Below, piece after piece: positions 1 to 64,000 of a stretch of 64,000 bases of DNA (within the stretch, counting starts at the first letter, position 1; each line of letters starts with the position of its first letter). Made by a program: the position numbers and the translations under genes. The stretch covers positions 9,323 to 73,322 of the forward strand of contig CADAND010000010.1 in NCBI GenBank assembly GCA_902789245.1. The letters are read 5' to 3'. The notes under the pieces were generated by a model. The model ran no database searches. It was not told where the DNA came from and saw only the letters and a program-made list of their open reading frames with translations. Source of the DNA: an uncultured Bacteroidia bacterium. Lineage in GTDB: Bacteria > Bacteroidota > Bacteroidia > Bacteroidales > UBA932.

Positions 1-558
1 CTGAATGAAATCGTTCACGGCGGTCGCCATATAACCTCCGACCAGGACATAGATGCCCGTCAGCACGGCCATGCCCAGCACGCACCAGATGTAGTCAACA
101 TTGAACGCCATGCTGAAAAGCCGCGAAAGGCCATTGTACAGGGAGGCGGTATAAGGAATGAGGAAGATGAATACAATGACGGAAGCCGCCACTTTCAGCG
201 CATCGCTGAAAAAACGCTTTCCGAAGAAATCGGGCATGGTAGCGCTTTGCAGGAAGTGCGTCATCAGGCGGGTCCGGCGCCCCAGGATACGCCACGCAAG
301 CAGCGAGCCGATCAGGGCGTTGCCGATTCCGATCCAGGTCGCGGCAAGTCCATACTTCCAGCCAAACTGTCCGGCATACCCAACGAAAATGACCGCCGAG
401 AAATAAGAGGTGCCAAAGGCAAAAGCAGTCAGCCAGGAACCGACATTGCGGCCACCCAGCACAAATCCCTGAACATCAGAGGCGGTCCTGCGGCAATAGA
501 TGCCAACACCGATCATCACGGCAAAAAAGAGGACCAGGAGAATACACTTGACTAACAT
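1..558 (-). CDS. sodium:solute symporter (SSS) family transporter, N-terminal fragment; continues beyond left edge
   Basis: Not in ORF track (no stop in window). Reverse-strand translation from ATG at 558..556 gives MLVKCILLVLFFAVMIGVGIYCRRTASDVQGFVLGGRNVGSWLTAFAFGTSYFSAVIFVGYAGQFGWKYGLAATWIG..., open to position 1. TM-helix pattern and N-terminal motifs resemble PutP/PanF-type symporters. Confidence 0.75.
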   Translation of the reverse strand, partial: MLVKCILLVLFFAVMIGVGIYCRRTASDVQGFVLGGRNVGSWLTAFAFGTSYFSAVIFVGYAGQFGWKYGLAATWIGIGNALIGSLLAWRILGRRTRLMTHFLQSATMPDFFGKRFFSDALKVAASVIVFIFLIPYTASLYNGLSRLFSMAFNVDYIWCVLGMAVLTGIYVLVGGYMATAVNDFIQ

Positions 559-688
559 ACCCGTAAAAATAGTAAAAAAAAGAGAATAATCTGCCGCCCG
601 CTCTGTATAATAGCGAAGTTAAGCTTTTATTTCCACGCAAGAAATTTTGAGTTTTAAAAGATTCTTTTGCGAAATAAAATTCTTTGAT

Positions 689-696
689 TATATTTG
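689..696 (+). promoter_or_regulatory. Bacteroidota -7 promoter box TATATTTG (consensus TAnnTTTG), 4 nt upstream of higB-like ATG
   Basis: Exact match to TAnnTTTG read directly in sequence; position implies a leaderless or very short leader mRNA. Confidence 0.5.
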
Positions 697-700
697 CACC

Positions 701-961
701 ATGCGAATCTTCACAGAACAGCCTTTGAAGGAGTTTATCGGTGCGCACCCGGAGTCGAAAACCGCCCTCCAGGAGTGGGCCTCCGTGGTCAAGAAAAGCA
801 GCTGGGCGAGCTTCGAAGACATGCAAGGCGACTTCGCGGACGTAAGCCGTCTGGGCGAAGGACAGTACAGTTTCAGGATCCTGGGCGGACGATGCCGCCT
901 GACCGTCGCCGTCAAATTTTCCAGACAACTCATCAGCATCACCAATCTTATCCATAATTAA
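701..961 (+). CDS. higB: HigB-like (RelE-fold) type II toxin, C-terminally short
   Basis: MRIFTEQPLKEFIGAHPESKTALQEWASVVKKSSWASFEDMQ...RLTVAVKFSRQLISITNLIHN resembles the HigB family N-terminus (MR.I....L.EF...HP.....L..W......A.W). Start moved from 647 (ORF track) to ATG 701 just after the -7 box. Ends right after a His, shorter than the family as I remember it. Confidence 0.6.
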   Translation: MRIFTEQPLKEFIGAHPESKTALQEWASVVKKSSWASFEDMQGDFADVSRLGEGQYSFRILGGRCRLTVAVKFSRQLISITNLIHN

Positions 962-972
962 ATAACAAAGCC

Positions 973-1386
973 ATGAAAAAAGCCCTCATTCTCCTCGCCT
1001 CCCTCACCCTGATGGCAGGCAGCGCATTCGCCCAGGACAAGACCAACGCCCGCTATGCGCCCGGTCGCGAGAAACTCGCGGAAGAGACTTTCAAGCAGCT
1101 CGTCGCCATCTCCTCCGGCTACGACCAGCTCAACCTGGCCACCGACCTGGCCGCCAGCCAGAAGGCCATCGAAGATTATCCCGAGCTGCGCGCCGCGATG
1201 CTCGAGAATTTCATCTTCGCCTACTGCCAGGTTCCGGACTCGCTCAAGACGGCCGAGAATCTTCTGGTCAACCAGCTGGACGGCAAGAGTTTCTACACGG
1301 CCCGCTCCAACGAGAAATGGAATGAACTCGGCGAAGTCTACACCGCCAAGCGCCGCGAGATCCGCCGGGAGTACGACGAAGAATAG
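973..1386 (+). CDS. hypothetical secreted alpha-helical protein (137 aa) between higB-like and higA-like genes
   Basis: Signal peptide MKKALILLASLTLMAGSAFA/QD; 11 nt after the higB-like stop and 2 nt before the higA-like start. No family recognised. Confidence 0.6.
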   Translation: MKKALILLASLTLMAGSAFAQDKTNARYAPGREKLAEETFKQLVAISSGYDQLNLATDLAASQKAIEDYPELRAAMLENFIFAYCQVPDSLKTAENLLVNQLDGKSFYTARSNEKWNELGEVYTAKRREIRREYDEE

Positions 1387-1388
1387 TC

Positions 1389-1754
1389 ATGACCAAGATC
1401 ACGACCAGAGAACAATACGAATGGGCCAAGGGGCGGGTTGAAGAACTCTTCCCCACCGTCCGGGAGAATACCCCGAGCACGGATCCGGCAAGCATCGAGC
1501 TGGAGCTGCTTTCGAACCTGGTCGCCGACTATTCCGAAGAAGTCTTCGACATCGGCGAGCCCAGCCTGAAGGAAGTCCTCAAACTCCGGATGCACGAGCT
1601 GGGACTCAGCCAGAAGGACCTGGCCGGCCTGTTGGAAATCAGTCCTTCCCGCGTCAACGATTTCTTCATGGGGCGGGCGGAGCCCACCCTGAAAACAGCC
1701 AAGAAAATCTACCAGCGATTGCACATCTCGCCTGCAATCATTCTGGGCAATTAG
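1389..1754 (+). CDS. higA: HigA-like antitoxin, XRE-family HTH
   Basis: MTKITTREQYEWAKGRVEELF... N-terminal helical part followed by HTH LGLSQKDLAGLLEISPSRVNDFFMGRAEPTLKTAKKIYQRL; typical length (121 aa). Confidence 0.75.
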   Translation: MTKITTREQYEWAKGRVEELFPTVRENTPSTDPASIELELLSNLVADYSEEVFDIGEPSLKEVLKLRMHELGLSQKDLAGLLEISPSRVNDFFMGRAEPTLKTAKKIYQRLHISPAIILGN

Positions 1755-1763
1755 CTGAAAACA

Positions 1764-1806
1764 AGAACCCCGGCAGCCTGACGGCCCGCCGGGGTTCTGT
1801 TTTCTG
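1764..1806. terminator. bidirectional rho-independent terminator between convergent higA-like and gpx genes
   Basis: 10-bp stem GAACCCCGGC / GCCGGGGTTC with T-run TGTTTTCTG after it and an A-rich run before it. Confidence 0.7.
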
Positions 1807-1835
1807 TGCTGGTCGCCCAGCTCTTATGCCGTCCG

Positions 1836-2378
1836 TTACAGCATCTCCTGGATGTCCTTCTCGAACGATTCCGGCTCGGCCACGGGCGCGAAACGCTTGA
1901 CCACGCTGCCGTCGCGGTTGATGAGGAACTTGGTGAAGTTCCAGAGGATGTCGCTGTCCTTCTTGGCGCTCTTGCTGATACCCTTGAGCATCGTGTGGGC
2001 GGCCTTGGCCTTCAGGCCCTTGTATTCCTCGGTCGGCGCGACGGACTTCAGATAGGTGAAGACCGGCGTCTCCTCGGGACCGTTCACGTCCACCTTCTTC
2101 ATCAGCGGGAAGGTCACGCCGTGATTGAGACGGCAGAACTCCTCGATCTCGGCATCGGAGCCGGGCTCCTGGTGGGCGAACTGGTCGCAGGGGAAGCCGA
2201 CAACGACCAGGCCCTGGTCCTTATATTTCTGATAGAGGGCCTCGAGACCGTCGTACTGAGGCGTGAAACCGCACTTGGAAGCGGTGTTGACGATGAGAAG
2301 CACTTTGCCTTCGAACTGCGCGAAGTCCAATTCCTGTCCCTTGTTGTTCAGGGCTTTGTAGTTGTAAATCTTGTCCAT
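1836..2378 (-). CDS. glutathione peroxidase family protein
   Basis: MDKIYNYKALNNKGQELDFAQFEGKVLLIVNTASKCGFTPQY..L..LY..Y...GL.V.GFPC.QF..QEPG; classic Gpx/BtuE motifs. Start trimmed to ATG 2378 (a TATATTTG box lies upstream on the minus strand). Confidence 0.9.
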   Translation of the reverse strand: MDKIYNYKALNNKGQELDFAQFEGKVLLIVNTASKCGFTPQYDGLEALYQKYKDQGLVVVGFPCDQFAHQEPGSDAEIEEFCRLNHGVTFPLMKKVDVNGPEETPVFTYLKSVAPTEEYKGLKAKAAHTMLKGISKSAKKDSDILWNFTKFLINRDGSVVKRFAPVAEPESFEKDIQEML

Positions 2379-2529
2379 ATCTATTGGTTTTATATCGTTC
2401 ACGATGCAAATATACGACAATTATTTTATATCGCAAGCGATATTTCAGAAAATCATCATAAATAATGATATACCCATCGAATTTGTAAGATCTTTTGTAT
2501 TATCTTTGCCGACGCAAAAAGTAGTGTAA

Positions 2530-2856
2530 ATGAATTTCAACGGCATTCTCGTCGGAGCGGCAGTCTTCCTGTGCATTGGCATCTGCCATCCCCTGGTCAT
2601 CAAGATGGAGTATCGTTGGGGGAAGCAGAGCTGGTGGGTCTGGCTGGTGGCCGGACTGGCCTTCTGCGTGCTCTCCCTCTTTGTCCGGAACAATACCCTT
2701 TCCATCATCATCGGCGGCTTTGCGTTCTGCTGCATGTGGGGCATTGGAGAGATGTTCATGCAGGAAAAGCGGGTCCTCCGCGGCTGGTTCCCGGAAAACC
2801 CCAAACGGCACGCCTACTATGAAGCGCGTCGCAAAGAGATGACAAAGACAGCATAA
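2530..2856 (+). CDS. small integral membrane protein (possibly DUF4491-like)
   Basis: 108 aa, three hydrophobic helices (ILVGAAVFLCIGICHPLVI, WWVWLVAGLAFCVLSLFV, LSIIIGGFAFCCMWGIGEMF). TATCTTTG box at 2497-2504. The family name is from memory only. Confidence 0.6.
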   Translation: MNFNGILVGAAVFLCIGICHPLVIKMEYRWGKQSWWVWLVAGLAFCVLSLFVRNNTLSIIIGGFAFCCMWGIGEMFMQEKRVLRGWFPENPKRHAYYEARRKEMTKTA

Positions 2857-2935
2857 ATTGGAAAGACCGCAGAATCCCAAAGCACACTGGAGCCCGGATG
2901 CGGACTTCTCCTCTTCGCCGTTCTTCATCCGGCGG

Positions 2936-3670
2936 ATGGACACCTCCAGCTACATCAAGCCGGCCGGCGCCCCCGTCGCCCGGCTGCCGCTCATCGGATT
3001 CATCTTCATCACGTCCGGCGAAGTGCTCGCCGACGTGGAGGGCACGCCCTATCTCTGCCAACCGGGGCAGATCCTCCTAATTCCCCAGAACTGCCCCTTT
3101 GCGATCCGCTACTACCGCGACGCCATCGGATACACCGGAGGCTTCACCCCCGCCATCCTCAGGGACAATCAGCCGCTGCGCTACCTCTCAACACCCATCC
3201 ACCAGGGCTTCTGGTTTGACGAGGGAGCCTTTGTGACCGAGCTTTTCAACATGCTCGCCATCGCTTTCGAGAAGAACGACCAGGCCTTTATCGAGAAGGG
3301 ACTGGACTTGCTCCTTTCGCGTCTCCGTCCGAATCTGCCCGAGGCGATTCCAGCCGCCGTCAGCGCCTTCCTGGAGTCCGTCTTCGAGCCCGGCCGGATG
3401 CCCGGCACCATCGCCACCTACGCGGCCGCCTCCGGCATCAGCGAGAATTATCTGAGCCGCCTGGTCAAAAAGAGCACCGGGCGCAGCGTCGGCGCCTGGA
3501 TCGACATCGTACGCATCCAGCGCTCCAAGCATCTGCTGGCCACGAGCACGCTGTCCGTCATTGACATAGCCGCGGCAGTCGGGATAGAAGATCAATCCTA
3601 TTTTTCGCGCCTTTTCAAGAAAGAGACGGGCATGACGCCTTCTTCCTTCCGGAAAAAGATGCAAGGATAA
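2936..3670 (+). CDS. AraC family transcriptional regulator
   Basis: C-terminal double HTH: YLSRLVKKSTGRSVGAWIDIVRIQRSKHLLATSTLSVIDIAAAVGIEDQSYFSRLFKKETGMTPSSFRK; N-terminal cupin-like part. ATG 2936 preferred over TTG 2858. Confidence 0.85.
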   Translation: MDTSSYIKPAGAPVARLPLIGFIFITSGEVLADVEGTPYLCQPGQILLIPQNCPFAIRYYRDAIGYTGGFTPAILRDNQPLRYLSTPIHQGFWFDEGAFVTELFNMLAIAFEKNDQAFIEKGLDLLLSRLRPNLPEAIPAAVSAFLESVFEPGRMPGTIATYAAASGISENYLSRLVKKSTGRSVGAWIDIVRIQRSKHLLATSTLSVIDIAAAVGIEDQSYFSRLFKKETGMTPSSFRKKMQG

Positions 3671-3733
3671 TCCTAATTCAGGCACCATCCGTTCTAAAAT
3701 ATTTGCGCGGGATTGCGGAAATTTGCATCCGCA

Positions 3734-5917
3734 ATGTTGACAGCTATTTTCATTTCCCTGCTCTCAGCGGCATCTCCGGTCTGCGACACGCTCCTGCAGG
3801 CTGCTACGGTCACCGCCTTGAAAGAATCTGTGTCCGTGGACAGGCTTCCCTCGCCCGTCACGGTCCTGCGCGAAGATGCCCTCCAGAGCAGCAACACCTA
3901 TCGTCACAACCGCCTTTCCGGGCAGGTTCCCGGCCTCTATATTCCCGAATACGGCGCTTCGCTCACCTCCACCATTTACATGCGCGGACTGGGCTCCCGG
4001 ATGGAGAACCCCGTGATGGGGCTCTATCTGGACGGCATCCCGGTGCTGGACAAGAATGCCTATGACTTCGACTGGGAAGGCGTCCGCAGCGCCACGGTGC
4101 TGCGGGGGCCGCAAGGCACGCTCTACGGCCGGAACGCCCTGGGCGGCGTGCTCGCCCTGCAGTCCGTCTCCCCCACCGACGGCATGCGGCGGGGGTTCCA
4201 CCTCGAATACGGCAGCGCAAACTCCATGCGCGTGGGCGGCATCTACACCATCGGCCACCACGTCCTGACGGCGCAGTACCGGCACGGCGACGGCTTCTTC
4301 CGCAATGAATACAAGGGCAGGAACTGCGACCCCTACGACGGACTGTCGCTCCACTGGAAGTGGGAGCGCAAAGTCACCGATCGTCTGTTTATGGGCAACA
4401 CGCTATGGGCCAGCCTCTCCCGGGAGGGCGGCTTCGCCTACGGCCGCTGGCTGGACGGCGTCCAGCTGCCCGTATCGTACAACGATGAAGGCAGTTACGC
4501 CCGCGCGTCCATCGTCGAAGGGCTGTATGCCCGGCTGCGGGCGGACACCTTCACGGCCGACGCCGCGGCTTCCATCCAGCTCCTGGCGGACGACATGCAC
4601 ATGGACCAGGACTACACGGCCGACTCCGTCTTTACCCTGCAGCAGCGGCAGCACAGCGGCGCGGGCACCCTGGAGCTGCGCATCTCCCGCGCGGACGCCG
4701 ACGCGGCCTGGCAGCCCAAGACCGGCTTCTTCGCCATGTACAAACTGAATCACCTGGCGGCGCCCGTCAACTTCAAGCGGGACGGCATCGAAAGGCTCAT
4801 CCTGGACAACGCCAATGCGCATATTCCCGCCGACATCGGCTACCTCACCATTCCGGACGCCGAGTTTCCCGTCAACTCCGATTTTCTCATCCAGACCTGG
4901 AACGCGGCGCTCTTCCACGAATCGGTCCTGACGGTCGGCCGGTGGCAGTTCACGGCCGGCCTTCGCCTGGACTACGAAGGGGCCCGGATGGATTTCGACT
5001 GCCTCGCGAGCCTGCACTACCGCTTCGTGCCGACCATGGCGGCGGACAAGCCCTTCTCCGTGCCCTACCGCGGGCACCAGAACCACGGATGCCTGGAGCT
5101 GCTGCCCAAACTGGCCGCCCTGTACCGGCCGGACGACACCTGGACGCTCTACACGACCGTAGCGAAAGGCTATCGCGCCGGCGGCTTCAATACGCAGATC
5201 TTTTCCGACATCCTCCAGAACCTGACGATGAACGGAATGATGAAGGACCTGGGTGTTTACCTGGACCGCCCCATCGTCTCCGTCTCGGCCGAGAACACGG
5301 AGTACGACCCGGAGACCGCCTGGAACTTCGAGGCCGGAGCCCGGCTGCGCCGGGGCGACCTGCGCGCGGAACTCTCCGCCTACTACATCGCCGTGAACCA
5401 TCAGCAGCTGACCGTTTTCCCGCCGGGCCTGTCCACGGGAAGAATGATGACGAACGCAGGCCGCAGCCGGAGCATCGGCGCGGAAGCGGAGCTGGACTGG
5501 ACACCCGGCGACTTCCGTACGCACCTGTCCTGGTCCTGGTGTGACAGCCGTTTCGTCAGCTACGACGACGGCAATCACGACTACGCCGGCCACTTCGTCC
5601 CCTATGTCCCCCGCCACACGCTGTATGTCAGCATCGGCTACAGCTTCCGCTGGGACAGCCGCCGCGTGGACCTGGATCTCTCCGCCCGGGGCGCAGGTTC
5701 CATCTACTGGAACGAGGAGAACACGCTCCGGGAGCCCTTCCGGCTCCGCCCCGACGCACGGGTGGCCCTGGTCTTCCCCCGCTGGGAGATCTACGTGCGC
5801 GGCGAGAATCTGGCCCAGACCCCGGGGCACAGTTTCTACTTCAAATCCGTGGGGAACGAATTCTTCGCCGGCATCAAGCCGCGCACCATCCTGCTTGGAA
5901 TATCCATTAAACTGTAA
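3734..5917 (+). CDS. TonB-dependent outer-membrane receptor
   Basis: Plug-domain motifs (VTVLREDALQ..., IYMRGLG, VLRGPQGTLYGRNALGGVL) and a C-terminal barrel ending in an aromatic-rich strand. ATG 3734 (MLTAIFISLLSA signal) preferred over TTG 3713. Confidence 0.9.
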   Translation: MLTAIFISLLSAASPVCDTLLQAATVTALKESVSVDRLPSPVTVLREDALQSSNTYRHNRLSGQVPGLYIPEYGASLTSTIYMRGLGSRMENPVMGLYLDGIPVLDKNAYDFDWEGVRSATVLRGPQGTLYGRNALGGVLALQSVSPTDGMRRGFHLEYGSANSMRVGGIYTIGHHVLTAQYRHGDGFFRNEYKGRNCDPYDGLSLHWKWERKVTDRLFMGNTLWASLSREGGFAYGRWLDGVQLPVSYNDEGSYARASIVEGLYARLRADTFTADAAASIQLLADDMHMDQDYTADSVFTLQQRQHSGAGTLELRISRADADAAWQPKTGFFAMYKLNHLAAPVNFKRDGIERLILDNANAHIPADIGYLTIPDAEFPVNSDFLIQTWNAALFHESVLTVGRWQFTAGLRLDYEGARMDFDCLASLHYRFVPTMAADKPFSVPYRGHQNHGCLELLPKLAALYRPDDTWTLYTTVAKGYRAGGFNTQIFSDILQNLTMNGMMKDLGVYLDRPIVSVSAENTEYDPETAWNFEAGARLRRGDLRAELSAYYIAVNHQQLTVFPPGLSTGRMMTNAGRSRSIGAEAELDWTPGDFRTHLSWSWCDSRFVSYDDGNHDYAGHFVPYVPRHTLYVSIGYSFRWDSRRVDLDLSARGAGSIYWNEENTLREPFRLRPDARVALVFPRWEIYVRGENLAQTPGHSFYFKSVGNEFFAGIKPRTILLGISIKL

Positions 5918-5921
5918 TAGA

Positions 5922-6374
5922 ATGAAAACAAAAATGATTTTTGCGGCCCTTGTGGCCATGACGCTGATCGGCTGCGGTAAAGCCGAACCTGAAACCCCGA
6001 TCGTCCCGGAAATGTCCGACTACAAAGGCACGGTGACCGTCATGTACAAGGGAGAGCCTTTCGACAACGAGAACATCCAGGTCAACTTCACCCCCTCCGA
6101 GGATGGCAAGACCGCATCCATCGTCATCTACCAGATCCGTTTCGTGCCTCAGATGCCTGTGACCATCGACGTGACCATCCCGAACGTCGCCGTCCAGAGC
6201 ACGACGGAGAAGATCCTGCTTTCGTGCGAAAGGACGATTCCGCTTGCGATGGGCGGGGAATTCCCCCGATACACCGTGACCGGGCTGAAGGGTGAAATCG
6301 TCGGCAAGGAGATGTCATTTTCCCTGAACTTTGGCGACAGCCCCACCTCCTTCCAGGGTCAGGCGCAACTGTAG
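5922..6374 (+). CDS. calycin/lipocalin-like lipoprotein downstream of the TonB-dependent receptor
   Basis: Lipobox MKTKMIFAALVAMTLIGC; about 130-aa beta-rich body (YKGTVTVMY...IVIYQIRFVPQMPVTIDVTIPNV). It is the 3-prime part of track ORF 5541..6374. The family assignment is tentative. Confidence 0.6.
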   Translation: MKTKMIFAALVAMTLIGCGKAEPETPIVPEMSDYKGTVTVMYKGEPFDNENIQVNFTPSEDGKTASIVIYQIRFVPQMPVTIDVTIPNVAVQSTTEKILLSCERTIPLAMGGEFPRYTVTGLKGEIVGKEMSFSLNFGDSPTSFQGQAQL

Positions 6375-6389
6375 CCTGAGGACCCGAGA

Positions 6390-7556
6390 CTAGCGCTGCT
6401 CGCAGAAACGACAGTAGTCGGCATACACCTCGCGGACGACATCATCCCAGTTGAGATACAGGTCGCGGCGGGCGGCGGCGCTGACGCGCTCGTACGTCTG
6501 CGTGTCGGACAGGATGTCCAGGATGGCGCGCGCGTAGTTCTCCTCGCCCGGAGCCGAGATGAAGCCGTTCACGCCCGGCGTGACGGTCGCCGCGGTCTTT
6601 GCACCCTCCAGGAACAGCGTGGGCGTGCCCTGGCAGGCCGCCTCGATCTGCACCAGCGAATTGGCATCGTACAGCGACGGGAACAAAAACAGTTTTGCCC
6701 GCGAGAAGAGGTTCTCGAGCATGTCCTTTCCGTTGATCAGGCCGCACATCACCACTTCCTCCTCCAGCCCCAGTTCCCGCACCAGCGCGGAAAGAGCCTC
6801 CTCGTCCTGCCCCTTGCCGGCAAAGAGCATGCGGAAATTCCTGAGCCCCATCTCCTTGGCTTTCGCCAGGGCGCGAACGGTGAAATCAATATTCTTGATG
6901 AAATTGATGCGCCCCACGAAGAGGAAGACGGTCGCGTCGGCGGGGACACCGTAGGTCTCGTTGACGATGCGCGCAGCCTCGGCGGGATCGGCCACCGGCT
7001 TGTGGTCCGTGGCGTTGAGCCGCACCTTGCAAGGGGCGGTCAGGCCGTATTCCTTTTCGTATAACTCCTTGATGCCGCCGTTCACCGCCCAGCACTCGTC
7101 GCAGGCATTGAACACGCGCATGATGGCATCCATGGCCATGTTGACAGAGAATTTGAAGTGGAGCGGCTTCTCGAAATCCTGCTTGTACTGGCTGTGAAGC
7201 GTGGCGACGACGGGCAATTTGTTCATCTTCGCATGCAGCACGCCGGACATGCCGACGGCGAAAGGCGAATGGATATGCACGATGTCGATTTTGCTCCGCA
7301 GGAGCTTGGTTTCGAATACCGGATCCAGGGAGGCCGTGGGGATGTCGTAATCGTTCCCGAGCAGGGGTACCGATCCGCAGCGTACGATCTCGTACGGCAT
7401 CTTCTTGTCTTCTTCCTTGCTGTAGCCACGGGTTTCAGGGCAGAAAACCACCACGTCGCAGTACTGAATCAGGCGACGGGCGTAATTGTCCACCACTTTG
7501 ATGACACCGTCCACCATAGGATACCAGGTGTCAATAAAAAGACCGACTTTCTTCAT
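6390..7556 (-). CDS. glycosyltransferase family 4 (GT-B fold)
   Basis: MKKVGLFIDTWYPMVDGVIKVVDNYARRL... N-terminus like diacylglycerol glucosyltransferase-type GT4; C-terminal FPSLYDANSLVQIEAACQGTP (E-x7-E region). TATCTTTG box at 7564-7571(-), so the start is ATG 7562 or 7556. Confidence 0.85.
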   Translation of the reverse strand: MKKVGLFIDTWYPMVDGVIKVVDNYARRLIQYCDVVVFCPETRGYSKEEDKKMPYEIVRCGSVPLLGNDYDIPTASLDPVFETKLLRSKIDIVHIHSPFAVGMSGVLHAKMNKLPVVATLHSQYKQDFEKPLHFKFSVNMAMDAIMRVFNACDECWAVNGGIKELYEKEYGLTAPCKVRLNATDHKPVADPAEAARIVNETYGVPADATVFLFVGRINFIKNIDFTVRALAKAKEMGLRNFRMLFAGKGQDEEALSALVRELGLEEEVVMCGLINGKDMLENLFSRAKLFLFPSLYDANSLVQIEAACQGTPTLFLEGAKTAATVTPGVNGFISAPGEENYARAILDILSDTQTYERVSAAARRDLYLNWDDVVREVYADYCRFCEQR

Positions 7557-7675
7557 AGTCATACAAAGATACGAATTCTTTTGTTGATTATTTTGCAAAA
7601 AAACTTTTTTGAGAAAGAAAGAATTCGCGAGAATTTGCGTACTTTTGTAACCCGTAGTGTAATAAATCTTCTTTT

Positions 7676-9172
7676 ATGAAATACGGGTACGACAACGAGA
7701 AATATCTCAAAATCCAATCAGAGCACATCAAAGAGCGCATTGCCCAATTCGGCAACAAACTTTACATGGAATTCGGCGGCAAGTTGTTTGACGACTACCA
7801 CGCCAGCCGTGTTCTTCCGGGCTTCGAGCCGGACAGCAAATTCAAAATGCTCTATCAGCTGAAGGACGATCTGGAAATCGTGATCGTGATCAGCGCCGTG
7901 GATATCGAGAAAAATAAAATCCGCAACGACCTGGGTATCACCTACGACATGGACGTGCTGCGCCTGCGCGACGAATTCATGGACCGAGGTTTCAACGTGA
8001 ACAGCGTCGTCGTCACCCACTACAACGGCCAGGGCAGCGCCGACGCCTACCGCAAGCGCCTCGAGCGCATGGGCATCAAGGTCTATTACCATTATACGAT
8101 TGAAGGCTACCCCAACAACGTGTCCCTGATCGACTCCGACGAGGGTTTCGGCAAGAACGACTACATCGAGACCAGCAAGCCTCTCGTGGTCGTGACCGCC
8201 CCCGGTCCGGGCAGCGGCAAGATGGCTGTCTGCCTGAGCCAGCTCTACCAGGAGAACAAGCGCGGCACCAAGGCCGGTTACGCCAAATTCGAGACCTTCC
8301 CGGTCTGGAGCCTGCCCCTGAATCACCCCGTCAACATCGCCTACGAGGCCGCCACGGCCGACCTGGAGGACGTCAACATGATCGACCCCTTCCATCTGGA
8401 AGCCTATGGCGAGACGGCCGTCAACTACAACCGCGACATCGAGATCTTCCCCGTGATGAACGCCCTCTTCGAAGACATCTACGGCCAGTCGCCGTACAAG
8501 TCCCCGACCGACATGGGCGTGAACATGATTGGCTCCTGCATCAGCGACGACGCGGTCTGCCGCGAAGCCTCCCTGCAGGAAATCATCCGCCGCTATTATA
8601 CGGCACTCTGCAAGTTCGCCGACGGAAAGACGACGGAGGCCGAGGTCAACAAGCTGGCCCTGCTGATGAAGAAGGCCGGCATCAGCACGAACGACCGCAA
8701 GACCACCGTCGCCGCGCACGAGCGCCTCGAGAAAGCCGGCGGCGCCACGGCGGCCATCGAGCTCGAGGACGGCACCATCCTCACGGCGGAGACCTCTCCC
8801 CTCCTCGGCCCCAGCGCCGCGCTCCTGCTCAACGCGCTGAAGCACCTGGCGGGCATCGAGCACAATGTCAAACTCATCCCCAAGACCATGATCGCCCCGA
8901 TCCAGAAGACCAAGGTCAAGTACCTTCACGGGAACAACCCGCGCCTGCACACGGACGAGGTTCTGGTCACCATCTCCATGTTGAGCCTGCTGGACGAAAA
9001 CTGCAAGCTCGCGCTCGACCAGCTGCCCAAGCTCAAAGGCGCGCAGGTCCACTCCACCGTCATGCTGAGCGAAGTGGACCGAAAGACCTTCAAGAAACTG
9101 GGCATCGACCTGACTTGCGACCCGGTACGAAAGATCAAGGATCCCAAGACCAGCGTCGAAGAAGAAGTTTAA
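7676..9172 (+). CDS. DUF1846 (UPF0371) family protein
   Basis: MKYGYDNEKYLKIQSEHIKERIAQFGNKLYMEFGGKLFDDYHASRVLPGFEPD is the characteristic UPF0371 N-terminus; about 500 aa as expected. TACTTTTG box upstream. Confidence 0.85.
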   Translation: MKYGYDNEKYLKIQSEHIKERIAQFGNKLYMEFGGKLFDDYHASRVLPGFEPDSKFKMLYQLKDDLEIVIVISAVDIEKNKIRNDLGITYDMDVLRLRDEFMDRGFNVNSVVVTHYNGQGSADAYRKRLERMGIKVYYHYTIEGYPNNVSLIDSDEGFGKNDYIETSKPLVVVTAPGPGSGKMAVCLSQLYQENKRGTKAGYAKFETFPVWSLPLNHPVNIAYEAATADLEDVNMIDPFHLEAYGETAVNYNRDIEIFPVMNALFEDIYGQSPYKSPTDMGVNMIGSCISDDAVCREASLQEIIRRYYTALCKFADGKTTEAEVNKLALLMKKAGISTNDRKTTVAAHERLEKAGGATAAIELEDGTILTAETSPLLGPSAALLLNALKHLAGIEHNVKLIPKTMIAPIQKTKVKYLHGNNPRLHTDEVLVTISMLSLLDENCKLALDQLPKLKGAQVHSTVMLSEVDRKTFKKLGIDLTCDPVRKIKDPKTSVEEEV

Positions 9173-9178
9173 AATAAA

Positions 9179-9213
9179 ACGCCGTGCCCCTCGAAGGCAC
9201 GGCGTTTTTGTTT
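9179..9213. terminator. bidirectional rho-independent terminator
   Basis: ACGCCGTGCC-CCTCGAA-GGCACGGCGT stem-loop followed by TTTTTGTTT and preceded by AAATAAAA; lies between convergent genes. Confidence 0.85.
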
Positions 9214-11740
9214 ATTGAACCAGATTCTGCAGCGCGGCGCCGTAAATCAGGTAGGCTGTGTTGCCGGCGATCGTGCCTTCGTTCTGTCCCCAGAGGAAGG
9301 GCCAGTCGTCGTAGTTCTCGAAGTGGTCCGGATGGCGGAAGAGCAAACCGGGAGCCACGTTGCCTGGGATGAAGGAGAAGTCAGCACGGTTGTTGCCGTA
9401 GAAGACCTGCTTCGGGCGCGTGGCGCCGACGGCGGCCACCAGCGAGTAGTTGTGGTAAGGATGGCAGCCGAACAGGTAATTGGCAGCCTTCAGAGCGTAT
9501 TCCGGCCCGACGATATCGGGATAATACTTGCTGGCGAAGCTGGCCGTGGTGCCGAAGCTCACGACGCTTCCGCTGCCGGCCCAGTTGCCTTCGCCGATGG
9601 GCACGCCGTACGGGTTCACCGTATCGAGGCTGTCCAGGTAGTTCTTGTACTTCTCCACGTACGGGCGCAGCTTCTCCTTGTAGGCAGCGTCCAGGTAAGG
9701 GATGGCATCCAGGGCGGCTTGGAGGGACATTTCCACGTTGCGGTCAAGCGCAGGCCAGACCTGCTGCTGGAAATCGTCGAGGTAATGCTGCTCGCCCGTG
9801 CAGACATAAAGCTGCAGGTTCGTAGACATGTTGCCGAAGCCGCGGCCGCGCATGCGGGCGGCCATCGGGTTCTTCGCGAGCAGTTCGGTCCCCTCCTTCA
9901 TCAGGCGCTTGGACTGCGTGAGGGCGCGCTGCGCGAGCTTGTCGTTGTAGCCGGTCAGGGCGCGGCTCGCCGCCGCGAACATCGTGGCCGCCTGCAGGTC
10001 CAGGCCCGGGTTGCGGGTCGTGAAGGCCCACAGGTCGTCCGGCGTGCCGCTCGACTTACCGTCGGCGGACTTCTGGTACGGCTTCAGGCGTGGGTCGTAG
10101 TGCAGGCCGTCGGTGATGGTGGCCGCGTCGCCCAGGTGATGATAGTTGTCAAGGACGGAGTTGGAGAGCGTCTGGGACATGTGGCCGATGTTCTCGGCCT
10201 GGGCCACGAGGTTCAGCACGCCGTGCTCGATATACTGCAGCACGTCAGGCACGCCGTCCGGACGGTGCAGGTCCACGTAGCGCTGCTCCTCGCTGACGAA
10301 GGTCTCGTCGCGCATGGGCTTGAAACGCTCCCAGTCGGAGACCAGGTTCTGCACCACGCTGATGTTGGAGCCCGTCTCGATGTCGAAGTCGCCGGCGTCG
10401 AAGAAGCCGCCCACGTTCAGGCCGGGGATCAGTTGGAGAGCCTTGTACTTGGTGTCGATGGGGCCCTGGCTGTGCAGGTCGAAGTGGTCCGTGTTGGCCG
10501 GAGCTTGGAGGTAACCCTCCTTGAAGGGCTCGCCGTGCCAGATGCGATAGGCCTCGTTGACCATCATGTGGTTCATGTGAATCGGGATCCAGACGTCGCT
10601 CGTGGCGTCGGTGATGCGGTCCAGGACATCGTCGCCGATGATGAAGTCGTTGGTTTTGATGTCGCCGTACTTGATGAAGTACACGCCCGGTTCCTTCACG
10701 TCGCTGAAGTCGAACTTCACGTAGTTGTACTTGTAGTACCTGCCCCAGGTCTTCACCGGGCCGGAGAAGGCGCGCTCGGTGGCGCCGTCGTCCTTCACGC
10801 GCCAGACTTCCGCCGTGGCGCGCGGCTTGTCAAGCTTGTCCAGCTCGACCACGGCCACCTTCTGCTGGCCGGGAAGGTAACCCACCTGCGAGAAGCCCAC
10901 GTTCGGTTCGCGGATCCAGCCGGGGATGGCGTTCGGCTCCACGGTCCAGCTCAGCACCTTGCCGGTCTGGCCGGCAGGCAGCACGCTGCGAAGCACGTAC
11001 CAACCGTTCTGCGCCAGCAGGCGGCCGTCGTAGAGGTTCATCTCGGCGTCCTCGCTGGTGATCTTGATCAGGCGGCCGGGATCGTCCGTCGCCACGATCA
11101 GTTCATGGCCGGTGGACAGCGGGAGCGGATCCACGAAGCGGCCGGTGCCGCGGTCGTCGTAGGTCTTGTATCCCTTGTACTGATAGACCTTCTCCTCGTT
11201 GGGGCGCGTGGTCGTCAGGCTGGCGGAATAGCGCGGGAAGCGGTTCGCCTTGCCGTCCATCACATACGCCTTGTTCCAGTACTGGGAAGGCAGGAATTCG
11301 AGGTTGAAACCGGCGTCACCCTCCAGTTCGGCGGGGACCGGCTTGTCCAGATATACGTCGATCCGGACGGCCTTGCCGACCGCCGTCACGACGAGGCGGG
11401 AATCAAAGTCGTAATGCGGGTAACGCAGCCCGACCTCGATGGAGCCGTCCTCGCGGTTCACGTTGCGGACGGTCGTCTCCGGGACGAGGTCCCACTGCTC
11501 CGGCGTGTTGGACAGACGCACGGCGCCGCCCTGGACGGTACGCACGCCATGGTGAATGATCTCGATACCGGAATTCTTTTCGTCGTTGAAGCCGCCGGAG
11601 AACATGTTGCTGTAAACCAGCACGTTCACGCCCTGGCGCTCAAAGTACTCCAGATCATTGAGTTTGAGATTGGAATCGGTCGTGCGGGAACAGGCCGCAA
11701 GAGCCAACAAAGGAATGATGAGCAGAAATGCTTTGCGCAT
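9212..11740 (-). CDS. glycoside hydrolase family 9-like lipoprotein with N-terminal extra domain and Ig-like CelD_N domain
   Basis: Lipobox LLALAAC; Ig-like segment (GFSQVGYLPGQQKVAVV...DFSDVKEPGVYFIKYGD..TNDFIIGDDV); GH9 DAGD motif (GGFFDAGDFDIETGSN); C-terminal WGQNEGTIAGNTAYL. Confidence 0.75.
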   Translation of the reverse strand: MRKAFLLIIPLLALAACSRTTDSNLKLNDLEYFERQGVNVLVYSNMFSGGFNDEKNSGIEIIHHGVRTVQGGAVRLSNTPEQWDLVPETTVRNVNREDGSIEVGLRYPHYDFDSRLVVTAVGKAVRIDVYLDKPVPAELEGDAGFNLEFLPSQYWNKAYVMDGKANRFPRYSASLTTTRPNEEKVYQYKGYKTYDDRGTGRFVDPLPLSTGHELIVATDDPGRLIKITSEDAEMNLYDGRLLAQNGWYVLRSVLPAGQTGKVLSWTVEPNAIPGWIREPNVGFSQVGYLPGQQKVAVVELDKLDKPRATAEVWRVKDDGATERAFSGPVKTWGRYYKYNYVKFDFSDVKEPGVYFIKYGDIKTNDFIIGDDVLDRITDATSDVWIPIHMNHMMVNEAYRIWHGEPFKEGYLQAPANTDHFDLHSQGPIDTKYKALQLIPGLNVGGFFDAGDFDIETGSNISVVQNLVSDWERFKPMRDETFVSEEQRYVDLHRPDGVPDVLQYIEHGVLNLVAQAENIGHMSQTLSNSVLDNYHHLGDAATITDGLHYDPRLKPYQKSADGKSSGTPDDLWAFTTRNPGLDLQAATMFAAASRALTGYNDKLAQRALTQSKRLMKEGTELLAKNPMAARMRGRGFGNMSTNLQLYVCTGEQHYLDDFQQQVWPALDRNVEMSLQAALDAIPYLDAAYKEKLRPYVEKYKNYLDSLDTVNPYGVPIGEGNWAGSGSVVSFGTTASFASKYYPDIVGPEYALKAANYLFGCHPYHNYSLVAAVGATRPKQVFYGNNRADFSFIPGNVAPGLLFRHPDHFENYDDWPFLWGQNEGTIAGNTAYLIYGAALQNLVQ

Positions 11741-11787
11741 AACGGTTATTAATTTTGGTTAATCTTATCAAAGATAGTACAAAAAAA

Positions 11788-12411
11788 CTACTTTTGAAAA
11801 TGCTGATAGTCCTTGGATCGCGTCCATGCCCCGCCCCATGTGAAACCGTGTTCCCGGAAAAGCCGGTAGCAAAGATCCTCCCGGTCGATCTTGTGCGGGA
11901 AATCGCGGGTGCGGTCGACGAACTCCTTCGCCTCCGGCGGCAGGACCTCGCCGTTCGGGCGGATGTAGGGATTCTCGAAGGGATTGATATCCACCGCCAT
12001 CCCGAGCGCATGGCGGGACAGGGTGCGCGTCCCGGCCACCACGCGGTAGTTGAAGCAGGACGAATTGTCCGCCAGCATCGAGGCGTCGTCCGATCCGCCG
12101 AAATCGTCCACCAGGCGGATGCTGCGGATGGGATACTTCGCCTCGAAGAGGGCTTCGAAGATCTCCAGCAGGTCCTGCGCGATGGCCGCGTTGCAGACCA
12201 TCTCGCCGGTCCGCGGCGTGCCGCTGAAATCATAATAGGACAGGCGCAGGTAGCGCAGGTCGGACAGGCGGATCTCCGGCGCCCCGCCTTCAGGATAAGA
12301 ATTCCCGCGCATGCGGGCCTCCACCTGCGGCGGGATCGGCTCCGCGGTGAAAACGGGCTGGAAAGGCATCATCAGCAAGAAGTTGAGCAGAATCGCAAGC
12401 AGCTGGGACAT
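11788..12411 (-). CDS. M15 family metallopeptidase (VanY / D-Ala-D-Ala carboxypeptidase-like)
   Basis: SRHALGMAVDINP and GFTWGGAW....DYQHF zinc-ligand motifs; hydrophobic N-terminus. Confidence 0.8.
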   Translation of the reverse strand: MSQLLAILLNFLLMMPFQPVFTAEPIPPQVEARMRGNSYPEGGAPEIRLSDLRYLRLSYYDFSGTPRTGEMVCNAAIAQDLLEIFEALFEAKYPIRSIRLVDDFGGSDDASMLADNSSCFNYRVVAGTRTLSRHALGMAVDINPFENPYIRPNGEVLPPEAKEFVDRTRDFPHKIDREDLCYRLFREHGFTWGGAWTRSKDYQHFQK

Positions 12412-12417
12412 CGCGGC

Positions 12418-13380
12418 TTATTTCGGCATCGAGGATTCGCAACGGACGATGGTCTCCATGATGAGGCGGGTCTGCGCATGCAGGGCCTCCTCCGCCTTCC
12501 TGTCGCGGGCGAGGAAGATGTCGCGGTAGACTTCCAGCTGGTGGCAGAGCCGGTGCTCGTAGCGGTTCAGTTCGAAACTCTGCATCTCCTTTCCGGGCAG
12601 CATCAGGTCCACCTTCGTGAAGAAATTCGGCAGGCCGTGGACGCGGATGGCGCCCTTTTCGCCCTGGAAGAAGAAGCCGCGCAGGCCGTCGGAGTCCATG
12701 GAGGCCGAGCAAATGGCCGTCACGCCGCTCTTCCAGGTCAGCGTGGCCGCACCGGAAGTGGCGATGTCGTTGCGGCCGCAGCTGTTGGCGGCGTAGTAAA
12801 CTGTGTCCGGACGGCCGTAGAGCGCCAGCACGATGTGCAGGCAGTAGATGTTGATGTCGCGCAGCGCGCCGCCCTCGTATTCGTGCGTGAAGACGGGCAG
12901 ATCCTTGCCGGCGAGATACTCGTCGTAGCGGCCGAAATGCTCGTCGTAGTCGGCGTGCACCAGGCGCACGGGACCGATCTGCGGGAGCAGCTCCCGGACC
13001 TTGAAGAAGTTCGGAAGGTGAATATTCGAAATCGCCTCAAAAATAAACAGATCGCGCTCCTTCGCAATCGTGAAGAGTTCCTCCGTCTGGGCAACGGTCG
13101 AGGTGAAGGGTTTCTCGCAGAGGACGTTCTTGCCGGCCAGTAAAGCCTGCTTGGCGGCGGCGTAGTGCAGCGAGTTCGGAAGCGCGACGTAGACGAAGTC
13201 GATATCCGTGCGGGTGAGCATCTCCGCATAGTCGGTATAGACGTTCGGGATGCCGAAACGGGAGCCTTTCTCCAGGCTGCGCGCACAGATAGCGATCACT
13301 TCGTAGCCTTGCACGGTCTGCATGGCTTTCAGCATATCGGGAACAATCATCCCGGAACCTACAATGGCAATTCTTAACAT
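12418..13380 (-). CDS. Gfo/Idh/MocA family oxidoreductase
   Basis: Rossmann N-terminus MLRIAIVGSGMIVPDMLKAM and EKPF motif (VLCEKPFTSTV). Confidence 0.85.
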   Translation of the reverse strand: MLRIAIVGSGMIVPDMLKAMQTVQGYEVIAICARSLEKGSRFGIPNVYTDYAEMLTRTDIDFVYVALPNSLHYAAAKQALLAGKNVLCEKPFTSTVAQTEELFTIAKERDLFIFEAISNIHLPNFFKVRELLPQIGPVRLVHADYDEHFGRYDEYLAGKDLPVFTHEYEGGALRDINIYCLHIVLALYGRPDTVYYAANSCGRNDIATSGAATLTWKSGVTAICSASMDSDGLRGFFFQGEKGAIRVHGLPNFFTKVDLMLPGKEMQSFELNRYEHRLCHQLEVYRDIFLARDRKAEEALHAQTRLIMETIVRCESSMPK

Positions 13381-13433
13381 AACGGTTGGGTATTAGTCTT
13401 TCCAAATATACGGAAAAATCTGCTAATTTTGCA

Positions 13434-14924
13434 ATGATGAAATCCCCGTCCAGAACCTATATCGCCATCGACCTGAAGTCGTTCTACGCCTCCGCGGAGT
13501 GCGTGGCGATGGGACTGGACCCCCTGGATACACATCTCGTGGTGGCGGACGCGTCACGCACGGAGAAGACCATCTGCCTGGCCGTGACGCCTTCCCTGAA
13601 GAGCTACGGCATCTCCGGTCGGGCGCGGCTCTTCGAGGTGGTGCAGGCGGTGCGTCGCATCAACGCCGAGCGCCGCGCGAAGGCCCCCGGACGCCGCTTC
13701 AGCGGCAAGAGCCACGTCCATTCCGCGCTGCAGCGCGACCCTTCCCTGGGACTGGAATACATCGTGGCACCGCCCCGGATGGCGCACTACATGGAGGTCA
13801 GCAGCCAGATCTACGGCATCTACCTGCGTCACGTCTCCCCGGAGGACATCCAGGTCTATTCGATCGACGAAGTCTTCATCGACGCCACGGACTACCTCAA
13901 GGCCTGCAAGCTCTCGGCGCACGATTTCGCGCGCATGCTCATCCGCGAGGTGCTCGCGGAGACGGGCATCACCGCCACGGCAGGCATCGGGCCGAATCTC
14001 TACCTCTGCAAGATCGCGATGGACATCGAGGCGAAGCACAGCCCGGCCGACGCGGACGGCGTGCGCATCGCCGAGCTGGACGAGCTGAGCTACCGCCGCA
14101 AATACTGGACGCACCGCCCCCTGACGGACTTCTGGCGCATCGGGCGCGGCATCGCCGCCAAGCTGGAAGCCAACGGGCTCTACACCCTGGGCGACGTGGC
14201 GCGCTGCTCGGTGGCCAAGCCCTACGAGCGGCAGAACATCGAACTGCTCTACAAGCTTTTCGGCGTGGGCGCCGAACTCCTGATCGACCACGCCTGGGGC
14301 TGGGAGCCCTGCACGATGGACGACATCCGCTCCTACCGGCCCACGACAAGCAGCCTCTCCAGCGGGCAGGTCCTGTCCCAGCCCTACACGTTCAGGAAGG
14401 CGCGCGTGGTCATCCACGAGATGACCGAGCAGCTGGTGCTGAGCCTCGTGGACAAGCAGCTGCTCACGGACCAGATGGTGCTGCACGTCGGCTACGATAT
14501 CAGCAGCCTGACCGACCCGGCCGTGAAGGCGAAATACAACGGTCCCGTCACCCAGGACTGGTACGGCCGTCCCGTCCCGAAGCCGGCCCACGGCAGCGTC
14601 AACCTGCCCCGACAGACCTCCTCCACCCGCCAGATCTGCGATGCGGTGCTGGACCTCTTCGACCGCATCGTCAACCGGGACATGCTGGTCCGGCGGATGT
14701 ACGTCGTGGCAGCGCATCTGGTGCAAGAATCCAGCGTGCAGGCCGTCCAGCTCGATCTTTTCGACGAGCCGGCCGAAGCGGACGGACGCGAGCGCAGCCG
14801 CCAGGAAGCCATCCTCGCCATCCGGCGCAAATTCGGCACCAACGCCATCCTGACGGGCACCAATTTCGACGAAGGCGCCACCGGCCGCGAGCGCCACAAA
14901 CAGATTGGAGGACACAAGGCATGA
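13434..14924 (+). CDS. Y-family DNA polymerase (UmuC/DinB-like)
   Basis: YIAIDLKSFYASAECVAMGLDP...VYSIDEVFIDAT...GIGPNLYLCKIAMD motifs. ATG 13434 preferred over TTG 13386. TAATTTTG box at 13424-13431. Confidence 0.85.
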   Translation: MMKSPSRTYIAIDLKSFYASAECVAMGLDPLDTHLVVADASRTEKTICLAVTPSLKSYGISGRARLFEVVQAVRRINAERRAKAPGRRFSGKSHVHSALQRDPSLGLEYIVAPPRMAHYMEVSSQIYGIYLRHVSPEDIQVYSIDEVFIDATDYLKACKLSAHDFARMLIREVLAETGITATAGIGPNLYLCKIAMDIEAKHSPADADGVRIAELDELSYRRKYWTHRPLTDFWRIGRGIAAKLEANGLYTLGDVARCSVAKPYERQNIELLYKLFGVGAELLIDHAWGWEPCTMDDIRSYRPTTSSLSSGQVLSQPYTFRKARVVIHEMTEQLVLSLVDKQLLTDQMVLHVGYDISSLTDPAVKAKYNGPVTQDWYGRPVPKPAHGSVNLPRQTSSTRQICDAVLDLFDRIVNRDMLVRRMYVVAAHLVQESSVQAVQLDLFDEPAEADGRERSRQEAILAIRRKFGTNAILTGTNFDEGATGRERHKQIGGHKA

Positions 14925-15133
14925 ACAACGATTTCGATCACCGCTACGACGACATCATCACCCTGCCGCATCCCGACCCGGATCCGGTGCGGCATCCGCG
15001 CATGTCCCGTGCCGAACGCGCGGCGCAGTTCGCCCCCTTCGCCGCCCTCACGGGCTTCGACGGCGTCATCGAAAAAACGGCTGATCAGCATATCGCCGAC
15101 CAGCCGGAAATGTACGGGGACGAAGATTTCTAG
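14921..15133 (+). CDS. YolD-like small protein coupled to the Y-family polymerase
   Basis: 70 aa: MNNDFDHRYDDIITLPHP..HPRMSRAERAAQFAPFAALTGFD. The RAAQF.PFAAL motif is the YolD-like signature. ATGA start/stop overlap with the polymerase gene. It is the 3-prime end of track ORF 13499..15133. Confidence 0.7.
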   Translation: MNNDFDHRYDDIITLPHPDPDPVRHPRMSRAERAAQFAPFAALTGFDGVIEKTADQHIADQPEMYGDEDF

Positions 15134-15738
15134 AAGAACTTGACGACCTCGTCGAGGGGACGGTGGACCGGCATGTTGGGCTCTTCGGCGCGATAGCCGA
15201 GCGCGATGACGGCCAGGATTATTTCATTCTCCGGAATCTGGAAGAGCTCACGGAGCTTGTCAGCCTCGCGCATGCCCATGATCAAGGTGTCAAACCCCAT
15301 GTCACGTGCCTTCAGGACCAGGTAAGCATTGCTGAGGCCGTTGTCGTAGGCGCCCCAGAAGTCGCCGGCGTCGTTGGCGGGATTGCCGCGGAAGAAGCCG
15401 GACTTGGCCTTCTCGAAGGTGGACACGATAAAGACGGGAGCGTTGACCACACGGTCCTTGTTGCCGCCGATCATCTCCAGCACGGCGTCGTGCTTCTCCG
15501 GGCTGATGGCGACATAGTATTTGCTCGGCTGCTGGTTCGCCCAGGACGGGGCATTCTGCGCAGCGGTGAGCAGTTCGCGCACCTGGGCTTCGGAAATGGT
15601 CCGGCCGGGCTCGTAGTTCCGGATGCTGCGGCGGGTCAGGAAGAGCTCGTCCAGCGAGGCGGAAGCCGGCTGCTGAGCGGTGCAGCCCGCCAGCGCGGCA
15701 AGCGCGACGAGCGAACCAAACAATTTCTTGATATTCAT
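15130..15738 (-). CDS. nitroreductase family protein with lipoprotein signal peptide
   Basis: MNIKKLFGSLVALAALAGC lipobox, then LFLTRRSIRNYEPGR...LLTAAQNAPSWANQQP (nitroreductase FMN-binding motifs). Confidence 0.8.
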   Translation of the reverse strand: MNIKKLFGSLVALAALAGCTAQQPASASLDELFLTRRSIRNYEPGRTISEAQVRELLTAAQNAPSWANQQPSKYYVAISPEKHDAVLEMIGGNKDRVVNAPVFIVSTFEKAKSGFFRGNPANDAGDFWGAYDNGLSNAYLVLKARDMGFDTLIMGMREADKLRELFQIPENEIILAVIALGYRAEEPNMPVHRPLDEVVKFF

Positions 15739-15742
15739 AAAT

Positions 15743-16165
15743 CTATGCTAATAATTGGTTCTCTGCCAGCACGTGCAGCCCCTTGCGGACAATCACCTCC
15801 TTCGCCTCCGCTTCGTTGTCCGTGCGGAAGATGAGGATGCCACGGCCATCCCGCAGGAAGGCATACATATAAGCAATACCGATACCGGCTTCGCTGAAAG
15901 TACCGACCACGTCGGCGGCACCGCCGGGCTGGTTGTCCAGCTCAATGGCGAAGACATCAGAGATGGCCACGGCCACACCGGCCGCCTTAAGCTCCGCGCA
16001 AGCCCGGTCGGGCTCGCTGCAGATAATCCGGAAGATGCCATACTCAGCCGTGTCGGCGATGGTGCAGGCGATGATCTGGATCCGCGACTTGCGCATCAGC
16101 TCCAGCACCTTGACCAAGGTACCGGACTGATTCTCGATAAAGATAGAAAGTTGGGAGACGGTCAT
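15743..16165 (-). CDS. ACT domain-containing protein
   Basis: Two ACT-like repeats (QLSIFIENQSGTLVKVLELM..., AIELDNQPGGAADVVGTFSEAGI). This is the usual partner of arylacetate-CoA ligase genes in anaerobes. Confidence 0.8.
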   Translation of the reverse strand: MTVSQLSIFIENQSGTLVKVLELMRKSRIQIIACTIADTAEYGIFRIICSEPDRACAELKAAGVAVAISDVFAIELDNQPGGAADVVGTFSEAGIGIAYMYAFLRDGRGILIFRTDNEAEAKEVIVRKGLHVLAENQLLA

Positions 16166-16189
16166 ATCGTTTCAATGTATTAAGGATTA

Positions 16190-17509
16190 TCAGAAAAGTT
16201 TACGCAGGTCCCGTACCCGGACAGCCTTTTTCTCGTCGCTGACCGGCAGGGTGCCCTTGGGGACAAGACGGACCTTCGGCGTGACCAGGATTTCATCCCG
16301 GAGCTGACGCGTGATCTCGCGCTCCAGCCGCTGAAGGACGGAGTAGTCGTCGGTAAAGACATTGTTGACCTCGACATCGATGATCATCACGTCGCCCTCC
16401 CCTTCCCGGGTCTCGAGCGTGATCAGATAGTCAGTACCGATTTCCTTGAAATTCAGGAGGATCTTCTCAATCTGGATCGGGAAGATGTTCACACCCTTGA
16501 GGATAATCATATCGTCGCTGCGGCCCTGCAGGCGGGCCAGGCGCACATGGTGGCGGCCGCAGGGGCAGTCGCCGGGCAGGATACGCGTCAGGTCGCGCGT
16601 ACGGTAACGGAGCAAGGGCATCGCCTCGCGACGCAGCGTCGTGAGGACCAACTCGCCCAGCTGGCCGTCAGGCACGGGCTCCAGCGTGACCGGGTCCACG
16701 ATCTCGACGATAAAGTAATCTTCCCAGATGTGCAGGCCGTTCTGTTCCTGGCACTCGAAGGCGACGCCCGGGCCCATCATCTCGGAGATACCGTAGGAAT
16801 TGTAGGCCTTGACGCCCAGGTTCTCCTCGATGCGGCGACGCTGCTCCTCGCTGTGCGGCTCGGCGCCGATGCACAGCACGCGCAGCTTGGTGTCCCGGCG
16901 CGGATCCACGCCCTGCTCCTTCATCACTTCAAAGATGCGGGAAGCATAGCTCGGAATCGCGTGCAAGACCGTCGTCCCGAAATCCTGGATGAACTTGATC
17001 TGCCGGAGCGTATTGCCGGCAGCGGCGGGAACCGTCAGCATGCCGACGCGTTCGGCGCCGTACTGGAAGCCGAGGCCGGCCGTAAACATGCCATATCCGG
17101 CGGAATTCTGGAAAACGTCATCCGGCCGGGCACCGACCATCCAGAGGCATCTCGCTACGGCTTCCGCCCAGGCGTCCAGGTCTCCCTGGGTATGGAGGAC
17201 CACCGTGGGGTTGCCCGTGGTGCCGGACGAAGAGTGCAGGCGCACGCAGTCACGCATCGGGACGCACGAGAGCCCGAAAGGATAATGCTCGCGCAGGTCC
17301 TCCTTCGTGGTGAACGGAAGCTTGCGGACATCGTCCACCGACTTGATATCGTCGGGGGTAATGCCCAGCTCTGCGAATTTCTCCCGATAGAAATCGGAAT
17401 TCATACAGTGGCGGACCGTCTGCTGCAGGCGTTCACCCTGAAGGGAGCGCAACTGCTCCTTGGAGAGCGTTTCCAGCTCGGGATTGAAGTAAGGAGAATA
17501 AGAATCCAT
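16190..17509 (-). CDS. paaK: phenylacetate-CoA ligase family protein (paralog 2)
   Basis: MDSYSPYFNPELETLSKEQLRSLQGERL...LPFTTKEDLREHYPFGL...HSSSGTTGNPTVV. Start set at ATG 17509, 1 nt after the upstream paralog stop. Confidence 0.9.
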   Translation of the reverse strand: MDSYSPYFNPELETLSKEQLRSLQGERLQQTVRHCMNSDFYREKFAELGITPDDIKSVDDVRKLPFTTKEDLREHYPFGLSCVPMRDCVRLHSSSGTTGNPTVVLHTQGDLDAWAEAVARCLWMVGARPDDVFQNSAGYGMFTAGLGFQYGAERVGMLTVPAAAGNTLRQIKFIQDFGTTVLHAIPSYASRIFEVMKEQGVDPRRDTKLRVLCIGAEPHSEEQRRRIEENLGVKAYNSYGISEMMGPGVAFECQEQNGLHIWEDYFIVEIVDPVTLEPVPDGQLGELVLTTLRREAMPLLRYRTRDLTRILPGDCPCGRHHVRLARLQGRSDDMIILKGVNIFPIQIEKILLNFKEIGTDYLITLETREGEGDVMIIDVEVNNVFTDDYSVLQRLEREITRQLRDEILVTPKVRLVPKGTLPVSDEKKAVRVRDLRKLF

Positions 17510-17510
17510 T

Positions 17511-18821
17511 TTAAACCAGTTGTCGTTTGTCAATCACATGCACGCTCTTGCCCTGGCTGCGCTCGATGGTGCCGGGGGCCTTGATCTGTACCTTGGCGCT
17601 GATGCTCAGGACGCTGCGCAGCTTGTCGGCGAAGCGTTTCTCCAACTCGGAGATGGCGGCCGGCGTGTCGAGCGTGGCGTTGAAGTAGTCGGGACGCAGC
17701 TCCACCTGGACCATCAGCGTGTCGAGGTTGTTCACGCGGTCCACGATGAGCATGTACTGCGGAGCGAACTCCTCCATCGTGAGCACGACGCTCTCCACCT
17801 GGGACGGGAAGACGTTGATGCCGCGGATGATCAGCATGTCGTCCGTACGGCCCTGGATGGCGGACATGCGCACGTTCGTGCGGCCGCAGGGGCATTCGCC
17901 CGGCAGGAGCGAACAGAGGTCGCGGGTGCGGTAGCGGATCACGGGCATACCCTCCTTGGTGAGGGTCGTGAACACCAGCTCACCCGTCTGCCCGGGCTCG
18001 AGCGGCTCCAACGTGACCGGATCGATGATCTCGGGGAAGAAATGATCCTCGTTGATGTGGGAGCCATGCTGCTCGTCGCACTCATAGCTGACGCTCGGAC
18101 CCATGACCTCGCTCAGGCCGTAGATATTGAAACCTTTCAGGCCCAGACGGCCCTGTATTTCCGTACGCATATTTTCCGTCCACGGCTCGGCGCCGAAAGC
18201 GCCCACGCGCAGACGGATCTGATCTTTCGTAATCCCCAGCTTATCCATCGTCTCGGCCAGATACAGCGCATACGAAGGCGTGCAGGCAATGCCGGTGATG
18301 CCGAGGTCCCGGATCAGGCGGGCGTGCTTCTCGGTGTTGCCGGTCGAGGCCGGCACGACGGAAGCGCCGATGGTCTCCACGCCGTTGTGCGCGCCGAGAC
18401 CGCCCGTGAAGAGGCCGTAGCCGTAGGAAACGGAGAAGATGTCGTTGCGGGTCACGCCGAAGGAAGTCAGGCTGCGGGCCATGCACTCGCTCCAGATGCT
18501 GATGTCCTTGCGGGTGTAGCCGACAATAGTCGGATTGCCCGTGGTGCCGGAAGAAGCATGAATGCGGATGATTTCGCTCTGCGGGGCTGCCTGCAGGCCG
18601 AAGGGATAGTTGTCCCGAAGGTCCTTCTTGGTCGTGAACGGCAGTTTGACGATGTCGTCGATCGTTTGGATGTCGGCCGGCGAGAGGTCCATCTCCTGCA
18701 GCTTGTTCCGATAGAACGGGACGTTGTGGTACACGTACTCCACGATCTTGTGAAGGCGTTTTCCCTGCAGTTCGCGCATCTGCTCGCGCGACATGCATTC
18801 TTTGGTGGGGTTCCAGATCAT
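17511..18821 (-). CDS. paaK: phenylacetate-CoA ligase family protein (paralog 1)
   Basis: MIWNPTKECMSREQMRELQGKRL...LPFTTKKDLRDNYPFGL...HASSGTTGNPTIV. Confidence 0.9.
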   Translation of the reverse strand: MIWNPTKECMSREQMRELQGKRLHKIVEYVYHNVPFYRNKLQEMDLSPADIQTIDDIVKLPFTTKKDLRDNYPFGLQAAPQSEIIRIHASSGTTGNPTIVGYTRKDISIWSECMARSLTSFGVTRNDIFSVSYGYGLFTGGLGAHNGVETIGASVVPASTGNTEKHARLIRDLGITGIACTPSYALYLAETMDKLGITKDQIRLRVGAFGAEPWTENMRTEIQGRLGLKGFNIYGLSEVMGPSVSYECDEQHGSHINEDHFFPEIIDPVTLEPLEPGQTGELVFTTLTKEGMPVIRYRTRDLCSLLPGECPCGRTNVRMSAIQGRTDDMLIIRGINVFPSQVESVVLTMEEFAPQYMLIVDRVNNLDTLMVQVELRPDYFNATLDTPAAISELEKRFADKLRSVLSISAKVQIKAPGTIERSQGKSVHVIDKRQLV

Positions 18822-18831
18822 ATACTACTGA

Positions 18832-19416
18832 CTAACGGTTCCTCGCAAATTCGAGGCCCAGCTTGAAGGCCTCCAGGTTGGCGCTCACGACCTCGGTTCC
18901 CTTCCGGGCGAAGACGCGCGCGATGGCGTCGCGGAGCTGCTCCTCGCTGAGCAGCTGCTGCAGCGACGGGGCGGCCATGCCCAGCAGGATCATGTTCGCG
19001 CTCTTGGGCATCGCATGCTCGCGGGCGAGCGTCTCGATGTCGGCCCGCACCACGTGCGGGAGCGTATCCAGCTCGGCGAGCAGCGCCGCCTCGTCCGGAT
19101 AGTTGGGAATGTTGACCAGCGGCTTGCTGGACGTGATCACGGCGCCTTTCGGGGCAAGGTACGGCAGATAGCGCAGCGCCTCCATCGGCTCCATGGAGAT
19201 GATGAGGTCGGCCTGTCCGAGCGGGATCAGGTCGCTGCAGATGCCGTCCGTACTCAGGCGCATGTCACTCTGGACGTCGCCGCCGCGCTGGCTCATGCCG
19301 TGCACTTCGGCCTGCTTGAGATGCAGCCCGGCGGCAGTGGCAGCCTCGCCGATGATGGTCGCGATGGAGAGGATTCCCTGCCCTCCGACACCGGAAAGTT
19401 TGATATCGAGTTTCAT
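18832..19416 (-). CDS. iorB: indolepyruvate:ferredoxin oxidoreductase subunit beta
   Basis: MKLDIKLSGVGGQGILSIATIIGEAATAAGLHLKQAEVHGMSQRGG. ATGA overlap with the iorA stop. The longer track ORF (to 19965) is an out-of-context extension. Confidence 0.9.
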   Translation of the reverse strand: MKLDIKLSGVGGQGILSIATIIGEAATAAGLHLKQAEVHGMSQRGGDVQSDMRLSTDGICSDLIPLGQADLIISMEPMEALRYLPYLAPKGAVITSSKPLVNIPNYPDEAALLAELDTLPHVVRADIETLAREHAMPKSANMILLGMAAPSLQQLLSEEQLRDAIARVFARKGTEVVSANLEAFKLGLEFARNR

Positions 19417-21014
19417 TTCGTTTCCTGTTTTTTCTGACGGAGTTTGCGGCCCAGCGTCTGCATGCACTCGCGCTGCGGGATGATGACGGACACGCCGTGA
19501 TAATTGATTTCCTCGCGCAGGATGCGCGTGATCTCTTCCATGTTTTTCGGCAGCGGCACCACGACGTGCAGGTGCTCGCGCTCCACGCCCAGGGCAAGGC
19601 AGATGGCCTCGAACTTGTGCGTGCCCGCGGAATCCTGGCCGCCGGTCATGGCGGTCGTGAGGTTGTCGCTGATGATGACCGTGATGTCGGAGCCGTCGTT
19701 CACGGCGTCCAGCAGGCCGGTCATGCCGGAATGCGTGAAGGTGGAGTCGCCGATCACGGCGATGGCAGGATACACACCGGCGTCGGCGGCACCCTTGGCC
19801 ATGGTGATGGAAGCGCCCATGTCCACGCAACTGTCGATGGCGCGGAACGGGGGCAGCGCGCCCAGCGTGTAACAGCCGATGTCGCCGAAGATGCGGGCGT
19901 TGGGATACTCGGCAGCCACCTGATTCAGCGCCGTATAGACATCGCGGTGGCCGCAGCCCTGGCAAAGCTGGGGCGGCCGGGGGGCGAGGTTGTGCGCATT
20001 CTCGAAAGCGGGACCGCCCGTCACGCCGAGCGCCGCGGCGACGCAGTCGGGCGTCAGCTCGCCGGTGCGGGGCAGCTCGCCGGTCAGGCGGCCGGTCACG
20101 GAATAATCCGCACCGAGCAGGGTCTTCACCTGCTCCTCCACGAAGGGTTGTCCGTCCTCGACCACGAGCAGGCGGCGGCAGTGCGCGGCCAGTTCACGGA
20201 TCTGCCGGGCGGGCAGCGGATACTGCGAGAGTTTCAGGACCGGGAGGCCGGCGGGGGCCGACTCGCATACATAATTATAGGCGATGCCGGCGGCGATCAC
20301 GCCCACTTCACCCTGTGCGGGAATCGCCAGATGGTTGAATCCGGAGTGCTCCGAGAGCGTCTCGATCTCGGTCTGTTTGGCGATCAGCGCGGCATACTGC
20401 CGGCGGGCATTGCCGGGCAGCAGCACCCAGTGCGCACGCTCGGAATCGGGCTCCAGCGCGTTCTGGGCGAGCGGCTCGCCGGTCTGCACCGCGGCGCGGG
20501 AGTGCGCCAGGCGCGTGACAAGGCGCATCAGCACCGGCAGACGCAGCTGCTCGGAGAGCGCGAACGCCTTCGCCATCATATCGTAGGCTTCCTGTTGGTC
20601 GGACGGTTCCAGGATGGGGACCATCGCAAACTTGCCGTAGAAGCGGGAATCCTGCTCGTTCTGGGAGGAATGCATGGACGGATCGTCCGCAGCCAGCACC
20701 ACGAGGCCGCCTTTCACGCCCGTGACGGCGGCATTGACGAAGGCGTCGGCGCAGACGTTCATGCCCACGTGTTTCATACACACCAGCGCCCGCTTGCCGG
20801 CGTACGACATGCCCAGCGCGGCTTCCATCGCCGTCTTCTCGTTGGTGCACCAACGACTGCGCACGCCGCGCTCCCGCGCGAACGGACTCTGCTGGATAAA
20901 TTCGGTAATCTCGGTCGAAGGCGTGCCCGGATAGGCATAGACGCCGGACAGACCGGCGTGCAAGGCCCCGAGGGCCACCGCTTCATCGCCAAGAAGCAAT
21001 CGTTTTTCTGCCAT
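19413..21014 (-). CDS. iorA: indolepyruvate:ferredoxin oxidoreductase subunit alpha
   Basis: MAEKRLLLGDEAVALGALHAGLSGVYAYPGTPSTEI...; TPP-binding GDIGCYTLG and GDSTFTHSG motifs. TATATTTG box upstream at about 21035. Confidence 0.9.
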   Translation of the reverse strand: MAEKRLLLGDEAVALGALHAGLSGVYAYPGTPSTEITEFIQQSPFARERGVRSRWCTNEKTAMEAALGMSYAGKRALVCMKHVGMNVCADAFVNAAVTGVKGGLVVLAADDPSMHSSQNEQDSRFYGKFAMVPILEPSDQQEAYDMMAKAFALSEQLRLPVLMRLVTRLAHSRAAVQTGEPLAQNALEPDSERAHWVLLPGNARRQYAALIAKQTEIETLSEHSGFNHLAIPAQGEVGVIAAGIAYNYVCESAPAGLPVLKLSQYPLPARQIRELAAHCRRLLVVEDGQPFVEEQVKTLLGADYSVTGRLTGELPRTGELTPDCVAAALGVTGGPAFENAHNLAPRPPQLCQGCGHRDVYTALNQVAAEYPNARIFGDIGCYTLGALPPFRAIDSCVDMGASITMAKGAADAGVYPAIAVIGDSTFTHSGMTGLLDAVNDGSDITVIISDNLTTAMTGGQDSAGTHKFEAICLALGVEREHLHVVVPLPKNMEEITRILREEINYHGVSVIIPQRECMQTLGRKLRQKKQETK

Positions 21015-21080
21015 ATGAATACAATAACTAACCGGAACAAATATACTTTATTCCGGTCAAGAAAGCAAGAAATCGGGAAA

Positions 21081-22316
21081 CTATTTGGCCTCCGCCTTCT
21101 TCAAGCGGCCGATCGCGTTCTCCAGACTCTCCGTCGGCTCGATGATGTTGTAGTCCTTCCAGAAGTCGGGATCGAAATAGGCCTGGGTCTTGTCGGCCAG
21201 CGTCTCGCTGCTGCGGAAGGCGTCCTTGCGGTCGATCGGCTCGACGGCTTCGCCCGTATAGCGGTTCGTCACGACCATCTCCGCGATGGCGGTGAATTCC
21301 GTGTTGAACAGGCGCCTGCGGGAGTCGCAGTTGAAGCGGAACACCGTGCGGACGTAGCTCAGACGGTTCTTGCCGTCCTCGCGCTTGTAGTTCAGCAGCA
21401 GCGACATCTCCTTCGGGCGGAAGCGGATGTCCATCGGCTTGTTGATCAGCATCGCCTGCGTGGCCTTGGCCGGGTCGGAGACGTCCAGCGAGAGCTCGAT
21501 GCGGGAGAAGGCCAGCGACTCCTGGTCGATGTAGATCATGCCGTTGTGCAGGGCGAATTCCTTCTCGGCGGCGGGGATGAGCCGGATCACGAACTGGCGC
21601 CGGTCGTCCAGCATCACGGGATCCAGCATCTCCAGGCGGTAATTCTCCAGATCATCCTGGTCCAGGATGAACGTGCGCAGCTTGACCAGGTCGAGGTCGA
21701 CGGCCTGCGTGGGGCCGCCCAGCACCTTCACCGCCAGGGTATCCGTCTTTCGCGGGCTCTGCAGCAGGCGGCTCTTCTCCACGGCGGCGCGGTCACGGGA
21801 GAAATTGATCCGGTACGGGGTCTTGTACATCTTGGTGACCGCTTCGGAGATATAGATGAAGCGCTGACGCTTCTGGACCGTCTCACGGTAGAAGCAGTCG
21901 AAGAGTTCGGCCTGATCGGGGCCGTTCGCGTTGACCTTGTAGATGGCGTCCAGCAGCAGGGTCAGCGGGTCTGCTGAGACCACTTGCGCCGGGTCCAGCG
22001 TGAACTGTCCGCGCGAGAGGGAGACCCGCATCAGCTGGTCACGGTCGGCCGGGACGGTCTGCGGTTTGTATCCCAGCAGGGAGAAGGAGACAAAACGGGG
22101 CTGCTGGTCGGATTTGATCACGAAAGCACCGTCCTGGTTGGTGACAGTCGCATAGTTGGTTCCCGGGAGGGTCACGGACACGTAGCCCAGCGGGTGGCCG
22201 CCCGTGGCATCGGTCACGATACCGCGCACGACGTATCGGAGGCTGTCAGTCTGGCCAAAGGCCATGGGGCCCGCCAGAAGACAAATCAAGGTTAAGATTC
22301 GGGTAATGGTTTTCAC
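21081..22316 (-). CDS. carboxypeptidase-regulatory-like domain protein (secreted)
   Basis: GTG start; signal MKTITRILTLICLLAGPMAFGQ; then VVRGIVTDATGGHPLGYVSVTLPGTNYATVTNQDGAFVI (CarboxypepD_reg-like). The remainder is unassigned. Confidence 0.7.
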   Translation of the reverse strand: MKTITRILTLICLLAGPMAFGQTDSLRYVVRGIVTDATGGHPLGYVSVTLPGTNYATVTNQDGAFVIKSDQQPRFVSFSLLGYKPQTVPADRDQLMRVSLSRGQFTLDPAQVVSADPLTLLLDAIYKVNANGPDQAELFDCFYRETVQKRQRFIYISEAVTKMYKTPYRINFSRDRAAVEKSRLLQSPRKTDTLAVKVLGGPTQAVDLDLVKLRTFILDQDDLENYRLEMLDPVMLDDRRQFVIRLIPAAEKEFALHNGMIYIDQESLAFSRIELSLDVSDPAKATQAMLINKPMDIRFRPKEMSLLLNYKREDGKNRLSYVRTVFRFNCDSRRRLFNTEFTAIAEMVVTNRYTGEAVEPIDRKDAFRSSETLADKTQAYFDPDFWKDYNIIEPTESLENAIGRLKKAEAK

Positions 22317-22381
22317 GGCATTTGGTTTTTATTCCGAAAGATAAGAAAAAAACAGAAATTCGGTATCTTTGTATGTAAGAA

Positions 22382-23518
22382 ATGAAGATTCTCCTCGCTC
22401 CCGATTCCTTCAAGGGCTGTCTGACCGCCCGGGAAGTGGCCGACGCCCTGGCAGCCGGTCTGCGTCGCGTGCACCCGGCATGCGATCCGGTAATCCTGCC
22501 CGTCGCGGACGGAGGCGAGGGTTTCTGCGCAGCCGTTCTGTCTGCCCGTGGCGGGGAATGGGTACAGGCCGACACGGTCGATCCGCTCGGCCGCCCGATG
22601 GAGGCGCGCTATGCGGTCTGCGGCGACACCGCCGTTGTCGAGGTGGCGGCCGCCAGCGGCCTTCCCCTTCTCCGGAACGGGGAACGCCACCCGCTGCAGA
22701 CCACGTCCTTCGGCACGGGCATGCTCATCCGTGACGCGCTGGACCGGGGCTTACGGAAAATGCTGATCGGTCTGGGCGGCAGCGCCACCCACGACGCCGG
22801 CACGGGCCTGCTTTCCGCACTCGGGTTCCGCTTTCTGGATGCCTCCGGGAAGGAATTGCCGGGCATCGGCGCCTCGCTGGGCCGCATCGCGGGCATCGAC
22901 CGCAGCGGCGCGCATCCGGCCCTGGCCGGGACGCATTTTACCGCTGCCTGCGACGTGGACACTCCCCTTTTCGGTCCGTCCGGCGCCGCCGAGGTCTTTG
23001 CGCCGCAGAAAGGCGCCACCCCCGAGGAGGTTCGCCTGCTGGATGCGGGGACGGCGGCATTCGCGGAAGTCGTCAGGAGGGAGATGCCCGATCAGGTCGG
23101 GCATGACGAGAAGACGGTCGGGCAGGACGCGAAAGGATACGGCGCGGCGGGCGGCATCGGCTGGGCGCTGCACACGATGCTGGGCGCCCGGCTGGAGAGC
23201 GGCATCGACCTGGTGCTGGACGCCGCCGGTTTCGACACCCTGCTTCGGGACGCCGCCCTGGTCATCACCGGCGAAGGCCGGCTGGACGGCCAGACCGCCC
23301 GCGGGAAGGCTGCGGCCGGGATCCTGCGCCGCGCGCAGCGGGCCGGCGTGCCGGTTGCCGCCGTCTGCGGCCGCATCGCCCCCGGCCCCGCACTCCCCTT
23401 CTCCCGGATCCTCGCCTTGGCGGACGACAGCATCCCCGACAGCATCGCCATGCGCCCCGACTGGGCGCGCGGGCGAATTGCCGAAGCAGCCGCTTCCATT
23501 ATTCGGGAATATTTGTAA
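22382..23518 (+). CDS. glxK: glycerate kinase
   Basis: MKILLAPDSFKGCLTAREVADALAAGL...PVADGGEGF...ITGEGRLDGQTARGK. TATCTTTG box at about 22362. Confidence 0.9.
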   Translation: MKILLAPDSFKGCLTAREVADALAAGLRRVHPACDPVILPVADGGEGFCAAVLSARGGEWVQADTVDPLGRPMEARYAVCGDTAVVEVAAASGLPLLRNGERHPLQTTSFGTGMLIRDALDRGLRKMLIGLGGSATHDAGTGLLSALGFRFLDASGKELPGIGASLGRIAGIDRSGAHPALAGTHFTAACDVDTPLFGPSGAAEVFAPQKGATPEEVRLLDAGTAAFAEVVRREMPDQVGHDEKTVGQDAKGYGAAGGIGWALHTMLGARLESGIDLVLDAAGFDTLLRDAALVITGEGRLDGQTARGKAAAGILRRAQRAGVPVAAVCGRIAPGPALPFSRILALADDSIPDSIAMRPDWARGRIAEAAASIIREYL

Positions 23519-23544
23519 CTTTGCGCGCCGTTAGTTACGCTTCA

Positions 23545-24483
23545 ATGCAATATCTGGGAGAAATCATCTCGCTCGTCGTGGCTATGTTGTGGACCGCGAC
23601 CGCGCTCTTCGCCAATGAGGCGAGCCGCAGGATCGGCGCCATGAGCACCAACCTGTTCCGCATGATCCTGTCATCCATCCTGCTCGCCATGCTCCTCTGG
23701 ATCGCCATCGGATACCCTTACCCCGCTTTTGCCGACGGCAAGACCTGGCTCTGGATGGGCCTCTCCGCCCTGGTCGGCTACGTGTTCGGGGATTTCTGCC
23801 TGTTCAACTCCTACGTCGTGATCGGCGCCCGCTTCGGGCAGCTCTTCATGACGCTCGCGCCCGTTTTCGCCGCCTTCGCGGGCTGGATCCTGCTCGGCGA
23901 GACGCTCTCCTGGAAGTCCGTGCTCGCCATGGGCGTGACCCTGTCCGGTATCGCCCTTTCCATCCTCAGCCGCTCCCAGGACGGCCACCATCTCACGCTC
24001 AGACTGCCCCTCAAGGGCGTCCTGCTGGGCATCGGCGCCGGCATGGGCCAGGGCGTGGGCCTGGTGCTGAGCAAGATCGGCATGCAGCACTACGAAGCGG
24101 CGCTCCCCGCCGACGTGCCCGCCGCCTTCGACTGGGCCATGCCCTTCGCCTCCACGATGATCCGGTCCCTGACCGGCACCGTCGGATTCTTCGTCTGGAT
24201 GGCCCTGATGCGCCAGCTGCCGCAGCTGCGCGCCGCCGTACACAACCGACGCGGCATGCAGTTCACCGGCCTCACGACCCTCTTCGGGCCCTTCATCGGC
24301 GTGTCGCTCTCGCTCATGGCCGTGCAGTACGCCCACGCCGGCATCGCCTCCACGCTGATGGCCCTCACGCCCGTGCTCATCATCCTTCCCTACGCGATGA
24401 TCTACAAACAAAAGATCACGCCGAAGGAAATCCTCGGCGTGACCGTTTCGATGATAGGCGTCGCGCTATTTTTCCTCCTGTAA
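23545..24483 (+). CDS. DMT/EamA family transporter
   Basis: Ten hydrophobic segments in two EamA-like halves; ATG 23545 preferred over TTG 23521. Confidence 0.8.
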   Translation: MQYLGEIISLVVAMLWTATALFANEASRRIGAMSTNLFRMILSSILLAMLLWIAIGYPYPAFADGKTWLWMGLSALVGYVFGDFCLFNSYVVIGARFGQLFMTLAPVFAAFAGWILLGETLSWKSVLAMGVTLSGIALSILSRSQDGHHLTLRLPLKGVLLGIGAGMGQGVGLVLSKIGMQHYEAALPADVPAAFDWAMPFASTMIRSLTGTVGFFVWMALMRQLPQLRAAVHNRRGMQFTGLTTLFGPFIGVSLSLMAVQYAHAGIASTLMALTPVLIILPYAMIYKQKITPKEILGVTVSMIGVALFFLL

Positions 24484-25689
24484 GCAGGAATCCATCAGCG
24501 ACTCGATCTCTTCCTTGTCCAGGTGCTGCCCGATGAACACGATCTTGTTCATGCGGTCGCCGTACTCCGGATCCCAGTCGCGGCGCAGCTTGGCGTCGCG
24601 CCGCATCATCTCCTGCAGCTCGTCGCGCGGCATCGTGGCGAACCAGTATCCCGCGTCCTTGAGCGTCTTCTGCTGACCGGCCGTCTCGAAGAGGTAGCAC
24701 TTGTCGGTGTCGGCGCTGAAGTAGCACAGGCCCTTGCTGCGGATGATATTCTTCGGCCACTTCTTCGCGACGAAATAGTCGAACTTGTTGATATCCAGCG
24801 CAGGACGCGAGTAATACACGTAGGTCCCGACGCCGTACTCCTCGGCCTCGCCCTCTTCATGGTCGTGATCATGGTGGTGTTCATGGTGATGATGCTCATG
24901 TTCATCGTGATCGTGATCGTGATCGTCGTCATCGTGGTCGTCGTCGCCCTCGATTTCAGCGATCCAGGCAGCGCTGGTGGCCACCTTGTCGAAGTCGAAG
25001 AGGCCTGTGTGCAGGAGCTTGTCCAGCTCGATGTCGCCGTAGTCGCAGGTCAGGATCTCGGCCTTCGGCTGCAGGGCGCGGACGATGCTCTTCACGCGCC
25101 CGAGCTCCTCGGGCGTGACCTCGGAGGCCTTGTTGAGCAGCACGATGTTGCAGAACTCGATCTGCTCGATCACGAGGTTCTCGATATCCTCCTCGTCGAT
25201 GTTTTCGCGCTTGAGCGCCTCGCCGCAGGCAAATTCGTCTTTCATCCGCAGGGCATCCACGACCGTGACGATGCAGTCCATCGTCGGGATGGCGACGCCC
25301 GGGTAGGACGGCCGCGAGAGTTGCGGATAGGAGTTGATCGTCTGCGCAATCGGTGCGGGCTCGCAGATGCCGCTCGCCTCGATCGCGATATAGTCGAACT
25401 TGTTCATCTTCGCGATCTCCTCCAGCTGGGCGATGAGGTCCATCTTCAGCGTGCAGCAGATGCAGCCGTTCTGCAGGGCCACCAGGCTGTCGTCCGTCTG
25501 CCCCACGACGCCGCCCTTCTCAATCAGGTCCGCATCGATGTTCACCTCGCCCAAGTCGTTGACAATCACCGCGAACTTGATGCCGCGGCGGTTCGTCAGA
25601 ATCCTGTTCAGGAGCGTCGTCTTGCCGCTCCCCAGATAGCCGGTGATCAGCAGCACCGGCAACTGCTTGTTTTCCAATTCGATATTCAT
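24466..25689 (-). CDS. COG0523/CobW-family metallochaperone GTPase with His/Asp-rich insert
   Basis: P-loop GYLGSGKTTLLN, CxCC motif GCICCTL, His/Asp tract DDDHDDDDHDHDHDEHEHHHHEHHHDHDHEE, CobW_C-like end. Confidence 0.9.
   Translation of the reverse strand: MNIELENKQLPVLLITGYLGSGKTTLLNRILTNRRGIKFAVIVNDLGEVNIDADLIEKGGVVGQTDDSLVALQNGCICCTLKMDLIAQLEEIAKMNKFDYIAIEASGICEPAPIAQTINSYPQLSRPSYPGVAIPTMDCIVTVVDALRMKDEFACGEALKRENIDEEDIENLVIEQIEFCNIVLLNKASEVTPEELGRVKSIVRALQPKAEILTCDYGDIELDKLLHTGLFDFDKVATSAAWIAEIEGDDDHDDDDHDHDHDEHEHHHHEHHHDHDHEEGEAEEYGVGTYVYYSRPALDINKFDYFVAKKWPKNIIRSKGLCYFSADTDKCYLFETAGQQKTLKDAGYWFATMPRDELQEMMRRDAKLRRDWDPEYGDRMNKIVFIGQHLDKEEIESLMDSCLQEEK
24838..24948 (-). repeat. short-period GTGATC/GTCGTC-type coding repeat encoding the His/Asp tract
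   Basis: Plus strand reads ...catcgtgatcgtgatcgtgatcgtcgtcatcgtggtcgtcgtc... Confidence 0.7.
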
Positions 25690-25775
25690 AATTCTCTTCC
25701 GTCATTCGCCGGCTCTGACCGGCGAATCTCTTTTCCGCCGCGAAGTTAGCAATTATTCCAACATCTTCTTCCCGG

Positions 25776-27356
25776 CTAGTAGGCGAAAACGGGACGAAGG
25801 GATAAACCGCGACTACGGACGACGCTGTTGTGTTTCACTTCATTCGAGTAGAAGCACACGTACCAAGCGCCGCCCGAGCCAATATAGAGGGAGGAAGACC
25901 AATAGAGGCCATCGGTACCCACACTTTTGAAGTCGGCATCGATCCGGGATCCGGCCGCAGGAAGGAAGATACTGTTGCCCGAACAGGGGCCTGTACCGGA
26001 CTTGCGGGTCACCAGCATACCGTTCTTGCCGAAACCTTTGTAATCCGTCGTCCAAACCCAGTCGTAGAGGCTGGCATCACGCAGCGCCGTCCACTCCGCG
26101 TCCGTAGGGATACGCCAGTTGCCGCCCCAAATCTGGCGGGCGGCATCGTCGACGTAGTTGTAGTCGGCAAAGGAGGACTTGCCGTCGCCGATGAAGTTAC
26201 CATTCCCGTCATACCAGATGGCGACGGTCCAGTCGTCTGCTGTGGTGTACTTAGTGATATGGTACCTGTCGGCTTGGCCTGCCTGCATAAAGGCATAGTT
26301 GCCCCAATCGTAAGTGTTCTTCGTCGTCGTCTCGCCCCAGGCGTAGTAATCGCCGTAGTCCCAGGGATTCGCTGCGCCGATGTTGCAAGTGGACCAGTAC
26401 AGATGCTTCTTCACGCCGTTGATGTCCACTTCGCCCATATCCACGTACGCCGACCAAACCTTCGCCTCGCCGCCCGGCAAACTTGCACCGCTGGTCCAGT
26501 CAGCGACGGACACGCTGTCCAGGCTGATGCGGTCGTTGCCCATCGCCAGGCCCAGGGTGGTGTGCTTGCCGCTCTCCAGCGGAATGTCGGCGTTCGCCGT
26601 ATAGACGTATTTCACGCCGCCAAGGACGACGGTAATCGACCGTACACCGGTCTGCGGGACCTGGATGCCGCTGAAGCTGAGAGCGTAGCCCGGAGCCGCC
26701 GAAGCGGCGGCGGGCAAGGCAATAGTCACGGGCGCGGCGGCGGAGCAGGTCACGGCCTGCGTGAGATAGTTCACCGTGGCGCCGTCTTTCGCCTCGACGG
26801 TGACGCTGACGCTGCCCGCATCGGGAACGGACGTCCAGTCGCTCCGCAGGCGCAGGTTCACGCTGAGACGCGCCATCGCGTGCTTGAAGCTCAGCGGCAC
26901 GGCGACACCGGAATTTTGGACGCCGGCGGGCGTCGTGGCGAGCAGCAGATCGCTGGCGGCATTGTCCGCCGGATTGAGCGTGTACGGCACCGCCGTGAAA
27001 TCGGAAATCAATGTCGTCGGGGTCGGATAGATGCCGAGGAAGTAGTGCGGATCGGACACGTTCTTCCAGAACATCGGCATCGCGGGCGTCCACTTCGACC
27101 CGTCGAACGTGTTCGCGACGCCGTCCACCTGGCGGCTGGCGGGAATCTCCGTCGCGCTGCCCAGCCAGGCGTAAACGGCGATTCTGTCGCCGGCGGTGAA
27201 CTGCGTATGGACGCCGTCGTCGGTGGTCTTCGTCATCGCGCCCACCGTCGCTTCGACGGTGATCTCCCCCACGCCCGCAGGCACCGGCTCCTTGCCGCAG
27301 CCCACGAGTGCCAGGAGCGCTATCGTTAAGTATATGCTAAGTCTTTTCATATTCAT
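25776..27356 (-). CDS. fimbrillin-like N-domain lipoprotein with C-terminal DUF1566/FISUMP-type (C-type-lectin-like) domain (operon gene 6)
   Basis: Lipobox LLALVGC. The N-terminal 285 aa are paralogous to 27356..30124. The C-terminus has YWSTCNIGA..WDYGDYYAWGE...WRIPTDAEWTAL...FLPAAG...YWSSS...GLSLRPV motifs. TAATG overlap with the upstream stop. Confidence 0.75.
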   Translation of the reverse strand: MNMKRLSIYLTIALLALVGCGKEPVPAGVGEITVEATVGAMTKTTDDGVHTQFTAGDRIAVYAWLGSATEIPASRQVDGVANTFDGSKWTPAMPMFWKNVSDPHYFLGIYPTPTTLISDFTAVPYTLNPADNAASDLLLATTPAGVQNSGVAVPLSFKHAMARLSVNLRLRSDWTSVPDAGSVSVTVEAKDGATVNYLTQAVTCSAAAPVTIALPAAASAAPGYALSFSGIQVPQTGVRSITVVLGGVKYVYTANADIPLESGKHTTLGLAMGNDRISLDSVSVADWTSGASLPGGEAKVWSAYVDMGEVDINGVKKHLYWSTCNIGAANPWDYGDYYAWGETTTKNTYDWGNYAFMQAGQADRYHITKYTTADDWTVAIWYDGNGNFIGDGKSSFADYNYVDDAARQIWGGNWRIPTDAEWTALRDASLYDWVWTTDYKGFGKNGMLVTRKSGTGPCSGNSIFLPAAGSRIDADFKSVGTDGLYWSSSLYIGSGGAWYVCFYSNEVKHNSVVRSRGLSLRPVFAY

Positions 27357-30124
27357 TAGTCTGAGACGGGGCGGACTGACAGACCGCAGTATCGGCTGAC
27401 GCTGTTGCGGTCCTTTCCGCTTGCGGAAAAATTGAGTGGCAGGGCCGAATCAATGTCATTCGTATCCAGCGAGGAAGACCAGTAATAGCCCTCGGTATCA
27501 CAGTCTAAACGGGTGGTCGAGTACCCGTAGCCAGCCGCCGGCAGGAAGATGAAACAGTGTGCGTTGGGGCCGTCCTTGCGCGTAACCAGCATGCCGTTCT
27601 TCCCGGAGCCCCGGTAATTCGTCGTCCATTGCCAGGTAAAGTGATTCCCATCGAGCAACGCCCCCCATTCCTCGTTGGTAGGCATGCGCCAGGAGGAGTG
27701 CCAGGATAAGCCCCAGGCGGCCGCAGCGGCATCATCATCGGCCTGTAACTTTACATAGTCAGTGCCCTTGTATTTGCTGATGGACGTGCCGTTACCCCAC
27801 TTGTAAGTATCCCTGCTGTAATTGCTCTTCGCGGCCGTCTCACCCCAGGCATAAACGTCGCCGTAGTCCCAGGAATTGAGAGCGCCCAGGTTGCAGACTG
27901 CCCACTTGAGGTTTTTCTTCACGCCGCCGACCGTCAGTTCTCCCAACTCGATGTACTCGCGGCCGTCGAACTTTTCGTAATAGTACTCGCGGGTCCAGCC
28001 GGCGGGACACCCACCATAAACGGATTCCCAGTCCAGGTGCGGCGGAGCCTTGAATGATTTGGTACCTGAGACCTCTGACCCGGCACCATCAAGGAAACCA
28101 ATGACACAATTTGACAACGAGCTAGCATCGAAGGACGTTGCGAGGCAGGTTACGCTTTTTAGTTTCGAGCAGCCCGAAAACATGATTCTGTAGCAATCAC
28201 TCGGCAGCGTCCTGGCAGGTAAAAGCGGGGCTTCGGTCAGGCTGGTGCAATCCCAAAACATACCATAGTAGCAGGCAACAGCTAAAGTTGTGGCAGGCAA
28301 CTCCGGTGCAACAACCAGGCTGGTGCAACCATAGAACATATGGCTATAACATTCTATCTCCAGATTCGTAGCTGGCAGGGCCGGCGCTTCTTTCAGGCTG
28401 ACGCAATCCTGAAACATACTGGCATAGTAGCATCCATCCGTAGAAGGAAGGGCCGGCGCCACTGTCAGGCTGGTGCATCCTTTAAACATATCACTATATG
28501 CAGGCCCCAGCAGCTTCGTAGCGGGCAGTTCCGGAGCGACAACCAGGCTGGTGCAATCTTCAAACATACTTGCGTAGCTGGCGGGAGCAACCGTCATGGC
28601 GGGTAATACCGGAGCGTCTACCAGGCTGGTACAACCTTTGAACATCCTGTAGTAGCAATACTTGATAAGACTCGTTGCCGGCAGTTTGGGCGCAACGACC
28701 AGGCTGGTGCAATCCCGGAACATTTCGTAGTAGCAGGCTTCGCCAAGCGTCGTCGCCGGAAGCTCCGGGGCGAAGCTCAGGTTGGTACAGCCTTCGAACA
28801 TGCCGCGATAACAGCAATCGGAAAGCGTGGTGGCCGGCAGCAGCAGGCGGTTCACCGGGTTCAGCAACAAATGTGTATTGTTCTGGAACAAACTGTTGAA
28901 AGCAAACTTACCCGTCAGTTCCGTTACGGTGATGAAATCAGAACCGTTGATCAGGCTCATGATGTTGCCGTAGACGTAGCAATTTTCGCTGAAACTGATC
29001 GTGCTGAACTTCGCATAATTCACGGAATAGCTTATCTGGGTGGTCTTGGCCTTGAACTGCAGCTTATCGCCGATTTGGGCCAGTTCGACATCCTGGCCAC
29101 TGGTGTACTCCGTCCAGTCGCTCCAGGCGGCACCGTTCCAGGTGCGGTACAGAACGGGATTGGAAGCAGCTTCCGCCAGTATGTCGAACTTCACTTTCGC
29201 CCCCGCCACAGCCGCCTCGACGGTCAGCGGGGTGGAGAGCATGTCCGGCAACGCATCGGCTTCGGCAAGCGCCTCGCTCTCCCAATCGGCGATGCTGACA
29301 CCGCCCAGCTCGATGCCGGTTCTGTTCACGGTGAGGTTCAGCGTGGTGTACGCGCCGGAGCGCAGCGGAATCGCCTCCGAAGCATTGTATGCGAAGTTCC
29401 GGCCGTCAATGGCCACCACCACCTTCTTCACACCGTCCTGCGGAACTTGCAGGCCGCTGTAGCTCAGGGCATAGCCGGCGGCGGCGCTGGTCGAAGACAG
29501 CGGGACCGCCGCGGCGGCGCCCATGGCCGTCACCGCCTCGGCGAGGCAGTTCACCTTGGCCGCCGTTTTCGCATTGACGGTCACGGCACTGACGCTGGGC
29601 GTAGCATCCCAGCCGGCGCCGAATTTCAGGTTCACGACGAGCTTCGCCATCGCGTGGTGGAACTCAAGGGGCACGGCAGCGCTGGTGTTCTTCACGCCTG
29701 CGGGCGTGGTGGCGAGCAGCAGGTCGCTGGCGGTGTAATCCGCCGGATCGAGCGTATACGGCACCGCCGTGAGGTCGGCGAGGGAGGACGCAGGGGCCGG
29801 GTAGACGCCGAGGAAGTAGTGCGGATCGTCGGTGACCTTCCAGCGCATCAGGCTGGCGGGCGTCCACTTCGTGCCGTCGAAGGTGTTGATGACGCCGTCG
29901 ACTACGCGAGCGGTCGGATTCTCCGTCGCGCCGCCCAGCCAGGCGTAGACCGCAATCTGGTCGCCGGCGATGAAGGACGCGCCGTCGGCGGAGACCTTGG
30001 TCGCCGCGCCGACGCTCGCCTCGACGGTGATTGCATCGCCGTCCGCCGGCACCGGCTCTTTGCCGCAGCCCGCGAGCGCCAGGAGCGCCATCGCTAAGTA
30101 TATGTTGTTCTTTTTCATAATCAT
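27356..30124 (-). CDS. fimbrillin-like N-domain + BspA-type leucine-rich repeats + DUF1566/FISUMP-type C-terminal domain lipoprotein (operon gene 5)
   Basis: Lipobox LLALAGC; about nine units of LPATxLxxxCYxxMFxGCTSLxxAPx; C-terminal WAVCNLGA..WDYGDVYAWGE..WRMPTNEEWGAL..FLPAAG..YWSSS..GLSVRPV. The start may be ATG 30118. Confidence 0.8.
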   Translation of the reverse strand: MIMKKNNIYLAMALLALAGCGKEPVPADGDAITVEASVGAATKVSADGASFIAGDQIAVYAWLGGATENPTARVVDGVINTFDGTKWTPASLMRWKVTDDPHYFLGVYPAPASSLADLTAVPYTLDPADYTASDLLLATTPAGVKNTSAAVPLEFHHAMAKLVVNLKFGAGWDATPSVSAVTVNAKTAAKVNCLAEAVTAMGAAAAVPLSSTSAAAGYALSYSGLQVPQDGVKKVVVAIDGRNFAYNASEAIPLRSGAYTTLNLTVNRTGIELGGVSIADWESEALAEADALPDMLSTPLTVEAAVAGAKVKFDILAEAASNPVLYRTWNGAAWSDWTEYTSGQDVELAQIGDKLQFKAKTTQISYSVNYAKFSTISFSENCYVYGNIMSLINGSDFITVTELTGKFAFNSLFQNNTHLLLNPVNRLLLPATTLSDCCYRGMFEGCTNLSFAPELPATTLGEACYYEMFRDCTSLVVAPKLPATSLIKYCYYRMFKGCTSLVDAPVLPAMTVAPASYASMFEDCTSLVVAPELPATKLLGPAYSDMFKGCTSLTVAPALPSTDGCYYASMFQDCVSLKEAPALPATNLEIECYSHMFYGCTSLVVAPELPATTLAVACYYGMFWDCTSLTEAPLLPARTLPSDCYRIMFSGCSKLKSVTCLATSFDASSLSNCVIGFLDGAGSEVSGTKSFKAPPHLDWESVYGGCPAGWTREYYYEKFDGREYIELGELTVGGVKKNLKWAVCNLGALNSWDYGDVYAWGETAAKSNYSRDTYKWGNGTSISKYKGTDYVKLQADDDAAAAAWGLSWHSSWRMPTNEEWGALLDGNHFTWQWTTNYRGSGKNGMLVTRKDGPNAHCFIFLPAAGYGYSTTRLDCDTEGYYWSSSLDTNDIDSALPLNFSASGKDRNSVSRYCGLSVRPVSD
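28196..28840 (-). repeat. about nine tandem 72-bp coding repeats (24-aa LRR units)
   Basis: The word caggctggtgcaa recurs about every 72 bp on the plus strand. The region looks visibly less GC-rich than the flanks. Confidence 0.8.
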
Positions 30125-30127
30125 ATA

Positions 30128-31621
30128 TTATTCTGAAACGGGACGGATAGAGAACCCGTAGCTACGGATGTCGTTGTACATACCGACACTACCGGAAAGG
30201 AAGTTCAAACTCCACGCATGGTCAGGGTAGTCCGTATTGAGGGAAGAAGACCAGTAGTCGCCATAGGGGCCCGCAGCGGTGAGACTGGTTCCGTCCCGGA
30301 AGCCAGCGGCGGAAAGGAAGATACTGTTGCTAGCGCAAGGGTCTGTGCCGGAGGCATTATCCAGGCGGGTGACCAGCATGCCGTTCTTTCCGGAGCCATT
30401 GTAATCCGTCGTCAAAACCCAAGAGTAGTTGGTCGTGTTGAGCAAAGCTTTCCACTCCTCCTTCGTAGGGATACGCCAGTCTCCGCCCCAAATGGCCGCG
30501 GCTGCATCGTCCCCGGCCTGTAGAGTAGCATAGTCACTGCCGGTATACTTGCTGAAAGTGGTCCCGTCCCCCATACTATACGTACTCCAGCTATAGTCCG
30601 TCTTGGTGGCGGTTTCGCCCCAGGAAAAGTAGTCGCCATAGTCCCAGGGGTTGTCAGCCCCAATGTTGCAGGTAGCCCAGAGGAGGTGTTTGGTTACGCC
30701 GTTGACTTCCACTTCTCCCATATCCACATACCCGTGCCCATTGATGAAAGTCGATGCGGGCGGAGCCGCTGTGACGCTCACGGGCAGGTTCACGGTCTGG
30801 CCGGCGGTGAGGGTGATGGCCTCGGCGTTGGTCCAGACGTAGCTCTTGATGTCCACCTTGAAGGAAACAGAGAGGGTGCCTGCCGCGAAGGTCTGGGGCA
30901 CCAGGATGACCTCATAGGTGGCGACGGAAGTCTTGGCCATGGCCGTGCCGGGGGTGTAGCTGAGGGGCATTGGGCTGATAGCGGCCCCCGTACTTGCTTT
31001 TACGCTGACGGCGCCGGTGGCAGGCTGGAAGTGGAAGCCCAGGTTGGACCCGATCACGGTAAAGGCCGTGACGGGATTGGTCGTGCGGCCGTAGCGGTTG
31101 TCGTAAAAGTCGCTGCCCAGCGAGAGCTCGATGATCACCTTGGCGAGGCCGTGGTTCAGCGCCACCGGCAGGACACCACCGGTGGTGGCCTCGTAGGTGG
31201 TACTCGTGGCCTTGAGGGTGAGCAGGTCGGCGGCGTTCAGGCCCGCCTGTGTGCTCTGGTTGGCCGGGATGGTGAGGTCCACGCCGGAGGCGAATTCGGC
31301 CCTGGTGAAGTCGTGGCCGCCAAAGAACGCGGCGCAGTAAGTCGTGGCGGCCGTCTCGCTCTTCCAGAGGAGCTGCCTGTCCGCGCTCCAACCCGTGGCG
31401 GATTTGGAGACCGGCACGCAATAGCTGTAGGCCGCATCGCCGGCGCAGTCCACCTGCAGCCAGAAGGTCTGCAGGTCGTCCGTGGTGATGCTGGCCTTCG
31501 AGCCGGCAAGGGTGGCTTCGACCCCCATCGGGAGCCCCTCCTCCGGCCCCGCGCCGGGCTGCTTATCGCAGGCGGCGAGCAGCAGGAGCGCGGCCATGAC
31601 TATGGATGGATACTTACGCAT
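30128..31621 (-). CDS. fimbrillin-like N-domain lipoprotein with C-terminal DUF1566/FISUMP-type domain (operon gene 4)
   Basis: Lipobox LLLAAC; C-terminal LWATCNIGADNPWDYGDYFSWGE...WRIPTKEEWKAL...FLSAAG...YWSSS...GFSIRPV. Confidence 0.75.
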   Translation of the reverse strand: MRKYPSIVMAALLLLAACDKQPGAGPEEGLPMGVEATLAGSKASITTDDLQTFWLQVDCAGDAAYSYCVPVSKSATGWSADRQLLWKSETAATTYCAAFFGGHDFTRAEFASGVDLTIPANQSTQAGLNAADLLTLKATSTTYEATTGGVLPVALNHGLAKVIIELSLGSDFYDNRYGRTTNPVTAFTVIGSNLGFHFQPATGAVSVKASTGAAISPMPLSYTPGTAMAKTSVATYEVILVPQTFAAGTLSVSFKVDIKSYVWTNAEAITLTAGQTVNLPVSVTAAPPASTFINGHGYVDMGEVEVNGVTKHLLWATCNIGADNPWDYGDYFSWGETATKTDYSWSTYSMGDGTTFSKYTGSDYATLQAGDDAAAAIWGGDWRIPTKEEWKALLNTTNYSWVLTTDYNGSGKNGMLVTRLDNASGTDPCASNSIFLSAAGFRDGTSLTAAGPYGDYWSSSLNTDYPDHAWSLNFLSGSVGMYNDIRSYGFSIRPVSE

Positions 31622-31623
31622 AA

Positions 31624-32514
31624 CTATTCGTCTTGTGCTTCGCCGTTGATGGAATCACCGGCAGTCCAGTCCTTGATGGTGATGTCGGAGGCGAGCTCGA
31701 TCTTGTCGCGCCCCATGGTGAGGTTGACGACGGTGGTCTTGCCGCTGGCGAGCGGGATGTCGGCACTGTGGGTAAAGACGTATTCCTTCCCTTCAATGGT
31801 GATGGTCAGGGTCCGGAAACCGGCCTGCGGGACCATTAGGGAGCCGTAGCTGAGGGCAAAGCCTTCAGCGGGAGTCGCCTGGGCAGGCAGGGACACAGAG
31901 GCGGTGGCGGCGCCGGCCGTGACGGCCTTGGTCTCGTAGTTGACCGTGGCGGTCGTGGCGGCGGTGGCGGCCACGGAGCTGACCGTGGGCGTGCCGTCCC
32001 ACTGGTTGCGGAAGTTCAGATTCACCCGCAGGCGCGCCATCGCATGCTCAAAGGTCAGGGAGACGGGGTTGTCGTTCGCCTTGAGGCCCGTCAGGTTAGT
32101 GGCGATGAGCAGGTCGCTCGCCGCCTGGTCGTCAGGATTCAGCGTGAACGCGCCGGCGTGCAGGTCAGCGATCTTACTGTTGGCGGGATAGACGCCGATG
32201 AAGTAGTGCGGCGTGACCATGTCGAACCAGAGTATGCTGGAGAGCGGGCTCCATACGCCGGTGTTGGCAAGCTGGAACACCCCACCGTCCACCACGCGCT
32301 CGACGGGCTGGCCGGTGGAGGGATCGTTGATCCAGGCGTAGAGGGCGAGTTGGTCGCCAGGCTCGAAGGCGGAGGCGTCGCCACTGGTGGCCATCTTGGT
32401 CCGGGCGATGCCGGCTTCAATCCGGATGGCTTTGGCGGCGTCGGGCTGGAGGCCGTTGGGATGGCAGGCCGTCAGGACGGCGGCTGCCAGGATGATGAGT
32501 TTCAGGGATTTCAT
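31624..32514 (-). CDS. fimbrillin family lipoprotein (type V pilin-like; operon gene 3)
   Basis: Lipobox AAVLTAC. Shares FxxGDxxALYAW...W.....W.....PHYFIGVYP...DLLIAT...FEHAMARL motifs with the N-domains of genes 4-6. Confidence 0.7.
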   Translation of the reverse strand: MKSLKLIILAAAVLTACHPNGLQPDAAKAIRIEAGIARTKMATSGDASAFEPGDQLALYAWINDPSTGQPVERVVDGGVFQLANTGVWSPLSSILWFDMVTPHYFIGVYPANSKIADLHAGAFTLNPDDQAASDLLIATNLTGLKANDNPVSLTFEHAMARLRVNLNFRNQWDGTPTVSSVAATAATTATVNYETKAVTAGAATASVSLPAQATPAEGFALSYGSLMVPQAGFRTLTITIEGKEYVFTHSADIPLASGKTTVVNLTMGRDKIELASDITIKDWTAGDSINGEAQDE

Positions 32515-32529
32515 CGTATCGTTTGTTTT

Positions 32530-33408
32530 TTATTTCTTGGGATTCAGCACTTCGCCGGAGACGGTCCAGCCCTCTTTCCAGGGGCTGATGCTGTAGGAGG
32601 TGATGGTCATGAACGGCTGAAGCTCGTTGTAGTCGAACGACAGGGTGTAGCTCTTGCCAACGTCCACGCGCGGAGCGTCGCAGATGCAGGCGAGCTCCTG
32701 GCCCGTATTCGTTCGGATGGAGAGGAGCAGGTAGCAGCGCTCCGCCCCGGCGACCGTCGGGAACAGGTACAAGTCGGAACCTGAGAGAACCTGGTAGGAA
32801 GCGGCGGTCCGGGACGAAGGCACGCCGTAGCGGCCGCTCTCGTCCTGCCCGGTCAGGATGATACCGTCGGCGACGCTGGTCTGTTTGATGCTGAGTTCCG
32901 TTCCGCCGGGCATGTTGAAGATCTCGAGCGAGAGCGGAGAGACCAGGCGCTGCAGCACGGGACGGACCTGAGTGAATTCGCCCGCGTTCACGACCGCGTG
33001 GACGACGCTGAACCAGGACTCCCGGAGCGGCGCATCGCCCTCGGCCCGGGCGGCCGTGACGCGCCACGGATTGTCATCCGCCTTGGTCACGGGCAGGCGG
33101 AGAAGGGCGTAGCCGTTCTCAGCCGTCATGTTGGCCGCGACCAGCAGGTCGTATTCTCCCGGGGGCACCGCCAGCAGGTCGGAGGCAAGCTCCTGTCCGG
33201 AAGCGTATTCCGCCGAGAAAGCGCTGTCCCACCCGAAGACCGCGACGTCCAGGTGGTTGATGGGGGTACCTTCGTCTTCCGGGAGCTCCCAGCAGATCTC
33301 GGGGACGATGTAGCCCATGCCGGGCTGCGCCTCATGGAAATCGTGGAAGCAGCCGGTGAGGAGGAGGGCCGCCGCGCAGGCGGCCGCGATGTATCTGGTC
33401 TTCATCAT
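32530..33408 (-). CDS. FimB/Mfa2-like fimbrial anchor lipoprotein (operon gene 2)
   Basis: Lipobox ALLLTGC. About 290 aa, beta-rich, in the position and of the size of Mfa2/FimB-family anchors in type V pilus operons. ATGA overlap with gene 1. Confidence 0.55.
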   Translation of the reverse strand: MMKTRYIAAACAAALLLTGCFHDFHEAQPGMGYIVPEICWELPEDEGTPINHLDVAVFGWDSAFSAEYASGQELASDLLAVPPGEYDLLVAANMTAENGYALLRLPVTKADDNPWRVTAARAEGDAPLRESWFSVVHAVVNAGEFTQVRPVLQRLVSPLSLEIFNMPGGTELSIKQTSVADGIILTGQDESGRYGVPSSRTAASYQVLSGSDLYLFPTVAGAERCYLLLSIRTNTGQELACICDAPRVDVGKSYTLSFDYNELQPFMTITSYSISPWKEGWTVSGEVLNPKK

Positions 33409-34691
33409 CTCGCAAATTTGATTTCGGCGCGGCGGGCGACCCGGGCGGTCCGGGCGTGGTAGTCAACACCGTGGTAGTAGGCCTTCTCGATGCGCTCGGG
33501 GGCGACGCCATGAGCGATGAACCACTGGCGGACGGCCTCCATGCGCTTCCTGGAGAGCCATGTATTGAGGGTCTTGCGGCCGGCCGGGGATGCGTAGGCG
33601 TGGATCTCCAGCTGGAAGTCGGGATACTTCTCGAGGATCGGGAGGACGCTCTCCAGCTGGGCGGCGTAGGTATCCGCAATGCGGCGGCTGTTCTTGGCGA
33701 AGTAGACCGTCGGGATCGGGGTCTGGAAGGCGGCCTCCTTCTCGGCGGCCTCGCGGGCCGCGCGTTCAGCGGCTTCAAGAGCCTGCCGTTCGCGCTCCGC
33801 GCGTTCCGCCCACTCCGCAGCCTCGCGGGCCTGGCGCTCGCGCTCGGCCTGCTCGGCAGCGATGCGCGCGCGTTCCGCCGCCTCACGCTCCGCGGCCAGG
33901 CGCGCGGCCTCTTCGGCCGCCGCCAGCTCCGCCGCGGCGCGGGCGCGCTTCCCGGATCCGCCGAAGCGGTAGCTCAGTTTCACGCCCGCATCCCAGAGGA
34001 GGTTGCTCTTGTGGACGTGTTCGGGGATATTGTCGAAGCGCTCCCCCGTCAGGCAGGTGATGCCGCCGTAGAGGGCCGCGCCGATATCTTGCGTAATCTG
34101 GAAGCCCACGCTGGCCTGGCCGCCGAGGCCCAGGTGCCACTGGCGCGGGTTCAAGTAGCTATAGTCGGTCGCCTGGCCGCTGGGACTGATCAGCGTCGGT
34201 GCCACGCGGCGCGTCTGCGTCGTGACCACCGAGACCTGCGGGGAGACGCTCAGCGACCACCGGCAGGACGGTTGGGTAACGAAACTCAGCAGGTCCAGGT
34301 TGGCCTGCAGGTAGGCCTTGCCCCACTTGGTGTCGGTGCGAAGTTCATGGTAGTCCCAGCCGGTTTCGCCCGGCACGGGGGCGATGTAGCGCTGCCCGTC
34401 AGCCGACAGCCAGTACTGGCAGCAATCCAACGCGTACTGGTTCGAGGAGGCGAACTGGCCGCCGGCTTCCAGCGAAAGGAAGCGGCTGAAGCGATACGAG
34501 GCGGAGAGGCCGCCCTGGTAGCCCCAATGGGGGCCTTGTTCGGTAATGCTGCGGAAAGTGCCCTGCCCGAAGGCGGTGCCGCCGTAAAGAGAAACGGACC
34601 AGGGGCGTTCTGGCTGCGCGACCGCACTGATCGCCGCTACGGCGAGGAGCAGCAAGACGGCGGAAAAACGTCTGAGAGAAATGTGGTTCAT
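33405..34691 (-). CDS. OmpA family protein: N-terminal beta-barrel, Ala/Glu/Arg coiled-coil linker, C-terminal OmpA-like peptidoglycan-binding domain (operon gene 1)
   Basis: Signal LLLLAVAAISAVAQ. Alternating-pattern barrel strands; residues about 246-321 are AELAAAEEAARLAAEREAAERARIAAEQAERERQAREAAEW...; C-terminal NTWLSRKRMEAVRQWFIAHGV (N..LS..R...V motif). Confidence 0.8.
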   Translation of the reverse strand: MNHISLRRFSAVLLLLAVAAISAVAQPERPWSVSLYGGTAFGQGTFRSITEQGPHWGYQGGLSASYRFSRFLSLEAGGQFASSNQYALDCCQYWLSADGQRYIAPVPGETGWDYHELRTDTKWGKAYLQANLDLLSFVTQPSCRWSLSVSPQVSVVTTQTRRVAPTLISPSGQATDYSYLNPRQWHLGLGGQASVGFQITQDIGAALYGGITCLTGERFDNIPEHVHKSNLLWDAGVKLSYRFGGSGKRARAAAELAAAEEAARLAAEREAAERARIAAEQAERERQAREAAEWAERAERERQALEAAERAAREAAEKEAAFQTPIPTVYFAKNSRRIADTYAAQLESVLPILEKYPDFQLEIHAYASPAGRKTLNTWLSRKRMEAVRQWFIAHGVAPERIEKAYYHGVDYHARTARVARRAEIKFAR

Positions 34692-34704
34692 ACACTAAAA
34701 ACTA

Positions 34705-34740
34705 CCCTGTTTTAGAGTCACACAAATTTATAAAACAGGG
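34705..34740 (-). promoter_or_regulatory. pilus-operon promoter: TAAATTTG -7 box (34723-34730, minus) enclosed by a perfect 10-bp inverted repeat CCCTGTTTTA/TAAAACAGGG
   Basis: Read directly; the box lies 31 nt upstream of ATG 34691. The palindrome arms flank the box, so this is a candidate operator. Confidence 0.55.
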
Positions 34741-34773
34741 CGTTTGTTTGCAAATAAAACTTATCTTTACGCC

Positions 34774-35706
34774 ATGAAAAAGAAGAATACCCCCCATCGT
34801 ATCCTCTGGATCCTGCTCGCTGTTATCGTTCTGGTGCTCTTCTGGGCCGCCAGCGAGCACCGGCTGCGCCCGGCTTACATCGGCATCGCCAAGCTTGAAA
34901 ACAAAATCAAAGGCATCGACGGCATCTCCGCCGCCTCGCTCGCCCAGGTCAAGGGCGACGCCCGCCGCCACTCCCGGATGATCCGCAAGGGCTTCGGCCT
35001 CTTCGGCAAGGCCAAGGAGACCCCGGAAGAGAATTCCGACGATTTCGTCGAGCTCGCTGAGGCGGTGCCGGACGCCATCCTGGAAATCCGCTATTATTCG
35101 ACCTACAACTTCGTCGGCACGCGCATCGACGGTTACAAACAGCCCACCGCCCTGCTGACGCGACGGGCGGCCGATTCCCTGCGTGCCGTCAGTGACGAAC
35201 TGCTTGCGCTGGGCTACCGCATCAAGATATACGACGCCTACCGGCCGCAACGTGCGGTGGACCATTTCGTCCGCTGGGCGGCGGATGTGACGGACACGCT
35301 GATGAAGCCGTACTTCTACCCCGACCTGGACAAGTCGGTACTCTTCGATCAGCTGTACATCATGGAGAAATCCGGCCACACACGCGGCTCCACGGTCGAT
35401 CTGACACTCTTCGACATGGCCACGGAGAAGGAAGTGGACATGGGCGGCACCTTCGACTGGTTCGGCCCGGAGAGCCATCCGGACTTCTGCGGCAACCCCG
35501 TCATGGGCCTCTATAACGGCGACAACCGAAAGAGCCCCGCGGGCCGCAGCATCAACGCAGAGCAGTTCGCCAACCGCCAGATCCTGCGCGAAGCGATGCT
35601 CCGCCACGGCTTCAAGCCGCTTGAGAGCGAGTGGTGGCACTTCACCCTGGCCGACGAGCCGTATCCCGACACGTATTTCACCTTCCCGGTCCGGAATCTG
35701 CCGTAA
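34774..35706 (+). CDS. D-alanyl-D-alanine dipeptidase (VanX/DdpX-like, M15D) with N-terminal membrane anchor
   Basis: IYDAYRPQRAVDHF...SGHTRGSTVDLTL...WWHFTL motifs. TM segment ILWILLAVIVLVLFWAA. ATG 34774 preferred over TTG 34744. Confidence 0.85.
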   Translation: MKKKNTPHRILWILLAVIVLVLFWAASEHRLRPAYIGIAKLENKIKGIDGISAASLAQVKGDARRHSRMIRKGFGLFGKAKETPEENSDDFVELAEAVPDAILEIRYYSTYNFVGTRIDGYKQPTALLTRRAADSLRAVSDELLALGYRIKIYDAYRPQRAVDHFVRWAADVTDTLMKPYFYPDLDKSVLFDQLYIMEKSGHTRGSTVDLTLFDMATEKEVDMGGTFDWFGPESHPDFCGNPVMGLYNGDNRKSPAGRSINAEQFANRQILREAMLRHGFKPLESEWWHFTLADEPYPDTYFTFPVRNLP

Positions 35707-35781
35707 AGCAGAATCGGAGTGAAGCGACGCAGGGGGTTTGGGGGGAACGCCCCCCAATCATAGCGGAAGCGATATCTCCGC

Positions 35782-35818
35782 AAAAAAGGCCATCGGCGGA
35801 TGCCGACGGCCTTTTTTG
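35782..35818. terminator. bidirectional rho-independent terminator (serves vanX-like gene and tmRNA)
   Basis: AAAAAA-GGCCATCGGC-GGAT-GCCGACGGCC-TTTTTT. Confidence 0.85.
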
Positions 35819-36211
35819 TGGAGATGGGCGGAGTCGAACCGCCGTCCAAACAGAGTCCCAGGTAGCTTTCTACACGCTTATCCTTTCTTTGATTGTCGGC
35901 CCGGAGCTGCCGGAAGGCAGGCCACTACGGGCTTATCCTCTGAATCTTAGCGGTCCTTAGAGGCGTCTGAGCCGCGCATCCGGTTTTGATGATACCCCTG
36001 GATCCAGACTGAACCGGCCTAAAGCTGGAGGGATATACGTCGTTCCGCAGCCTAGGCGGAAGCGATTGATGCTCAATCTCTTGGAGATTAGCAAGCGTAT
36101 GAATAATTGTAGTTGCCAGTTATGGCTCGAAGACTGGGATTTACGGGTCAGCCTCCTACACCCGACGTGCTTACCATCCGAAATCAGTGCTGTCGAAACC
36201 AGAACATCCCC
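35819..36211 (-). ncRNA. ssrA: tmRNA (transfer-messenger RNA)
   Basis: 5-prime GGGGATGTTCTGGTTTCGACAGC...; 3-prime ...GGACGGCGGTTCGACTCCGCCCATCTCCA. The acceptor stem has the G3:U70 pair and there is a T-arm. Internal tag ORF at 36088-36117. Confidence 0.9.
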
Positions 36212-36221
36212 GAAGTGTAAG

Positions 36222-36299
36222 TGGTGGGAGATACTGGGTTCGAACCAGTGACCCCTTGCTTGTAAGGCAAGTGCTCTGAACCAACTGAGCTAATCTCCC
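36222..36299 (-). tRNA. tRNA-Val (anticodon TAC), CCA encoded
   Basis: GGGAGATTAGCTCAGTTGGTTCAGAGCACTTGCCTTACAAGCAAGGGGTCACTGGTTCGAACCCAGTATCTCCCACCA folds as a cloverleaf; anticodon loop CTTACAA. Confidence 0.95.
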
Positions 36300-36309
36300 A
36301 AAGGGACTG

Positions 36310-36317
36310 CAAAGATA
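36310..36317 (-). promoter_or_regulatory. -7 box TATCTTTG for tRNA-Val/tmRNA transcription unit
   Basis: Minus strand reads CTATCTTTGCAGTCCCTTT followed by the tRNA 5-prime end. Confidence 0.65.
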
Positions 36318-36339
36318 GTTTATTTTCGCAATCCTGCCA

Positions 36340-36368
36340 AATAAAACAGAGCCCGGTCGGGACCGGGC
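36340..36368 (-). terminator. rho-independent terminator of GH95 gene
   Basis: Minus strand GCCCGGTCCCGACCGGGC followed by TCTGTTTTATTT. Confidence 0.75.
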
Positions 36369-36391
36369 AGGACAAGAAAGGACTGGCCGCG

Positions 36392-38710
36392 CTAGTACAC
36401 CCGGAAGCGGCGGAGTTTGCCATGACGCCAGCTGAGTTCGACCGTCTGGCCACTGCGGGTACGCAAGCCGGACACATGGCCGTCAGGCCAGGCGGCAGGC
36501 AAGGCCGGGAGCGGCGTCACGGTGCCGTCTGCCGAAGACTGCAACAACATCTCCGCCACACCGGCGCAAGCGCCGAAATTGCCGTCAATCTGGAACGGCG
36601 GATGCGCATCCAGCAGGTTGGGATAGGTGCCTCCCCCGCCCTGATAGTCAGGCTCGTCGCTCTGCGAATCCGGACTGACGTAGCGCAGGATGCGGCGATA
36701 CATCCGGTAGGCATTCTCACCGTCGCCCAGGCGGGCATACAGGTTGATGCGCCAGCCACAACTCCATCCGGTCGTCTCGAATCCCTTGATCTCCAACGTC
36801 TTCAGCGCAGCATCCGCCAACGGTCCATCGACAATCTGGTGCCCCGGATAGACACCGACCAGATGGGTCTGGTGCCGGTGCTGCGGCTCCCAATCCGCCC
36901 AGTCGTAGAACCATTCCTGAAGATTGCCGGCTGCGCCTACCTGATAGGGATGCAGGCGCGAAAGCGCCGCTTCAGCCTCATCGACAAACGCTTCATCCAC
37001 TGCCAGTTCGCGCGCAGCAGCCACGGCATCCGTCAGGCATTCGCGAATGATGGCAAGGTCGGCCGTAGCACCGTAGAGCGTCGCACCGCGCACGCCCTTG
37101 TCCGAGATGTAGAAATTTTCCGGCGAGGTGCCGGGCGAGGTGATCAATTCGCCGTCGCGCTCCACCAGCCAGTCCAGGCAGAACTCCGCAGCACCGCGCA
37201 GCACCGGATAATCCCGTTCCAGGCGGGCACGGTCGCGGCTGAACAGCCAGTGCTCCCAAAGATGCGTGGACAGCCAGGCGCCGCCCATGGTCCAGTTGGC
37301 CCAGCTGGACATACCGGTTCCCAGGCCCACGGGGCAGGCCATGGCCCAGATGTCCGTGTTGTGGCCGGCATTCCAACCCCGCAGGACGCCATAGTAGTGC
37401 GCCGCAGCGTCGTGTCCGTTCCGGGAGAGGTCGTGTATGAAGTCCAGCAAGGGCTCGTGCAGCTCGCCCAGGCCGGTGACTTCGGCGGGCCAGTAATTCT
37501 CCTCGACATTGATATTGGCGGTGTAGTTGCAACTCCACGGCGGTTCCACGCTTTCATTCCACAGGCCCTGCAGGTTGGCGGGAACGCCGGAAGTGCGCGA
37601 CGACGCAATCAGCAGATAGCGGCCATACTGGAAGTAGAGCGCCTCAAGTTCGGGATTGGCTGCACCCCCGGCATACAGCCGCAGTTGCTCGTCGGTCGGC
37701 AACGCGCGCGTCGCTGCATCCGTGCGGCCGAGATCGAGCGAGACGCGGCCAAAGAGTGCCTGGTAGTCGCTCAGGTGTCGCAGCAGCAGCGTCTCGTCAT
37801 CAAGCGCTCCCACCCGGGCGGCGGCAGCGTCCGCCAACTCCCGATACGGCCGGCCCTCCCGGACCGGGTCCTTGTCGAATCCATTGAAACTCGTGGCGTT
37901 GACCACGAGCAGTGTCGCCTCGCGGCAGCCTTCGAGCAGCAATTCCCCGCCTTCCGTGCGAACTGTGCCGCCTTCCGGTCTGACAGACAGCACCGTCCGG
38001 AAATGGATGCCACGTGCGGGATCATAACGCAACTGGTCCTCGCCGCTTCGATAATAACCAGGATAGGTGTGCCAGGCGGCATAGCCGTCACTGACGAGCG
38101 CACCCTCGCGGCCCAAAACATCGTGCGGCAGCGGAGAATCGAGCCGTATCCGCACGTGCAGCCCGCCCTCTGCCCGCATCTTCACCACGATGACGGAGTC
38201 GGGCGCGGACACGAAGTATGTCGTCTCGTAGGGCCGTCCGTCGCGCAGGTAGGAGGTCCGGGCCACGGCAGTCTCCAAGTCCAGTTCCCGGCGGTAGCCG
38301 CTGATCTCGCCGCCGTCCAGGTGGCGGATCCAGAGCGTGCCAAGCGGCATATAGGACTCGCTGAAATGGCCCTGCACCTGCCGCTGCAGGCGCTCCGCCG
38401 CCCGGTAATCGTCCTGCGCAAGCGCTTCACGGATCTGCGGAATCGCCTCAGCCGCATGCGCACCGATACCATCCTGCAGGTCTGGATGCTGTGTCCCGCG
38501 GTCCGGTTCGCCGGTCCACAAAGTAATATCGTTAAGGGAGATACGCTCCTCGTCCGTCCCGCCATAGACCAGTACGCCCAGGCGGCCGTTGCCCAGCGGG
38601 AGCGCCTCGTCGAGGCTGTTTGCCGGGCGATCATAGTGAAGCGTCAGAGAAGCGGATGTGCAGGCTGCCAACGGAAGCAGCAGGAACAGGAGGAACGGAA
38701 AACGGGTCAT
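36392..38710 (-). CDS. glycoside hydrolase family 95 (alpha-L-fucosidase-like)
   Basis: [36 protein letters not shown]-terminus and [31 protein letters not shown] core motif; lipoprotein-like signal LLPLAAC. Confidence 0.9.
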
Positions 38711-38795
38711 GACTGTGGGATTTATGCCAAAAATAAGGATTTATTTGTTATAAATGTTCGGAATTCTTGCTATTTTCGCTTTTCAAACTAACCAC

Positions 38796-39794
38796 ATGAT
38801 CATACGAAACAAGAAATATCTCGCTGTCGCCGCCCTGCTGCTTTGCAGCGCCTCGGCCGCCCAGCCGAAGGTCACGCAGCTGTATTTCGACACCCGCGCC
38901 TCCTTCCACCAGGAATGGGAGAACGGGAAGTACAGCAGCCAGTTCACCGGCGACCACTTCAACCTGAACATCCGCGGCCAGCTCACGGACAAGCTCGATT
39001 TCCGCATCCGCCAGCGGCTCAACAAAGCGGTCTTCGACGCGAAGAACATCTTCAATGCCACGGACTTCCTGTATCTCCGCTGGCAGGCCACGCCCAAGCT
39101 GGCGCTGACCGCGGGCAAGAACGCCCTCTTCATCGGCGGCTATGAGTTCGACGCCGTCCCGATCGACGTCTACTACTACAGCAATTTCTGCAACAACCTC
39201 TACGAGGGTTTCTCCTTCGGCGTGAACGCCGAATACGAATTCCTCCCCGGGCAGGTGCTGGCCTTCCAGTTCTGCAACTCTCCCCTGTCGCTGGCCTTCC
39301 AGAACATCTACGCCTACAACCTGGCGTGGTTCGGCCACGTGATGCCCTGGTGGAACACCATCTGGAGTGTCAACTTCGTCCAGGACGAGTACAATCGCTT
39401 CATCAACTACATCGCCCTCGGCAACCGCTTCATTTTCGGGCCGCTGGCCATCGACCTGGAGTGGATGAACCGCGCCGGCATGGGCCAGAAGCGCTTCTTC
39501 TCGGACTTCACCGTGATTTCGAAGATTATCTGGACCGTCGGGAAATGGAACATCTGCGCCAAGGGCGGCTACGAGGAGAACCCCTGGGAGAATGTGGACG
39601 CACAGGGCCGGGCGCTCGACCTGGCCGTCGCCCCGGGCACGCGCAACATCTACGCCGGCTGCGGCGTGGAGTTCTTCCCCCTGGCCGACCGGGACAAGCT
39701 CCGCCTGCACGCGGTCTATTTCCGCAGCAGCTCCCTCGGCGTGGGCAATTTCGACATCGGCGTCACCTGGCGTCTGGATATTATTAAAAGATAA
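38796..39794 (+). CDS. outer-membrane porin (phosphate-selective porin O/P-like)
   Basis: Signal MIIRNKKYLAVAALLLCSASAAQ. Beta-strand periodicity throughout, terminal aromatic strand (FDIGVTWRLDI). The family call is tentative. Confidence 0.6.
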   Translation: MIIRNKKYLAVAALLLCSASAAQPKVTQLYFDTRASFHQEWENGKYSSQFTGDHFNLNIRGQLTDKLDFRIRQRLNKAVFDAKNIFNATDFLYLRWQATPKLALTAGKNALFIGGYEFDAVPIDVYYYSNFCNNLYEGFSFGVNAEYEFLPGQVLAFQFCNSPLSLAFQNIYAYNLAWFGHVMPWWNTIWSVNFVQDEYNRFINYIALGNRFIFGPLAIDLEWMNRAGMGQKRFFSDFTVISKIIWTVGKWNICAKGGYEENPWENVDAQGRALDLAVAPGTRNIYAGCGVEFFPLADRDKLRLHAVYFRSSSLGVGNFDIGVTWRLDIIKR

Positions 39795-39844
39795 ATTAGG
39801 AATCTTCGCAAATTATCCGTATCTTCGGGAAGATTAACCACATA

Positions 39845-40528
39845 ATGGACCCCATCAGAATTATTGAGATCAAGAAAAGCGTCTTCGCGGACAACAACGA
39901 GGACGCCGAGGCATTGCGTCGGGAACTGAAAGCCCGGGGCGTTTACCTGCTGAACCTGATGTCTTCCCCCGGCAGCGGCAAGACCACGACCCTGATCCGC
40001 ACGCTGAACCTGCTCAAGGACCGGCTCCGCATCGCCGTCATGGAAGCCGACATCGACAGTGACGTCGATGCCGTCAAGATCAAGGAGGCTACAGGCGTAT
40101 CATCCATCCAGCTCCATACGGGCGGCATGTGCCACCTGGATGCGGAGATGACCCGCCAGGGGCTCTCGGGGGTGGACGTGCCGGACCTGGACCTCGTGGT
40201 CCTGGAGAACGTGGGCAACCTAGTCTGCCCGGCCGAGTTCGACACCGGCGCCGTGCGCAACGCCATGATCCTCTCCGTGCCGGAAGGCGACGACAAACCG
40301 CTGAAGTATCCGCTGATGTTCTCCGTCTGCGACACGGTCGTCATCAATAAGATCGACGTGCTGCCCTACTTCGACTTCAACCTGGAGAAGTGCCGGGAAT
40401 ACATCCTCCGGCGCAACCCCAGGGCGCGCATCTTCCCCCTCTGCGCCAAGACCGGCGAGGGCGTCGAAGCGTTCGCCGACTGGCTGTACGGCGAAGTCAT
40501 TTCCTGGAAAAACACACAAAACCGATAA
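39845..40528 (+). CDS. hypB: hydrogenase/urease-type nickel-incorporation GTPase HypB
   Basis: SSPGSGKTTTL P-loop, HTGGMCHLDA, ENVGNLVCPAEFD, INKIDVLPYFDF. No N-terminal His-rich or CxxCGC segment. Confidence 0.9.
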   Translation: MDPIRIIEIKKSVFADNNEDAEALRRELKARGVYLLNLMSSPGSGKTTTLIRTLNLLKDRLRIAVMEADIDSDVDAVKIKEATGVSSIQLHTGGMCHLDAEMTRQGLSGVDVPDLDLVVLENVGNLVCPAEFDTGAVRNAMILSVPEGDDKPLKYPLMFSVCDTVVINKIDVLPYFDFNLEKCREYILRRNPRARIFPLCAKTGEGVEAFADWLYGEVISWKNTQNR

Positions 40529-40531
40529 CCT

Positions 40532-43357
40532 ATGCCTGAGATGTCCACCAAATTTGTCCCCAAGCACAAAGGGGACAAGAATCCCAATCCCAAACTGCTC
40601 AAGTTCGTCCGTCACGTGACAGACCGAGTCCCGGGCAAGATCAAGATGGACTCCGACGCCCCGGAGTACTGGGGACTCGCCTGCATCTTCGAGGACGAGA
40701 TGGACGCCGCGACCCGGGAGGCCTCGCTGGACCTGCTGCTGGACATGCTGCCCGGCAACTTCTTCAAGGTCCGCAAGCACCATGGCTACGCCCAGCTCCA
40801 TGAGATGAACGCCGCGAAGCACTACACCCCGGATGACGCCAGCTTCGACGAGCTCCTGGACAAGCTCGCCTATTTCGGCATGCTGGAATACGACTACGGC
40901 GACAAATACACGAAGGACGGGCCGGTGCCCGGCACCACTTACGAGCGGAAGGACCGCATCTACTGGGTCCCGATGTTCGTGCCCGGCAGCGCCGAGTACA
41001 CCAACATGAACACGGAACTGATGGACCGGCACCCCGAACTGGCCATGTTCTTCGAACGGATGACCTTCCTGCCGCTGGAGAAGATCACCCCCATGGTCCC
41101 GATGGGCGGTTCCGGCATCGGCATGCACGTGATTCCGGTGGAGAAGGCCATCTCCATGGAGAACCAGTCCGTTGACATCGAGCACATTTCCTACTGGCTC
41201 AAGAAATACGAAGGCCACATCGGCGTGGGTATCTGCTCCTGCCGCTACGGCCGCAAGAAGCTGGACGAAGGCTGCGCCGACGACTACCGGGACTGGTGCA
41301 TCGGCGTGGGCGACATGGCCGACTACCTGCGCGAGACGGGACGCGGCCACGACATCAGCTACGATGAGGCCATGGCCATCCTCCGCAAGGCCGAGGACCA
41401 TGGCTTCGTGCACCAGGTCACCAACATCGACGGCGAAGGCAAGATCTTCGCGATCTGCAACTGCAACGTCAAGATATGCAACGCGTTGCGCACTTCGCAG
41501 CTATTCAATACCCCCAACATGTCGCGCAGCGCCTATGTCGCGAAGGTGGACCCGAAGAACTGCGTCGCCTGCGGCCGCTGCGTGGAGTACTGCCCCGCCG
41601 GCGCCGTGAAGCTGGGCCAGAAGCTCTGCACCAAGAGCGGCCCCATGACCTATCCCAAACAGGAGCTTCCGGACGCCGCCAAATGGGGTCCGGAGAAGTG
41701 GAACGAAGACTACCGCGACCGCAACCGCATCAACTGCTACCCCAGCGGAACGGCCCCCTGCAAGACGGCCTGCCCGGCGCACATCGCCGTCCAGGGCTAT
41801 CTGAAGAAGGCCGCCGAAGGCAAATACACCGAAGCGCTGGAGCTCATCAAGCGGGAGAATCCCTTCCCCGCCGTGTGCGGACGCGTCTGCAACCGCCGCT
41901 GCGAGGACGCCTGCACGCGCGGCACCATCGACCAGCCCATCGCGATCGACGCCGTCAAGAAGTTCATCGCGGAGCAGGACCTGAACGCCGGGACCCGCTT
42001 TGTCCCGGAGGTGAACATCTGCTCCAACGTGGAGGAGCGCTGGCCGCAGAAGATCGCCGTCATCGGCGGCGGACCGGCCGGCCTGAGCTGCGCCTATTAC
42101 CTCGCCGCCATGGGCTACAAGCCGACCGTTTTCGAGAAGAACGCGGAGCCGGGCGGCATGCTGCGCTACGGCATTCCTTCCTACAAGCTCGGCAAGGACG
42201 TCCTGAAGGCGGAGATCGACATCATGCGCGAGATCGGCGTGGATATCCGCACGGGCGTGGAAGTCGGCCGGGACGTGACCATCGCCGGCCTGCGCGAGGA
42301 AGGCTATGCGGGCTTCTACGTGGCCATCGGCTGCCAGGGCGGCAGATTGCCCGGCATTCCCGGCGAGACGCTTCCCGGCACGACCACGGCCATTGATTTC
42401 CTGCGCGACGCCAATTGCGGCGAACGCTCTCTCAGCGGCAAGGTGGTGGTGGTCGGCGGCGGCAACGTCGCGATCGACGCGGCCCGCGTGGCCAAGCGCA
42501 GCGGCGCCTCGTCCGTCACGATGCTCTCGCTCGAGACCGAGGACATCATGCCGGCCTCCCCGGAGGAGCGCCGCGAGGCCCGCGAGGACGGCGTGGTGCT
42601 GAATCCGGGCTGGGGTCCCAAAGAGGTCCTCGGCGACGGGAAAGTCAGCGGCATCGTCTTCAAGAAGTGCACTTCCGTATTCGACGCAGAGCACAAGTTC
42701 GCACCGGAATACGATGAGAATGAGCTCCTTACGCTCGAAGCCGACCTGATCATCTTCGCCATCGGCCAGACCGTCGTGCTGAAGGATCTGCTGAAGGACA
42801 CGAAGGTGGAGTTCTTCCGCGGCGTGTATCCGGTGGCGGACAAGCTCACCTACCAGACGGCGGAGCCGGACATCTTCGTGGGCGGCGACGTCTTCACGGG
42901 TCCGAAATTCGCCATCGACGCCATCGCGGCCGGCAAGGAGGCCGCCGAGTCCCTGCACCGCTTCGTGCAGCACGGCCACATGACCATCGGGCGCAACCGC
43001 CGCGACTTCATCGAGCTGGACAAACAGGATATCCGGGTCGAGTCCTATGACAACGGTTCCCGCCAGGATCCGGGCATACACGAAGACAGGAAGCCGTTCC
43101 AGGAATACGCCGGCACCCTCACCGAGGAGCAGGTCCGCAAGGAGACGGCGCGCTGCCTGAGCTGCGGCGCTTCCGTTGTGGACGAGAACCGCTGCATCGG
43201 CTGCGGCATCTGCACGACCAAGTGCGGATTCGACGCCATCCACCTCTACCGCGAGCATCCGGAGGCGAGCGTCATGCGCACGTCCGAGGACAAGTTCAGC
43301 GGCATCCTGCCCTACATGATCAAGCGCACCGGCAAGATCCTGTTCAAAAAGAAATAG
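40532..43357 (+). CDS. multidomain Fe-S flavoprotein: Cys-rich N-domain + 4Fe-4S ferredoxin motifs + GltD-like NAD(P)H/FAD oxidoreductase
   Basis: ICSCRYGRKKLDEGC...AICNCNVKICNAL; CVACGRCVEYCP; CKTACPAH...CGRVCNRRCEDACTRG (glutamate synthase small-subunit-like); KIAVIGGGPAGLSCAYYLA and GKVVVVGGGNVAIDAAR dinucleotide folds; C-terminal CLSCG...CIGCGICTTKC. Confidence 0.8.
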   Translation: MPEMSTKFVPKHKGDKNPNPKLLKFVRHVTDRVPGKIKMDSDAPEYWGLACIFEDEMDAATREASLDLLLDMLPGNFFKVRKHHGYAQLHEMNAAKHYTPDDASFDELLDKLAYFGMLEYDYGDKYTKDGPVPGTTYERKDRIYWVPMFVPGSAEYTNMNTELMDRHPELAMFFERMTFLPLEKITPMVPMGGSGIGMHVIPVEKAISMENQSVDIEHISYWLKKYEGHIGVGICSCRYGRKKLDEGCADDYRDWCIGVGDMADYLRETGRGHDISYDEAMAILRKAEDHGFVHQVTNIDGEGKIFAICNCNVKICNALRTSQLFNTPNMSRSAYVAKVDPKNCVACGRCVEYCPAGAVKLGQKLCTKSGPMTYPKQELPDAAKWGPEKWNEDYRDRNRINCYPSGTAPCKTACPAHIAVQGYLKKAAEGKYTEALELIKRENPFPAVCGRVCNRRCEDACTRGTIDQPIAIDAVKKFIAEQDLNAGTRFVPEVNICSNVEERWPQKIAVIGGGPAGLSCAYYLAAMGYKPTVFEKNAEPGGMLRYGIPSYKLGKDVLKAEIDIMREIGVDIRTGVEVGRDVTIAGLREEGYAGFYVAIGCQGGRLPGIPGETLPGTTTAIDFLRDANCGERSLSGKVVVVGGGNVAIDAARVAKRSGASSVTMLSLETEDIMPASPEERREAREDGVVLNPGWGPKEVLGDGKVSGIVFKKCTSVFDAEHKFAPEYDENELLTLEADLIIFAIGQTVVLKDLLKDTKVEFFRGVYPVADKLTYQTAEPDIFVGGDVFTGPKFAIDAIAAGKEAAESLHRFVQHGHMTIGRNRRDFIELDKQDIRVESYDNGSRQDPGIHEDRKPFQEYAGTLTEEQVRKETARCLSCGASVVDENRCIGCGICTTKCGFDAIHLYREHPEASVMRTSEDKFSGILPYMIKRTGKILFKKK

Positions 43358-43365
43358 CCCCGACC

Positions 43366-43707
43366 ATGCACGAACTGGGAATCGTCTTCTACATCATCCG
43401 GGACGTCAAGAAAGTCGCCGAGCAGAACCAGGTGGAGCACGTCTCCGCCGTGGTGATGGACATCGGCGAAGTGTCGACGGTCGTCCCGGAGTACCTGACG
43501 GACTGCTGGCGCTGGGCGGCCGACAAAGAGGAGATGCTGCGGGGCTGCGAGCTCAAGGTGAACCTGCTCCCGGCCGTCAGCTACTGCGAGGACTGCCAGC
43601 GCGAATACCCGACCGTGCAATATGGGAAAACCTGTCCGAACTGCCAGAGTGAAAGGACATATCTACTGAAAGGTAACGAAATAGAAATCAAAGAAATAGA
43701 AGTTTAG
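43366..43707 (+). CDS. hypA: nickel metallochaperone HypA
   Basis: MHELGIV N-terminal Ni site; Zn site CEDC...CPNC; 113 aa. It is the 3-prime part of track ORF 43222..43707. Confidence 0.9.
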   Translation: MHELGIVFYIIRDVKKVAEQNQVEHVSAVVMDIGEVSTVVPEYLTDCWRWAADKEEMLRGCELKVNLLPAVSYCEDCQREYPTVQYGKTCPNCQSERTYLLKGNEIEIKEIEV

Positions 43708-43711
43708 AACC

Positions 43712-44038
43712 ATGGCTTGTTTTGTTGTTCCCCTGGTACAGGCTATTGCCACCAGCGTCCTGCGCAAGCGGGGCCGGAAAGACGGCTTTGTCGGCCGCAA
43801 CCTCGCTTCCCTGGAGCTCATGCTCTGGGGCGGCAGCGTCATGCTCATCGTGGACCACATCATCAACGGCGAACTCACCTGGCGCTTCCCCTTCTTCACC
43901 GCCCTCGGGGTCGAGGGCGGCGGTGCGGTGATGCTCCGGGAGATGCTCACGGTCGGCGTCCCGATGTCCCTGGTCATCACCGCCCTCTGGGTCGTCCTGG
44001 CCCTGCTGAAAGAACGACGCCCCCACCCCGCCGTATAG
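43712..44038 (+). CDS. small membrane protein of unknown function, 4 nt downstream of hypA
   Basis: 108 aa with 3 predicted helices (MACFVVPLVQAIATSVL, LMLWGGSVMLIVDHII, VGVPMSLVITALWVVLALL). Confidence 0.55.
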   Translation: MACFVVPLVQAIATSVLRKRGRKDGFVGRNLASLELMLWGGSVMLIVDHIINGELTWRFPFFTALGVEGGGAVMLREMLTVGVPMSLVITALWVVLALLKERRPHPAV

Positions 44039-44100
44039 TCATTCCGGGCTTGACCCGGAATCTCCAAGCACACAGTATAACCTACTAATAACTATTTCCT

Positions 44101-45198
44101 ATGTTTTTCCAAGTTTACGGGCCTCACGCCCTCTCTCAATGGCTGATGCTTCTCGTCGTCCTGGCGGGACTCATCCTGTTCAATGAATTCGCCCGCCGCA
44201 CCAAGTTCGGCGGCATCGTCACCTTCCTGGTCATTCCGCTGGCCCTGTCCGTGTACTTCCTCGCCATCCTGTTCGGCGTCAGGAGCGGCGCCCAGTGGGC
44301 CCTGGAGAACCAGACCCACGTCTACATGCAGGGCTGGTTCCACTACGCCAAGCTGTACGCCGCCACGGCCGGGTGTATCGGCTTCATGATGATCAAGTAC
44401 AAATGGGGCATCGGAGCCAGGCACTGGTTCAAGCCCTTCCCCTTCATCATCGTGGGCATCAACATCCTGATCGCCTGCGTGTCCGACTTCGAGAGCGCCG
44501 TCATGGGCTGGAACAAGTGGTGGCTCACCTCCGAGGGCGTCTGGCAGTACGGCGGCTGGCACAACGTGATGAACGGCGTGGCCGGCCTGCTGAACATCTT
44601 CTGCATGACCGCCTGGTGGAACGTCTATCCTTCCAAGGACAAGAAGGACATGATCTGGGCCGACATGACCTGGGTGTACATCCTGGTCTATGACATCTGG
44701 AACTTCGCCTACACCTACAACTGCCTGCCCACGCACTCCTGGTACTGCGGTATCGCCCTGCTGCTCGCCCCGACCATCGCGGCCCTCTGCTGGAACCGCG
44801 GCGGCTGGATCCAGAACCGCGCCAACACCCTGGCCATCTGGTGCATGTTCGCCCAGGTGTTCCCGCTCTTCCAGGAAACCTTCAAGAACGGCCAGCAGTG
44901 GTTCTCCTGGGCCACCCTGCCCGTCCTCTACCCGAACGGCACCGCCACCATCGAGCAGCTGTACGCAGCCGCAGGCGGCGATGCGGCCGTCGTGGGCACG
45001 ACCGTGGATCCGTCCGTCGTGGCGGCCAATCCCACGATGATGGTCGTGATCAGCGCCCTCGCGCTCGTCACCAACTGCGCTGCCCTGTGCTACATCATCG
45101 CCCAGAGCAAGAAGCGCCACATCAACCCGTACAAGCAGGACGTCTTCGTGGACCAGAAATACTACAAAGACGCCATGGCCCGCGCCGTCGTCGACTAG
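44101..45198 (+). CDS. polytopic Trp-rich membrane protein of unknown function
   Basis: 365 aa, about 9 hydrophobic segments, many W/Y (WWLTSEGVWQYGGWHNVMNG, WWNVYPS); no transporter signature recognised. Confidence 0.65.
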   Translation: MFFQVYGPHALSQWLMLLVVLAGLILFNEFARRTKFGGIVTFLVIPLALSVYFLAILFGVRSGAQWALENQTHVYMQGWFHYAKLYAATAGCIGFMMIKYKWGIGARHWFKPFPFIIVGINILIACVSDFESAVMGWNKWWLTSEGVWQYGGWHNVMNGVAGLLNIFCMTAWWNVYPSKDKKDMIWADMTWVYILVYDIWNFAYTYNCLPTHSWYCGIALLLAPTIAALCWNRGGWIQNRANTLAIWCMFAQVFPLFQETFKNGQQWFSWATLPVLYPNGTATIEQLYAAAGGDAAVVGTTVDPSVVAANPTMMVVISALALVTNCAALCYIIAQSKKRHINPYKQDVFVDQKYYKDAMARAVVD

Positions 45199-45219
45199 CC
45201 GACAAGCGCATATACATAC

Positions 45220-45253
45220 GAAAAAGCCCTGCAGCATCCTGCAGGGCTTTTTG
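45220..45253. terminator. bidirectional rho-independent terminator
   Basis: GAAAAA-AGCCCTGCAG-CATC-CTGCAGGGCT-TTTT, directly abutting the tRNA-Ser 3-prime end. Confidence 0.85.
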
Positions 45254-45341
45254 CGGAGAGACAGGGATTCGAACCCTGGAACCGCTTTGGACGGTCACAC
45301 GCTTTCCAGACGTGCCTCTTCAGCCACTCGAGCATCTCTCC
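45254..45341 (-). tRNA. tRNA-Ser (anticodon GGA), long variable arm, CCA not encoded
   Basis: GGAGAGATGCTCGAGTGGCTGAAGAGGCACGTCTGGAAAGCGTGTGACCGTCCAAAGCGGTTCCAGGGTTCGAATCCCTGTCTCTCCG; anticodon loop CTGGAAA. Confidence 0.95.
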
Positions 45342-45352
45342 AAACGGGACTG

Positions 45353-45360
45353 CAAATATA
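45353..45360 (-). promoter_or_regulatory. -7 box TATATTTG for tRNA-Ser
   Basis: Minus strand CTATATTTGCAGTCCCGTTT followed by the tRNA 5-prime end. Confidence 0.65.
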
Positions 45361-45410
45361 GAAAGTTTTTTTTAATTATTATATTTGTCGACGATAAAAA
45401 GATCACCAAT

Positions 45411-46451
45411 ATGAAAACCGTTTTCTTCACCCTGTTATCCCTGATCACCATGACCGCCTGCGCCAGCAACTACACGGACCTGACCGTCAATGATTTCGAG
45501 AAAACCGCCTACGACGGCATCTGCGCCATCGTGGACGTCCGCACCCCCGAAGAATACGCCGCCGGACACCTGCGCGACGCCGCCAACTGCGACTGGGAGG
45601 CCGAAGGCTTCCTGGAAGCCATCCAGGCGAAGTACCCGAAGGAAGCTCCCCTCGCCATCTACTGCCGCACCGGCAGACGCAGCGCCGCCGCAGCCGCCAA
45701 ACTCGCCGGAGCCGGCTACACCGTCTACAACCTGCAGGGAGGCATCGAGGCCTGGACCGCGGCCGGGAAGCCCACCCAGACCTACGAAGTGGAGATTTTC
45801 TTCACGGAGAGCTTCAGCCCGGTGGCCATCACCCTGCTCAAGCACGGCACCCTCGCGCTCTCCTACCAGGGAGCGACCATCCATATCGACCCCGTGAGCG
45901 GGCTGGGCAAGCCCACGGACTACGCGAAGGAATTCCCCAAGGCGGACGCCATCTTCATCACCCACGAGCACGGCGACCACCTCGACAAGGAGGCCGTCAG
46001 CGCCCTCTGCGAGGATGGTAAGACCCTGCTCATCGCGAATCCCAACAGCGTTCAGCAACTGGGCCAGGGCATCGCCCAGCGCAACGGCGACGAGGGCGAA
46101 CTCGCCTGCGGCATCCAGTTCGCCGCCGTCCCGGCCTACAACTACAGCGAAGGCCGCACGGGCTTCCACCCGAAAGGGCGCGACAACGGCTATGTCTTCG
46201 ACATCGAAGACCTGCGCATCTACGTGGCCGGCGACACGGAGGACATCCCGGAGCTCGCTGACATCGAGGATGTCGACATCGTCTTCCTTCCTGTGAATCA
46301 GCCGTATACGATGACCGTCGAGCAGTGCGTCAAGGCAGCGAAGGTCCTCCGGCCCCGCATCCTGATCCCCTACCACTTCTCCAACACGGACCTCTCCGCC
46401 CTGCCCGGGCAACTGCCCGGCATCGAGGTGCTCCTGCGCCAGATGCAGTAG
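45411..46451 (+). CDS. lipoprotein fusion: rhodanese domain + MBL-fold (UlaG/Lactamase_B_3-like) hydrolase domain
   Basis: Lipobox LITMTAC; rhodanese active loop YCRTGRRS; MBL motif ITHEHGDHLD, ...YVAGDT..., ..IPYHF. It is the 3-prime part of track ORF 44841..46451. TATATTTG box at 45380-45387. Confidence 0.8.
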   Translation: MKTVFFTLLSLITMTACASNYTDLTVNDFEKTAYDGICAIVDVRTPEEYAAGHLRDAANCDWEAEGFLEAIQAKYPKEAPLAIYCRTGRRSAAAAAKLAGAGYTVYNLQGGIEAWTAAGKPTQTYEVEIFFTESFSPVAITLLKHGTLALSYQGATIHIDPVSGLGKPTDYAKEFPKADAIFITHEHGDHLDKEAVSALCEDGKTLLIANPNSVQQLGQGIAQRNGDEGELACGIQFAAVPAYNYSEGRTGFHPKGRDNGYVFDIEDLRIYVAGDTEDIPELADIEDVDIVFLPVNQPYTMTVEQCVKAAKVLRPRILIPYHFSNTDLSALPGQLPGIEVLLRQMQ

Positions 46452-46493
46452 CGCATTTGCAACCCGGTTGCAAATAGAAGACGATATCTTTGC

Positions 46494-46967
46494 GTGACAA
46501 ATAGAAAAACTCTGCTGGTCATCTTCGGCACCGGCATGCATTTCGTGCACCATTTCCCCTGGTTCAACCATTTCTGGGGCTACATCTTCCCGGTCACGGA
46601 AAGCGTCATGGCGCACATGAAGATGAACTTCTACCCGATGCTGCTGTTCGCGATCTACCTCGTGATCACCCGCCGGGACATCAAGGAATTCGGCGCGCCC
46701 ATCCTGGCCGGCCTGGCGGTCATGCCCGTGGTCGTGCTCGTCTTCTATTCCTACTGGATCTTCGTGCGGCACGAGATCCTGCCGCTGGACATCGTCATCT
46801 ACACCGCCTCCGTCGTCCTGTCGGTTTTCTGGGCCCTGCGCTGGCGCAAAAACGAGACCGTTCGCAAGCTGTGGCCGCTCTGGATTGCCGTGGCCGTCCT
46901 GACCATCATCCTGACCGGGGTCATGACCTACCACTATCCGGACTGGCAGATTTTCCTGGATAAATAG
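46494..46967 (+). CDS. polytopic membrane protein of unknown function
   Basis: About 5 hydrophobic helices. GTG 46494 lies 1 nt after TATCTTTG (46485-46492), so the true start may be ATG 46536. Confidence 0.55.
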   Translation: MTNRKTLLVIFGTGMHFVHHFPWFNHFWGYIFPVTESVMAHMKMNFYPMLLFAIYLVITRRDIKEFGAPILAGLAVMPVVVLVFYSYWIFVRHEILPLDIVIYTASVVLSVFWALRWRKNETVRKLWPLWIAVAVLTIILTGVMTYHYPDWQIFLDK

Positions 46968-47015
46968 CATACCGGATAAACAACATTATTGGCAAAAGTT
47001 GTTATCTTTGTTTTC

Positions 47016-48869
47016 ATGAAGAAGATAACACTCCTGCTGTCCCTCCTTTCGCTGCTGGCCATCGGCTGCAGCCGGGATTTCCGTTCTCCGAACGGCACTT
47101 TGAAAGCCACGGTCGACGGCCAGACCGTCTCCGTCTATTACCAGAATACCCTGGCGGCTACGGTCCATCTCGGACTCGTGACGGCCGAAGCGGACCTGGA
47201 TTCCGCCCTGACCTTCACCGGAAGCACGCCGAAATCGCTCATCAACGACGACTATATGATGAAGACCGGCAAGCGGGCGCACTGCCAGAACACCGCCAAG
47301 CAGTACCGGCTCTCTTATAAGAATCCGGCCGGGGACAAGCTGGACGTGCTCATCCGCCTCTATGACGACGGCTTCGCCTTCAGCTACCAGCTGCCCGGCG
47401 ACGTGGAGACGCTTGAAGACCGTTCCGCCTGGCAGATCGCCGAAGGCACCCCCCGCTGGATGGCCCAGCTCAAGACGGACTACGAGTCCTACTATCCTTT
47501 CTCCACCAGCGGCAAGCCCAATCCGGACGACCCGATGGCGCGTTTCAACCGCAATCCCGGCGCCTGGGGCTTCCCGGCCCTCTACGAGCCGGCGGAGGGC
47601 GTGTTCGCGCTGCTCAGCGAATCCGACCTGCGCCACGGCGACAGCGCCGCCTCGCTCGACAACCGCGCGGACAGCGAATGGTACCGCGTGCACCTGACCG
47701 GCCCCGCACACTTCGCCGAGGGCCGCTCCCCCTGGCGCCTGGCGATCATCGGCTCCCTCGCCGACGTGGTCGAATCCACCCTGGTGACCGACCTCGCCAG
47801 CTACACGGCCTTTGATCCGGACTGGGTGGAGCCCGGCGTCTCCTCCTGGATCTACTGGGCATACAACCACGGCTCCAAGGATTTCGCCCTGATCAAGTCC
47901 TACATCGACCTGGCCGCCGCACAGGGCTGGCCCTACTGCCTGGTGGACTGGGAATGGCCCCAGATGGAAGGCGGATACAGCATCGAGGACGTGATGGCCT
48001 ACGCCAAGGAAAAAGGAATCAAGATCAACCTCTGGTACAACTCCGGCACCTCCTGGGTGGGCGCAGGCGCGCCCCAGCCCGAGGATTGCCTGAATGAGCC
48101 CGAACGTCGCGAGCAGGAGCTCGCCTGGCTCGAGAGCCTCGGCGTGAGCGGCATCAAGGTGGACTTCTTCCTCCCGGATGACGCCCGCATGGTCGACTAC
48201 TACCTGGACATCCTCGAGGACGCCGCCCGGCACCATCTGCTGGTGGACTTCCACGGCTGCACGATCCCGCGCGGCTGGCAGCACACCTGGCCGAACATGG
48301 TCTCCATGGAGAGCGTGCTTGGCGCGGAATGGTACAACAACGGTCCTTTCCTGACCCCCCGGGCCGCCTCCCACAACGCCACGCTCCCCTTCACGCGTGG
48401 CGTCATCGGCCCGATGGACTACACCCCCGGCACCTTCACCGACAGCCAGTTCCCGCACATCACCACCTACGCCCACGAACTGGCGCTGCCCATCCTCTTC
48501 GAGTCCGGTCTTCAGCATATGCCCGACCGGCCGGAGGCCTACGCCGCGCTGCCCGCCGAGGTGCAGGCGATGCTCTCCGGGCTGCCGGCCGCCTGGGACG
48601 ACACCCGCCTGCTGGCCGGTTATCCGGGCGAATTCGCCGTCCTGGCGCGCCAGAAAGATGGCAAATGGTACATCGCCGGCATCAACGGCGGCGACGAGCC
48701 GAAGGAGATCAGCTTCTCGCTGGACCGCCTGAACGCCCCGCAGGGCAGCTGGACGCTCTTCGCCGACGGCGACGAGGACCGCAGCTTCCGCATCGGGACG
48801 ATCAGCCCGGAGGGCGACGTCACGGTCCCCTGCCGCGCCCGCGGCGGTTTCGTGCTGGTGCTTGATTAG
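47016..48869 (+). CDS. glycoside hydrolase family 97 lipoprotein (alpha-glucosidase/alpha-galactosidase type)
   Basis: Lipobox LLAIGC; RLYDDGFAFSYQLP; SPWRLAIIGSLADVVESTLVTDL; DWEW; GIKVDFF; VDFHGCTIPRGWQHTWPN; ESVLGAEW. Confidence 0.9.
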   Translation: MKKITLLLSLLSLLAIGCSRDFRSPNGTLKATVDGQTVSVYYQNTLAATVHLGLVTAEADLDSALTFTGSTPKSLINDDYMMKTGKRAHCQNTAKQYRLSYKNPAGDKLDVLIRLYDDGFAFSYQLPGDVETLEDRSAWQIAEGTPRWMAQLKTDYESYYPFSTSGKPNPDDPMARFNRNPGAWGFPALYEPAEGVFALLSESDLRHGDSAASLDNRADSEWYRVHLTGPAHFAEGRSPWRLAIIGSLADVVESTLVTDLASYTAFDPDWVEPGVSSWIYWAYNHGSKDFALIKSYIDLAAAQGWPYCLVDWEWPQMEGGYSIEDVMAYAKEKGIKINLWYNSGTSWVGAGAPQPEDCLNEPERREQELAWLESLGVSGIKVDFFLPDDARMVDYYLDILEDAARHHLLVDFHGCTIPRGWQHTWPNMVSMESVLGAEWYNNGPFLTPRAASHNATLPFTRGVIGPMDYTPGTFTDSQFPHITTYAHELALPILFESGLQHMPDRPEAYAALPAEVQAMLSGLPAAWDDTRLLAGYPGEFAVLARQKDGKWYIAGINGGDEPKEISFSLDRLNAPQGSWTLFADGDEDRSFRIGTISPEGDVTVPCRARGGFVLVLD

Positions 48870-48880
48870 GCTTGTGAAAT

Positions 48881-49609
48881 ATGGAAAAAAAGCTCGTCAT
48901 CATTCCGACATACAACGAGATTGAGAACATCTCCAAAATCATCCAGGCAGTATTCGGACTGCCTAGTGAGTATCAGATCCTCGTGATCGACGACGGCTCC
49001 CCGGACGGGACCGCCGACGTGGTCAAAGGCCTCCAGAAGGTCTATCCGGAGCGGCTCCACCTGATGGAGCGCAGCGGCAAGCTGGGGCTCGGCACGGCCT
49101 ACGTGGCCGGCTTCAAATGGGCCCTGGAGCGCGACTACGACTACGTCTTCGAGATGGACGCCGACTTTTCCCACAACCCGGCCGATCTCCCGCGCCTGCT
49201 GGAAGCCTGCACGGTCGGCGGCGCCGACATGTCCATCGGCTCACGCTACTGCGACGGCATCAACGTCGTCAACTGGCCGCTGGGCCGCATCATGATGTCC
49301 TACTGCGCCTCGCTGTACGTCCGCGCCGCCCTGGGCGTGCGGATCTGTGACAGCACGGCCGGCTTCGTCTGTTACTCCCGCAAGGTCCTGGAGGCCATCG
49401 ACCTGGATGCCGTGAAGATGAAAGGTTACGGCTTCCAGATCGAGCTGAAATACACCGCCAGGAAGCTGGGCTTCAAGATCAAGGAGGTCTCCGTGATCTT
49501 CGTGAACCGTCAGGAGGGCACCTCCAAGATGTCCGGTAGCATTTTCGGCGAAGCCTTCTGGGGGGTGTTGGGCCTGCGTTTCCGCAAAATCCGTCCCGCA
49601 CAGCGATGA
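48881..49609 (+). CDS. polyprenol-phosphate mannosyltransferase-like GT2
   Basis: VIIPTYNEIENI...LVIDDGSPDGTADVV...MDADFSHNP motifs. Confidence 0.9.
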   Translation: MEKKLVIIPTYNEIENISKIIQAVFGLPSEYQILVIDDGSPDGTADVVKGLQKVYPERLHLMERSGKLGLGTAYVAGFKWALERDYDYVFEMDADFSHNPADLPRLLEACTVGGADMSIGSRYCDGINVVNWPLGRIMMSYCASLYVRAALGVRICDSTAGFVCYSRKVLEAIDLDAVKMKGYGFQIELKYTARKLGFKIKEVSVIFVNRQEGTSKMSGSIFGEAFWGVLGLRFRKIRPAQR

Positions 49610-51741
49610 AAGAAATCTATATCCAGCACATCGCCGGCCTGCTGAATCTCAAAGACTGGCAGGTCGAGAATTGCGCCGAGCTCTTCGAAGACGGAGACAC
49701 CATCCCCTTCATCAGCCGCTACCGCAAGGAGAAGACGGGCGGCATGGACGACGCCGAGGTGGCCGAAGTGCGCCACTGGGCGGACGTCTTCGCCGAGATG
49801 GAGAAACGCAAGGAGACCATCCTGAAGGTTATCGGCGAGGCCGGCGCCCTCACGGACGAGCTGCGCGACAAAATTGAGAAATGCGTCTCCGGCACGGAGC
49901 TGGAAGACCTCTACCTCCCCTGGCGCCCCAAGCGCCGCACCCGCGCCACGGCAGCGCGCGAGCTGGGCCTCGAACCCCTTGCGGACCTGCTCTGGAACGG
50001 CAAGACGCGCAATCCCGAAGCGGACGCGCGCAAGTTCGTGGGAGACAAGGTTCCCGACGTGGAAACGGCCCTCGCCGGGGCGCGCGACATCGTCGCGGAG
50101 CGCCTCAGCGAGACGGCGCTGGTACGCGAGAACCTGCGGGCCATCTTCCGCCGCCGGCGGGTGGTCGCAACGGTCACGAAGGCCGGCCGTGACAGCGCCG
50201 AGGCGGCGAAATACCGCAGCTATTTCGACTTCAAGATGCCGCTGGACCGCATCCCCTCACACAATCTGCTCGCCATCCTGCGTGCGCAGAACGAAGGGTT
50301 TCTCAATGTGAGCATCGACGCGGATGCGGAGAAGTGCGATGCCAAGATTTACTACGACCACTGCCAGGCGCACGGCTACCCCGCCGGACCGACGGCCGAC
50401 CAGGTCAGAGAGGCCGTCTCCGACGCCTTCAAGCGCCTGCTGGAGCCGTCCATCAGCGGCGAAGTCCTGCGCGAGGCCAAGGAGAAGGCCGACCGCGAGA
50501 GCATCCGCGTGTTCGGCGAGAACCTCCGCCAGCTGCTGCTCTCCGCCCCCGTGGGGCAGAAGCGCACCATGGCCATCGACCCGGGCTTCCGCAACGGCTG
50601 CAAGATCGCCTGTCTGGACGAGCAGGGCGGCCTGCTCTACCATACCATCATTTACCCCCATCCCCCGCAGAACGAGAAGGTCAAGGCCATCATGGCCGTG
50701 CAGGACATGCTGAACAAATACGGCATCCAGGCCGTCGCCATCGGCAACGGCACGGCCTCCCGCGAGACGGAGGATTTCATGCGGCGCGTCCAGCTGCCCG
50801 ACGGATGTAAAGTATGGACAGTCAGCGAGGACGGCGCCTCCATCTACAGCGCCTCTGAAATTGCGCGGCAGGAGTTTCCGGACGAGGACGTAACCGTGCG
50901 CGGAGCCGTGTCGATCGGCCGCCGCCTGATGGATCCCCTCGCGGAGCTCGTCAAGATCGACCCCAAAAACCTCGGCATCGGCCAGTACCAGCACGACGTG
51001 GACCAGGCGCTCCTCAAGGAGCAGCTCGACAACACGGTCGAGAGCTGCGTGAACGCCGTGGGCGTCAACCTCAATACCGCCTCTCCCTACCTGCTGGCCT
51101 ACGTGGCCGGCATCGGCCCCACCCTGGCGGAGAACATCATCGCCTACCGGACTGAGAACGGCGGCTTCCGCAGCCGCGCCGAGCTCCGGCAAGTGCCGCG
51201 CCTCGGGCCGAAGGCCTTCGAGCAGTGCGCGGGCTTCCTGCGCATCCGCGGTGCGGAGAATCCGCTGGACGGCTCCGCCGTACACCCCGAGTCCTACGGC
51301 ATCGTGGACAAGATGGCGAAGTCGCTGGGTGTCAGCACGAAAGAGCTGGTCGGCAACGCCGAACTCTGCGCGAAGATCCAGGCGAAAGACTATGTCTCGG
51401 AAAAAGCCGGTCTGCCGACTGTCAACGACATCCTCAAGGAGCTCGCCAAGCCGGGTCTGGACCCGCGCGAGCAGGCGTCCGAATTCGCCTTCGCCGAGGA
51501 CATCCACGGCATCGAGGACCTGCAGGTCGGCATGGAACTGCCCGGCATCGTCACGAACATCACCAACTTCGGCGCCTTCGTCGACATCGGCATCCACGAC
51601 AACGGCCTCGTGCACGTGTCCCAGATGGGCCCGCGCGGCACCGACCCGACCAAGGTCGTGAAGCTGCACCAGCAGGTACGCGTCGCCGTCACCGCCGTCG
51701 ATCTCGACCGCGGCCGCATTTCTCTCAGATTGCTGAAATAA
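49606..51741 (+). CDS. tex: Tex-like RNA-binding transcription accessory protein (YqgF + HhH + S1 domains)
   Basis: TIPFISRYRKEKTGGMDD, AIDPGFRNGCK, GNGTASRETE; C-terminal S1 domain GMELPGIVTNITNFGAFVDIG. Confidence 0.95.
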   Translation: MKEIYIQHIAGLLNLKDWQVENCAELFEDGDTIPFISRYRKEKTGGMDDAEVAEVRHWADVFAEMEKRKETILKVIGEAGALTDELRDKIEKCVSGTELEDLYLPWRPKRRTRATAARELGLEPLADLLWNGKTRNPEADARKFVGDKVPDVETALAGARDIVAERLSETALVRENLRAIFRRRRVVATVTKAGRDSAEAAKYRSYFDFKMPLDRIPSHNLLAILRAQNEGFLNVSIDADAEKCDAKIYYDHCQAHGYPAGPTADQVREAVSDAFKRLLEPSISGEVLREAKEKADRESIRVFGENLRQLLLSAPVGQKRTMAIDPGFRNGCKIACLDEQGGLLYHTIIYPHPPQNEKVKAIMAVQDMLNKYGIQAVAIGNGTASRETEDFMRRVQLPDGCKVWTVSEDGASIYSASEIARQEFPDEDVTVRGAVSIGRRLMDPLAELVKIDPKNLGIGQYQHDVDQALLKEQLDNTVESCVNAVGVNLNTASPYLLAYVAGIGPTLAENIIAYRTENGGFRSRAELRQVPRLGPKAFEQCAGFLRIRGAENPLDGSAVHPESYGIVDKMAKSLGVSTKELVGNAELCAKIQAKDYVSEKAGLPTVNDILKELAKPGLDPREQASEFAFAEDIHGIEDLQVGMELPGIVTNITNFGAFVDIGIHDNGLVHVSQMGPRGTDPTKVVKLHQQVRVAVTAVDLDRGRISLRLLK

Positions 51742-52620
51742 CTACTGGAAGATCCGCTTGCTGAAGTCTTCGAAGAAATCGATCCAGTTGTACCACTCGT
51801 GGCCACCCTCGGCCAGAACGAAGTCGTGCGGGTAGCCGTGCCGTTTCAGGCGCCTGTGGAAGAACTCGATATGGGGGCGGAAGAAGTCCGTCTTGCCGAT
51901 GTAGATCACATACTCCTTCGGGGGGATGGAGAACTGCTCCTCCAGCTTCCAGGCAAGTCCCTTGTACACATCCCGGTGGTACTTGGCCGCCATGGTCGCC
52001 TGGGTATAAGGCGACATCAACCCCACATAACCGTATGTCTGGGGGTTGTTCGCCGAGAGATAGACCGCCTGCAGGCCGCCGTTGGACATGCCCGCGATGG
52101 CGCGCCCCTCCTTGGTCGGGACGGTGCGGTAGCGGCGGTCCACAAAGCCCACCACATCCTGCCGGAAATAGCGTTCCATCTCGCCGGTCTGGGTCCAGAA
52201 AGCCGGCATGGCGCGCAGACAGCGGCCGTTGTTGTAGTCCTTGTCGTTGGCGTAACGGTTCATATTCGGCATGACCAGGATGAAGTCTTTCGCCAAGCCC
52301 CCGGCACGCAGGGAATCCAGGCGGTGGAAGACATCAGCGCTGTCCACCCAGGTCTTCTCGTTGCCGCGGGCGCCATGGAAGAGGTACAGGACCGGATAGC
52401 GCTTGAGCGTGTCCCGATAGTAATCTTTCGGCAGATAGACCAGCATGCGCCGCTGGGTGAGGCGGGGTTCGCTGCTGGGATAATTCACGGCCTCGACAAT
52501 GCCCTCCCCGGGGAGGGCTTCCAGGACGCTGTTCTCCGGGCCGCGCCCATAGCGCGCGGAGGTGCCGCAGGCGCAGAGGGCGGTTGCAAGTATCAGGAAT
52601 AAGAAGGATCGCTTCATCAT
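51742..52620 (-). CDS. secreted esterase / alpha-beta hydrolase (putative esterase family)
   Basis: Lipobox ATALCAC; YLFHGARGNEKTW; nucleophile elbow GMSNGG. ATGA-type overlap with the upstream GT4 stop. Confidence 0.85.
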   Translation of the reverse strand: MMKRSFLFLILATALCACGTSARYGRGPENSVLEALPGEGIVEAVNYPSSEPRLTQRRMLVYLPKDYYRDTLKRYPVLYLFHGARGNEKTWVDSADVFHRLDSLRAGGLAKDFILVMPNMNRYANDKDYNNGRCLRAMPAFWTQTGEMERYFRQDVVGFVDRRYRTVPTKEGRAIAGMSNGGLQAVYLSANNPQTYGYVGLMSPYTQATMAAKYHRDVYKGLAWKLEEQFSIPPKEYVIYIGKTDFFRPHIEFFHRRLKRHGYPHDFVLAEGGHEWYNWIDFFEDFSKRIFQ

Positions 52621-53768
52621 GCTTTCGAATCGAGTGCCTGGCGGAACATCGCCACCAGGGCTTCAGCGGATTTGTTGATATCGTAGTTGCGGGCGGAGTC
52701 GGCGTAGCGCTGCGCCATCTCGTTGCGCTTCTCGGGGTGCTCGATCCACCAGTCGATGCGCTCGGCCAGGGCCTTGCTGTCATAGACCGGATACAGGCTC
52801 TCCGGGCAGAGCGCGAACACGGACGTGCCGATCATGTCGCCTTCCGCGATCACGGGCACGGCACCCTCGCGTACGGCTTCCAGGCAGGAAAGGCCTTCGA
52901 CTTCCACCCACGCGCAGTGGATGTAGAGGTAGGACGTGCGCGCCAGTTCGTGCAACTGGTCGTGGTTGTAGAAACCGAAGGTGGGTGGCGTCTTCAGAAT
53001 TCCCTCCTGAAGGAGGTGGTCAGCCATCTTGCGGTATTTCTTCTCTTTGGTCCCCCGCCCGGCGAAGATCAGGCGGATGCGGTCCGCGTAGCGGCTGTAG
53101 CGCATCGCGTTCAGGAGCGTGTCCTGCGATTTCTCCTTGGACAGGCGGCCGACGCAGAGGAGGTCGATCGTCCCGTCCGCCGACACGGGCGTGGCCTTCA
53201 CAGGCTCCGCCGGGATGGCGATGCCGTTCGAGATCACGTGCAAGCGGGACTTGTAGCCCTCCTTCGCCAATTGGTCGCGCACGGCGGGCGTCGGGCACTG
53301 GATGTCCGTGCAGGGATCGAAGACGAAGCGGCGCCACAGATACATCATCGGCCAGTTGATGATGCTGTTCTTGGAGAAACCGAGGTTGGCGAAGAAATTC
53401 TGCGCAAAGACGTGGTAGGTCGCGGTCAGGGTCTTACCCACTCTGCGGGCTTCGTTCAAGACCGCACCCTGCAAGAACAGGCCTTCCTGGATGTGGACGA
53501 TGTCCGCCCATTCGACGGCTTCGCGGATCTTCTTTTTGTCAATCTTGGCGTAAGCCAGGCCGTTGGCGTAGATGATGGGCTCGAAGATGGGGAATTTCCA
53601 GTGCTCCAGCGGGTATTCGGGTTGCGGGCCGTTGGGGTCCGGATTGGCGATCGACATCAGGCGCACGTCCACGCCATGCTCGCGGAGCGCAGACATCGTA
53701 GCCTTGACTGCAACGCTCTGTCCGTTCCCCTTATGATATACGTTATTACAGACGAAAAGGACTTTCAT
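52617..53768 (-). CDS. glycosyltransferase family 4, paralog A
   Basis: MKVLFVCNNVYHKGNGQSV...VGRLSKEKSQDTLLNAM...WVEVEGLSCLEAVREGAVPV. The true ATG is at 53768; the track ORF to 54440 is an upstream extension. Confidence 0.85.
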   Translation of the reverse strand: MKVLFVCNNVYHKGNGQSVAVKATMSALREHGVDVRLMSIANPDPNGPQPEYPLEHWKFPIFEPIIYANGLAYAKIDKKKIREAVEWADIVHIQEGLFLQGAVLNEARRVGKTLTATYHVFAQNFFANLGFSKNSIINWPMMYLWRRFVFDPCTDIQCPTPAVRDQLAKEGYKSRLHVISNGIAIPAEPVKATPVSADGTIDLLCVGRLSKEKSQDTLLNAMRYSRYADRIRLIFAGRGTKEKKYRKMADHLLQEGILKTPPTFGFYNHDQLHELARTSYLYIHCAWVEVEGLSCLEAVREGAVPVIAEGDMIGTSVFALCPESLYPVYDSKALAERIDWWIEHPEKRNEMAQRYADSARNYDINKSAEALVAMFRQALDSKA

Positions 53769-53786
53769 TCTCTTGAAAAAAGTCCG

Positions 53787-53794
53787 CAAATATA
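53787..53794 (-). promoter_or_regulatory. -7 box TATATTTG for GT4 paralog A
   Basis: Minus strand AATGTGTATATTTGCGG, 18 nt upstream of ATG. Confidence 0.6.
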
Positions 53795-53881
53795 CACATT
53801 TCTTCCCGATTAAAGAGGCCTTGTTTCTCCGTCTGCAAGAGCGTGCGAATGGAATAAACGGGATAATCCGGGAATTATGTG

Positions 53882-53889
53882 TATCTTTG
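53882..53889 (+). promoter_or_regulatory. -7 box TATCTTTG for GT4 paralog B
   Basis: Plus strand TATGTGTATCTTTGCAC, 20 nt upstream of ATG. Confidence 0.6.
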
Positions 53890-53909
53890 CACCCCCAACA
53901 AGATGAAAA

Positions 53910-55055
53910 ATGAAAGTACTGTTTGTCTGCAATAATGCATATAATCCCGGAAACGGAATCAGTGTTTCCATCAACACGGCTCTTCGCAAACTTCGCGAGC
54001 ACGGTGTGGATGCCCGCCTCATGGCGGTTCACAACCGGGACGAGAAAGGACCGCAGCCCGAGTTCCCCCTGGGCCATTTCAAGTTCCCCATCTTCGAGCC
54101 CATCATTTACTCCAGCGGCTTTGCCTACGCGAAAATAGAAAGAGACAAGATTTCCGAAGCACTTGAATGGGCGGACATCGTCCACGTCCAGGAAGGAATG
54201 CCACTCGAAAATGTGGTTGTCCGGATGGCGAGGAAAATGGGAAAAACCATCACCGGAACCTTCCACATGTTCCCGCAGAATATTCTGGCCAGCCTCGGGT
54301 TTCCCAAGTACAACTTCGTCAACCCCTTCCTGCGCGCCAACTGGAAAGGGCTCATCTACGACCATTGCACGGATATCCAATGTCCTTCGGCCGTCGTGCG
54401 GGACTACCTGCTCAAGCACGGCTTCAAGGCACGGCTGCACGTGATCTCGAACGGCATCGACATCCCGGACGAACCGGTGAAAGCATCGACCGTACTGCCA
54501 GAAGGGACGATTGACATCCTCTGTATCAGCCGCCTCTCACGCGAGAAATCCCAGGACACACTGCTGAACGCCATGCGCTACAGCCGCTACGCGGACCGCA
54601 TCCGTCTGGTCTTCGCAGGCAACGGTCCGAAAGCCGGGTATTACAAGAAAATCGCAGACCGTCTGCACCGGAAGGGCATCTTGAAGATACCCGCCTCGTT
54701 CGGCTTCTATACGCAGGCTGAACTTCGCGAACTTACGCGCAAGTGCTACCTCTACGTTCACTGTGCATGGGTGGAGGTCGAAGGGCTTTCCTGCCTCGAG
54801 GCGCTGCGCGAAGGCATCGTGCCCGTCATTGCGGAAGGCGACCTGATCGGAACTTCCAACTTTGCCCTGAGCCCGGAAAGCCGCTATCCCGTCTATGACA
54901 GCCACGCGCTGGCCGAGCGGATCGACTGGTGGATCGAGCATCCCGAAGAGCGCAACCGGATGGCGCAGCGCTATGCGGACGCCGCCCGGGAGTTCGATAA
55001 CAACAAGACAATCGAATCCCTGATCGGCATGTTCCACCAGGCGCTGGGGCAATAA
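53910..55055 (+). CDS. glycosyltransferase family 4, paralog B
   Basis: MKVLFVCNNAYNPGNGISV...ISRLSREKSQDTLLNAM...WVEVEGLSCLEALREGIVPV; colinear with paralog A over the full length. Confidence 0.85.
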   Translation: MKVLFVCNNAYNPGNGISVSINTALRKLREHGVDARLMAVHNRDEKGPQPEFPLGHFKFPIFEPIIYSSGFAYAKIERDKISEALEWADIVHVQEGMPLENVVVRMARKMGKTITGTFHMFPQNILASLGFPKYNFVNPFLRANWKGLIYDHCTDIQCPSAVVRDYLLKHGFKARLHVISNGIDIPDEPVKASTVLPEGTIDILCISRLSREKSQDTLLNAMRYSRYADRIRLVFAGNGPKAGYYKKIADRLHRKGILKIPASFGFYTQAELRELTRKCYLYVHCAWVEVEGLSCLEALREGIVPVIAEGDLIGTSNFALSPESRYPVYDSHALAERIDWWIEHPEERNRMAQRYADAAREFDNNKTIESLIGMFHQALGQ

Positions 55056-55117
55056 GAATCCGTAGTGTCGGGGCGGCAGTGTTGTTGCCCTCGGGGGCAG
55101 GTTTCCGAAAAATTATA

Positions 55118-55154
55118 GGAAAACTCCGAAAAAGATTAGGAGTTTTGATTTTTG
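55118..55154 (+). terminator. rho-independent terminator after GT4 paralog B
   Basis: AAAACTCC-N11-GGAGTTTT followed by GATTTTTG. Confidence 0.7.
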
Positions 55155-55185
55155 TTTGTATATTTGCAGTGGAAACACTGTAACT

Positions 55186-55551
55186 ATGCGACAGAAATTA
55201 ACGGCAAAAGAAGAAGAAATCATGCAGATCGTCTGGCAGCACGGCGATCTGTTCATCCGGGACATCGTGGCCCGGATCCCCGATCCCAAACCCTCTTACA
55301 ACACCGTGGCAACGCAGGTCAAGTTCCTGGAAGACAAGGGCTTCCTGACCCGCAAGCCGATGGCAAACAGTTTCTGCTACTCCCCCGCCGTCACGGAGAA
55401 GGAGTACCGCGGCTCGACGGTCGGCGACCTGGTCGAGCGCTACTATGACAATTCTTACGCCATGCTCGTGTCCCAGTTCGTCGAAGACGACAAGATGGAT
55501 CTCGAGGAACTGAAGGCCCTGATCGCAACCATCGAAAACAAACAGAAATGA
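55186..55551 (+). CDS. BlaI/MecI/CopY family transcriptional repressor
   Basis: LTAKEEEIMQIVWQHGDLFIRDIVARIPDPKPSYNTVATQVKFLEDKGFL (winged helix). TATATTTG box at 55159-55166. Small palindrome CAGTGgaaaCACTG between the box and the ATG. Confidence 0.85.
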   Translation: MRQKLTAKEEEIMQIVWQHGDLFIRDIVARIPDPKPSYNTVATQVKFLEDKGFLTRKPMANSFCYSPAVTEKEYRGSTVGDLVERYYDNSYAMLVSQFVEDDKMDLEELKALIATIENKQK

Positions 55552-57044
55552 CACCGGCCCTCCTTTATATAGCGCGCGCCAGCCTGTACCTGGCCCTCTT
55601 CTACGCCTTCTACCTGCTGGTCATGCGGAAGACTTCCCTCTTCCGGTTCAACCGCGTCGTGCTGCTCGCCGGCACGCTGGTCTGCCACCTGCTGCCGCTG
55701 CTGCGCCTGCGCACCGTCATCGTCCCGGACTTCTCCGGCATCCAGGTCGGCGACCTGCAGCTGGTCGGGACGGAGGCCGGGGAGGTCGCCGGGAGCTCCT
55801 TCCCCTGGCTCCTCGCGCTCTACGCGGTCGGCGTGGCCGTTGTGCTGGTGCTGAGCCTGGTCTCGGTTGCGCGGACGCGCAAAATCATCCGAAGCGGCTC
55901 CCCGGAGCCCTGCGAGGGCTGCCGCCTGACGCTGGTGGACCGCGACGTCCCCTCCTTCAGCTGGGGACGCAAGGTCGTGATGAGCCGGCAGGATTATGAG
56001 AAATACCCCGCGATCCTGCGGCACGAGCTGCAGCACATCCACGCACATCACTCGCTGGACGTCCTGCTGATGACGGCCGTGAACGCCATCCACTGGTTCA
56101 ACCCGCTGGCATGGATCGCACGCGCGGAGCTGCGGCTCCTGCACGAATACGAGGCCGACGAAGGCCTCATCCGACAAGGCATTGATGCAACCTCATACCA
56201 ACTCCTTCTGGTGCGGAAAGCCGTGGGAGAGCAACGCTTCTCCCTGGCCAACGGCTTCAACCACGCCAAACTCAAACAAAGAATTGCCATGATGCACAAA
56301 AAACCCACTTCGGGCTGGATGCGCCTCGCCTATGTCGCGCTCCTTCCCCTGCTCGCAGGGACCATGTTCCTGTGCAACCCCGCCCGGGCGGAAGTCCGCC
56401 CTGCCACCACTGAAACGCTTACCGTATCAGAAATCCCGGCCATCGTCGAAACACCGACAACTCAGAACCCGCCTGCCGGGGATAGCGTTCCCTTCGCCTC
56501 TATTGAGCAGAAACCGACCTTCAACGGCGGCGACGCCGTCGAGTTCTCCAAGTGGGTTGCCGAGAACCTGAAATACCCCAAGGAGGCGTACGAAGACGGC
56601 ATTCAGGGCCGCGTGATGGTCGCTTTCAAGGTCTGCGAAGACGGTGAAGTCCGTGATGTCAAGGTCATCCGCGGCGTGAACGAGCTGCTCGACGCCGAGG
56701 CTGTCCGCGTGGTTTCCGCCTCCCCGAAATGGGAGCCCGGCTATCAGGACGGCAAGCCCGTCAACGTCACCTACTCCTTCCCGGTCGTCTTCAAACTGAG
56801 GGGCAATGAGAACTCCGGAGAAGTGGTCAACTCCTTCTCGGTGAACGGTAGCTTTATGATCAGAAGCACCGACGGCGCTATGCCGCTGGTCTACCTCGAC
56901 GGCGTCAAATACACGGGAGACCTCAGCAAGATCGATCCTGCCACCATCTCCTCCATGGAAGTCCTGAAAGACGAAAAAGCCATCGAGAAATACGGCGAGG
57001 AAGCCAAAAATGGCATCATCCTGATCACCACCAAAAAACAATAA
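55548..57044 (+). CDS. M56 (BlaR1-like) membrane metallopeptidase fused to TonB C-terminal domain
   Basis: HExxH in LRHELQHIHAHHSLD; TM segments; TonB_C-like IEQKPTFNGGDAVEFSKWVAENLKYPKEAYEDGIQGRVMVAFKV..DGEV. ATGA overlap with the blaI-like stop. Confidence 0.85.
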   Translation: MTPALLYIARASLYLALFYAFYLLVMRKTSLFRFNRVVLLAGTLVCHLLPLLRLRTVIVPDFSGIQVGDLQLVGTEAGEVAGSSFPWLLALYAVGVAVVLVLSLVSVARTRKIIRSGSPEPCEGCRLTLVDRDVPSFSWGRKVVMSRQDYEKYPAILRHELQHIHAHHSLDVLLMTAVNAIHWFNPLAWIARAELRLLHEYEADEGLIRQGIDATSYQLLLVRKAVGEQRFSLANGFNHAKLKQRIAMMHKKPTSGWMRLAYVALLPLLAGTMFLCNPARAEVRPATTETLTVSEIPAIVETPTTQNPPAGDSVPFASIEQKPTFNGGDAVEFSKWVAENLKYPKEAYEDGIQGRVMVAFKVCEDGEVRDVKVIRGVNELLDAEAVRVVSASPKWEPGYQDGKPVNVTYSFPVVFKLRGNENSGEVVNSFSVNGSFMIRSTDGAMPLVYLDGVKYTGDLSKIDPATISSMEVLKDEKAIEKYGEEAKNGIILITTKKQ

Positions 57045-57056
57045 ACTATACTACCT

Positions 57057-58214
57057 ATGCGCTGCAGAGTCTCCCTCATCCTTTTCTTCCTGTCGCTCGC
57101 TTCACTGGCGGCCCAGGACCTCACGGCGGTGAGGGAGCTCAAGCAGCTGTGGAAGTATGACGAGGCCATCGCGTCGCTGACGCAGATGATGGCCGCTCAG
57201 GGGCCCCGGCCCGAGCTGCTCGAAGAACTGGCGGACTGCCACTACCAGAGCGGCAATTTCGCGGAAGCCCTGGATCAGTACACCCTGCTCGCCAGAATGC
57301 AGCCGGACAAACTGCTGTTCCGGATTCGACTGATGAGCCTGTTCTACCGCGGCAAGCAGTACGACGCCGCCATCGACATCGGGCGCGGCATCCTGCAGCG
57401 CGACTCCATCACGCAGGTTGTCTCCCTGGTGGGCGACGCCTTCAACCAGCTGGAGCGGCACGACTCCGCGGAATGGTACTACCGGCAGGCTCTCGCCCGC
57501 CGGCCGCACAACGAGAGCGTGCTGAACAAACTCTGCAGCATCCTGCTGGGGCGCGAGCAGCACGACGAAGTGCTCGCGCTCGCGGACGCCTTCCTCGCCG
57601 AGGAGCCGGACAACCTGACCATCCTGCCGGTCCGCGGCATCGCACGCTTCGCCAAGAAGCGCTACGACGATGCAGAAGCGGACTTCCAACACATGCACGA
57701 GCTCGGCGAGGACGGATATGCCGTCCACTATTACCTGGGCCAGTGCGCCCAGAAAAACGGCCTGCTCCGAGATGCCGAACGGGAGTTCAAGCTGGCCTGG
57801 CAACGGGATTCCACCGACGTAAACGTGGCGCTGACCATCGCGCAGCTGATTTCGGACGCCCGCAAGGACGGCTGGGAGGTCTGGTACGACAAGGCACTCA
57901 CCATGCTCCAGCCGGACCCCAAGGTCATCTCCGCCACCGCCACCGCACACCAGAACTACGCCCTCTCCGCCTACAAGAACGGCGACTTCGACCGCTGCAT
58001 CGCGGAGTACAAGAAGATGCTGGAATACAGTCCGAAACACTATGCAGCCTACTACATGATTGCACAGTGCTACGAACTAAAGCAGGACTTCAAGACGGCC
58101 CTGAGCTGGTACAAGAAAGCCCAGCCCTACTTCTCCGAAGGCTCCCGCGGCCGCGAGATCGCCGACACCGGCATCCAGCGGATGGAAGCCGAACTCTTCT
58201 TCTTGAACGAATAG
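57057..58214 (+). CDS. secreted tetratricopeptide-repeat protein
   Basis: Signal LILFFLSLASLAAQD; multiple 34-aa TPR-like units (AEWYYRQALARRP, YYLGQCAQKNG, YYMIAQCYELKQDFKTALSWYKKA). Confidence 0.75.
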   Translation: MRCRVSLILFFLSLASLAAQDLTAVRELKQLWKYDEAIASLTQMMAAQGPRPELLEELADCHYQSGNFAEALDQYTLLARMQPDKLLFRIRLMSLFYRGKQYDAAIDIGRGILQRDSITQVVSLVGDAFNQLERHDSAEWYYRQALARRPHNESVLNKLCSILLGREQHDEVLALADAFLAEEPDNLTILPVRGIARFAKKRYDDAEADFQHMHELGEDGYAVHYYLGQCAQKNGLLRDAEREFKLAWQRDSTDVNVALTIAQLISDARKDGWEVWYDKALTMLQPDPKVISATATAHQNYALSAYKNGDFDRCIAEYKKMLEYSPKHYAAYYMIAQCYELKQDFKTALSWYKKAQPYFSEGSRGREIADTGIQRMEAELFFLNE

Positions 58215-58217
58215 TCC

Positions 58218-59114
58218 ATGAAATACCAAACTATCCTCCGACGCTGCATCATCGGGATTCTTTTGATGCAGCAGGCCGCATTCGGCCAATCCATTGATTT
58301 TCAATACGAGAAACATCATATTTACATACCCGCAACGGTCAACGGGAAAGCCGCCCGGCTGGTCTTCGACTCCGGATCATCCTATGTTTGCCTGGACAGC
58401 ACCTTCCTCGCCGGCAGCGGACTCAGCTACCCCCAGCGGGGCAAGGCCATGATGAAGGGTGCCGGGGACGGCATGCAGACCGCCGACGTCATCTTCGGCG
58501 GCGTGTCCGTTTCCATGAACGGTAAAACTTACAAACCGTCTCCGGTCCCGGTCATCGATCTGCGCGCCATCCTGAAGAATCCGGCCGACGGCCTCTTCGG
58601 CATGGGTGAGGTAAAGGACAAGGTGATTGTCATCGATTTCCCGAAGCGGGCAATCGCCTTCCTGGACGCACTCACGCCAGGTATGACCGAGGGCTACACA
58701 CAGGTACCTATCGAGTACGACCCGGCACAGCCCTGGCGGGCCATCTTCCCGCTGGAGGTGACGCTCAACTCCGGAACCGTCATTGCCGGAAAAGGTGTGA
58801 TTGACACCGGTTCAGGACAGGGACTTGAATTCACCAGCAAAGCGGCCGCGAAATACCACCTGGACCAGCTGGCAGACCGAAAGCCTTACAAAATGGATAT
58901 CGGAGGCGTCGGCGGCAGTTCCGCCGGATATGTTTTCGGCATCGCCGGGGCCCGCATCGGCGGACTGGCCCTGCCCGTCACGGAAGCCGGCTACAGCACC
59001 AACACCACCGGCGCCCTCGCCAGCGACGTTTTCACCACCCTCGTCGGCAACGAAGTCTGGGAGCACTTCGCCATCATCCTCGACCTGAAGGCAAAGAAAC
59101 TGTATATCAAATAA
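58218..59114 (+). CDS. secreted retropepsin-like aspartic protease with two Asp-Ser/Thr-Gly motifs
   Basis: Signal IIGILLMQQAAFGQ; LVFDSGSS (first lobe) and VIDTGSGQG (second lobe). Confidence 0.7.
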   Translation: MKYQTILRRCIIGILLMQQAAFGQSIDFQYEKHHIYIPATVNGKAARLVFDSGSSYVCLDSTFLAGSGLSYPQRGKAMMKGAGDGMQTADVIFGGVSVSMNGKTYKPSPVPVIDLRAILKNPADGLFGMGEVKDKVIVIDFPKRAIAFLDALTPGMTEGYTQVPIEYDPAQPWRAIFPLEVTLNSGTVIAGKGVIDTGSGQGLEFTSKAAAKYHLDQLADRKPYKMDIGGVGGSSAGYVFGIAGARIGGLALPVTEAGYSTNTTGALASDVFTTLVGNEVWEHFAIILDLKAKKLYIK

Positions 59115-59118
59115 CGAG

Positions 59119-59217
59119 CTTGCCGCTTCCTCGCGGGCGGACAGAAATTATTTTTCGTGCAGTTGCCCGAAAAACCAATTTCTGCTCCGCCCTCCACAAC
59201 GCCAACGCACGGCAAGC
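59119..59217. terminator. long composite hairpin between convergent protease and dtd genes
   Basis: Outer GCTTGCCG/CGGCAAGC, middle GGGCGGACAGAAATT/AATTTCTGCTCCGCCC, inner TTTTTCG/CGAAAAA arms. No clean T-run after the full stem, so a terminator function is inferred only from position. Confidence 0.4.
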
Positions 59218-59224
59218 CCGGAAT

Positions 59225-59677
59225 CTAGATACGGTTTTTCGAATCAATGCAGATGGTGACGGGACCGTCATTGAGCAGCGACACCTTCATGTCAGCGCCA
59301 AATTCGCCGGTTCCGACCGGCCGGCCGATGGCGGCACTCAGTTCCCGGCAGAACGCCTCATAGAGCGGAATCGCAATCTCGTGCCCGGCTGCTCCGATAT
59401 AGGACGGCCGGTTGCCTTTTTTAGTGGACGCCATCAGCGTGAACTGGCTGACCACCAGCGCCTCTCCCCCGATCTCCACGACACTCCGGTTCATTACCCC
59501 CTCGTCATCGTTGAAGATCCTTAGGCCAGCCACCTTCCGGACCAGCCACTCGATATCCTCCGCCCCGTCGTCCGGCCCAATCCCGAGCAGCACTAGCAGC
59601 CCCGGCCCGATCTCCGACCGCACCTTCCCGTCAATCGTCACACTTGCCGACGACACCCGCTGAATAACCACACGCAT
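59225..59677 (-). CDS. dtd: D-aminoacyl-tRNA deacylase
   Basis: MRVVIQRVSSASVTIDGKV...GLLVLLGI...SQFTL...KGNRPS...GEFGADMKVSLLNDGPVT. TATCTTTG box at 59695-59702(-). Confidence 0.95.
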   Translation of the reverse strand: MRVVIQRVSSASVTIDGKVRSEIGPGLLVLLGIGPDDGAEDIEWLVRKVAGLRIFNDDEGVMNRSVVEIGGEALVVSQFTLMASTKKGNRPSYIGAAGHEIAIPLYEAFCRELSAAIGRPVGTGEFGADMKVSLLNDGPVTICIDSKNRI

Positions 59678-59754
59678 AACAGTAGTTGTTTTTACAAAGA
59701 TAACGAAAACCGCCATATTGCCAACATCCCCAGGAAAGTCGTTTAGTCCGCAAA

Positions 59755-59860
59755 CTTATCCTCAAAAACGGCCTCTGTTGAGGATGAAAGCTGGATGTTC
59801 AATGGTTTGTCCTCAAAACAAGGCTCCAGTGAGGATAAGTAATGGGGTGTATTTGAGGAT
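59755..59860. repeat. array of five copies of the word TGAGGAT/ATCCTCA forming two tandem hairpins and an outer 10-bp inverted repeat
   Basis: CTTATCCTCA (59755) ... TTGAGGAT (59778) ... GTCCTCAA (59809) ... TGAGGATAAG (59830) ... TGAGGAT (59854). Confidence 0.6.
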
Positions 59861-59884
59861 GCCGTGCGCAAATCGTCCTTAATC

Positions 59885-60025
59885 AAAAACACCTGCGGAG
59901 TCAAGATGCCACCGGATAGTGCAGAAGGCCGATTAGGTCCGCTGATGGCGACCTGGGGCTGGCATCTGCGGACCTAACCTGGCCCACAGTAGCGCCAAAG
60001 CAATGTCGGCTCCGCAAGTGTTTTT
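59885..60025. ncRNA. candidate structured RNA or palindromic element: 141-nt imperfect extended hairpin
   Basis: AAAAACAC-C-TGCGGAG ... GGCC-GA-TTAGGTCCGC ... GCGGACCTAA-CCT-GGCC ... CTCCGCA-A-GTGTTTTT. T-runs on both strands. The strand and RNA identity could not be determined. Confidence 0.3.
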
Positions 60026-60094
60026 GAACAAGAGGCAGACAAGATTCGCCGGTCGGGGCCAGCGAATGACGAAAATGCGGAGAAAAAGGAAAGA

Positions 60095-61864
60095 TCAGTC
60101 CTCCGAGGTGATTTCCTTGAGCTCGGCGCGGTAGGCCATCAGCAGGCGGGATTTGGAGATAAAGCCGAGGTACTTGCGGTCGGCATCGACGACCGGCAGG
60201 CGCCAGGCGTCGGTGCGGTCGAACTTGGCCATCACGGACTCCATCTTCTCGCCGACATAGAGAAACTCCGGCACGGGCTCCATGATGTTGTAGACGTGCC
60301 AGGAATCGTACTTGGACGGATCCAGCAGCGGCTTGCGGGCCAGGGCAATGTCGATCATCCCCTGGAAACGGCCTTTCGAGTCGATGACCGCCAGCACGGC
60401 GGCGTCCGTGTCGGCCACCACCGTGGCCAGTTCGCGCAACGTGGCGTCAATCTGCACCTTGGGATACTTGTCACGGATCAGGTCCTCCATGTGCATGAGC
60501 GTCAGGACGGCCTGGTCGCTATCGTGCGTGAGCAGGTCGCCGCTCTGCGCGATACGCTTGGTGTAGATGGAATACTTCTCGAAGAGGCGCACGGTGCCGA
60601 ACGCCACGGTCGACGTCAGGATGAGCGGGATCAGCAGCTCGTAGCCGCCGGAGATCTCGGCGATAAGGAAGATGGCCGTCATCGGCGCCTGCATCACACC
60701 GGCCATCAGCGCCGCCATGCCCACGAGGGCGAAGTTCTGCTCCGGCACGCTGAAACCCAGGTTGTTGAAGCAACGGGCAAAAACGAAGCCAAAAATGGCG
60801 CCCACAAACAGCGTCGGACCGAAGGTACCGCCCACGCCTCCCCCGGCGTTGGTCGCCGTCATAGCGACCACCTTCAGGAAGAAGACCAGGGCAAAGAACA
60901 ACGGCACACCCCACTTCGACTCCAGCAGGAAGCCCAGCACGCTGCGGCCCTCCAAATCGGGCGACTGCCCGTTCAGCAGCGGGCCGAGGGAGTCATAACC
61001 CTCGCCGTAAAGCGGCGGGAAAAGGAAAATCAGCAGACCCAGCGCCCCGGCGCAGATCGTCCAGCGCAGGTAGGGATTCCTGAATTTGCTGATGCGGTCC
61101 TCCAGCAAAAGGGTCGTGCGCAGGAAGTACAGCGAGCCCAGGCCGCCCAGCACACCCAGCACGAGGTAGAACGGAAGGTTCCCCATCGAGAAGGGAGTCA
61201 GGGTGCAGGCGAACACCGGGGTCTGGCCCCGGAAAATATAGGACACCACCGTGGCGGAGATGGTGGAGATCAACACCGGCAGGAGCGACTTCATCGACAC
61301 GTTGAAGAGCAGGATCTCCAGCGTGAAGAGCACGCCCGCCAGCGGCGCCTTGAAGATGCCGGCCACGGCACCGGCGGCGCCACAGCCCAGCAACAGGGTG
61401 ATGTTGCGGTAGGACAGACCGAAGGCGCGGCCCAGGTTGGAGCCGATGGCGGCGCCCGTGTAGACAATCGGCGCCTCGGCACCGACGGAGCCGCCGAAGC
61501 CGATCGTGATGCTGGAGGTCAGCATGGAGGACCAGGTATTGTGCGGCTTGATCTTCGAATCGTTGCGGGACACGGCCAGGAGCACCTTCGTGACGCCGTG
61601 GCCGATGTTGTCCTTAATCAGGTAGCGCACGAGCAGCAACGATATCAGCATGCCGATACCCGGCAGCACCAGGTTCTGCCACGCGTACGCGAAATGGAAA
61701 CCATGGCTGAGCAGGTGCTTGATGGCGTGGATCGCCCAATCCAAAATGACGGCGGCGCACCCGGAGAGTACGCCGACCATCAGACTCAGCAACAGCAGTT
61801 TGCTGTGTTCGGAAATATGTTTCAGGGAAAACTTCACGCTAGGCGTCGGCTCCATCATCGTCAC
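60095..61864 (-). CDS. ClC family chloride channel/antiporter with C-terminal CBS pair
   Basis: GFGGSVGAEAPIV, GIFKAPLAG, GGTFGPTLFVGA selectivity-filter-type motifs; two CBS-like repeats at the C-terminus. Confidence 0.9.
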   Translation of the reverse strand: MTMMEPTPSVKFSLKHISEHSKLLLLSLMVGVLSGCAAVILDWAIHAIKHLLSHGFHFAYAWQNLVLPGIGMLISLLLVRYLIKDNIGHGVTKVLLAVSRNDSKIKPHNTWSSMLTSSITIGFGGSVGAEAPIVYTGAAIGSNLGRAFGLSYRNITLLLGCGAAGAVAGIFKAPLAGVLFTLEILLFNVSMKSLLPVLISTISATVVSYIFRGQTPVFACTLTPFSMGNLPFYLVLGVLGGLGSLYFLRTTLLLEDRISKFRNPYLRWTICAGALGLLIFLFPPLYGEGYDSLGPLLNGQSPDLEGRSVLGFLLESKWGVPLFFALVFFLKVVAMTATNAGGGVGGTFGPTLFVGAIFGFVFARCFNNLGFSVPEQNFALVGMAALMAGVMQAPMTAIFLIAEISGGYELLIPLILTSTVAFGTVRLFEKYSIYTKRIAQSGDLLTHDSDQAVLTLMHMEDLIRDKYPKVQIDATLRELATVVADTDAAVLAVIDSKGRFQGMIDIALARKPLLDPSKYDSWHVYNIMEPVPEFLYVGEKMESVMAKFDRTDAWRLPVVDADRKYLGFISKSRLLMAYRAELKEITSED

Positions 61865-62207
61865 CGCCGTACTGCGAGATGTTGTCGTCCGGCAGGGTGT
61901 CGCCCTCGCCTTCCGGCGCGGAAGTGGTGCCGGCCACGGACTCGGCCTCGGCCTCCTCTTCCCCCTCGAGCCAGCGCTCGATGTCGTCGGGATTGTCGAT
62001 CTGGACCTTGATCTTCACCAGGTAGATCGCATCCGGAATTTCAATCATCACCGCATAGAACGGCGTGCCGTCCGGCTTCGTATATTTGTTGAGATCAGGA
62101 AGATAGTCACTGAAGCCTTTCGGGTACTTCTCCGCGAATGCCGCAGCCAGTTCGGGAGACATGTTTTCGTAGCTGACGATGTGTCGCTTTTTATTGTCTT
62201 GTGCCAT
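61839..62207 (-). CDS. hypothetical protein with acidic C-terminal tail
   Basis: 122 aa: MAQDNKKRHIVSYENMSPELAAAFAEKYPKGFSDY...; tail EGEEEAEAES...GGDDDGADA. 26-nt overlap with the ClC start. Confidence 0.55.
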   Translation of the reverse strand: MAQDNKKRHIVSYENMSPELAAAFAEKYPKGFSDYLPDLNKYTKPDGTPFYAVMIEIPDAIYLVKIKVQIDNPDDIERWLEGEEEAEAESVAGTTSAPEGEGDTLPDDNISQYGGDDDGADA

Positions 62208-62239
62208 AATGCAGGTTTAGTTTCGTGCTGCAAGTATAG

Positions 62240-64000
62240 CTACTTTTTCTTAAAAAAAAGTGCTTTCTGTTCCTTTTTTTTCAACATATCTTTTTCGGTC
62301 CACACGGGCTTCATCGTACGGGGGTCCAGGCCGCTCCAGAACATCACCGAAGAGGTGGTCATAGGCGTGGGCATGAAGTCCTGCACCTGCTCCATCCAAA
62401 TCCCTTTCAGGCAGGGATTAGCCGCCAGGCGGCGCATGTCTTCAAGCCGGCAGCCGGGGTGCGAGGAGATGAAGTACGGGACCAGTTCGGTATGCGTGCC
62501 GTTCTCCCGGTTGATCTTGTCGAACTCCGTGCGCAGGCGCTCGAAGAGACGGAAAGAGGGCTTGCCCATATAGTGCAGCACCTTGTCCTCCGTGTGCTCC
62601 GGGGCCACCTTGAGGCGCCCCGACGTATGCTTGAGCATGAGTTCGCGCAGGTAGGGCTTGCCTGTCTCGTCGACGAATCCTTTCTCGTCGAGGAAGAGGT
62701 CGTAGCGCACACCGCTGCCGATGTAGCTGTGGCGCACGCCTTTGACGGCATCGACGGCGCGGTAGAGCTTGAGCACGCGCTCGTGCGAGCGGTCCAGGTT
62801 TGGGCAGGGGCCCGGGAAGAGACAGGACTGCCGGCGGCATTTCGCGCACAGGTCCGTGTTCTTGCCGTGCAGGCCGTACATGTTGGCCGTCGGCGCGCCG
62901 AGGTCGGAGATGTTGCCGTGGAATTCGGGCATGGCCGCCAGTTTGCGGACTTCCTCCAGGATGGAGCGCTCGCTGCGCGACTGGATGAATTTGCCCTGGT
63001 GAGCGGCGATCGTGCAGAAGTTGCAGCCGCCGAAGCAGCCCCGGTGCGTGATGATCGAGTCCTTGATCATGTCGTACGCCGGGATGCGCTTACCCTTGTA
63101 GCGGGGGTGCGGAAGTTTGGTGAACGGCAGGTCCCAGCAGGCGTCCATCTCCTCGGTCGTGGCGGGGGGATAGGGCGGATTCACCTGCACGTAGCCGTTG
63201 CCGACGGGCTCGACGAGCGTCTGCGCGTGAAGCACATTCGCCTGAATCTCTATTTCATGGAAATTCTCCGCAAACGCAACCTTATTCTTGCAACACTCTT
63301 CGAAAGAATGTAGCAGAATTGGCTCCGTTCCGCCGGAAAAGCCTCGCCGGACTTCGCTTCGCTCATCCCTCCCACTGCCTTCGGCAGCGGGCCCCTCCCA
63401 TTTACGAGGCCATGGGTGGCCACGGTCCTGCGAGGCTTTCCCGGTCGGAACTGCGCTGATTTTGCCCGTTTTGAAAAAAGCTAACTGAGGAATGGATTCG
63501 ATCTGCTTCCGGTTGCGGCCGGCTTCGATGGCGCGGGTAAGTTCGAGCATCGGCCGCTCGCCCATCCCGTAGCAGAGCCAGTCGGCACCGCTGTCCACCA
63601 GAATCGACGGCATCAGCCGGTCGTCCCAATAATCGTAGTGCGTCAGGCGGCGCAGGGAGGCCTCAACGCCACCGATCACGACGGGCACGTCGGGCCACAG
63701 CTGCTTGAGGATCTTCGTATAGACGGTCACGGCGCGGTCCGGCCGCTGCCCCGCCCTGCCCTCCGGCGTGTAGGCGTCGTCGTGGCGCAGGCGCTTCGCA
63801 GCGGTGTAGTGGTTGACCATGGAATCCATGGCCCCCGCGTTGACCGCGAAATACAGCCGCGGCGCGCCCAGCTTGCGGAAATCCCGCAGGTCGTCGCGCC
63901 AGTTCGGCTGGGGCACGACCGCGACGCGGTACCCGGCTTTCTCCAGGTACCGCGCGATGCAGGCCGTGCCGAAACTGGGATGGTCCACGAACGCATCTCC
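62240..64000 (-). CDS. ygiQ: YgiQ family radical SAM protein; N-terminus beyond right edge
   Basis: GDAFVDHPSFGTA at the window edge (frame open to 64000), DSMVNHYTAAKRLRHDDAYTP, radical-SAM cluster RGCFGGCNFCTIAAHQG, APEHTED. Confidence 0.9.
   Translation of the reverse strand, partial: GDAFVDHPSFGTACIARYLEKAGYRVAVVPQPNWRDDLRDFRKLGAPRLYFAVNAGAMDSMVNHYTAAKRLRHDDAYTPEGRAGQRPDRAVTVYTKILKQLWPDVPVVIGGVEASLRRLTHYDYWDDRLMPSILVDSGADWLCYGMGERPMLELTRAIEAGRNRKQIESIPQLAFFKTGKISAVPTGKASQDRGHPWPRKWEGPAAEGSGRDERSEVRRGFSGGTEPILLHSFEECCKNKVAFAENFHEIEIQANVLHAQTLVEPVGNGYVQVNPPYPPATTEEMDACWDLPFTKLPHPRYKGKRIPAYDMIKDSIITHRGCFGGCNFCTIAAHQGKFIQSRSERSILEEVRKLAAMPEFHGNISDLGAPTANMYGLHGKNTDLCAKCRRQSCLFPGPCPNLDRSHERVLKLYRAVDAVKGVRHSYIGSGVRYDLFLDEKGFVDETGKPYLRELMLKHTSGRLKVAPEHTEDKVLHYMGKPSFRLFERLRTEFDKINRENGTHTELVPYFISSHPGCRLEDMRRLAANPCLKGIWMEQVQDFMPTPMTTSSVMFWSGLDPRTMKPVWTEKDMLKKKEQKALFFKKK
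63327..63451. repeat. 125-bp inverted-repeat element embedded in frame in ygiQ
   Basis: Arms GTTCCGCCGGAAAAGCCTCGC (63327-63347) and GCGAGGCTTTCCCGGTCGGAAC (63430-63451); internal mini-hairpins CTGCCttcgGCAG and GGCCAtgggTGGCC. Confidence 0.6.

Follow-up and report, generated by a model that had tools for sequence, protein, structure and literature searches.

The 64-kb window analysed here carries six closely packed minus-strand genes, g1 to g6, which were called as open reading frames and span positions 25776-34691. These are g1 (33405-34691, 428 aa), g2 (32530-33408, 292 aa), g3 (31624-32514, 296 aa), g4 (30128-31621, 497 aa), g5 (27356-30124, 922 aa) and g6 (25776-27356, 526 aa), and the junction distances from g1 to g6 are −4, +15, +2, +3 and −1 nt. 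Direct reading of the sequence gave ATGATGA where g1 meets g2, with the g2 start codon and the g1 stop sharing ATGA, and TAATG where g5 meets g6. The tight packing with short overlaps and gaps, claimed in the preliminary description, was confirmed, and domain searches agree with the gene order given there: an OmpA-like barrel, an Mfa2-like lipoprotein, a plain fimbrillin and three head-bearing lipoproteins. Gene callers elsewhere start g4 and g5 later than we do, by 8 and 11 codons, respectively, so that two of the gaps would measure 26 and 36 nt; our longer versions retain the basic residues that open the signal peptide. In an exact-sequence look-up, neither g4 nor g5 was on record as called here, and this is an annotation difference in the start codons, not strain variation.

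The box TAAATTTG is located on the minus strand at 34723-34730. It lies in an 82-nt divergent intergenic region and precedes the ATG of g1 by 31 nt. Judged from the consensus, it would function as a Bacteroidota −7-type promoter box. The pattern TAnnTTTG has 30 occurrences in the window, where 8.2 are expected. Because two more matches sit inside the g5 coding sequence (28561 and 28903), the box described earlier as single is the sole intergenic copy, not the sole copy. A 9-bp palindromic hairpin at 25704-25727, located past the g6 stop and before the following gene, which encodes a CobW GTPase, is a possible end of the operon, and it has no T-run on the minus strand. A scan for sigma-70 promoters and intrinsic terminators inside the operon returned matches at or below chance, and such a scan is uninformative for Bacteroidota. 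We infer that g1 to g6 are transcribed as a single transcript.

The products of g2 to g6 carry lipoboxes (LTGC, LTAC, LAAC, LAGC and LVGC) with the Cys at positions 20, 17, 18, 20 and 20, respectively, as is typical of lipoproteins. The Pfam family Mfa_like_1 was matched by g3 (132 bits), g4 (69), g5 (137) and g6 (129). The anchor candidate g2 scored 18.5 bits with Mfa2 (PF08842), below the cut-off of 21.2, and 17 of its 23 homologs matched this family, the best at 8.4e-13. Sequence searches of the PDB with the g2 sequence, the g6 sequence and the g2 profile yielded nothing useful and no solved pilin; only the g4-family profile reached a PDB pilin, 3sy6. The pilin fold was confirmed by Foldseek with an AF2 model of g6 (pLDDT 83.9), which matched at least 30 solved type V pilins at E values from 2e-14 to 1e-4. 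They include 4k4k (TM 0.75), 3ufi, 4eps, 3sy6, Mfa2 (5nfi), Mfa3 (5nf4), FimA (6jzk) and Mfa4 (5dhm). The fold of two transthyretin-like beta-sandwich domains is supported by this model and by the Mfa_like_1 scores in g3 to g6, and the match of g6 to solved Bacteroides and Porphyromonas pilins supports the type V pilus reading.

The pilin modules of g4 (aa 1-290, nt 30752-31621), g5 (nt 29240-30124) and g6 (nt 26457-27356) are not equally related. The motifs GD.IAVYAW, PHYFLG.YP and DLLLATT are common to g3, g5 and g6, which are 43-58% identical, while the g4 module is 25-29% identical to those of the other three. The motifs had been attributed to all three head-bearing genes; this holds for g5 and g6, and also for g3, but not for g4, which by its sequence is a separate, positionally conserved pilin subfamily. 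A single Lys follows strand 1 in g3 (Lys40), g4 (Lys42), g5 and g6 (Lys43 in both), and it is conserved in the families of our alignments A1, A2 and A5. In the g6 model, Lys43 is held in a low-confidence loop of residues 40-49. The predicted Arg/Lys protease site is therefore present in the stalk and tip candidates and absent from g2, which has no Arg or Lys within 45 aa past the Cys.

The C-termini also differ among the subunits. A conserved Trp and a conserved C-terminal tail are found in both g2, which ends in SPWEEGWTVSGEVLNP, and the stalk candidate g3, in which Trp283 is followed by the tail TAGDSINGEAQDE. Most plain fimbrillins keep the tail motif W..G.T[IL].GG[EQ]A (strict pattern in 19 of 29 distinct tails). 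The g3 tail, a candidate donor strand, is short (13 residues) and polar, which weakens the case for this role. The g4 type has neither the Trp nor the tail motif. Both g5 and g6 retain a tail-like motif ahead of their heads (in g6, Trp287 and then SGASLPGGEA), which fits poorly with a simple role as tip only.

Three heads of the FISUMP/DUF1566 type are encoded on the minus strand at the ends of g4 (aa 291-497, nt 30128-30751), g5 (nt 27356-27949) and g6 (nt 25776-26456). With Lcl_C (PF07603, formerly DUF1566; cut-off 34.9), g4 scored above the cut-off at 40.3, and g5 and g6 below it at 18.4 and 22.6. The three heads are mutually 42-51% identical, and therefore the membership of g5 and g6 in Lcl_C follows from that of g4. 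The FISUMP model TIGR02145 stayed below its cut-off everywhere (26.6 and 24.6 against 41.65), as did PF09603 on g4 (29.1 against 33.9). These results bear out the earlier claim of three paralogous heads of about 200 aa. The g6 head modelled alone had a pLDDT of 96.6. In the fold search its top PDB match was 8q4e (Lcl-CTD), over just 44 columns at E 0.02; snake-venom C-type lectins followed at E of about 1, and phage FISUMP/DUF1566 models matched at 1e-4 to 5e-2. In this search, the head alone matched no solved lectin convincingly over its whole length, and 4eps was not retrieved. To our knowledge, no member of the FISUMP/DUF1566 (Lcl_C) family other than Lcl-CTD has a solved structure. Each head contains 10-14 Trp and 12-19 Tyr and has a net acidic charge. 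A genome scan seeded on the head motifs found mostly non-pilin proteins with the same head, the best at 44% identity.

Between its pilin module and its head, g5 contains nine 26-aa BspA/PARCEL-like repeats (aa 438-669, nt 28118-28813, minus strand), which are rich in Cys and Leu and have a period of 78 nt. This region matches PDB 4fs7 at E 1.8e-5. Pfam detected no LRR_5 (PF13306) or other LRR family in it even at E 10, and TIGR02167 scored 17.1 against its cut-off of 30. The 26-aa periodicity and the match to 4fs7 show a related solenoid-type repeat; the solenoid reported earlier is kept, but its label as LRR is not supported by LRR_5. The aromatic-rich acidic heads and the g5 solenoid are probably ligand binders, and their ligands are probably glycans.

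The product of g1 begins with a type I signal peptide (cut between AVA and QPE). Its barrel covers aa ~25-244 (nt 33960-34619); then come a helical spacer rich in Ala, Glu and Arg (aa ~245-325, nt 33717-33959) and, at aa ~326-428, a peptidoglycan-binding domain of the OmpA family. This last domain scored 30.6 bits with PF00691 (cut-off 27.2), and its combination with the N-terminal barrel places g1 in the OmpA family. The OMP_b-brl match is weak, and the barrel falls below the cut-off in the window protein taken alone; among the family members, seven of seven match OMP_b-brl (best 2.8e-8) and five of seven OmpA_membrane. In the alignment of the g1 family, DCC and GERFDNIPVHAHKSN are invariant, and the OmpA domain is absent from some orthologs. 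As to DUF3575, Pfam gave no match for g1 and the literature gave gene lists only. The barrel family is small, with 259 clusters among 1.84 billion representatives.

The order barrel, anchor, plain fimbrillin, g4-type pilin and then 0-5 extended pilins was seen in our loci L001, L002 and L080-L083. The same barrel-first order was found in all g1-anchored metagenome loci whose downstream sequence could be read, which refers to related loci at 39% identity or more. Among named relatives, the closest with this layout is a Candidatus Cryptobacteroides MAG. Nearly the same operon, with 0-20 SNPs in 9 kb, is present on six independent contigs from rumen metagenomes.

From these data, the six genes form one conserved operon of an uncultured rumen Bacteroidales, and we consider it likely that this operon encodes a type V (FimA/Mfa-class) pilus. 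The earlier pilus-like reading is strengthened by the pilin fold, the lipoboxes, the Lys after strand 1, the Mfa2-family anchor candidate and the conserved C-terminal tails. Following the mechanism known from studies of Fim and Mfa pili (PMC13655056, PMC5789003, PMC12632263), g2 to g6 would be synthesised as lipoproteins and brought to the cell surface, where an Arg/Lys-specific protease would cut the loop past strand 1 at Lys40 of g3, Lys42 of g4 and Lys43 of g5 and g6. The cleavage would free a groove to be filled by the C-terminal tail of the next subunit. Because g2 has no basic residue to be cut, it would remain lipidated as the anchor that ends the filament, and would donate its conserved C-terminal strand. 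The repeating stalk would be formed by g3. Since g4 lacks the Trp and tail, it could only accept a strand and would sit at the distal end as the tip. The further head-bearing pilins g5 and g6 may serve as alternative tips, which would provide one stalk with three binding specificities, or as in-line adaptors.

The latter arrangement deserves separate consideration. In it, W..G..LPGGEA would act as the donor strand, and g5 and g6 would be in-line adaptors or shaft decorations, so that the tip would bear several heads or the shaft would resemble a brush. A version of the stalk-tail motif stands before the extension in many extended pilins (LPGGEA, LAGGQA, LPDGNA), the strict tail pattern matched 8 of 30 distinct extended-pilin tails, and Ala298, located in a low-confidence linker, is at least 90% conserved. 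Mfa3, which is regarded as a linker, has both donor strands and additional residues at its C-terminus (PMC13655056, PMC5789003). On the other hand, strand exchange in Mfa1 is initiated by the free C-terminus (PMC13655056), and the motif could be kept for an intramolecular role in the precursor; overall, we regard the in-line arrangement of g5 and g6 as unlikely.

It is also conceivable, but distinctly unlikely, that there is no filament, and that g2 to g6 are separate surface lipoproteins in which the pilin fold is a stalk domain for the heads, accompanied by g1. The position of the heads after the tail-like motif in g5 and g6 could block strand donation, as the polymerisation of Mfa1 is lost on removal of even the last donor-strand residue (PMC13655056). 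In the related loci L111-L113, Mfa2-like proteins are fused directly to heads or repeats; an 807-aa lipoprotein combining Mfa2 and Fib_succ_major was noted in 2014 (PMC4159848), and for a comparable locus of B. fragilis, Comstock's laboratory could not see typical fimbriae (PMC12632263). However, the invariant genes of anchor type and plain stalk type are hard to explain without assembly by strand exchange, and so are the conserved free tail of g3 and the single Lys present in g3 to g6 and missing from g2.

In the pilus reading, g1, which is predicted to be translationally coupled to the anchor gene, would probably be the membrane-embedded base: its helical spacer and OmpA domain would connect the lipid-anchored pilus to peptidoglycan. 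As far as we know, the type V pili so far described are held only by the lipid of the anchor pilin and need no membrane machinery. We suggest, tentatively, that the g1 barrel family may supply a dedicated outer-membrane component so far missing from the type V pilus. The barrel would then dock the Mfa2-like anchor at the surface, and the spacer of about 80 residues and the OmpA domain would tie the filament base to peptidoglycan, making the pilus load-bearing; alternatively, the barrel alone may help to flip or release pilin lipoproteins at the surface. A structural role is not required by precedent, because FimA of P. gingivalis polymerises without the upstream outer-membrane genes of its cluster (PMC3436787). 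That g1 is a generic housekeeping porin of the OmpA type, located upstream by chance, is very unlikely. Its sole above-threshold Pfam match is indeed the common OmpA domain, but its barrel family is tiny, the next gene is Mfa2-like wherever a related locus extends far enough, as it is for two of four distant homologs checked, at 28-33% identity, and the 4-nt overlap of the g1 stop and the anchor start is found in the window and in four of six context loci (L002 and L080-L082).

The P. gingivalis Mfa1-5 and FimA-E systems likewise consist of lipoprotein pilins with two beta-sandwich domains. Their stalk and accessory subunits, but not the anchor, have the cleavable loop past strand 1, the same pattern as predicted here, and their stalk has a conserved Trp and then a short C-terminal tail, as in g3. 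Each operon there contains one anchor, one stalk and three accessory pilins, which is the count found here, and the accessory pilins there include both some with donor strands (Mfa3) and some without them (Mfa4/5), a difference that may also exist among g4 to g6 (PMC5789003, PMC13655056). In contrast, the anchor precedes the stalk in our operon, cleavage is predicted at Lys and not at Arg, and the accessory heads are FISUMP/DUF1566 instead of the vWA domain of Mfa5 or the FimC-E architecture. The sequence identity to these pilins is about 10%. The fim cluster starts with fimX and the outer-membrane gene pgmA, which are dispensable for FimA polymerisation and linked to the regulation of expression (PMC3436787). 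In its position as the first gene of a type V pilus cluster g1 resembles them; it differs by its OmpA peptidoglycan-binding domain and by the overlap of its stop with the anchor start.

The order of anchor, stalk and a head-bearing tip at the operon end is shared with the Bacteroides tip pilins that bind ligands through a C-terminal head (BovFim1C, 4EPS; the DGR-diversified BfrT, BthT and BunT), and so is the combination of a pilin module with a globular C-terminal head, of the C-type-lectin kind there and predicted to be lectin-like here (10.1101/2024.11.15.621889, PMC12632263). The B. ovatus operon structures 3ufi and 4eps are among the best structural matches to the full g6 model, but the g6 head modelled alone does not retrieve 4eps. 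Several head-bearing pilins and a dedicated barrel gene are present in one operon here, and the heads are static. That they are targets of a diversity-generating retroelement (DGR), as in the Bacteroides C-Lec tip pilins, was rejected as having negligible likelihood, although DUF1566 and Fib_succ_major rank with the domains that DGRs target most often in gut metagenomes (PMC4159848) and DGR-diversified type V tip pilins exist (10.1101/2024.11.15.621889), since the window has no template/variable repeat pair, only paralog-level repeats of 60-79% identity, and the heads are near-invariant across the six rumen contigs (0-1 SNP in the g5 and g6 heads, up to 3 in that of g4).

The best solved match to the head, Lcl-CTD of Legionella pneumophila (8Q4E), whose Pfam family is matched by g4, is C-type-lectin-like and binds sulphated glycosaminoglycans (PMC11162425). 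It has 131 aa, forms trimers carried by a collagen stalk and uses a basic surface for binding, and 44 columns align, whereas the heads here have about 200-225 aa, are acidic and aromatic-rich, and are each carried on a pilin. The nine Cys/Leu-rich repeats of g5 resemble BspA-type 26-residue repeats (4fs7; TIGR02167), but they stay below the LRR_5 and TIGR02167 cut-offs and are placed between a pilin module and a lectin-like head.

The preliminary description had presented the layout as different from known ones, and its novelty was overstated: a fundamental difference from known type V pili is not supported. Tip pilins with C-Lec heads are already known to end anchor-stalk-tip operons in Bacteroides (10.1101/2024.11.15.621889), and three accessory pilins per operon and a fim cluster headed by outer-membrane genes have been published for P. 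gingivalis (PMC3436787). The distinctive part is the small barrel family that always comes first: g1 belongs to an uncharacterised, dedicated barrel family, often with an OmpA domain, and is the genuinely unfamiliar part of the operon. As a lectin-tipped pilus is not itself new, the finding refines known biology and does not overturn it.

Type V pili abound in Bacteroidales of the gut and rumen, and this operon family bears on matters that are poorly understood for them, namely their ligands, the delivery of lipoproteins to the surface and the hold of the filament in the envelope. The invariant core of barrel, anchor, stalk and g4-type tip, with 0-5 interchangeable and mostly head-bearing pilins, offers a clean comparative system. 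Its gene content suggests that, in rumen bacteria, binding specificities are exchanged as modules on a shared stalk, and the barrel family is a genetically testable candidate for the partner of a type V pilus in the envelope.

The region 25776-34691 is filled by six minus-strand ORFs, g1 to g6 (428, 292, 296, 497, 922 and 526 aa), encoding an OmpA-like barrel, an Mfa2-like anchor candidate, a plain fimbrillin and three fimbrillins with C-terminal heads. The successive junctions are -4, +15, +2, +3 and -1 nt, and the ATGATGA and TAATG overlaps cited in the preliminary description are both present. A promoter-type box, TAAATTTG, is located 31 nt 5' of the g1 start within an 82-nt divergent intergenic region. 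It was described as a single box, but TAnnTTTG, which is over-represented across the window (30 matches versus 8.2 expected), is matched twice more inside g5. No convincing terminator was detected on the minus strand of the operon interior, and a 9-bp hairpin lies 3' of g6. From the gene spacing alone, we infer that g1-g6 would form one transcript. Public gene calls begin g4 (30128-31621) at Met9 (489 aa) and g5 (27356-30124) at Met12 (911 aa); the longer ORFs look more plausible, because the later starts lose the basic residues opening the signal peptides.

The flanking genes are unrelated to the operon. On the upstream side these are a divergent M15 dipeptidase, tmRNA, tRNA-Val and GH95; the downstream side has a CobW GTPase, an EamA transporter and glycerate kinase. 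The tmRNA (35818-36211, minus strand) adjoins tRNA-Val(TAC) (36222-36299, minus strand), with the M15 peptidase and GH95 genes on either side of the pair. Its ARAGORN tag peptide, GNYNYSYAC*, is Cys-terminal, which seems atypical of such tags, and the call may be wrong. The CobW-family GTPase directly 3' of the operon (24466-25689, minus strand) has a long His/Asp/Glu-rich insert (DDDHDDDDHDHDHDEHEHHHHEHHHDHDHEE) and may be a COG0523-type metal (zinc) chaperone. The insert may vary in length, because a strain variant (L131) has 393 aa rather than 407 aa.

The products of g3, g4, g5 and g6 matched Mfa_like_1 at 132, 69, 137 and 129 bits, respectively. The lipoprotein g2 scored 18.5 bits against Mfa2, below the cut-off of 21.2, and 17 of 23 g2 homologs matched Mfa2 (best 8.4e-13). 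The type V pilin fold of the N-terminal module was borne out by the model of g6 (mean pLDDT 83.9; low confidence at the signal peptide and residues 40-49 and 289-301), the N-terminal half of which matched the solved type V pilins BACUNI_00621 (4k4k, TM 0.75), BACOVA_04980 (3ufi), BovFim1C (4eps) and BF1861 (3sy6), and further Mfa2, Mfa3, FimA and Mfa4. The N-terminal motifs described as common to g4-g6 are shared by g5, g6 and also g3 (43-58% identical), but the g4 pilin module shares only 25-29% identity with these three.

Lipoboxes are present in all of g2-g6. In g3 strand 1 is followed by a Lys at position 40; the corresponding Lys is at 42 in g4 and at 43 in both g5 and g6, and Lys43 of g6 falls within a low-confidence loop of the model. 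This Lys is the sole basic residue of the stretch in g4-g6, besides one next to the Cys, and g3 has three others (K28, R31 and R38). The 45 residues after the g2 Cys contain no Arg or Lys. By analogy, stalk and tip pilins that are cleaved, and an anchor that is not, would be expected to show this pattern (PMC5789003, PMC13655056). At the C-terminus, g3 orthologs have a conserved Trp ahead of ..G.T[IL].GG[EQ]A.., like Mfa1, in which Trp554 precedes nine residues essential for polymerisation, and g2 orthologs end with SPWEEGWTVSGEVLNP. The g4-type modules lack the Trp and the tail, as does the tip pilin Mfa4. Since proteins of the g5/g6 type retain the Trp, with a tail-like motif immediately ahead of their heads, they may act either as alternative tips or, like Mfa3, as in-line adaptors.

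The heads had been assigned to DUF1566/FISUMP. The g4 head matched Lcl_C above the cut-off (40.3 versus 34.9 bits), and the g5 and g6 heads, which fell below it, are 42-51% identical to the g4 head, but all three scored under the cut-offs of the FISUMP models. When modelled alone (pLDDT 96.6, pTM 0.92), the head had no good global match in the PDB; the top match was the Legionella Lcl C-terminal domain (44 columns, E 0.02), C-type lectins came next as faint matches, and among predicted viral structures it matched phage FISUMP and DUF1566 proteins (E 1e-4 to 5e-2). The Lcl domain is described as C-type-lectin-like and binds sulphated glycosaminoglycans via a basic surface (PMC11162425), whereas the pilin heads are acidic and rich in aromatic residues, and therefore "lectin-like" is inferred at the family level only. 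The reported LRR solenoid corresponds to nine 26-aa repeats in the middle of g5, which matched PDB 4fs7 (E 1.8e-5) but were not recognised by the Pfam LRR_5 profile. Heads of the same FISUMP/Lcl_C type are extremely common on proteins without a fimbrillin module in rumen and gut Bacteroidales MAGs. The head-motif survey (L001-L079) gave about 150 head-bearing ORFs in 80 loci, up to six per locus, and pilin-type neighbours were found in only 5 of the 80.

In the g1 protein, a type I signal peptide precedes the barrel, which is followed by an ~80-aa helical stretch rich in Ala, Glu and Arg and then by an OmpA domain, which scored above the cut-off (30.6 versus 27.2 bits) as anticipated. A vicinal Cys pair in LDCC[PQ]YW at aa ~89-95 of the barrel (window 34410-34430 region) is invariant in the family alignment, as is a second stretch, GERFDNIPVHAHKSN. 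Because these motifs are strongly conserved and non-membrane-like, they suggest a specific partner or ligand. A search of 1.84 billion representatives at E <= 1e-3 gave 259 clusters for the barrel family, which is thus small. When a metagenome scan was seeded on the barrel it returned 46 loci, and the gene series of the related loci described below followed the barrel in every one with readable downstream sequence. Four distant homologs (27-33% identity) were looked up; an Mfa2-like gene follows in two of the three whose neighbours were searched, with Mfa_like_1 genes after it in one of these two, and the neighbour of the other homolog had no Pfam hit. The barrel stop and anchor start overlap by 4 nt in the window, as they do in L002 and L080-L082, four of the six context loci. 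As a tentative hypothesis, rather doubtful at present, g1 might be an envelope tether or platform for the pilus.

At least six contigs from rumen metagenomes carry the exact operon, 0-20 SNPs apart over 9 kb. Diversification of the heads by a diversity-generating retroelement was excluded, because the copies show no more than three SNPs in the g4 head and no more than one in those of g5 and g6, and the window contains no template/variable repeat. Synteny extends to related loci, including a Candidatus Cryptobacteroides rumen MAG, in the order barrel (with or without the OmpA domain), Mfa2-like gene, plain ~293-aa fimbrillin, g4-type pilin and 0-5 further pilins carrying heads or repeats. In some related operons, represented by L111 (805 aa), L112 and L113 (899 aa), the Mfa2-like anchor module appears fused directly either to a g4-type pilin with its head or to the 26-aa repeat region; the fusion is probably real, because L112 and L113 are separate, independent contigs. 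Such proteins may act as adhesins that are anchored but have no stalk. Three further loci (L089, L092 and L120) carry two complete operon-family copies in tandem on one contig, and thus whole-operon duplication occurs in the lineage.

In Bacteroides, tip pilins with C-Lec heads end anchor-stalk-tip operons (10.1101/2024.11.15.621889), and a lipoprotein combining Mfa2 and Fib_succ_major was already on record in 2014 (PMC4159848). Three accessory pilins are likewise present in P. gingivalis operons, and the fim cluster of that species, like the operon here, has an outer-membrane protein gene near its start, opening with fimX and pgmA, both dispensable for polymerisation (PMC3436787). From these precedents, the core reading of the preliminary description, a type V pilus-like operon, is right, but its claim of a layout different from known type V pili was too strong, since headed tips, three accessory pilins and a leading outer-membrane protein gene are all precedented. 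The feature is real, and it is probably a type V pilus operon whose accessory pilins bear lectin-like heads. What is distinctive is a dedicated barrel family coupled to the anchor gene, often with a spacer and a peptidoglycan-binding domain, a g4-type tip subfamily at a fixed position, and a variable tail of pilins that bear static FISUMP heads or repeats.
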